A DNA stretch of 32,122 bases from a virus (Duplodnaviria > Caudoviricetes), in IMG/VR virus record IMGVR_UViG_3300028925_012725, positions 1 to 32,122 of that record; one strand, 5' to 3'. Shown here piece after piece: positions 1 through 32,122 of the stretch. The stretch's first letter is position 1; each line of letters starts with the position of its first letter. The notes under the pieces are model-generated. The model was given only the letters and a program-made list of their open reading frames with translations. It searched no databases and was not told the origin of the DNA. The translations under genes and the position numbers were made by a program.

Positions 1-1788
1 TACGCATACTGGTTAGATCAATCTGGCAACAACAATGATTGGACAAGCGAGGGTGGCCTGACTGAATCTGATGTGATGGTTGACAGCCCGACCAATAACT
101 TTGCAATTTGGAATCCTTTAAACTTACCAGCCGCAGCAGTTTTATCAGAAGGTAACACTAAATTAACGCAAACCTCAAACGACAGAGGTGGTGCTGGTAA
201 TATGGCTATTTCGTCTGGTAAGTTTTATTTTGAGATTTATTATACGGCTGGGAGTAACCCTGAAATTGGTCTAGCACCAATCTCGCAGAGCTACGCTAAT
301 TCAGGAGCAACAAACTCTACAGATAAATTCTTGTTTATTTCAAATAATGGTGGAGTTAGAACGCCAGCTTGGACAGCTACTAGCGCAACTGGATTGTCTA
401 GTCAAACAGGTATAAGCGTCATCGGTTTTGCTATAGATGCTGATGCTGGCAAAGCATGGTTTACAAATGCTAGTGGTACTTATTTTAACAGTGGTAATCC
501 TGCAACTGGTTCAAACCCACAAGCAACTTTTGATTCGGATTGGCTCACTCAAACAGGCGGTGGTATCGTTCCGTTTGCTGGTATTTACACTGGCACAGGA
601 TCAGATATAAGAATTAACTTTGGCTCTGACTCAAGTTTTGCAGGAGCGAAAACCCCACAAGGCAAACAAGACTCAGGTGGAATTGGTGACTTTTTTTACC
701 AGCCCCCGTCTGGCTTCTTAGCGTTATGTACAAGCAACCTTCCATCGGTTGATGTGATACCTAGTGAGCATTTTAATACTGTGCTTTATACGGGCACACG
801 GCAAAATAAAGTAATTTCTGGAGTAGGCTTTCAGCCCGATTTTATTTGGCTTAAAACCAGATCAACAACCAGTAATCATGTAAGTGTTGATAGCGTCCGT
901 GGAGGTGGTAAAGCAATCCAGCCTAATACTGTTTCTACTGAAAATCAATATGGCGCACAAGATGATAAAGTTACAGCATTTAGTTCTGACGGATTTAGCC
1001 TTGGGGTCGATGCTGCTGGTTATGGATTCAACGATAATAATGCTACCTATGCAGCATGGAACTGGAAAGCTGGCGGTTCAGCCTCATCTAACACCAACGG
1101 CACAATCACTTCTAGTGTGTCTGCTAACCCTAGTGCTGGCTTTAGTATTGTTAGTTATACGGGTACGGGTGCTAACGCCACAGTGGGACATGGTCTGGCA
1201 TCTGCGCCTGAGATGCTAATTGTTAAGAATCGTAATGTCACAGACGTTTGGTTAGTTTATCACGATGGACTAGCCAGCGATCCTCAAACAGACTTTATAA
1301 TTTTAGATCGTTCAGATGCAAAGGGAGATACAAACACAGCGTGGAATGATACGGCCCCAACATCAACTGTATTTAATTTAGGAAGTTTGGCTGATGTAAA
1401 CAGAAGCAGCAGTAACCTAATAGCCTACTGCTTCCACAGCGTTGACGGCTACTCGAAGGTCGGTTCATTTGTTGGAACTGGAGGCTCTGGCGTGGTTGAT
1501 GGTGCGTTTATAAATTTAGGATTTAGGCCAGCTATGGTTTTAGTCAAAAGCATTGCAGCGGCAGACTGGAATATATTTGATAATCGAAGATCAGGGTATA
1601 ACAGTTCAAGTTACATTTTATTGCCAAACAGTAGTGCGGCAGAGGATGCGTCAAACCCTGTATTCCTAGACCTTTTATCTAATGGCTTCAAGTGGCGATT
1701 CGCCAATGCAGATTTTAACGCCTCTGGTGTTACATACATATTTTATGCAATAGCAGAAATGCCATTTAAACATTCAAACGCCCGATAA
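1..1788 (+). CDS. Tail fibre / receptor-binding protein with SPRY/ConA-like beta-sandwich domains (5' truncated)
   Basis: Frame is open from base 1 (YAYWLDQSGNNNDW...), so the true start lies upstream. Gly/Ser/Thr/Asn-rich; SSGKFYFE, GFQPDFIWLK and YIFYAIAE segments resemble marine phage tail proteins. Lies upstream of lysis genes. Confidence 0.75.
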   Translation, partial: YAYWLDQSGNNNDWTSEGGLTESDVMVDSPTNNFAIWNPLNLPAAAVLSEGNTKLTQTSNDRGGAGNMAISSGKFYFEIYYTAGSNPEIGLAPISQSYANSGATNSTDKFLFISNNGGVRTPAWTATSATGLSSQTGISVIGFAIDADAGKAWFTNASGTYFNSGNPATGSNPQATFDSDWLTQTGGGIVPFAGIYTGTGSDIRINFGSDSSFAGAKTPQGKQDSGGIGDFFYQPPSGFLALCTSNLPSVDVIPSEHFNTVLYTGTRQNKVISGVGFQPDFIWLKTRSTTSNHVSVDSVRGGGKAIQPNTVSTENQYGAQDDKVTAFSSDGFSLGVDAAGYGFNDNNATYAAWNWKAGGSASSNTNGTITSSVSANPSAGFSIVSYTGTGANATVGHGLASAPEMLIVKNRNVTDVWLVYHDGLASDPQTDFIILDRSDAKGDTNTAWNDTAPTSTVFNLGSLADVNRSSSNLIAYCFHSVDGYSKVGSFVGTGGSGVVDGAFINLGFRPAMVLVKSIAAADWNIFDNRRSGYNSSSYILLPNSSAAEDASNPVFLDLLSNGFKWRFANADFNASGVTYIFYAIAEMPFKHSNAR

Positions 1789-1818
1789 CATGGCAATCAC
1801 AATTTAGGAGAATACACT

Positions 1819-2442
1819 ATGTGGTTCGTTGGAAATACAGAAGCAGGATTTGTAGTAAACAAGGCCAGAGGTTTAACGATTGGAGATACCCAGTATCCCC
1901 GCAATATCTTTGTACTCTGGTCAAAAGAAGAACTAGCTGCCATTGGCATTAAGCCTTACAGCGAGACTAGACTTGACCAAAGGTATTACAACCAAGGCGC
2001 ATTAACTCGCACTGAAGTTGATGGTGAAATATTAGGCACTTATGCAGCCATTGATAAAGATGTGGCAACACTCAAGACTAATATGCTAGCCACAGTTAAA
2101 TCAGTAGCTGGCTCATTGCAGGGCAGTGTAGATTGGTACTGGAGCAGAGCAGCTAAAGGTGGCACAGCAGTACCATCAGCTATAGCTACTCACGCCACCG
2201 CAATCTATACAGAAATGGATACTAAAGAAAGTGCCATTGCTGCTTTGTCTGACTTGGCGGCTGTCATTGTTTATCAGAATACGCCTATGGTTGAGACTCG
2301 CAAAGTTAAACACACAGCAGACGATGGTACAGAAACCTATGGCCCTCAAACCTATACAGTTAATCGTAGTATCGATAATACAACACATGGTTGGCCAAGC
2401 CTGGAAGTGGACCCTGCATTTGTAAGTTTAGTTGATGCTTAG
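1819..2442 (+). CDS. Putative tail fibre-associated / assembly protein
   Basis: SD AGGAG upstream; directly follows the fibre gene; QYPRNIF-LWSKEELAAIGI and DWY motifs are typical of fibre-adjacent proteins. Confidence 0.55.
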   Translation: MWFVGNTEAGFVVNKARGLTIGDTQYPRNIFVLWSKEELAAIGIKPYSETRLDQRYYNQGALTRTEVDGEILGTYAAIDKDVATLKTNMLATVKSVAGSLQGSVDWYWSRAAKGGTAVPSAIATHATAIYTEMDTKESAIAALSDLAAVIVYQNTPMVETRKVKHTADDGTETYGPQTYTVNRSIDNTTHGWPSLEVDPAFVSLVDA

Positions 2443-2630
2443 TGTGGGCAACGTCACTTGAACTTTACCCTGTTCATGTTTCGCCTGCTCAAGCACCCGC
2501 AAGCGGAATATATACAGTAAAGGCACTTGGCGTTGAGTATCAGTTACAGGATTACATGGTCGTGCAACCGTCAAGAAAACCTTATGAAATAACTCTGGAA
2601 CTTTATTCACGGAGGTTATGGGTATGCTAG
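2442..2630 (+). CDS. Hypothetical protein (62 aa)
   Basis: GTG start overlaps the upstream TAG; fills the gap in the operon. Confidence 0.5.
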   Translation: MWATSLELYPVHVSPAQAPASGIYTVKALGVEYQLQDYMVVQPSRKPYEITLELYSRRLWVC

Positions 2631-3055
2631 CAGAACTAGCCATTGCTAATGCAGCTTTTCAAGTGATAAAGCAAACACTCAGTAATGGTGGGGAATTGCT
2701 ATCGGCTGGTAAAGCCGTAGGTGAGTATTTTGGTGCTGAAAAGGCCATAGCCAAGCAAGTTGAGGCTGGTACGGGTAATGTACTTGAAGCATTCCAGGCT
2801 AAAGAGCAGTTAAGGATTCAGGAAGAAGAACTGAAATATATGCTTAATAAACAAAGACTGCAGGGGTACAGTGATTTTTTAGCGTTTAAACAACAATACA
2901 CGAGGGATCTACGCGAAGCTGAAAAAGAAAAAGCGCGTCAAAAATATAAGCGTCAGCAAGCGATTGAAGAAAATGTTACAGTTGCCCTTAAAGCAATGGG
3001 CATTGTACTCGTAATTATGGCAGCAGCATTTGGTGTTGCACTCTACTTGAGATAG
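2618..3055 (+). CDS. Coiled-coil membrane protein with C-terminal TM helix
   Basis: GGAGG SD; charged helical middle; hydrophobic C-terminus GIVLVIMAAAFGVALYLR. Start may be 2624. Confidence 0.65.
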   Translation: MGMLAELAIANAAFQVIKQTLSNGGELLSAGKAVGEYFGAEKAIAKQVEAGTGNVLEAFQAKEQLRIQEEELKYMLNKQRLQGYSDFLAFKQQYTRDLREAEKEKARQKYKRQQAIEENVTVALKAMGIVLVIMAAAFGVALYLR

Positions 3056-3060
3056 ATAAA

Positions 3061-3333
3061 ATGGAAGCTGACATAAGGTTTGATAGACTTGAGGCCAAGT
3101 TAGATAAACTGGCCGAGGCGATGGTGAAGCTGGTGGAAATAGATACAAAGATTGATGGCCTGTTGTTTCATAACGAGACACAAGACAGACGACTTAATAA
3201 GCATAGTGACAACATAGATCAACACGCCATAAAACTGGCATTAGTTGGTAAAGCTAGCGGTGCTAATGAATGGTTTATAAGATTATTAATAGCTGCCTTA
3301 GTTGGCGGTGCGGTTATAATGTTTAGGAGTTAG
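3061..3333 (+). CDS. Holin-like (XhlA-like) coiled-coil plus TM protein
   Basis: Heptad-rich N-terminus and a single C-terminal TM (WFIRLLIAALVGGAVIMF), immediately upstream of the endolysin. Confidence 0.55.
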   Translation: MEADIRFDRLEAKLDKLAEAMVKLVEIDTKIDGLLFHNETQDRRLNKHSDNIDQHAIKLALVGKASGANEWFIRLLIAALVGGAVIMFRS

Positions 3334-3335
3334 GC

Positions 3336-3722
3336 ATGTTTAAACTAGGCAAAAATAGTATAAATAATTTGGTAGGCGTGGATGGAAGACTCATTGATAT
3401 TGCAGACCTCGCTATTACGATTAGCCCTATTGATTTTGGTATTCCCTCTACTGGTGGGCTTCGCACTACCGACCAGCAAGCCAAATTGTTCGCTGATGGC
3501 GTGTCAAAAACAGACGGGGTTAATAATAAGTCATATCACCAAAGTGGGAAGGCCGTTGATCTGTATGCGTATGTTGACGGGAAGGCTAGTTGGGACAAAC
3601 TTCATCTTAGTGTTTGTGCCGCAGCCATGTTACAAGCCTCGGCCCAACTAGGCTATGAGCTTAAGTGGGGTGGTTTATGGAAATCATGGCAAGATTATCC
3701 ACATTTTGAAATCAAGGATTAA
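3336..3722 (+). CDS. Endolysin, peptidase M15 family (L-Ala-D-Glu peptidase-like)
   Basis: GLRT..QQ..L, SYH..G.AVD and WGG.W...DYPHFE zinc-peptidase motifs; AGGAG SD. Confidence 0.9.
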   Translation: MFKLGKNSINNLVGVDGRLIDIADLAITISPIDFGIPSTGGLRTTDQQAKLFADGVSKTDGVNNKSYHQSGKAVDLYAYVDGKASWDKLHLSVCAAAMLQASAQLGYELKWGGLWKSWQDYPHFEIKD

Positions 3723-3724
3723 TT

Positions 3725-4165
3725 ATGAGCTTTTTAAGTTTCTTAAATCCAATAGCCAGTTTAGGTAGCACATACCTTGAAGGTAAGAACCAAGTAGCCA
3801 AAGCTAAGTCAGCGGCAGCTATTATAGCTATTGAAGCCGATGCAGACGTTAAGGTAGCAGGAGCTAAAGCAGCACACAAACTAGCAGATAATGGACAAAC
3901 CCAGGACTACAATCTAGACTACATAGCCATGCAGCAAATGGATAAAAGTTATGTAGATGATATCATGATAGCTTTGTTGTTGGTCCCGGTGGGAGCGTCA
4001 TTTTTAGGGTATCAAGCTGAGGTTACAGCAGCATTTGAATCTTTTGCTGCTATGCCCGAATGGTATCAATACTTGATAATTGGCGTATATGTGGTTAAAT
4101 TCGGGTTGAGGGGTTTGCTCACCAAATTGGTGTCTGGCAAGCTGGGTGGAATTAAGTTAAAATAG
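3725..4165 (+). CDS. Holin (3TM / GTA-holin-like)
   Basis: Follows the endolysin; SYVDD, hydrophobic helices, MPEWYQYLI...FGLR motif, basic C-terminus. Confidence 0.65.
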   Translation: MSFLSFLNPIASLGSTYLEGKNQVAKAKSAAAIIAIEADADVKVAGAKAAHKLADNGQTQDYNLDYIAMQQMDKSYVDDIMIALLLVPVGASFLGYQAEVTAAFESFAAMPEWYQYLIIGVYVVKFGLRGLLTKLVSGKLGGIKLK

Positions 4166-4166
4166 T

Positions 4167-4562
4167 TTAATCTGATTCGGAACTGTCTGTGGGCCATGGG
4201 TATGCTTGGCTGAGGGTCTGAGGTTGGACCCCATATTTTTCGGCCAGCATTAAGGCGTTTACAGCTACATGATATAAATGGTCCAGGCCCGATTCCGGGT
4301 CTGCCCTCTCCCCGTTTTCACTTGCCATTAAATGGCGATTCATTGAATCTATAATTGAAAGCCTGGCGTATCTGGTGTTACTATCACCCTTCCACTCCCC
4401 CCTAGTGTATTTGCCCTCTCCCATCATCAAAGTGCGGCAGATTCCTTCCATTCCGTTTGGAAATTCGTACATATAGTTTAAGGCTGGTTTGTCTTCAAGC
4501 CAATGGCGAGGTCTTGGGGTGTCGGCAACGACGGCCAAATTTTCACTGCTGTTGTTTCCCAT
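4167..4562 (-). CDS. dATP/dGTP diphosphohydrolase (DUF5664-like, MazG-like fold)
   Basis: DKP...GEGKY...W...DSMNRHL...GE.ADPESGLDHLYHVAVNALML matches the family pattern; AAAGAGGA SD upstream; last gene of the purZ-datZ operon. Confidence 0.75.
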   Translation of the reverse strand: MGNNSSENLAVVADTPRPRHWLEDKPALNYMYEFPNGMEGICRTLMMGEGKYTRGEWKGDSNTRYARLSIIDSMNRHLMASENGERADPESGLDHLYHVAVNALMLAEKYGVQPQTLSQAYPWPTDSSESD

Positions 4563-4879
4563 TGTGTTTTTTCCTCTTTATTCATATATATTACATGTTG
4601 GTAATGTTTACCTGCTATGAGGTAAACCTTTTCTATACTATAAACCAGAATCCAGGGATTCCCTCCGGCTTTAATCCTCTGCTTGAACCACAGTATTTGT
4701 GATTGTCTTAAGCCCCTACTGCTGCAGACTTTAAGTTCAATGTGACCCGATATACCATCTATGCAAAAATCTACGTCTGGTATGCCTGGGCTCGTGGCGT
4801 GGGATTCGACAGACGAAGCATGGCCGCCTACCTTTCTAATAGCGGTTACTGCCCATTTTCGAAATTGAGACTCATTCAA
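4478..4879 (-). CDS. VRR-NUC / PD-(D/E)xK nuclease (putative resolvase)
   Basis: N-terminal ESQF, GIPD, IELK and L..SQ..W motifs; ATGA overlap with datZ. Confidence 0.8.
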   Translation of the reverse strand: MNESQFRKWAVTAIRKVGGHASSVESHATSPGIPDVDFCIDGISGHIELKVCSSRGLRQSQILWFKQRIKAGGNPWILVYSIEKVYLIAGKHYQHVIYMNKEEKTQWETTAVKIWPSLPTPQDLAIGLKTNQP

Positions 4880-5385
4880 AATACAAAGTCTGCCTGTTTA
4901 ATTTCTTCTACTACGTCCCGTATTTGGCCCAATTCATCGATGCTAAAAGTGGCTTCGACATAAGCTTCCATCTTTTCACCTATATCAGCTTCAACGGTAA
5001 GAGCATGCATACCAACTGCATTTTCTTCCATAAATGACATTGCTTCAATATAATCCGAGACTTTAACTATCCTTGTAACCCACTCCAGACCCGAACATTG
5101 ATATGGAACATTTATGCCGTTATTGTTCAGGTCCACTCCTTGTGCCTTGGCCCTGATTTTAGTGGGGGTAGGAATGTCCCCGGTGATTACTTCGTCTAAA
5201 TCGTGGACCAAGCCAGCCAACATTACGGTCTTAACATCATCTTCATCATAACCCATTTCAATGGCGATTCTTCTTGCTATCATGGCCACGTTGAACGAGT
5301 GTTCAGCTATGCTCTGGTTCTTGATAGTATGGACTATATGAAACCGCTTGACGTGTTGGGCCCTAAGCATATCGTTAATTCTCAC
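4876..5385 (-). CDS. datZ: HD-domain dATP triphosphohydrolase DatZ
   Basis: VKRFH, QSIAEHSF, VHDLDEVITGDIPTPTK and VKVSDYIEA motifs; immediately downstream of purZ. Confidence 0.88.
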   Translation of the reverse strand: MRINDMLRAQHVKRFHIVHTIKNQSIAEHSFNVAMIARRIAIEMGYDEDDVKTVMLAGLVHDLDEVITGDIPTPTKIRAKAQGVDLNNNGINVPYQCSGLEWVTRIVKVSDYIEAMSFMEENAVGMHALTVEADIGEKMEAYVEATFSIDELGQIRDVVEEIKQADFVF

Positions 5386-6409
5386 AGGTTATATCTCCCT
5401 CTGCAGCACCCCACCCGGTGTAGGTAACTTGTGACCCGGAAGGTCCAAAGGTGTCTAGGTCCGAGTTTGTCTGGACTACTATTTCCTCAGCTAAATCGGG
5501 GTCGTAATTACAGAAATTCAGGAATATATCAGTGGGCTGGCAGGCCATGATAGCTTCTCGCATTTGGACCCGGCTGAATGTAAACACCCTTCTCTCTCTT
5601 CCGGTTACAGTGGTAGTCTCCGGCACTTCGCCTAGCTCCAGCCACGATGTCTCCTCTTGGTCCTCATAGTGTCCGCCACTAAAACCATCCGGTGTGTTCC
5701 CAACTCTTATGGGGTGGACCCTAGCTGTCCCAATCACTTTATCGGCCCAGCTGAAAGGAATAGCACAATCTGACAAAAACCGGGTGGGGGTGCAATCACG
5801 GCTGGTGCAGTATGGCCAGAATCCAGAATTGACACCTAGACTATATCCTTGAGCACCCTCTAGGAGTATCCTATGGGCCTTATACATGATGTTAATCCAT
5901 TCAGCGTGGGTAACTACATACTTAGCAAATCCGGTTTTAGCTAGAGCGGATATGGCCAGTGGGCTGTCCTCTTTTTGGCGCATTATCTTTTGGACCATCG
6001 CAGCTGCGCTTCCTTGCATTGTAGAAGCAATCCCACTAAGCATAGCTCGCTCGGTCTCTGCGTGTTTTTCAGATAGTACGACAGATGCTTCGTGTATTAT
6101 CAGACGTTTGCCCTTCATTATGTCTTTAGATTCGGTTAGCTCTTTGGTAAGGCGGTCCAAGCTGAATACTGAGCCTGGACCCAGGCCTATAGTCTTAACA
6201 GAGTCAGCCACAAAACCGTTTGGCAGGACTTTATGAATCCAAGTGCGCCCGGTGTCGTCTATGAATGTATGGCCAGCGTTTGGCATATTGGCGTTTATCA
6301 CCACATCATAGCCTCCCCTTTTGGCCAAATATCCGGCTATTAAGCCTTTCCCGGTGGAGCCAAATTGAAGGTCCACTATTACATCTACTTTTTTATCCAT
6401 CATCATCAT
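5375..6409 (-). CDS. purZ: N6-succino-2-amino-2'-deoxyadenylate synthase PurZ
   Basis: PurA fold with DLQFGSTGKG (Ser replacing the PurA catalytic Asp of GDEGKG), NAGHT, EGAQG, PYCTSR, TTVTGRERRV and C-terminal FLNFCNY in place of PurA TKLD; 344 aa. Confidence 0.95.
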   Translation of the reverse strand: MMMMDKKVDVIVDLQFGSTGKGLIAGYLAKRGGYDVVINANMPNAGHTFIDDTGRTWIHKVLPNGFVADSVKTIGLGPGSVFSLDRLTKELTESKDIMKGKRLIIHEASVVLSEKHAETERAMLSGIASTMQGSAAAMVQKIMRQKEDSPLAISALAKTGFAKYVVTHAEWINIMYKAHRILLEGAQGYSLGVNSGFWPYCTSRDCTPTRFLSDCAIPFSWADKVIGTARVHPIRVGNTPDGFSGGHYEDQEETSWLELGEVPETTTVTGRERRVFTFSRVQMREAIMACQPTDIFLNFCNYDPDLAEEIVVQTNSDLDTFGPSGSQVTYTGWGAAEGDITCEN

Positions 6410-8690
6410 TATCTTCCCTTAGGTTCATGTTATGCAATTGCTTCATTGACTCTATCAGATTTTCTAATAGAGGCACTTCCACCGCAGGAACTCTTCCTCC
6501 ACCCGGTAGTCTTTTCTTTGTGGGCCTGAAACCCATTTTCTTCAGTTCTTTGAAAAAAATCATCATGTGGTCAGAATGTCTATTTCGCTTTGAACACCAT
6601 TCACTGTAATCTTCATATAAATCCTTCTTTTGGACTTTAGTTGGCCATCCTTCTGTGTCGTCAAGACAGGGGGCTTTCATTGACTCGTTTATGCAAAGCA
6701 TGGAAATCCAATTTGCTGTTGTCTCTGAAGACATCGACATATCTCTCTGGTCTTGCAATGCTTCCGTATGTGGGGCTATTCTTAAATCGCTGGTTATTTT
6801 CCTATTTAGGAAGAAATTAAGAACTTTCCCGTGTCCACCTTGGTCAAAGAAGGTTTTTATATTCTTAAAATAAGGTATGTTGCCCTTTTTATTGGGACTA
6901 ACATCGGTTACATACCAACGCCTGGAATCTGTTCCAGCGGGGATAACCCACTTAGAATTAGATGCTATAAACATATGTATCATATTTCGGAAGCTCTGGG
7001 CATCTACGCCTTTGCGCTCACAAACAAGAAACCTCTCGGTCACTAAGCCTTTGAGTTTGCCTGATGTCTTTTTATTACCACCCCAAGTGATCTCGTCTGC
7101 AAATACCAAGACGGCATCCATCATAAATGCATTGAAATTGCTGGTTAGGTGGGCGTCATCAATGAGGTGGATATAGTGGCTCCCAAGTAGCTCACCTATT
7201 GTGTTGGCAAGTGTACCCTTTCCTGTTCCTTCCCCTCCCCTCATTACAATTGCAGTGCCTTTGGGGTCCTGTGGGTTTTGGAACATATCGGCTATCCAGT
7301 CTAATACCCACTTACTTTCATCTTCATTCCCATTACATATTATGTCCTTGATGTGGTCAATGAAAACATCGCAATCCCCCGGTTCAGGCTTTGCTGAGAA
7401 TCCTTCCCAAGTGTTATAATATCCACCGGGTGCTCCCTCTGGAAACAGGCCGATTCCGTTTGGGTAAGTTCGCCTGGCTTCACTCGCCAGCCATATCTTA
7501 GCCACTGATATCTTTTTCCCGGTCTCCTCGTCTATTACCACCCTATCGTTCTCTAGGTATGCCTCAAACGAAGACTTGTCCATTAAGTCATAACGGGCCA
7601 TATGAGCTTCGGCCGCATGAGTCTTCTTCCTTTCCCGGATGATTTTAGCTTTGCCACCAACTACAGTAAAACCATATTCAGCGTTGACTCGCTCAATTTC
7701 CCCGTGAATTCTACCCATGTGGACGTCATCGGGTTCGGGCTTCCACCCACTCTCATTTGACATGTAAAACAGGGAGCCCATTCTGACAGTACCAAAATCG
7801 CTGAAACCATCCCAGCGTATGCGACATTCGTTTTTTTCATATCTGTAGCCCTGTGATGACCAGTCATCCCACAACTCAAAACCGTCCTCGTCCGGATATT
7901 GAGATTTGATGGCCATACCAACCCGTATCCACTCATCATAACTAGCATCATCGATAGCAATAGATTCCATCATCCGGGTGATCTGGTCGAGGGGAACTTT
8001 CTTTTCGAAATCATCAACGTTGACATTCTCATTGCCCCGGCCGTTCCCGGTGATTTCGCCCCTTGGTTTTGACCAAGAGATTCCCATCTTTTCCACCACC
8101 CAATGGGGAATACTGGGTAGTGGTCCTGATGTCACCCATTTGTAGCCAATTCCGTTTATCATTGAAGGCCAGGCTACAATATGTCCCTTGCAAGCTGTCT
8201 TGCTGCCACCTCTAGTGTCGATGGCAGGGCCGATTTTGTTAGTACTATTAGTAGCGTTTTCCTGCCACCTAAATAGATAATGAAACCCCCCATTTGGGGT
8301 GGCTTGGCAGGGGCCTATTGGAAGCTCGCTGTGCTTGGCTTCAAGGTCCTTCAAGGTTTGAACTCCGTCCTCTTCACCGTGGCGGTCCACATCTACTACA
8401 AACACACCATTCTCACGCCCGGTGGCGATTCCAATGTTATATCCAGCAAATTTGCCCTTTGTGGGGTGGAACCACTTCTCAATCACCCGGTGACTATTGG
8501 AGGCAGTAGAGTAGTTTACCCCTTTATTGGCTTCTGGCAGCTTCTTTTCATTTTTGGTTAAGGGGACTACATAAAAACCTGCTTTGATGTATTCCAAAGC
8601 TGCCATGTAGAGTTTCTGTTCATAGGACTCCAAATTGGAAATATCTTCTAGACTTCTCAGGTCCAGGACTGTGTGTTCAGTTGCTTCCAC
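6393..8690 (-). CDS. Primase-polymerase (AEP) / PriCT / SF3-type helicase fusion
   Basis: YNIGIATG, VVDVD, TPNGGFHYLF (Prim-Pol); YDEWIRVGMAI...WDDWS (PriCT-2); Walker A GGEGTGKG and Walker B VFADE. Start placed at GTG 8690, which has a GGGAGAG SD and overlaps the polymerase stop. Confidence 0.9.
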   Translation of the reverse strand: MEATEHTVLDLRSLEDISNLESYEQKLYMAALEYIKAGFYVVPLTKNEKKLPEANKGVNYSTASNSHRVIEKWFHPTKGKFAGYNIGIATGRENGVFVVDVDRHGEEDGVQTLKDLEAKHSELPIGPCQATPNGGFHYLFRWQENATNSTNKIGPAIDTRGGSKTACKGHIVAWPSMINGIGYKWVTSGPLPSIPHWVVEKMGISWSKPRGEITGNGRGNENVNVDDFEKKVPLDQITRMMESIAIDDASYDEWIRVGMAIKSQYPDEDGFELWDDWSSQGYRYEKNECRIRWDGFSDFGTVRMGSLFYMSNESGWKPEPDDVHMGRIHGEIERVNAEYGFTVVGGKAKIIRERKKTHAAEAHMARYDLMDKSSFEAYLENDRVVIDEETGKKISVAKIWLASEARRTYPNGIGLFPEGAPGGYYNTWEGFSAKPEPGDCDVFIDHIKDIICNGNEDESKWVLDWIADMFQNPQDPKGTAIVMRGGEGTGKGTLANTIGELLGSHYIHLIDDAHLTSNFNAFMMDAVLVFADEITWGGNKKTSGKLKGLVTERFLVCERKGVDAQSFRNMIHMFIASNSKWVIPAGTDSRRWYVTDVSPNKKGNIPYFKNIKTFFDQGGHGKVLNFFLNRKITSDLRIAPHTEALQDQRDMSMSSETTANWISMLCINESMKAPCLDDTEGWPTKVQKKDLYEDYSEWCSKRNRHSDHMMIFFKELKKMGFRPTKKRLPGGGRVPAVEVPLLENLIESMKQLHNMNLREDNDDDG

Positions 8691-10528
8691 TATTTCTCTC
8701 CCTGTAAGGCTTCCCACCAATTTTTACCTGCCCCATTCAAGTCCAATACTAGTGGAACTCTGAGACGTGGGCGTTCTATTGCTTCTTTGACTCTAGCCCA
8801 AACTGGCTGCCAATCTTCCGGCATACACATTGAGTAAGAATCATGAGTGTTTAAAATAAGATGGCCGTCATCACCCATAGCTTCCTCGGCCAATTTCCAG
8901 TTTTCTTTGTTTAGGTCAGCTGCCGTTGATTGTATTAAAAGACCAGAGGCTTTGTATGATTTCCAACCATGAGGGAATCTAAGCTTGCGGCCTTTATAAT
9001 TCATAACGTAGCCCCAATTTTCAGCTCGCCTTTGCATTTTTTGGGCCAGCTCTTTCACACCGGGCACTCGACTATGGTATCGCTGGATAACTTCTAGTGC
9101 TTCCGCCCCGGCTTTTTTATAGGTTATGGTCTTTCCGTCTGAAGACCTAAAAGATTGCCACTCCCAGTCCATCCCCATTTCGTCTGCTATCGCCCCGTTC
9201 CCTGAATTAAAAATCATCGATAAGTTCAATTGCTTAGCATTGGCCTGGCCATTATAGGTAGCGTTCCGGGGCAGGTTGGCCAGATCACCCACAAACTGAT
9301 GCAAGTCTGTGCCCGGTTCACGTTCATATTCATCGTTGATGACTGGGTTGTTTATTAAATGGGCAAATACCCGTACCTCAAACGAACTCATATCCCCATC
9401 AACCCATACCATTCCTTCGTCTGGTAAGAAACAAGGCTTAACAATAGCTGCTACTGTTTTGTTGCGGGATGGTATTTGCTGCATTGCCGGATTTTGAATC
9501 GACAGCCGCCCTGTGCCAGTGCCCCCGGTTTCGCCTTTACTTTGGTTTATGGTGGGATAGACCCTATCGCCAACACTATGGCCCAACACGTGTCCTCTGA
9601 TGAAGGTGTCTCTAGTTTTGATTAAGGACCTAATTGAAAGAATCCTCGCTGCTGCTGGGTGTGTCATTTGGCGTAGGGCATCAGAACCAATAGATGGATT
9701 GCCACTATTGGTCTCCAACAAAAATGTACCATCGTTTGCTGCCCATTGCTTGGTTCCACGAAGTGTCGTCATCTTGGGTTCAAATAGCTTTCGGATTTGG
9801 ACAGATGAATTGGCATTGATCTCATGTCCTGCAATTTTATTTAGAGCTTTCTGGTCTTCCAGTATAAGAGGTGTGAGTTTATCAGCCGCTTCTTCTGCGT
9901 ACCCGGAATCAATCCTAATGCCCCTTTCCATAGTCTTGATAAAGGTGGGTATTAGAGACCGTTCAAATTCATGAATTTCACCTAGATTTTGGGTTTTGAT
10001 CTCTTTCTCTTGCCACTGCCAAAGGCGCATTGTTAGGTTTGTGTCTTTCTTTGCATATGGGGCGACAACACTTACAGGAGCCCGGCTGATGTTTGGCATT
10101 TGGACCTTTCGAGTGGCCCGGCCCCCAAATAAAAAAGCCAACTCCTCGTAAATTTCTATTTCCTTCCTTTCATTGAGATACTTTATCGCAAGATCATCCA
10201 AGCGGTAAGATACCAAATGCTCGTCAATGAGAGCAGCCCTAATGACAGTGTCATCGAGCCTGGAGATAGGTAGCATAAGTCCGGCAGAACGTGACATCCT
10301 GTAATCAAAGCCGATGTTATGGCCCACGATGATGCCACGATAATTGCCGAGTTTTTCATTTAGATATTCTATGATTTGGGGTTGGACTCGCAGGTCCCAA
10401 TAGAAATCCTGCAGGTTAGGGAGGGTAATGGAGACGCCAAAGGCTTTGTCCACCCCTTGTAAAAGTCCAGTGGTCTCGGTATCAAGTGCGATAACCGGGT
10501 ACTGGCTGAGATCTGGTAAATTGAACAT
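8690..10528 (-). CDS. dpoZ: Family A DNA polymerase with 3'-5' exonuclease, DpoZ-like
   Basis: ExoI LDTETTG, ExoII HNIGFD, ExoIII YAKKD; TGRLS; motif A DMSSFEVR, motif B AKQLNLSMIF, motif C THDS; no 5'-3' exonuclease domain; linked to purZ. Confidence 0.88.
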   Translation of the reverse strand: MFNLPDLSQYPVIALDTETTGLLQGVDKAFGVSITLPNLQDFYWDLRVQPQIIEYLNEKLGNYRGIIVGHNIGFDYRMSRSAGLMLPISRLDDTVIRAALIDEHLVSYRLDDLAIKYLNERKEIEIYEELAFLFGGRATRKVQMPNISRAPVSVVAPYAKKDTNLTMRLWQWQEKEIKTQNLGEIHEFERSLIPTFIKTMERGIRIDSGYAEEAADKLTPLILEDQKALNKIAGHEINANSSVQIRKLFEPKMTTLRGTKQWAANDGTFLLETNSGNPSIGSDALRQMTHPAAARILSIRSLIKTRDTFIRGHVLGHSVGDRVYPTINQSKGETGGTGTGRLSIQNPAMQQIPSRNKTVAAIVKPCFLPDEGMVWVDGDMSSFEVRVFAHLINNPVINDEYEREPGTDLHQFVGDLANLPRNATYNGQANAKQLNLSMIFNSGNGAIADEMGMDWEWQSFRSSDGKTITYKKAGAEALEVIQRYHSRVPGVKELAQKMQRRAENWGYVMNYKGRKLRFPHGWKSYKASGLLIQSTAADLNKENWKLAEEAMGDDGHLILNTHDSYSMCMPEDWQPVWARVKEAIERPRLRVPLVLDLNGAGKNWWEALQGEK

Positions 10529-10569
10529 GGTGAATACTCTTTGTTAAAGTGGAGTTCTTTGCTGGTGGT

Positions 10570-10812
10570 TTAAAACGGTATGTCTTCGTCTGTGTCAATT
10601 CCGTCATCTGATAAAGCTTTGGTTGGCTCGCCAGCTTTCTTTTGGAATGCTAGACTGAAAAATTTGCCGGATTTACCGTCTTTAATCCAGGCTGAAATGT
10701 CATATTCTTCACCGCCAATTTTACAGGACCCCCGGTGGTCGGGTTGGTTTGAGGCTTTTTTGTAAGTGTTGCGGAATAGTGAACCACTAAGTTCTCTTTG
10801 TTCAAACGCCAT
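10570..10812 (-). CDS. Small OB-fold-like ssDNA-binding protein (DUF736-like) with acidic DIPF tail
   Basis: QPDHRG...EYDISAW...GKFFSL pattern; ends DTDEDIPF. Start moved to ATG 10812 (GGAG SD). Confidence 0.65.
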   Translation of the reverse strand: MAFEQRELSGSLFRNTYKKASNQPDHRGSCKIGGEEYDISAWIKDGKSGKFFSLAFQKKAGEPTKALSDDGIDTDEDIPF

Positions 10813-10850
10813 GATAGTCTCCAAATTGGCCCCCGGAGGGGCCATCAGTT

Positions 10851-11561
10851 TTAGTCAGCTGTGCGGCTAACGTCTGTGGTCCCAGCCGTGATAGCGGTAT
10901 ACACTACCTCAGCAGCCTTAAATACAGACTCAGAAACGTAGCCCATTTGCTTAACCGAAATGTTCCAAAATTCATCGCCATTGTTGTTGGTAGACTCGGC
11001 AGAAGCAATAGTGTAAGCTCTTTCGAAACGGTCACCCCCTGCCATGCGAATCATTGTGTTCAATTGGCGACTAACCTTCATCTTAGACCGAGACATTGAA
11101 ATTACGGCTTCTTCAATTTTAGGGTTTTCAGACTCATGATCATCTACTAGCAAACCGAAATGTTGCCCGGTGTCGGTGATTTGGTGGATTTCCGGGTTAA
11201 GATCTTGGTCCGTCATTGCATTCTGGGCGTCTTGCTCAGAGGCAAATGCGCCAGCAAATCCACCTCCCTCTTTGCGGTCCTTCCAGATAACATACTCTTT
11301 TCGGAAGTACACTGGTACAAAAAGAAAGCTGGGGCCATAGAGCTGCTTGGTGACGGTATTAAAGAGCATACCCTCCTCGGCTCCTTCTATGTACTCTGCG
11401 TTCGTTTTTTTGCGCTGGGGGCTTAGAGCCTGGAGTACATCTACGCGTGGAATCGTGATATCATCGATGCCGACTCCTTCGGAGCCACGTCCGCTGCCAG
11501 TGTCCATGAATGCTGGACGTGCTACTTCACCACTATTGGTTTTAAGTTGTTTAGTGCTCAT
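10851..11561 (-). CDS. Putative ssDNA-binding / replication protein
   Basis: IPRVDVLQALSPQ...GAEEG...EYVIWKDR..GGGF pattern; lies between helicase and polymerase; GAGGA SD. Confidence 0.6.
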   Translation of the reverse strand: MSTKQLKTNSGEVARPAFMDTGSGRGSEGVGIDDITIPRVDVLQALSPQRKKTNAEYIEGAEEGMLFNTVTKQLYGPSFLFVPVYFRKEYVIWKDRKEGGGFAGAFASEQDAQNAMTDQDLNPEIHQITDTGQHFGLLVDDHESENPKIEEAVISMSRSKMKVSRQLNTMIRMAGGDRFERAYTIASAESTNNNGDEFWNISVKQMGYVSESVFKAAEVVYTAITAGTTDVSRTAD

Positions 11562-11577
11562 TTCTTAATCCTCGGTT

Positions 11578-11976
11578 CTATTTTGATTTAGTTATAGCGA
11601 CATAGCTATAGGGTGAAAATGTAAAGATTTCTTCCGGGAGTTGCTCGCCTTCGCGAAATTGCTCCTTTAGGAAAGCTTTAAGGGTGGACGTGTGAACAAA
11701 CTCTTTGATAAGATCTTCAAAGCCGTTTTCTCGCATCCATTGGTATGCTCCTTCTTGCTGACCACCTTTGATACTTGCGTATGCATCGGTTCTCATTGAA
11801 ACCGTACCAATATTCGGCAACCGGGTAGACTCCATGCCAGCAGCTTCCATAGCTTCTGGTAATTGGACCTTCCGAATGTCATCGAATTCTTTCTGTAGCT
11901 CAGCCGTTGCCGACTTTGATGCTTCAAGCTTGGTTTTTACTATGACCATTTTTTCGGCCAGCGTTTTAATACTCAT
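11578..11976 (-). CDS. Conserved replication-module protein (coiled coil plus small domain)
   Basis: LPEAM...AYQWMRENGFEDLIK..VH..TLKAF.KE pattern; GAGGA SD. Confidence 0.65.
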   Translation of the reverse strand: MSIKTLAEKMVIVKTKLEASKSATAELQKEFDDIRKVQLPEAMEAAGMESTRLPNIGTVSMRTDAYASIKGGQQEGAYQWMRENGFEDLIKEFVHTSTLKAFLKEQFREGEQLPEEIFTFSPYSYVAITKSK

Positions 11977-11988
11977 GATCTCTTCCTC

Positions 11989-12339
11989 TTAAAGTGCAAA
12001 CAATTCGTAGTCGTGATTTCTTCGACTCCATTTTAAAATGTTGTTGGATACGTTACTGTTGTAGCGCAGAATGCTACCAAGAGCCATTCCTGAGATAACG
12101 TTTGGCATAGCGGACCCGGTGAGGGCTATATAGTCAATTCCGGGGCGGTACTCTTTCATGTTGCGCAAGATTTCCGCCATGATAGCCTGATTATACCCAG
12201 GCATAGATGGCTCAGGCCTATATTCGGTCTGGGTTAGGAAAACCACCTCACCATGCTTTACCAAAGATGAAAAATCCCACTTCGGGTCAAACTGCGTTAC
12301 AAAGACTTGGGGGCCGCTTTGATTTTTAATGTCGTTCAT
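11989..12339 (-). CDS. Hypothetical protein
   Basis: AAAGAGGA SD; first gene after a consensus promoter. Confidence 0.7.
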   Translation of the reverse strand: MNDIKNQSGPQVFVTQFDPKWDFSSLVKHGEVVFLTQTEYRPEPSMPGYNQAIMAEILRNMKEYRPGIDYIALTGSAMPNVISGMALGSILRYNSNVSNNILKWSRRNHDYELFAL

Positions 12340-12367
12340 TTTATTTCCTCTTTCTCTCTAGTGCACT

Positions 12368-12396
12368 ATTATATCACATAGGCATATATATGTCAA
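12368..12396 (-). promoter_or_regulatory. Sigma70-type promoter for the replication/Z operon
   Basis: TTGACA-17 bp-TATAAT with extended -10 TG (TGaTATAAT). Confidence 0.9.
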
Positions 12397-14066
12397 GACC
12401 CGTTCTGGGCCTCGATGATTGAACTTTCTACATAATCAGCCACAGACTTTTTATTGCGAATGGCTGTGACGATGTCCCGGTCTATCTGGTGGTCCATCAT
12501 AACATCAATGTAAGTGACAGACTTGGTTTGGCCTTTCCGGTGGGCTCGGTCCTCTGACTGCAAGCGGTCTTCTAGTGAAAAGCTGTTACTGAAGTATACC
12601 ACATAAGAAGCTGCTGTCAAGGTGAGACCTATGCCACCCATAGTGGGGTTGGATAGGAAAAATCGTGTTGGTGACTCCAAGTCTTGGAACTCAGTAATCA
12701 TGTCTTTTCGTTCGTTTGTACTGCAACCAGCAGAGTAATGAGCAACACACGGCCCAAAGACCGAATTTAAGTATTCTGCTATCATTTTTTGTTCCGGGAC
12801 AAACCGGGCCCATATTATCACTTTTGATTTCAAATCCAAGTCCTTAATCAAATCTACCATAGCATCTAGTTTGGGATTTGGCCCTGGAATGGGGGTGATG
12901 CCGTGTGTCCCACCTTCCTCGTCATATGGGAACATGCCACCCACAATCTGCTGGTATCTGATCATTCGCTCAAGTATGGTTTCTACTTCTAGGTCCAGGC
13001 CGTCCAAGTGCGAGCCCATGACGAATTTATCTCCCACGTCTCTCAGAATTCTGGCCTGTTCCTTGCTGGGTTTAACGGTTATGGTCTCATAAACTTTAGG
13101 CGGCAGGTCCAATACGTCTTCCTTCTTTACAATATAGGTATGGGGTGCTACTAGGTCCATGACTTCATTTATGTTCTTATATCCTATAATCTTGCGCTGC
13201 TCAAATCCACCCATAGTACAATATCTGTTTTGGAATCCGTAATAAGATTTTTGACCAATGATGTCTTTATTTAGGAAAGCGAATTGGGCATATAAGTCCT
13301 GCATACCTTGGGTTATGGGCGTCCCGGTAAGAATAGCCTTGGCTTGGCAAGCTTCCCCTAGTTTGATGCACCTTTTGGTCCGGGTGGCTGAATGTGTTTT
13401 GATTCGGCTTGATTCGTCTATGATCATTGCGGTTTTATGGGCCACAACAAAGTCAATTGCGCTGCTATAAGCTCGGCCAGCAGATAAAGCTTCTACCCCT
13501 ACTACCATAACTTTTAGGCCTGGGGCTTCGTTCATCCACTTTTCACATTTACTGGAGCCACCTGACTCTAACACATGGACTGAGTGCTCGATGGGGCAAT
13601 GGGCCTCCATTTCATTTATCCACACAGGCTTGACCGAGGTGGGGCAAACCACCAACATGGCTTCAATATCTTTATTCATGAACATGGCAGCACCCCAATT
13701 CACTATCGCGAATGTTTTCCCGGTTCCCATTTCCATGAAAAGGGCAAAGTTCCTCTCACCCCACATCTTTTCAAGAGCCACGATTTGGTGGTCCATGGGT
13801 TTGTTCTTGAATTTATACCAGACGGGGAAAGGTACAATGACTTTGGTTTGGTCTAATATCTCCCTCAATTTGGACGCTGCAGTGGGGCAAATTTCCCTTG
13901 TGGCGTAACTTTTTAATACGTATTTTGCTGTAGCCCCGGTCAAAGGCAGCTGCCATACCCTGGCCTGGGGCTCCCACTTTCGAATGGGGGCTTCCTTCGC
14001 CCGGTGGTCAAACCGCTCACATTGGACTTCAATGTTCTGTTGGGTAAGTCTCACTTGAGTATTCAT
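12393..14066 (-). CDS. SNF2-family (SF2) helicase
   Basis: EMGTGKT, IIDESS, LTGTP, GGIGLTL and QSEDRAHRKGQ motifs. Start placed at ATG 14066 (GGAGG SD). Confidence 0.92.
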   Translation of the reverse strand: MNTQVRLTQQNIEVQCERFDHRAKEAPIRKWEPQARVWQLPLTGATAKYVLKSYATREICPTAASKLREILDQTKVIVPFPVWYKFKNKPMDHQIVALEKMWGERNFALFMEMGTGKTFAIVNWGAAMFMNKDIEAMLVVCPTSVKPVWINEMEAHCPIEHSVHVLESGGSSKCEKWMNEAPGLKVMVVGVEALSAGRAYSSAIDFVVAHKTAMIIDESSRIKTHSATRTKRCIKLGEACQAKAILTGTPITQGMQDLYAQFAFLNKDIIGQKSYYGFQNRYCTMGGFEQRKIIGYKNINEVMDLVAPHTYIVKKEDVLDLPPKVYETITVKPSKEQARILRDVGDKFVMGSHLDGLDLEVETILERMIRYQQIVGGMFPYDEEGGTHGITPIPGPNPKLDAMVDLIKDLDLKSKVIIWARFVPEQKMIAEYLNSVFGPCVAHYSAGCSTNERKDMITEFQDLESPTRFFLSNPTMGGIGLTLTAASYVVYFSNSFSLEDRLQSEDRAHRKGQTKSVTYIDVMMDHQIDRDIVTAIRNKKSVADYVESSIIEAQNGS

Positions 14067-14379
14067 TTGATTCAGCCTCCTGTAATAGTATGTTAAGGCG
14101 TTGATTTTTGGTTTCACAGGCATCGGCTATTTCTTCCAACTGGACCATGGCTATATTGTAAAGGTCTTCCTTTTTAGACCAGCCTTTAATCTTCATCAGC
14201 TCCACGAAAGGCCAGAACCCATTAGTCCAGCTGTTGCAGCTGTCCATCAAATCGGCTTTCCTGTACATATCAATCATGTGTTTAATGTGATCTATTTCAA
14301 TATCCAGGCATAGGGCCGTCATTCGTAGACGTTCAGCCCGGATAAATATGTCTTTAATTTGGTTCATTGTAGGTTCCAT
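14029..14379 (-). CDS. Hypothetical protein
   Basis: ORF in the operon; start moved to ATG 14379 (AGAGG SD). Confidence 0.6.
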   Translation of the reverse strand: MEPTMNQIKDIFIRAERLRMTALCLDIEIDHIKHMIDMYRKADLMDSCNSWTNGFWPFVELMKIKGWSKKEDLYNIAMVQLEEIADACETKNQRLNILLQEAESNEYSSETYPTEH

Positions 14380-14645
14380 TTTAATGCCTCTGCTATAAGT
14401 TCTTTCCGTCTTTTGGCGATAGGCTCCCACAGACTTCTAGAATTGACACATGAAAACACTTTATAAGATGATAGGCCCATTAACAGTCCACATTCTTTAT
14501 AGGAGCAATTCAGAGCTCTTAGCTCTACTAGAATTTTTATCCCACTGACAGTCCACCGGGTTCCATAAAATATTACTTCGCGTTTTCGTAATTTTGCGCA
14601 GCCAGAAAATTCTCTGGGGATTTTGGGTTTAAACATTAGACTCAT
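14364..14645 (-). CDS. Hypothetical protein, possible HTH
   Basis: RWT....ILVELRALNCSYKECGLLMGLS resembles a GcrA/HTH-like start; AGGA SD. Confidence 0.55.
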   Translation of the reverse strand: MSLMFKPKIPREFSGCAKLRKREVIFYGTRWTVSGIKILVELRALNCSYKECGLLMGLSSYKVFSCVNSRSLWEPIAKRRKELIAEALKWNLQ

Positions 14646-14655
14646 TCTTTAATTC

Positions 14656-14847
14656 CTATTCGTCTTCGAATTCTTCGTCTTCATAAAGTTCAACGGCTGT
14701 GTTGTAGCCGTCCCAATCTTCAACTCCCACATATCGAAGATAGTCCAATAAATGACTGTCACTTTGGATACTCTTGAAATATGCAACATCTACCTCTACT
14801 GAGGGCTGGCCTTCAACTACATATGGTGATTTGCGGTCATAGATCAT
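14656..14847 (-). CDS. Hypothetical acidic protein
   Basis: AGGAG SD; L..L...GVEDWDGY motif common in small phage proteins. Confidence 0.65.
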   Translation of the reverse strand: MIYDRKSPYVVEGQPSVEVDVAYFKSIQSDSHLLDYLRYVGVEDWDGYNTAVELYEDEEFEDE

Positions 14848-14856
14848 TTGAAGCTC

Positions 14857-15270
14857 CTATCGGTAGAAAATGTGATCGTTTATGGAAAGTACTTGAGTCA
14901 TCGAGCTGGCCCAATACGGGTTGACGTAGGTAGCATGGTAATGAGTGGCTCCTTCACTAATGTCAGTAACTCTACCATAATATATATTCTGGGCTAAAAT
15001 GGTGGCTTCCAGCATCGCCTTGCCATCATGGGGCGTATCTGACAACCCATCACAGAACCAACTATACTGGCATTTGTGTTTAATTGGGTTAACCGGGTCC
15101 CAAGACGAATATCTGGCTTGGTGGACAACATCACATACACTATCTGGGTAACGTTTGTCGTTTACCCGGTTGAGAGTGCTAAATCCAACTGCCATTTGGC
15201 CAGCCAGATTCTCGCCACGTGCCTCATGGTATATGTTCATAGCAAGGCAAAGTACAGAAGCTGCTATCAT
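14857..15270 (-). CDS. Cell wall hydrolase, SleB / Hydrolase_2 family
   Basis: CLAMNIYHEARGE...LNRV...YPDSVCDVV...CQYSW...GATHYHA.YV.PYW...HIFY. Confidence 0.92.
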   Translation of the reverse strand: MIAASVLCLAMNIYHEARGENLAGQMAVGFSTLNRVNDKRYPDSVCDVVHQARYSSWDPVNPIKHKCQYSWFCDGLSDTPHDGKAMLEATILAQNIYYGRVTDISEGATHYHATYVNPYWASSMTQVLSINDHIFYR

Positions 15271-15317
15271 GGTAATTCCTCTTTATCGTTATCGTTATGG
15301 GACTTGACTGCCTGAAA

Positions 15318-15707
15318 TCAATGTTTTCTGCAATCAATATTTTCTACTATGGTACTGGGACTGAGTCCAAGCTTTACTCGGTCCTTAAATTTAGTTTGCT
15401 CGTTAATGAAGGTGTGGCCATTTTCCAAAGCACACTGTACGGCATATTTAGGAGTTGCCTCACAGAATGACCTCACTGCAAGGGTCACTAGACTTCGTAA
15501 CTCTTCGCGAGCTTCGTCCGGGTCCACCAGAAGCATGAGAGCAACATTATCTACTACTTCTCTTCCCATGACATCTACCATGTCTGCAGTGGTAATTTCC
15601 TGGTCCCCAATTATTATGATTCCTTCCATATCGATTTCTACCTGCATTATGCGCAGCCCGGCCAAAAATAACTCACTGCTTGCTAATTGCTCTTTGAGTA
15701 TAATCAT
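15318..15707 (-). CDS. Hypothetical early protein
   Basis: Start moved to ATG 15707, after ACGATAAAGAGGA; the TTG at 15779 is the -35 box of a promoter. Confidence 0.7.
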   Translation of the reverse strand: MIILKEQLASSELFLAGLRIMQVEIDMEGIIIIGDQEITTADMVDVMGREVVDNVALMLLVDPDEAREELRSLVTLAVRSFCEATPKYAVQCALENGHTFINEQTKFKDRVKLGLSPSTIVENIDCRKH

Positions 15708-15750
15708 TACAACTTCCTCTTTATCGTAGGGCAAAATTGCCCCAGGCTTT

Positions 15751-15779
15751 ATTATATCACGTCCCTGATGATAGGACAA
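15751..15779 (-). promoter_or_regulatory. Sigma70-type promoter
   Basis: TTGTCC-17 bp-TATAAT with extended -10 TG; followed by a hairpin and an SD. Confidence 0.75.
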
Positions 15780-15961
15780 GGACCTGTTTGAGACTGAAGC
15801 TCCTGCAAAGTTATGCCTAGCTCCTTGGCCACCTTTTGGTCTTCAATGGTGCTCTCAATAGCGCGTCTGCGCTTGGTGGCTTTGATTTGGGACTTGGTGT
15901 GAGTCCTTCGGATGCGCGTGGCTTGGCCACACGTAACCCAGAATAAAGGCGGCACTTCCAT
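15752..15961 (-). CDS. Hypothetical basic protein
   Basis: GGAGG SD; RRRAIE...AKELGI pattern. Confidence 0.55.
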   Translation of the reverse strand: MEVPPLFWVTCGQATRIRRTHTKSQIKATKRRRAIESTIEDQKVAKELGITLQELQSQTGPCPIIRDVI

Positions 15962-15964
15962 CGC

Positions 15965-16177
15965 TTAGTCCTCCCAACCCCATAAATCTAATTCAAGCTG
16001 GGTCATAATTGGACCCCTTGGCATCACCATCCATTCGGTGACCGGCTTTTTGCCGTTTTCAGCATCCCGTAACATTTCACTGTCTACCCAGTCGGTTCCG
16101 ACTATCCCATTATAGTGGGTCAAAACGGTCTGCATAATTGCTGGCTGGCAATCCTTCCAAGCTATCCAATTACTCAT
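15965..16177 (-). CDS. DUF551-like protein
   Basis: MSNWI...QP...VTEWMVMP pattern; start at ATG 16177 (GGAGG SD). Confidence 0.6.
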   Translation of the reverse strand: MSNWIAWKDCQPAIMQTVLTHYNGIVGTDWVDSEMLRDAENGKKPVTEWMVMPRGPIMTQLELDLWGWED

Positions 16178-16355
16178 AGTCCACCTCCACATAAATACCT
16201 TCCTTCATGAATTTATCTATGGCCTCTTCAGAGTGACCTAGATTTAAAAGCCTGGACCGGGAAGTCACGCCTTGCGACTCTACGTGAATCAAAAGGTCAG
16301 GCACATTCTCGACAAGCTCAAGCTCCTCAGTGTTCATTCGGTCTTTCATAGTCAT
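16170..16355 (-). CDS. Hypothetical protein
   Basis: ATGA overlap with the upstream gene; GGAGG SD. Confidence 0.6.
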   Translation of the reverse strand: MTMKDRMNTEELELVENVPDLLIHVESQGVTSRSRLLNLGHSEEAIDKFMKEGIYVEVDYE

Positions 16356-16789
16356 ACTTTAGGTCCTCCCCATATTTTAGCTGGTGGTGCTTCCATAATT
16401 AACTGCTTTAATTCGTGCGTGGACCTCCCGGTCATTTTCGAGATTTCTGAGATAGTCACGTCCGGGTTAAGCTCAAATAAGTCAACAATCTGCTCGTCAC
16501 AAAAATTCAACATGGCGTTTTTCTCAAATGCCTCCTGACGTTCCAATAGTGCAACCTTAGTGCGAGCCACAATGATGTATGCCATAAACGAACCAATATT
16601 AAAGCCATGTAAATCCTGGCCCACGTCTAGGACATGATCAGCAACGGCCTTCCAACTCCGGGTGTCGTCCCAATGCTGAAGCGCGTATGGGACCAACTCG
16701 TCAGCTTCGTCTACCTTCAAAAATCTATATTCAGCCATGTCAAACTCCCGTGGGGGCTGGGCCCCGGTCATATGAAACGGAAATGCCAT
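16352..16789 (-). CDS. Hypothetical protein with C-terminal HTH-like module
   Basis: ORF in the early operon; start could instead be the internal M of MAEYRF (GGGAG SD). Confidence 0.65.
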   Translation of the reverse strand: MAFPFHMTGAQPPREFDMAEYRFLKVDEADELVPYALQHWDDTRSWKAVADHVLDVGQDLHGFNIGSFMAYIIVARTKVALLERQEAFEKNAMLNFCDEQIVDLFELNPDVTISEISKMTGRSTHELKQLIMEAPPAKIWGGPKV

Positions 16790-16964
16790 TCTTGGCGCAA
16801 AAGGTTATTGGGTCATCGAGCTGGCCCTTTAGAATATTAATGTAGTTAGAGTCCTTTAATACAACAAGAACCTCTGCCTCAGTATGGTTACTGATAGCAG
16901 CTAGATTAGATAGCGATAAATCGCTGTTGTTTAGGTGAATTTCAATAAGTTCGTAATTAGTCAT
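16740..16964 (-). CDS. Hypothetical protein with HTH-like module
   Basis: AGAGGA SD; resembles the C-terminus of the neighbouring protein. Confidence 0.6.
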   Translation of the reverse strand: MTNYELIEIHLNNSDLSLSNLAAISNHTEAEVLVVLKDSNYINILKGQLDDPITFCAKNGISVSYDRGPAPTGV

Positions 16965-17003
16965 GTCAAAATCCTCTGGGGGCCGTAGCCCCCCTCGTTA
17001 TCG

Positions 17004-17750
17004 TTAGAAACCTGATTTTAAGTAACCTTGCAAACCAGCTACTGTAATTAGGCCAGACTTAACCCGTGAGCGAATCTTATTACCAGCATTCATGCGGATT
17101 GAGCCTGGATTAAGGTGCTCATACTTATGCCAATGATGAAAATCAGAGATAAGACCACCATTCTCCTCTAAACATACCCAATCGGCCATAGTACATACTT
17201 CCCTTGGAGACATTCCGGCTAGGAATACTGAAAGCTCATCACCAGTGTTCGATGATAGGCGACCAGTGTAGGCTACTGTGGGCTCGTAACGGGCGCGAGC
17301 TTTTCTTAGCTTCTCGGCCATGCGCTTGGGGTCAACGCCATCTTCCTCATCATCTTCGCCATCATTAAATGTCTCAGAATCAAAATCTTCGCGGTCAGCC
17401 TCCTGTGCGTCAAGGACGTCAAATGCGATTTCGGCACTGGTCTTAGCGCCTGATGTATCAGCAGGGCCGCTATAAACATTTTCACCTTTGCCAAAGGCAA
17501 ACACTTCGACAGCCTCATTCAAGATGGCCTGGGCTTCATAATCATCGCCACGTGCGTCATCGTAACCATAATCAACCATAAATGCCTCAAGGCGAGTCAT
17601 GGCTGAAGCGATGGTGCGAACTCGTGAACCCAACACCTCTTGGATGGCTTGGTCAGAAACCTCTTCAATCCAATCACGTAACTGGTCGCCAGCTGTGAAT
17701 GTAACTGCTAGGGTGCGAATCTCAGATATTAATTCAGTGCGTAACTTCAT
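17004..17750 (-). CDS. First early protein, unknown function, with acidic linker
   Basis: Strong SD and a promoter directly upstream; 248 aa. Confidence 0.8.
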   Translation of the reverse strand: MKLRTELISEIRTLAVTFTAGDQLRDWIEEVSDQAIQEVLGSRVRTIASAMTRLEAFMVDYGYDDARGDDYEAQAILNEAVEVFAFGKGENVYSGPADTSGAKTSAEIAFDVLDAQEADREDFDSETFNDGEDDEEDGVDPKRMAEKLRKARARYEPTVAYTGRLSSNTGDELSVFLAGMSPREVCTMADWVCLEENGGLISDFHHWHKYEHLNPGSIRMNAGNKIRSRVKSGLITVAGLQGYLKSGF

Positions 17751-17800
17751 GGTAATTCCTCTTTATCGTGGTTGGGGGAGCAAATCTCGCCCCATATACT

Positions 17801-17829
17801 ATTATACCACATAAGAGGGTGTGGTGCAA
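17801..17829 (-). promoter_or_regulatory. Leftward early sigma70-type promoter
   Basis: TTGCAC-17 bp-TATAAT with extended -10 TG (TGgTATAAT). Confidence 0.8.
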
Positions 17830-17880
17830 ATGTCCCTGGATGTTGCGTGTCTTAAGTCGAACCGTGACTGAAAATATATA

Positions 17881-18310
17881 TTCTGGTCACGTTTAAAACA
17901 TCTTTTGTAGATCTGGTCATCCTGCAAACCCTGTTCGTGCTCTGAGTCACGTTATAAACTTCTTTTGTGCGTTTGGTCATCCTGCAAACCCTGTTCGTGT
18001 TCTGAGTCACGTCTTAAACGTCTTTCGTAGATTTAGTCACCCTGCAAACCCTGTTCGTAGATTTGGTCACGTTTAAGACGTCTTTTGTGCTTTAAGTCAT
18101 CTTGCAAACCCTTTTTGTGTTCTGGGTCACCTTGCAAACCCTTTTTGTGTTCTGGGTCACCTTGCATACGTCTTTTGTGCGTTTGGTCATGTCTTAAACG
18201 TCTTTTGTGCTCTGAGTCATCTGCTAAACCCTTTTTGTGCGTCCAGTCATCCGACAAACCCTTTTTGTGCGTCCAGTCATCCGACAAACCCCTTTCATGT
18301 TCTGAGTCAC
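17881..18310. repeat. Degenerate 30-bp tandem repeat array (14 full units plus a partial)
   Basis: GTCAY recurs at an exact 30-bp period from 17886 to 18306; approximate consensus GTCAY-N5-AAACN-YYTTTYGT-N7; no indels. Confidence 0.95.
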
Positions 18311-18410
18311 GCTGGTCCGGGCAGTCCGGTGTGCGGCCTGGGCAGGTGGACCGTCTACAAACCCCGGAAGACGCGGGATGGTCCCCTAGGGACTACTGGT
18401 CCATATTTTC

Positions 18411-18443
18411 TTTTTTTTTTTTAAAAATACCCCCCCCCCCCCC
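18411..18443. repeat. Adjacent homopolymers T12-A5-TA-C14
   Basis: T run 18411-18422 and C run 18430-18443, read directly. Confidence 0.9.
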
Positions 18444-18712
18444 ACCGTAATCGACGCTTTTTTCGCTGCCGATATTGGTGGTACTATTTCCCCCGGACCG
18501 GGTGTGGTCTCTCTTGGCCACAGCCCCCGTCTTCCGCGTATTGTAGGTGGTCCATCATATAGCTCTCCAAGTAGGACCGTCCTATCTCCCAGGCTTGGTC
18601 TGTGATTCAGAATTATGATAGGTTCTGCCTATTGTTGTCCACTGAAGCGTGGAACATTACCGTGAAACGCCTAACACATTGAAGCAAACATTTAACACAT
18701 GATTCAGAGCAG

Positions 18713-18742
18713 TTGCATTTTAGCCACTCCTTATGTTATAAT
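18713..18742 (+). promoter_or_regulatory. Rightward sigma70-type promoter for the packaging/head operon
   Basis: TTGCAT-18 bp-TATAAT with extended -10 TG; shares TTATGTTATAATGT with the capsid promoter. Confidence 0.8.
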
Positions 18743-18748
18743 GTGCAA

Positions 18749-18928
18749 ATGACAGCTTTAACTGAATATGACCTCAAATCCCAGGCGGCATTAAAGGCAA
18801 GAGAACTTAGGTTGGAGAGAGAATTATTAAATACCCCTGTAGCCATGGCTCAGAGAGTCCATTGTGCTCTTATTAAAGATTTGCAGTTAAATGCCCCTTG
18901 GCTTATTCCGCTCATAACCAGAAGGTAA
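18749..18928 (+). CDS. Hypothetical protein (59 aa), probably leaderless
   Basis: ATG begins 7 nt after the -10 box and has no SD; the ORF-track TTG start is the -35 box. Confidence 0.55.
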   Translation: MTALTEYDLKSQAALKARELRLERELLNTPVAMAQRVHCALIKDLQLNAPWLIPLITRR

Positions 18929-18931
18929 AAC

Positions 18932-19399
18932 TTGACAGACCCAGAACTTATTAAGCGCAACCAAGCCAACGGTTGGGATGACTTAACTGCCGTTCAAAAG
19001 GCTTTTGCATATTCATTCTTGGTTACTTATGACCATCGTAACGCAGCTGTTGAAGCTGGCCAGGACGCTTCCCAAGGTCTCAAAATGTTGAGACACCCTC
19101 TCACAGCAGCCTTTATAAACGCAGAACAGCAGCATCAAGCTTCAGTTGGATATATAACCAAAGAATACGTTATGGTTCAATACATGAATCTTATGCCCAT
19201 GTTGATGGGAGAAGTTGCCGTCCCACTGGGCGCAGACAAAGACGGAGAACAGGTCACAGCTCGCAAATTTGATGCAGCTAACATGAAAGGCGTATTGAGC
19301 GAAATGTCCAAGTTTATTGAAGAATACTCCCCGGAACAGGACACCCCGGTCAATAACATTACATTTCATGTGGTTGAGGCCAAAACCCGTGAATCTTGA
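18932..19399 (+). CDS. terS: Terminase small subunit
   Basis: LTAVQKAFA...AAVEAG...MLRHP N-terminal HTH pattern; overlaps the terL start. Confidence 0.8.
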   Translation: MTDPELIKRNQANGWDDLTAVQKAFAYSFLVTYDHRNAAVEAGQDASQGLKMLRHPLTAAFINAEQQHQASVGYITKEYVMVQYMNLMPMLMGEVAVPLGADKDGEQVTARKFDAANMKGVLSEMSKFIEEYSPEQDTPVNNITFHVVEAKTRES

Positions 19400-20630
19400 T
19401 TTTACTGTGACCAACCCCCAATTGGATTTTCATAACCTTGCTTGCAAATATCCTGCCTTCATTGGTGGGTTTGGTTCAGGCAAAACCGAAGTCCTGGCCC
19501 AACGCGCAATTGCTGATAAACTTATGTGTCCCAAGGGGCCAGTTGCCTGTTATGAGCCCACTTATGATCTCGTTCGACTCATCCTGGCCCCACGGCTGGA
19601 GGAGAAGCTTGACGAATACAAGATTCAATACACTTATAACAAGTCCGAAAATATCATCTACACTAAAAAGTATGGTCAATTTATATTGAGGACTCTAGAC
19701 AACCCGGCTCGCATAGTAGGCTATGAGTCCTTCAGAAGTCATGTGGACGAGATAGACACTTTAAGACACAAACACGCAGAAGCAGTATGGCAAAAAATAA
19801 TTGCCCGTAACCGTTTTAAGGCAGAGGGCCTACCAAACCAAGTATCAGCATACACGACCCCGGAAGGATTCAACTTTGCCTACGACAGGTGGGAAAAGAA
19901 CCCAGGCCCGGATTATAAATATATCCGAGTATCAACTCGTGCCAACCCATTTTTGCCAGATGATTATATTCAAGGTTTAATGGATAGTTATCCTCCCAAT
20001 CTGGTTGAAGCATATATCGAAGGAAAGTTTGTTAACCTGACCACTGGCTCAGTTTATGATTCGTTTGACCGGGTTGAACATCACACTCCAGCTGAATGGG
20101 ACCGAACATCGGCCGAGCCAGTACATATTGGTATGGACTTTAACGTGGGAAATATGTCTGCAGTTATTCATGTTATCCGGGTAGGCCAGGCTTTAGCAGT
20201 GGGTGAGATAACCAAAGTATTAGACACCCCGGCCATGATCAGAACTATTAAAGAAAGGTATGCCGGGTCGTCTATCATAATTTACCCGGACGCTAGTGGT
20301 AACAGCCGCAAATCAAACAACGCCAGCGAATCAGACATCTCTCTATTGAAGCAAGCAAATTTCAAAGTAGACGCGCCCAAGGCCAACCCTTTTGTTCGTG
20401 ACCGGGTTATTTCCATGAATAGTGCGTTTGTATCTGGTAAATACTTAGTTAATGTTGAGCGATGTCCGGAATATTCATTGTGCTTGGAACAGCAAACATA
20501 CACAGATAACGGAGACCCGGACAAGAGCTCCGGGCACGACCACTTGCCAGATTCTGGTGGGTACTTTATCCACAGGAAATATCCTGTGGTAAATAGAAAA
20601 CCTCAAATAGCCAAAGTGGTGGGAATTTAA
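19389..20630 (+). CDS. terL: Terminase large subunit
   Basis: Walker A GGFGSGKT, Walker B VDEID, motif III TTP, nuclease GMDFN and DHLPD. Start placed at GTG 19389 (GAGG SD). Confidence 0.95.
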   Translation: MNLDFTVTNPQLDFHNLACKYPAFIGGFGSGKTEVLAQRAIADKLMCPKGPVACYEPTYDLVRLILAPRLEEKLDEYKIQYTYNKSENIIYTKKYGQFILRTLDNPARIVGYESFRSHVDEIDTLRHKHAEAVWQKIIARNRFKAEGLPNQVSAYTTPEGFNFAYDRWEKNPGPDYKYIRVSTRANPFLPDDYIQGLMDSYPPNLVEAYIEGKFVNLTTGSVYDSFDRVEHHTPAEWDRTSAEPVHIGMDFNVGNMSAVIHVIRVGQALAVGEITKVLDTPAMIRTIKERYAGSSIIIYPDASGNSRKSNNASESDISLLKQANFKVDAPKANPFVRDRVISMNSAFVSGKYLVNVERCPEYSLCLEQQTYTDNGDPDKSSGHDHLPDSGGYFIHRKYPVVNRKPQIAKVVGI

Positions 20631-20631
20631 A

Positions 20632-21948
20632 ATGGGCATAGAAAGCAAACACCCTCGTTACAAAGAAAAAGAAGTCCAATGGGCCAGATGCCGGGACGCC
20701 TATGATGGTGAAGACGCCATTAAGGAAAAGAGAACCGAATATCTTCCCAAACTATCAAAGCAAAGCGATGCTTCATATGCAGCATACATGAAGCGAGCGA
20801 GCTTTTATAACACTGTTAAAAGAACCGTTCACGGTTTAGCCGGGGCAGTGATGCGGATTGACCCCATTATTGAGGGCGTCCCGGAAGATTGGGAAATGGA
20901 CATTACAACCACTGGTATGAGCATTAACGACTTCATATATTACATGTTGACCGAGCAACTATTGACTGGTCGTCAAGGTGTGTTGGTGGAGCATGATGGG
21001 TCCAGGCCTTATTTAGTGGGTTATCCGACTGAGCAAATGACAAACTGGCTCGATGATAGAAATGTTCTGATGGAGCAGTATCGAAAAATCGACCCCAACG
21101 ATATGTATGATTCAACATACGAGACCCAGTATCGGGAGTTATTGGTTGAGGAAAGTGTGTATACAGTGAGGATTTGGCGCAAATCAAAAGGCGAATGGAA
21201 TGTTTACGATGAAATATTCCCTAGCAACCGGGGGAGAGGCCTGGAGTCTATACCCTTTGTACCCCTATCCGTTGACGGGTTCCACATGAATCCAAAATCG
21301 CCTCCTTTGCTTAACTTGGCAGACATGAATCTATCTCACTATCGCACATCTGCAGACCTTGAGCATGGTCGGCATTTTACGGCATTGCCAACACCCTATG
21401 TAACCGGGGTTGATGCAGAGTCCGAACTATCTATAGGCGCAGAGTCGGCCTGGGTTTTGCCGGATTCCTCTTCCAAGGCCGGGTATCTTGAATTTAGCGG
21501 CAACGGTTTAGCGGCACTGGACACAGCGATGGAGCAGAAACGGTCTATGATGGCGAGTCTAGGGGCACAACTCCTAGAGGGCCAGAAAAATGGCGTTGAG
21601 GCTACTGAAACCGTAAAGCTTCGCCAGAATTCCGAGGCGTCCGTCTTGATGCGAGCTGTGAAGACAGTGGAAGAAGGTTTGAATAAATCTTTGGCTATTA
21701 TGTCGGAATGGTCCGGTACGCCCGAAATGAAAATCAGACTGAATACCGATTTTGCAGACAGCGTGATTGGTTCTCAGGAAATGGTATCTCTTATGGGATT
21801 ATGGCAATCTGGTGCTATCAGCCACGAGTCTTTATTGTACAATATGAAGCGCGGTGAGATTCTACCCCCTGACATCAGCGTTGAGGAAGAGAGAGACCGT
21901 ATAGACGTCCAAACGGGTTTACCTGATATGGTAACAGACGAGGCCTAA
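20632..21948 (+). CDS. Portal protein (DUF4055-like)
   Basis: Follows terL; YLPKL..Y.AY..RA.FYN, PPLL.LA.MNL.HYR.SAD and W..GAIS motifs. Confidence 0.9.
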   Translation: MGIESKHPRYKEKEVQWARCRDAYDGEDAIKEKRTEYLPKLSKQSDASYAAYMKRASFYNTVKRTVHGLAGAVMRIDPIIEGVPEDWEMDITTTGMSINDFIYYMLTEQLLTGRQGVLVEHDGSRPYLVGYPTEQMTNWLDDRNVLMEQYRKIDPNDMYDSTYETQYRELLVEESVYTVRIWRKSKGEWNVYDEIFPSNRGRGLESIPFVPLSVDGFHMNPKSPPLLNLADMNLSHYRTSADLEHGRHFTALPTPYVTGVDAESELSIGAESAWVLPDSSSKAGYLEFSGNGLAALDTAMEQKRSMMASLGAQLLEGQKNGVEATETVKLRQNSEASVLMRAVKTVEEGLNKSLAIMSEWSGTPEMKIRLNTDFADSVIGSQEMVSLMGLWQSGAISHESLLYNMKRGEILPPDISVEEERDRIDVQTGLPDMVTDEA

Positions 21949-21950
21949 TC

Positions 21951-23636
21951 ATGGCAACTGTCAACGATAAAGTATTGGACGCAATAACGGGGCACTCAGT
22001 TGATTTGACGCGTTTGGAGGCATCTCTGCAAGCAGACGTATTGAAGGAGCTTAAGGTGCTTGAAAAAGACCTTATTAAAAAGCTCAAGAATGCTAACCTT
22101 GAAGCCAACTCTATTCCGCTCAAGCGCAAACGAATGCAAGCTCTATTAGCGCAAACCAAGAAGACTATCAAAGAGGCTTATGTCAAGATAGACGCAAAAG
22201 AAGCCACCAACATGGCTAGCGTGGCCGGGATTGCTGAAACCCAAGCGGTGGCAGCTATAAACGGGTCTATTAAAGCAAAAGTCCTGAGTGTTGGAATGTC
22301 AGACCAGATGTTGGGGTCCATTGCTTCAAATACCCTTATACAAGGTGCTCCTAGCCGGGAATGGTGGAGTGGCCAAGCAACCTCTCTTCAGAGCGGATTT
22401 AAGAATATCATACGGCAATCTATGCTAGCAGGTGAAACCACCAGCAACATAGTAAACTTAGTGAGAGGGACCGAGGCCCTCAGGTTTAAAGATGGCCTGA
22501 TGCAAACTGCTAGAAATAAAGCAGAAGCTCTTGTTAGAACGTCCGTCCAAGTGGTGGCCAACGAAGCCAGGATTGGGACATATGAAAGCAACCGTGACGT
22601 GGTAAAATATATTGAGTGGGTATCAACCCTGGACTCTAGGACTAGCTCTACCTGCCAAGTATTGGACGGCAAAAAGTGGGCTGTGGGTACGTTCAAGCCT
22701 ATAGGCCCCAATAGTCAGAATTTTCCCGGTCCCACAGCTCATTGGAATTGCCGCTCAACCCAAGTCCCAGTTCTAAAATCTTGGAAAGAGCTTGGCTCCA
22801 AGCGCAAATTTGATGAAATACCAGCTTCCACCCGGTCTAGCATGGACGGTCAAGTAAGCTCGAAAATAAGTTACGAAGATTGGCTTAAATCCAAGGGCCA
22901 GGAATTCCAAAAGGAAGTCCTGGGGCCGGGAAAATTCGAACTTTGGAAAGCCGGGAAAATTGGATTTAAAGATCTGACCAACTCAGCTGGAAACCCCCTC
23001 ACTGTTAGCCAACTCCAATTGAAGTATGATGATAAGCCCAAGCCCAAAAAGCCAGCCAAAATTAAAATATTAAATGAAAAAGGTACAACGGCTAGTAATG
23101 CAGGAATTCCCGAATATATTGAACTGATAAGTAAAGTCCAAGGTGCATCCGGCCGTGTATCTTTAGAAAATGAGTTATTAACTAGAAGTATGATTCAAGC
23201 GACATCTAGGTACACTGGTGGCACTTATAAAGACATTAACGACCACCTCAGGCATGGGCAAAGTTTACGTGAGTTTGATTTGGGGGGCATTAAAAGCATG
23301 GACGATATGTTTGCAGTTCTTCCCCGCACACAAAGACCCATGAAGCTATTCAGGTCCAGGCAGTCCGATAAAATGCATAAAATAGGCGATGTTTTAACGG
23401 ATAAGGGTTTTGGCTCAACTTCTACTAATGCCACGAACGACACATTTGGATTGTATGATTATGAAATTACCATCCCCACGGGGTCCAACGTTGGCTTTAT
23501 TGCGAGCTCGTCCCAATTCAAGGGGGAATTAGAGGTTTTATTGAACAGGGGGTACAGGATGACTGTAACCAAGATTACCAAGAATGGTAGGGGCTCACTG
23601 GGTAAGACGTACCACACAACATTAGAACTAGAATAG
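21951..23636 (+). CDS. MuF / SPP1 gp7-like minor head protein with C-terminal ADP-ribosyltransferase domain
   Basis: ALVRT, WVSTLDSRTS..C..LDG and P.AHWNCRS (MuF); Lys/Pro linker; YT...Y..IN..LR, LFRS, GFGSTS and GELEVLL (R-S-E ART). Confidence 0.88.
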   Translation: MATVNDKVLDAITGHSVDLTRLEASLQADVLKELKVLEKDLIKKLKNANLEANSIPLKRKRMQALLAQTKKTIKEAYVKIDAKEATNMASVAGIAETQAVAAINGSIKAKVLSVGMSDQMLGSIASNTLIQGAPSREWWSGQATSLQSGFKNIIRQSMLAGETTSNIVNLVRGTEALRFKDGLMQTARNKAEALVRTSVQVVANEARIGTYESNRDVVKYIEWVSTLDSRTSSTCQVLDGKKWAVGTFKPIGPNSQNFPGPTAHWNCRSTQVPVLKSWKELGSKRKFDEIPASTRSSMDGQVSSKISYEDWLKSKGQEFQKEVLGPGKFELWKAGKIGFKDLTNSAGNPLTVSQLQLKYDDKPKPKKPAKIKILNEKGTTASNAGIPEYIELISKVQGASGRVSLENELLTRSMIQATSRYTGGTYKDINDHLRHGQSLREFDLGGIKSMDDMFAVLPRTQRPMKLFRSRQSDKMHKIGDVLTDKGFGSTSTNATNDTFGLYDYEITIPTGSNVGFIASSSQFKGELEVLLNRGYRMTVTKITKNGRGSLGKTYHTTLELE

Positions 23637-23684
23637 TATTTTATCGGCCCCGGTGGGGCACAACTAAAGAACCGGAGGTTCAAA

Positions 23685-24428
23685 ATGGCTTTACAAGCTA
23701 CAGTAACAGAAATAGATAGTGTGCCTGAGGCACTTCGTTCAGCTTATGTCGAAAAAGACGGTGCGTTCCATTTAGATGTGGATGGCATGGTAGACAAATC
23801 AAAACTGGATGATTTTCGCTCCAACAACGTTAAATTGCTGAAGGACATTGAGACCCTCCAAGGCAAATATAAAGACGTGGACGTGGACCAATATGCCGCT
23901 TTCATTAAAGCTCAAACTGACGGCAGTGACCAGAAATTACTTGATGAAGGCAAAGTCGAAGAATTGCTAGAAGAGCGCACCAAAAGAATGAGGGAAGCTC
24001 ACAACAGTGAAATTGAAAAGGTCCAGGGCGAAAACGACACCCACAGACGGCAACTTGAGGGTTTGATGATAGATGCCTCTGTCCGTGATAGCGCAACCAA
24101 GCAGGGTGTGGCTTCCACAGCAATGGATGACGTGATACTTAGGGCCAAGACAGTCTTTCAATTGAAAAACGGCCAAGCCACACCCTTTGATGTAAATGGG
24201 GACGTAATTTACGGGTCTGGAACTTCGGACCCCATGTCTGTGGACCAGTGGGTAAAAGGTTTAACAGGCTCAGCACCCCACCTATTCACCCCTTCAAGGG
24301 GAGCAGGTGGAAATCACGACAACCGAGGGGGCAGTGGTGGAAACCAAGTAACTAGAGCGGAATTTGACTCTATGGACCAATACTCTCGGTCAGACTTCGC
24401 CAAAAAAGGCGGAAAAGTGGTTGACTAG
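23685..24428 (+). CDS. Capsid scaffolding protein
   Basis: GGAGG SD; coiled-coil; APHLF..S.G.G tail; upstream of the capsid gene. Confidence 0.8.
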   Translation: MALQATVTEIDSVPEALRSAYVEKDGAFHLDVDGMVDKSKLDDFRSNNVKLLKDIETLQGKYKDVDVDQYAAFIKAQTDGSDQKLLDEGKVEELLEERTKRMREAHNSEIEKVQGENDTHRRQLEGLMIDASVRDSATKQGVASTAMDDVILRAKTVFQLKNGQATPFDVNGDVIYGSGTSDPMSVDQWVKGLTGSAPHLFTPSRGAGGNHDNRGGSGGNQVTRAEFDSMDQYSRSDFAKKGGKVVD

Positions 24429-24450
24429 CAATGCCGTTTTATGTTATAAT
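24421..24450 (+). promoter_or_regulatory. Sigma70-type promoter for the major capsid gene
   Basis: TTGACT-18 bp-TATAAT with extended -10 TG. Confidence 0.85.
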
Positions 24451-24456
24451 GTTCGT

Positions 24457-24561
24457 AACAGTAGCGGAGTTACTGACCCCTTAAAGATTCCAGTGGAATC
24501 TAAGACTATAGAACGAGGGCGCTACTGTCCTCGAAATTTAAACTTTTGAGGAATTATCCCC
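24457..24561 (+). promoter_or_regulatory. Structured 5' leader of capsid mRNA with alternative pairings
   Basis: Complementary segments 24458-66/24520-28, 24459-65/24469-75, 24485-92/24494-501, 24514-19/24528-33 and 24529-36/24544-51. Confidence 0.6.
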
Positions 24562-25710
24562 ATGGCCAACGTCCTAACAGACCTAGCAGCCGACATCTAT
24601 AAAGCAGCCGATACAGTCGGCCGTGAGCTAGTCGGTTTCATCCCAGCAGCAACCATCAACGCAGACAGCTCAGAGCGAGTTGCTAAAAATGGCGTTATTC
24701 GTGCTGCTTACACTCGTGCAGCTACTGCTGGCGACATCACAGAAGCAATGACTATTCCGGAAGGAACAGATCAAACTGTCGATAACAAGACCATGACAAT
24801 CGGCAAAGCTCGCTCTGTCCAGATTCCATGGACTGGTGAAGACATGAAGCATGTTGGCAATGGTGCTGGCTTTGAAACCGTTTATGGTGATCAAGTGGCC
24901 CAGGCCATGCGCACATTGACAAACGAAATGGAAACAGACCTAGGCGTCGCAGCCTATCAGGGCGCATCTCGTGCCATTGGTACTGCTGGCACTACCCCGT
25001 TCGCTTCCAACTTCAATCTTGTAGCATCTGCCCGTCAAATCATCGCTGATAACGGTGGCGTAACTAACGATGGCCGTTTAAGTCTTGTTATGAACAGCTC
25101 AGCTGGCACTTTAATGCGCAACTTAGCAAGCTTGAACCAAGTTAACACATCTGGTGGTGACACTTTATTGCGTCAAGGAGTGTTATTGGACCTTCAAGGC
25201 GTTTCAATGCGTGAGTCAGGTCAGGTAACGTCCCACACCAAAGGTGGTGGTACTAGCTATCTAGTGAATAACGCTGCAACTGAAGCAGCAGGCCAGACAG
25301 TAATTACCCTTGATACAGGCTCTGGCACTGTAATTGCTGGCGACTGCGTGACTTTTGCTGGTGATACAAACATCTACGTGGTTCAAACTGCCCTTGCTGG
25401 TGGTGATGTTGTATTGAATGCTCCAGGCTTAATCTCAGCAGCAGCTAATAACGCAGCAATGACAGTTGGTAATAATTTTGCCGCCAACGTGATGTTCCAT
25501 CAGTCCGCTCTTGAACTAGCAGTTCGCGCCCCAGCAGTACCCGGTGGTGACGATGCGGCCATTGATGCTATGATGGTGCAGGACCCACATTCCGGCCTCG
25601 TTTTTGAGGTTCGCGTTTACAAAGGTTATCGTAAGCAGATGATTGAAGTAGCCGCTACTTGGGGTGTTAAAGCCTGGAAGTCGGAAAATATGGCAATTCT
25701 CCTAGGGTAA
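24562..25710 (+). CDS. Major capsid protein (P22 coat-like, HK97 fold)
   Basis: 382 aa; follows the scaffold; own promoter and terminator; ends ...WGVKAWKSENMAILLG. Confidence 0.9.
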   Translation: MANVLTDLAADIYKAADTVGRELVGFIPAATINADSSERVAKNGVIRAAYTRAATAGDITEAMTIPEGTDQTVDNKTMTIGKARSVQIPWTGEDMKHVGNGAGFETVYGDQVAQAMRTLTNEMETDLGVAAYQGASRAIGTAGTTPFASNFNLVASARQIIADNGGVTNDGRLSLVMNSSAGTLMRNLASLNQVNTSGGDTLLRQGVLLDLQGVSMRESGQVTSHTKGGGTSYLVNNAATEAAGQTVITLDTGSGTVIAGDCVTFAGDTNIYVVQTALAGGDVVLNAPGLISAAANNAAMTVGNNFAANVMFHQSALELAVRAPAVPGGDDAAIDAMMVQDPHSGLVFEVRVYKGYRKQMIEVAATWGVKAWKSENMAILLG

Positions 25711-25718
25711 GTCCCCTT

Positions 25719-25751
25719 GACCGGGGTCCAACTTAGGCTCCCGGTCCTTTT
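25719..25751 (+). terminator. Rho-independent terminator after the capsid gene
   Basis: GACCGGG...CCCGGTC stem followed by CTTTT. Confidence 0.7.
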
Positions 25752-25772
25752 AATCCCCTAATAGGAGTTAAT

Positions 25773-25907
25773 ATGGAAGATTCAAAGAAAACTGCTACTA
25801 AAAAGGCAAACCCCCAAACAACCAAAATGGAGCGTGACGGTAATACCGCAGACGTCCATAAAGACGAAGTTGCTAATTATATTAAAAGTGGTTGGGTGGC
25901 TAAGTAA
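25773..25907 (+). CDS. Small protein (44 aa) not in the ORF track
   Basis: AGGAG SD; MEDSKKTATKKANPQTTKMERDGNTADVHKDEVANYIKSGWVAK; stop lies 1 nt before the next ATG. Confidence 0.75.
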   Translation: MEDSKKTATKKANPQTTKMERDGNTADVHKDEVANYIKSGWVAK

Positions 25908-25908
25908 T

Positions 25909-26415
25909 ATGGCTATTACCGCTACGATAGGTGGGGCAACATCCGACAGCTACTCTACTGTGGCGGATGCCGATTCATACCATGCCGACCATTTATATCA
26001 CGCAACATGGACCGCAGCCTCAACGGACAGTAAAGAGCGCAGCCTTAAAATGGCTACCCGGCTGTTGGATGAACGCATTACATGGGTTGGCTCCAAGAAC
26101 ACAGACGCACAATACTTGAGATGGCCCAGAAGTTCAGTTACTAACATAGACGGGTATTCGGTTCCGGTCACTGTCATCCCTGCTCCCATTAAGAATGCCG
26201 TGGCAGAACTGGCCAGACATCTTACAGTGTCTGATTTAACGGCTCAGGCCCAAGGTAAAGGAATTGCTAGCCTAGATGCCGGGTCCGTTTCTCTGACGTT
26301 CAGTAAAACAGACACAGCTGACGTTTTGCCCACCATAGTCCAAGAGATGCTCCGGGGCTGGGGCACTATTCATGCTAGAGCTAAATTTGGTTCGGCAACA
26401 GTGGTGAGAACATAA
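25909..26415 (+). CDS. Head-tail adaptor (DnaT-like domain family)
   Basis: SY.TVADAD.Y, A...LD, Q.LRWPR and IP..IK.A.AELA motifs; start moved to ATG 25909. Confidence 0.8.
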   Translation: MAITATIGGATSDSYSTVADADSYHADHLYHATWTAASTDSKERSLKMATRLLDERITWVGSKNTDAQYLRWPRSSVTNIDGYSVPVTVIPAPIKNAVAELARHLTVSDLTAQAQGKGIASLDAGSVSLTFSKTDTADVLPTIVQEMLRGWGTIHARAKFGSATVVRT

Positions 26416-26793
26416 ATGAGTCTTAGAGCAGCCATTGCGTCTGCTGTTTCCGGGGCAATTTTGGCCACGGGCGACATTGCAGAAACCATAACTTACACTG
26501 CGAAATCAACGGCTACCTATAATGTGGCTAATGGCACTTTATCTAAGACCGACACTACATATAGTATTAAAGCCATCGTAGCTCCCTTTGGGGCTGGCGG
26601 CTTGGGCAATCCCACACATATTGAACCAGAGCATACTGGGGCTTTGTCGGTACTGTTTGCTAGTGCTGATCTTACAGTCACGCCAGACAGCTCTGACACT
26701 ATTACTAGGGGTGGTGCAGTGCATAAAATCACCCAGATAATATTTGACCCGGCAGGTTCTACACATAGATTAATAGTGGAGCGTCTAGGGTGA
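26416..26793 (+). CDS. Head closure / stopper protein
   Basis: Position, size and beta-rich sequence. Confidence 0.65.
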   Translation: MSLRAAIASAVSGAILATGDIAETITYTAKSTATYNVANGTLSKTDTTYSIKAIVAPFGAGGLGNPTHIEPEHTGALSVLFASADLTVTPDSSDTITRGGAVHKITQIIFDPAGSTHRLIVERLG

Positions 26794-27152
26794 GCTTCAA
26801 ACTGGACATCAGAGAATTTGCGGAAGCCACTGGGCTGGAGCTGGAGCTCGTGACCCGGAAGATTGCCCTAGACGCTTATGCTAGAGTTACCGTTAAGACT
26901 CCTGTTGACACCGGACGAGCTAGAGGCAACTGGAATGTAGGTGCAGGAAGACCAGATTTAAGCACTACAAAAACAGGCGAATCCCCACCACCCTCTTTGA
27001 AAAAAGGTGATGGTGAAGCAGCAATATACATAACCAACAATCTAGACTATGTATTTGAATTAGAAAATGGCAGCAGTAAACAATCACCTGAAGGAATGGT
27101 GGCTGTTTCAATGCTGGAATTAGAGGCAGGGATTAAAAATGTCCTTCGCTAG
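26790..27152 (+). CDS. HK97 gp10-like tail completion protein
   Basis: TPVDTGRARGNW and NNLDY..LENGSSKQ.P.GMV motifs. Confidence 0.88.
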   Translation: MSFKLDIREFAEATGLELELVTRKIALDAYARVTVKTPVDTGRARGNWNVGAGRPDLSTTKTGESPPPSLKKGDGEAAIYITNNLDYVFELENGSSKQSPEGMVAVSMLELEAGIKNVLR

Positions 27153-27519
27153 TGAAAGAACGAGCATAGAATCCAGGCTAAATGCCAACTGGACCACCAC
27201 TACCATTGACTGGGAGAATGTGGACTTTAACACTCCTAACAACACCCCTTGGGTTCGGTTATCTATCTTGAATGGAGAATCGGGTTATAGGGCTATGGAA
27301 TCTAAAAAGATACATTTAGGCATTATAGCTGTTCAATTATTCACCCCCATTAACACAGGGACAGCTATTGCGAGGGGCTATGTGGATACCCTAGCCGCCA
27401 TTTTTGATGACCAATCATTTGATGATGTGCGTTGCGGAGTGGCTTCTATTGCCAGTGTGGGAAATTCAGACATCTGGTATCAAATTAACATTACTATTCC
27501 TTATAGGAGGGACGCATAA
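27139..27519 (+). CDS. Tail terminator protein (DUF4128-like)
   Basis: W.N..F..P...PWVR, G...VQLF.P...GT and WYQ..I.IPY motifs. Confidence 0.8.
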   Translation: MSFASERTSIESRLNANWTTTTIDWENVDFNTPNNTPWVRLSILNGESGYRAMESKKIHLGIIAVQLFTPINTGTAIARGYVDTLAAIFDDQSFDDVRCGVASIASVGNSDIWYQINITIPYRRDA

Positions 27520-27520
27520 A

Positions 27521-27685
27521 ATGAGCACTTTACTTTACCCACCCACTGGGGGAGAGCCTGTCTTGGCTCATGATACTCAAGTGGATAGAATGAAAAGCAA
27601 GGGTTGGTTAGAAACGAACCCCAAAAATGGCAATTTAGCCAAACCAACCCCAACCAAAAAGGTGAACAAAGATGGCGAATCATAA
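27521..27685 (+). CDS. Small protein (54 aa)
   Basis: GGAGG SD; start moved to ATG 27521. Confidence 0.65.
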   Translation: MSTLLYPPTGGEPVLAHDTQVDRMKSKGWLETNPKNGNLAKPTPTKKVNKDGES

Positions 27686-28061
27686 AGGCAGTGAAGGTGT
27701 AGTAAAGATAGGCTCAGCAACAGTCGCAGAGGTGAAGGACTGGTCATTTGATGAAACAGCCGATACTACTGAAGACACGATTATGGGTGATTCGGCTCGT
27801 ACCCGTAAAACCACTTTGACTTCGGCATCAGGCTCAGTAAATGCTTTCTGGGATGAGACCGATACTGCCGGACAGGTAGCAATGTCTGCTGGCAGTGAAG
27901 TCGCATTGAAGCTGTATCCAGAGGGAGCTGCTTCTGGTGATACTTTTTATTCCGTATCAGCTCTCATCACCAGTGTTTCACGCAGTGCCACATTTGACGG
28001 CATGGTAGAAGCAAGTTTTAGCTTTGAATCTAATGGTGCTGTTTCTGTAGCGACAGTATAA
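27672..28061 (+). CDS. Major tail tube protein
   Basis: G..G.VKIG...VAEV..WS, LYPEG and V..SFSF..NG motifs; precedes the chaperone and tape measure. Confidence 0.88.
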   Translation: MANHKGSEGVVKIGSATVAEVKDWSFDETADTTEDTIMGDSARTRKTTLTSASGSVNAFWDETDTAGQVAMSAGSEVALKLYPEGAASGDTFYSVSALITSVSRSATFDGMVEASFSFESNGAVSVATV

Positions 28062-28381
28062 TGAGCATACTTGAAAATGCCAGGGCTCATTTTGAGTCCA
28101 AAGGCATCCGCCAAATTGAAATTTCTGAGTGGGACACAACGATACACTGTTCCCCCTTTACCATGAATGAAAAGCGCAAGCTTTTAAAAGTGGCAAAGAA
28201 TGACGATTTGGAATTTTTAGTAAGAGCGTTGATCATGAAAGCTAAAGACGCACAGGGCGAACCATTGTTTGACCTGTCCGATAAAGTAGCCCTAATGAAC
28301 AGCGTTGACCCGGACGTGATCACCCGTGTGGTTACTGAGATTACCACCTCTGATTCCGTTGAGGATATGGAGGGAAACTAA
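28061..28381 (+). CDS. Tail assembly chaperone (gpG-like)
   Basis: Between tube and tape measure; ends in slippery G GGA AAC TAA. Confidence 0.85.
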   Translation: MSILENARAHFESKGIRQIEISEWDTTIHCSPFTMNEKRKLLKVAKNDDLEFLVRALIMKAKDAQGEPLFDLSDKVALMNSVDPDVITRVVTEITTSDSVEDMEGN

Positions 28382-28521
28382 AGGCCGACCCTGAGCTCAT
28401 GGGGCTTTATGCATTAGGTGATCGGCTGAGAATACCCATACACGAACTGGCAGATATGTCAGTAGAAGAGTTTAACGGCTGGGTGGCCTATTATAGGATG
28501 AAAGAAGATGGCGGTAAATAG
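28372..28521 (+). CDS. Tail assembly chaperone -1 frameshift extension (gpT-like)
   Basis: The -1 frame from GGGAAAC reads GKLKADPELMGLYALGDRLRIPIHELADMSVEEFNGWVAYYRMKEDGGK* and overlaps the tape measure start. Confidence 0.85.
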   Translation, partial: GKLKADPELMGLYALGDRLRIPIHELADMSVEEFNGWVAYYRMKEDGGK

Positions 28522-30742
28522 GCTAGCAGTATTGGGAATTACGGTTGACCCCACAAGGGCAATTGCAGGTTCTCGCAGGGCAACTGCCGCCATTGCAGGG
28601 GTGGGCCGGGCAGCATCTAGCGTTAAAAACCGGATTTTCAGTCTGCAAGGGGCTTTAGTGGCTCTTGGCGGAGGATTGGTAATCAGGAGCTTCTTGCAAA
28701 CCGCTTCCTCTATGGAAAATCTGAAAATCCAGCTTAAAACTGTGACGGGGTCTGCCAATGATGCAGATAAAGCTTTCTCCAGGCTTACGGATTTCACAAC
28801 CCGTACTCCCTATGAGATAGACCAAGTAGTATCAGCGTTTACCAAGCTAAAAGCATTTGGCCTGGACCCAAGCGAAGAGGCTATGACGGCTTTTGGCAAC
28901 ACTGCTGCAGCCATGGGCAAAGACCTCAACCAGATGATTGAAGCGGTGGCAGACGCAGCTACCGGGGAATTTGAGCGTCTAAAAGAATTTGGTATCAAAT
29001 CCAAGCAGCAGGGCGACCAAGTGTCGTTCACATTCCAAGGCGTCACAACTACAGTAAAGAAAGAATCCAAGGCTATCCAAGGCTATTTGATGGACATAGG
29101 CAACAACCAATTTGGTGGTGCTATGTCAGATCAAATGGACACCATGTCCGGGGCCCTATCCAATTTCCGAGGAAGCTTCACACTTTTTCAAGATGAATTG
29201 ATGGATAATGGACCATTTGCTATTTTTAAGGGTCTAGTCAATTCCGCAAGTGAAATTTTGTTTGGCACCAAGGGGTCTTTGTCAAGTAATGCGGCCGCAG
29301 CGGGTCAATCAATCACTTCATTTATTCAGCGGGCCACTATAGGTGTGGCTAGATTTACTGATGATATGAAAATCTATATTGATACTATATGGGTCTCTGT
29401 TAGTAGTTTGTGGGGTGAGTTTTTAAAATTACCTTCAGAAGTACAATCGATTGGTATTGTAGGAGTCATGCTTGGTGGCTTTTATTTAAGGTCGTTTATA
29501 GTTGGGTTATTAGCCAGTATAAATACTGTTAAAGAATTTCTAGGCATGAGTACCATTGATAACGCCATGTTAACCAACTTAGAGTTAATGAATGCTGAAA
29601 TTGATAGGCTGAATCTAAAATTAGGTGGTCTTAATGCTGCCAACCTTGGTGGAAGTGAATTAGCGGATAAGCTATCAAAGCAAGCTCAAGTTCTTATGGA
29701 TGCAAGAGCAGCCTTAGAAGGAACAACCATGGGTGGGGTGGACAACCTTTCACCAATGGGCATCCCTAGCGCTATTCCAATTACTAGCGGGATGGGCGCA
29801 AATGAAAAGGCAGTTATTAACTTTTTTAACCTACAAACTTCATTGCAGGCAGAATTAAATGAGACTGAGGCAGAAGCTGCCGTTGAAAAAGTCAAAATAA
29901 CATCTGCCAGTATGGGTGAAATTTCAGCTCTACATAGAAAAAATCAAGAGGAAATGTCACACACTACCGCAGTATTTGAGGAAAGAAACGCAGGGCTTCA
30001 CGCCGCTGCTATGGCTAGAAAAAGCGAAGCATTTAACCAATTCAAATCATCCTTTAATGAAGGGTGGGCTGAAATGGAAGCTCAATCTATGCCAGTTCTA
30101 GATCGAATGGCGGACAAGCTTTTAACCATATTTGGTCCCGGTGGCACATTTTCACAGGGTATTGGTGACGCAACTGCCAACATGATAATATTTGGTAAAT
30201 CTGGTGCAGATGCCATGAAAGAATTGGGCCAGACCATCATAGGGCAGGTAATCTCAGCTTTGGTTGCAATGGGCGTTCAAACGGCAGTTAACTTTGCTAA
30301 AGAGCGCATATTTGGGGCAGCATCAACGGCAGCAGCAGGAACACAGGCTGCTTTTATTGCCGCAGCTTATGCACCAGCTGCTGCCGCAGTATCATTGGCT
30401 ACGTTTGGGTCCAACGCAGTTGCAGCTAATGTTGGTATGGCCTCCTCATTTGCTCTGGCCAAAGGATTATCCCTAGCCGGGGCCCGTGAATTAGGGGGAC
30501 CTGTCCAGAGGTCCGGAACTTATTTGGTGGGAGAGCGTGGGCCCGAATTATTTACCCCAGGTCAATCTGGCAACATAACGTCTAATAAAAATATGGGCGC
30601 AGGCAATACGGCAAACGTAACTTTTAACATCAATGCCATAGACACATCAGACGCTACTAGACTTATAGTATCCCAACGTGGTACAATAGTAGGTGTGATA
30701 AACCAGGCTCTCAATGAGCGCGGAAGGGCAGCTTTAGTATGA
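28508..30742 (+). CDS. Tape measure protein
   Basis: 744 aa, Ala/Gly-rich; TP(Y)..., GEFERLKEFGI; C-terminal GGPV...YLVGERGPELF.P. Confidence 0.93.
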   Translation: MAVNRLAVLGITVDPTRAIAGSRRATAAIAGVGRAASSVKNRIFSLQGALVALGGGLVIRSFLQTASSMENLKIQLKTVTGSANDADKAFSRLTDFTTRTPYEIDQVVSAFTKLKAFGLDPSEEAMTAFGNTAAAMGKDLNQMIEAVADAATGEFERLKEFGIKSKQQGDQVSFTFQGVTTTVKKESKAIQGYLMDIGNNQFGGAMSDQMDTMSGALSNFRGSFTLFQDELMDNGPFAIFKGLVNSASEILFGTKGSLSSNAAAAGQSITSFIQRATIGVARFTDDMKIYIDTIWVSVSSLWGEFLKLPSEVQSIGIVGVMLGGFYLRSFIVGLLASINTVKEFLGMSTIDNAMLTNLELMNAEIDRLNLKLGGLNAANLGGSELADKLSKQAQVLMDARAALEGTTMGGVDNLSPMGIPSAIPITSGMGANEKAVINFFNLQTSLQAELNETEAEAAVEKVKITSASMGEISALHRKNQEEMSHTTAVFEERNAGLHAAAMARKSEAFNQFKSSFNEGWAEMEAQSMPVLDRMADKLLTIFGPGGTFSQGIGDATANMIIFGKSGADAMKELGQTIIGQVISALVAMGVQTAVNFAKERIFGAASTAAAGTQAAFIAAAYAPAAAAVSLATFGSNAVAANVGMASSFALAKGLSLAGARELGGPVQRSGTYLVGERGPELFTPGQSGNITSNKNMGAGNTANVTFNINAIDTSDATRLIVSQRGTIVGVINQALNERGRAALV

Positions 30743-31308
30743 CATATCCTGTAAGTCCTAAATTTTCGTCTATTTCTATCTCAAGTATTGACCCTACTCT
30801 TTACTCCCAAGCGGTAAATGGTCGTATTCAGAGCAGAAAAATTGCTGGTCAGCAATGGGGCTTTAGCGCATCATATCCACCTATGACAAGGAGTGAATTT
30901 CAGCCAGTAAGTGCATATATTGACTCTTTGCGTGGTCGCCATACAGTTTTTACTATAGTGCCCACAGAAATTTCTTCATCTAGTGCAACTGTTAGTGGAA
31001 CTGTAACCTGTACAGCAGCAGTAGTAGGGCTTTCAGTGGTCCCAACTACAGGTCTGACAGGCACATTAAAGGCCGGAGACTTTATAAAGTTTAGTGGTCA
31101 TAATAAAATATATAAGCTGACTGCTGATAGGGCTGGCAATGGTAATCTTGCTATTGTTCCACCTTTAATAACAGCAGTAACTACTGATACCGTGACCTAT
31201 AATGATGTGCCTTTCACCGTAAGGCTTGCCAATGACGTCCAGGAATATTCTATTGGAACGGATATGCTTCATAAATTTGAAGTGGACTTTATAGAGGCTT
31301 TATCGTGA
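30739..31308 (+). CDS. Distal tail protein
   Basis: ATGA overlap with the tape measure gene; LKAGDFIKF.GH.K.Y motif. Confidence 0.7.
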   Translation: MTYPVSPKFSSISISSIDPTLYSQAVNGRIQSRKIAGQQWGFSASYPPMTRSEFQPVSAYIDSLRGRHTVFTIVPTEISSSSATVSGTVTCTAAVVGLSVVPTTGLTGTLKAGDFIKFSGHNKIYKLTADRAGNGNLAIVPPLITAVTTDTVTYNDVPFTVRLANDVQEYSIGTDMLHKFEVDFIEALS

Positions 31309-31859
31309 GTAGGGAAATTCATGCTGATGTAATAACTGAGCTTGCAAAAGACAGCTTTCAAATGGCTCATTTGATATTGATAGATTTTGAAACACCTATT
31401 TATATCACTGAGTGCATATCTGACATCATATTTGATGGTAATACATATGCCTCAAGCGGAGCCTTACAGGGCATATCAGCAGTAACTGAAACAACAGAAG
31501 TTCAAGTTGGAGCAGTTAGCCTAACTCTGTCTGGTGTCAGTCAAGAATATATCAGCATCCTTTTGAATAATGCTTATATAGACAAGCAAGTAACAATAAG
31601 CCGAGTATTAATGGACCCATACCTTCAAATTATAGGCACTCCTATATTAATGTATGATGGTCGAATTACAAATTTTGCAATCAACGACACAATGGAAACT
31701 AGCAACGTGACCATTACAGCCGCATCTCATTGGTCAGACTTTAATAAAAAGTCAGGGCGAAGGACAAACCACAACAGCCAACAGATATTCTTTAATGGCG
31801 ATAAGGGCTTTGAGTTTGCACCCAAAATCATGCGTGATTTAAAATGGGGTAAAGCCTAA
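31305..31859 (+). CDS. Tail tip / hub protein
   Basis: Y.G.I, SHW.DF....GRRTN..SQ..F.GDKGFEF...L.WG motifs. Confidence 0.72.
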   Translation: MSREIHADVITELAKDSFQMAHLILIDFETPIYITECISDIIFDGNTYASSGALQGISAVTETTEVQVGAVSLTLSGVSQEYISILLNNAYIDKQVTISRVLMDPYLQIIGTPILMYDGRITNFAINDTMETSNVTITAASHWSDFNKKSGRRTNHNSQQIFFNGDKGFEFAPKIMRDLKWGKA

Positions 31860-32122
31860 TGATATTCGGCTGGATAAAAAGGAATATTGTTGACCCTATT
31901 TTAGACATAGGCCAAGTAATCATTGATGTTGTTGTTGATGCTATCAGTGATGTTGTCTCTTGGTTCATAGACATTCCTGATATGGAGGTTGTTGAGCAAG
32001 AATATAGGGGTGTTTTGCTTAACAAGCAATCCAACATCTCTTCAATTCCTGTAGTATATGGACAAAGAAAAATAGGTGGAACAAGAATATTTATTTCTAC
32101 ATCTGGAACAGATAATAAATAT
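31859..32122 (+). CDS. Tail tip attachment / central fibre protein (3' truncated)
   Basis: ATG overlaps the upstream TAA; open to the window end: MIFGWIKR...GVLLNKQSNISSIPVVYGQRKIGGTRIF. Confidence 0.8.
   Translation, partial: MIFGWIKRNIVDPILDIGQVIIDVVVDAISDVVSWFIDIPDMEVVEQEYRGVLLNKQSNISSIPVVYGQRKIGGTRIFISTSGTDNKY

Follow-up and report, generated by a model that had tools for sequence, protein, structure and literature searches.

The window analysed here is a stretch of 32,122 nucleotides, the complete 32-kb record IMGVR_UViG_3300028925_012725 of a marine siphophage, and is estimated to represent 76% of the genome. According to gene annotation, its head–tail block lies on one arm, and PurZ, DatZ, and DNA polymerase lie on the other. 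The leader of the capsid message is located between the genes for the head scaffolding protein and the major capsid protein (Table 1). Positions 21951–23636 encode a MuF head morphogenesis protein with a fused ADP-ribosyltransferase exoenzyme domain (Pfam E = 4e-17); matches to the fusion cover 555 residues in the genome record G002 and only about 355 residues in G001, G003, and G004. The minus strand of positions 4167–10528 carries PurZ, DatZ, a dATP/dGTP pyrophosphohydrolase-like gene, and DNA polymerase, and the phage is likely to have a 2-aminoadenine (Z) genome. PurZ is also present in G002. A link between the leader and the Z-genome was considered and rejected, because the complete genome G001 bears the leader and lacks PurZ. 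Between the divergent early and late arms is a tandem array with a period of 30/60 bases (17881–18311, about 13 copies of 30), followed by long runs of T and C near 18410–18445; the array is possibly an origin or packaging region.

Table 1 Features of the scaffold and capsid region of the window.
Feature	Positions	Strand	Basis and remarks
Scaffold-start hairpin 1, 5-bp stem, C-GGU-G triloop	23647–23659	+	Hairpin-pair scan
Scaffold-start hairpin 2, 5-bp stem, C-GGA-G triloop; holds scaffold SD GGAGG (23674–23678)	23669–23681	+	Hairpin-pair scan
Head scaffolding protein, phrog_206, 247 aa; proposed binder	23685–24428	+	Annotation; AlphaFold model
Codons for scaffold helix 1 (residues 38–63), N48/L51/L52 motif; candidate RNA-reading segment	23796–23873	+	AlphaFold model; correlation
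Sigma70-type promoter TTGACT-18-TATAAT, extended −10; predicted start near 24457	24421–24450	+	Score 11/12
Hairpin A, 7 bp, C-GGA-G triloop; SD-open fold only	24459–24475	+	Folding, alignment, covariation
Linker CCCUU; can pair with GAGGG (24515–24519), the core of the long closed-fold helix	24478–24482	+	Folding, swap test
Hairpin B, 7 bp, C-AGU-G triloop; in both folds	24485–24501	+	Folding, covariation
Hairpin C; in the open fold its purine run sequesters the anti-SD	24514–24533	+	Folding, consensus
Anti-SD (24528–24536) pairing with SD strand (24544–24552) in the closed fold	24528–24552	+	Pair probability, swap test
Major capsid protein, phrog_283, 382 aa	24562–25710	+	Annotation

The dedicated host-type promoter that a preliminary description had assigned to the capsid message is borne out by its score, and the −35 box overlaps the last codons of the scaffold gene. 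The leader segments named in that description are each found at their coordinates. Folding of the leader beats chance (z = −3.31, with none of 200 shuffles as good). Two mutually exclusive folds are predicted for nucleotides 24456–24590: a closed fold that hides the SD, with an energy of −34.3 kcal/mol, and an open fold that frees it, with an energy of −31.5 kcal/mol. The closed fold makes up approximately 95% of the ensemble. In this fold, the SD is buried by pairing with the anti-SD, as had been proposed, with a helix probability of 0.98, and nucleotides 24520–24528 from the region of hairpin C invade hairpin A. The 9-bp helix P1 formed by the invasion has a probability of 0.95, and the hairpins specific to the open fold have probabilities of 0.05 and 0.02. 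The P1 pairing of the preliminary description is thus present in the window; however, its ACAGUAGCG/CGCUACUGU register is restricted to one clade, occurring in 10 of the first 18 of the 27 aligned leaders. The hairpins of the open fold are also present and provide an SD-open alternative, but hairpin C has 7–8 base pairs instead of the six described. The sequence reported as a dyad compatible with both folds is hairpin B; its stem occurs in both, but as RNA it has seven base pairs and an AGU triloop, the eighth pair having a probability of 0.0. A possible pseudoknot had been suggested, and no stable one is indicated; the complementarity between the loops of hairpins A and C may rather serve as a toehold.

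Capsid proteins served as queries in seven scans, which provided 372 loci, including repeats of one contig, with 182 distinct upstream sequences, most of which have a short gap after the scaffold stop codon. The leader described here, located behind a sigma70-type promoter, was found in 30 of the 182 upstream sequences, a set selected by eye; alignment A1 contains 27 of these leaders, since the near-duplicates L011, L293, and L018 were omitted. The leader-bearing phages form one clade on both the scaffold tree, which is a quick tree, and the capsid tree (17 rows, support 99). A promoter-like site scoring at least 9/12 is present in all 27 aligned leaders, and hairpin A begins 4–9 nucleotides after the −10 box in 25 of them. 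Hairpins A and B occur in all 30 leaders. The preliminary description missed that the two share a C-N-G-N-G triloop: 59 of the 60 hairpins have a C-G pair closing an N-G-N loop, of which only the central G is kept throughout.

The consensus calculated by RNAalifold consists of hairpins A, B, and C, with both sides changed in 9 of 15 pairs. For A and B together, 96.4% of cells are paired and both sides are changed in 10 of 13 pairs, a level reached by none of 500 shuffles; controls with a slid register give 20–46% pairing. The stems vary while the frame of the loop is fixed, which fits a ligand of the hairpins rather than a DNA operator. Covariance model R1 retrieved only copies of the capsid leader from 43 sources, with the next scores at E = 0.45 or worse. 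Searching viral contigs with a DNA pattern for hairpin C was abandoned as a way of finding the element, since it returned mostly terminators and chance matches, with a capsid match at only 8 of 119 loci. Public RNA data contributed one run with one 235-nucleotide contig, which lies inside the capsid gene and is uninformative.

The closed fold is conserved as well. In swap tests, the sequences were pooled into 11 groups to allow for kinship, and the p values quoted here ignore kinship between groups. The anti-SD fits its own ribosome-binding site better than those of other groups in 8 of the 11 groups (p = 0.008), and hairpin A together with the linker fits its own downstream region in nine (p = 1e-5), while an unrelated control gave p = 0.46. 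When tested separately, hairpin A yielded p = 0.0098 versus 0.80 for hairpin B. With the register fixed, pairing of the start of the hairpin C region with the loop and 3′ arm of hairpin A is seen in 61 of 66 cells, compared with 41 of 66 for the hairpin B control. The third loop base of hairpin A alternates within this pairing, forming U-A in five groups and A-U in three, and the central G of the loop pairs in the closed fold in 9 of 11 groups. Bases of the anti-SD change together with bases around the SD across leaders. Covariation among capsid leaders, whose absence had been named beforehand as evidence against the element, is present: the open-fold hairpins covary, and the closed fold passes the swap tests.

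Most leaders folded singly melt hairpin A and bury the SD, with a median probability of 0.00 for hairpin A and 0.98 for hairpin B. Hairpin A is conserved despite being nearly absent at equilibrium. In groups other than that of the window, the pairing that melts it involves the loop and the 3′ arm; leaders of the window clade have an A-G mismatch in this loop register and are invaded at the 5′ arm. The 9-bp P1 is a local version of the helix that invades hairpin A. Little closed fold is formed in groups L224 and L020, and the SD-hiding structure is weak in two to three of the 11 groups.

The predicted order of folding differs from the equilibrium. When the chain of the window leader is grown in silico, hairpin A forms first, a closed-type P1 appears briefly at 24527–24531, the open fold prevails over the interval 24535–24547, and the closed fold takes over at 24551. 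A nascent open and a full-length closed state are predicted for the relatives too, in which hairpin A has a median probability of 0.76 before the SD is transcribed. The median cost of opening the ribosome-binding site is 8.15 kcal/mol in the leaders, versus 5.55 kcal/mol in leader-less capsid starts (n = 101). Holding hairpin A, hairpin B, and the linker lowers the median from 8.0 to 4.7 kcal/mol, which is within the range of the leader-less starts, and the drop exceeds 1 kcal/mol in 22 of 27 leaders. Forcing hairpin A alone provides no gain in the equilibrium accessibility of the SD (median unpaired 0.13 free and 0.07 forced), and forcing hairpin B changes nothing in any of the 27 leaders. 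Because formation of hairpin A mostly precedes transcription of the SD, a binder would probably capture the nascent open fold by masking the toehold in the loop of hairpin A. Holding the open fold costs 14–15 kcal/mol in the L013 group, so that the model would need kinetic trapping.

Scanning the window for pairs of such hairpins identified two, against 0.04 expected: one in the capsid leader and the other at 23647–23681, over the translation start of the scaffold gene. Hairpin 2 of the latter pair is the predicted repression site. Among 132 distinct scaffold starts evaluated by a strict rule, both hairpins are present in 31, a single one in 31, and neither in 70; by comparison, the two hairpins together are absent from all 152 leader-less capsid starts and all 130 downstream gene starts that served as controls. 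In eight genome records, including the complete genome G001, 12 of 13 hairpin pairs are located at a scaffold start or in a capsid leader, and in G001 the pairs occur at these two places only. The loop spacings of the hairpin pairs compared are 20–26 and 18–26 nucleotides. The scaffold hairpin was scored as none in 4 of 19 leader-bearing phages, of which one is a mis-called start and three have degenerate hairpins. The scaffold start thus has a conserved structure over it, as would be expected for scaffold autoregulation of the P22 type. Phages that lack the capsid leader commonly have the scaffold-start site, which is therefore probably the older use of the operator.

The type of triloop is tracked across relatives by a motif in helix 1 of the scaffolding protein, although the correlation is confounded by descent. 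Scaffolds with the helix-1 type LL are associated with NGN loops in 39 of 57 cases and never with GGAN, whereas GGAN loops accompany the type HR in 9 of 12 cases (5 of 104 in the control). The type ER is found with GNGAN loops in three of eight cases, with two NGN exceptions. Loop type changes five times on the scaffold tree and seven times on the capsid tree, a weak difference based on 75 rows in FastTree, with L060, L477, L456, and the rows scored as none omitted. Helix 1 is part of a net acidic coiled coil. Fold searches with the model of the whole scaffold gave no match (best Foldseek E 2.1; best VIA-align Z 6.0, on the coiled coil), and an Atlas search provided weak leads only. The window and the complete genome G001 share only the genes from portal to tape measure, and a phage-coded binder should therefore be a product of this structural block, although it is possible that a shared gene lies outside the 76%-complete window.

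In a separate clade of phages, the hairpins at the scaffold start are of the form C-GGAY-G, and a different capsid leader contains two of similar form; GNGAN loops characterize a third set of phages. The second leader family, found upstream of the capsid genes of L043, L059, L063, L064, L074, L467, L483, L499 (Salicola phage CGphi29), and L504 (E. coli phage 673R7), contains two C-(Y)GGAY-G hairpins; a tract of pyrimidines farther downstream is complementary to the first of them and often precedes a terminator-like hairpin. It has no match in Rfam. Cultured Salicola phage CGphi29 carries GGAY hairpins at both its scaffold start and its capsid leader. Vibrio phage MAR10 (L496) has, within positions 2100–2307 and at a distance upstream of its capsid gene, a site resembling a promoter and a pair of C-GGG-G triloop hairpins spaced by 22 nucleotides. 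In Acinetobacter phage Effie (L497), the scaffold SD and the capsid leader each have a single triloop hairpin. In L278, L320, L425, and L460, an unrelated open reading frame of about 240 residues, presumably a homing endonuclease, separates the scaffold and capsid genes. Positions 25773–25907 of the window encode an unannotated basic protein of 44 residues with a conserved C-terminal domain and a weak match to phrog_1514; it follows the capsid gene in 84 of 152 loci.

The leader is a conserved, uncatalogued RNA element with two mutually exclusive predicted folds, one hiding and the other freeing the SD. Comparison of related sequences supports the promoter, hairpins A, B, and C, the anti-SD:SD helix, the helix that invades hairpin A, and the hairpin pair on the scaffold SD. 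The earlier proposal of an undescribed cis-regulatory RNA is upheld by the lack of an Rfam match, the two exclusive conserved folds, and the dedicated promoter. A protein, a ligand, or read-through from the scaffold gene had been offered as its trigger; of these, a protein is favored, because the scaffold start carries this hairpin pair as well. It is somewhat probable that the unassembled scaffolding protein binds both hairpin pairs, represses its own synthesis, and holds the capsid leader open. Nascent RNA would form hairpins A, B, and C first, with the SD free, and the completed RNA would relax to the closed fold, using the loop of hairpin A as a toehold; in most groups, this loop and the 3′ arm would pair with the hairpin C region. 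A scaffold dimer, the dimerization being assumed, would cap both loops, block the toehold, and trap the open fold for ribosomes, whereas binding at the scaffold start would bury the SD of the scaffold gene. Recruitment of the scaffold into proheads by coat protein would reverse both effects. Capsid output would thus follow spare scaffold, and the circuit may restore a fixed ratio of coat to scaffold in a clade that has acquired a separate promoter for the capsid gene. Balancing capsid against scaffold appears a likelier function than the timing of capsid translation suggested earlier. A broader generalization can be put forward only tentatively: a single hairpin-pair operator, read by scaffold helix 1, may switch scaffold synthesis off and, through strand exchange, capsid synthesis on, with loop and helix co-evolving as an orthogonal code (NGN, GGAY, and GNGAN) across the phage family.

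The comparative data reveal a shared site and not the identity of its binder, and the same switch and operator could serve a host RNA-binding protein, the coat protein, or the 44-residue basic protein, which is an unlikely reading but one to be taken seriously. Among 26 leader-bearing loci, 24 have the gene for the 44-residue protein after the capsid gene, and G001 shares this protein; however, no such gene occupies the position in L020, L386, or 17 of the 57 triloop loci, and 4 of the 10 GGAY loci do have one. Coat protein as the binder would generate positive feedback and starve the coat of scaffold. CsrA/RsmA is a dimeric protein that occupies two loop sites and can repress or activate, as the proposed binder would, and the GGA loops of the second clade resemble its sites. 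However, it needs GGA loops, which are a minority here, most loops being AGU, AGA, GGU, AGC, and others, and no phage-coded copy of CsrA was found in five records. Against all of these binders, the loop type follows the scaffold motif. A purely RNA-based timer, in which the nascent leader is open and refolds itself shut after one burst of translation per message, with hairpin A as a kinetic trap or 5′ stabilizer and a protein acting only at the scaffold start, is improbable. It agrees with the predicted nascent and full-length states in the window and its relatives, with the position of hairpin A just past the −10 box, and with the closed-fold pairing of the central G of its loop, but it leaves two things unexplained: the retention of the shared loop by hairpin B, a stem common to both folds, and the agreement of the loops with the scaffold site, in type and in spacing, in two clades.

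Repression of both genes by one protein that binds hairpin B in the closed fold, or drives this fold, is very unlikely. Hairpin B is retained in the closed fold, and the polarity of the parallel GGAY leader may differ; nevertheless, the default state is already closed, forcing hairpin B alters nothing, and the scaffold site is often a pair at the A–B spacing, which requires hairpin A and hence the open fold. The remaining triggers, a metabolite such as a nucleotide of the 2-aminoadenine pathway or read-through from the scaffold gene, have still less probability. PurZ and DatZ are encoded in the window, but the leader has no conserved junction core, its invariant alignment columns being stem, loop, and SD bases; the conserved bases either belong to the loops and their closing pairs or pair in the other fold, and leader-bearing G001 has no PurZ match. 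Read-through would be permitted in the window, where no plus-strand terminator is listed between the scaffold gene and the promoter; however, longer transcripts stay SD-closed (0.77–0.97), and the L287 group has a hairpin with a U-run between the scaffold gene and the promoter. That the two dyads just past the promoter are double-stranded DNA operators for a transcription factor is hardly credible, since the stems vary freely with compensatory changes, 16 of 110 stem pairs in the 11 groups are G-U in the sense strand (in stems picked allowing G-U), and the scaffold copy is positioned on the SD. Control by the scaffolding protein is retained as the preferred reading.

The matching of coat to scaffold synthesis in tailed phages is known mainly from the autoregulation of P22. 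The present element offers a precise candidate operator, together with a naturally occurring version that would activate and a helix that may recognize it; related versions exist in cultured relatives, and orthogonal loop–helix pairs could serve as compact translational ON/OFF parts. The window and 14 related loci have no match to Rfam 15 families at the gathering threshold, and the best E-value for the leader, 0.37, belongs to a snoRNA on the other strand. A literature search, with most subscription papers outside its range, found no description of the element. The candidate RNA DNAVirus_7287 (Fremin et al. 2023) occurs upstream of P22_CoatProtein genes 14 times and is the only entry of the table searched that precedes a P22-type coat gene. 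It shares the position before a coat gene with the capsid leader; however, all 48 of its sequences are host-associated (44 of them human) and it has a predicted terminator. It is set apart on the basis of its table description, and overlap of this or another of the 8,495 models with the present motif is possible. GP20-a (RF02991), GP20-b (RF03003), and six further candidate RNAs are reported upstream of GP20 genes (PMC10690425). They are likewise structured RNAs in front of a phage gene family, and genes in the scaffold position of two cultured relatives are annotated as GP20; however, section 2.5 of that paper assigns them no binder and describes no copy on a capsid message, and Rfam has no match to the leader. 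If the proposed mechanism is true, it would provide a likely meaning for these orphan motifs catalogued upstream of scaffold genes.

The closest parallels are with two regulatory systems of phages. The scaffolding protein gp8 of P22 has been proposed to regulate its own translation, with its N-terminal part implicated (bioRxiv 10.1101/2022.12.13.520362). The likeness lies in a scaffold that would autoregulate its translation. The difference is that the capsid message carries a second copy of a defined hairpin pair, placed within a switch and predicted to have the opposite effect; the literature search retrieved no report of gp8 activating coat translation in P22. In phage Mu, according to the account of mom control in PMC6483171, Com binds a hairpin beside an inhibitory structure and exposes the start signals of mom. 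In the capsid leader, too, a phage protein on a hairpin would expose start signals, and both an SD-hiding structure and an exclusive alternative with a recurrent loop motif are present. However, Com as characterized there is a dedicated zinc finger reading a six-base loop, whereas the leader combines two triloops with a long-range exchange of strands and would be bound by a structural protein that serves assembly. A search for the Com zinc finger (PF10122) gave no match in five records, and the control genomes were also silent. The element would work like the Com/mom switch of Mu joined to the scaffold autoregulation of P22.
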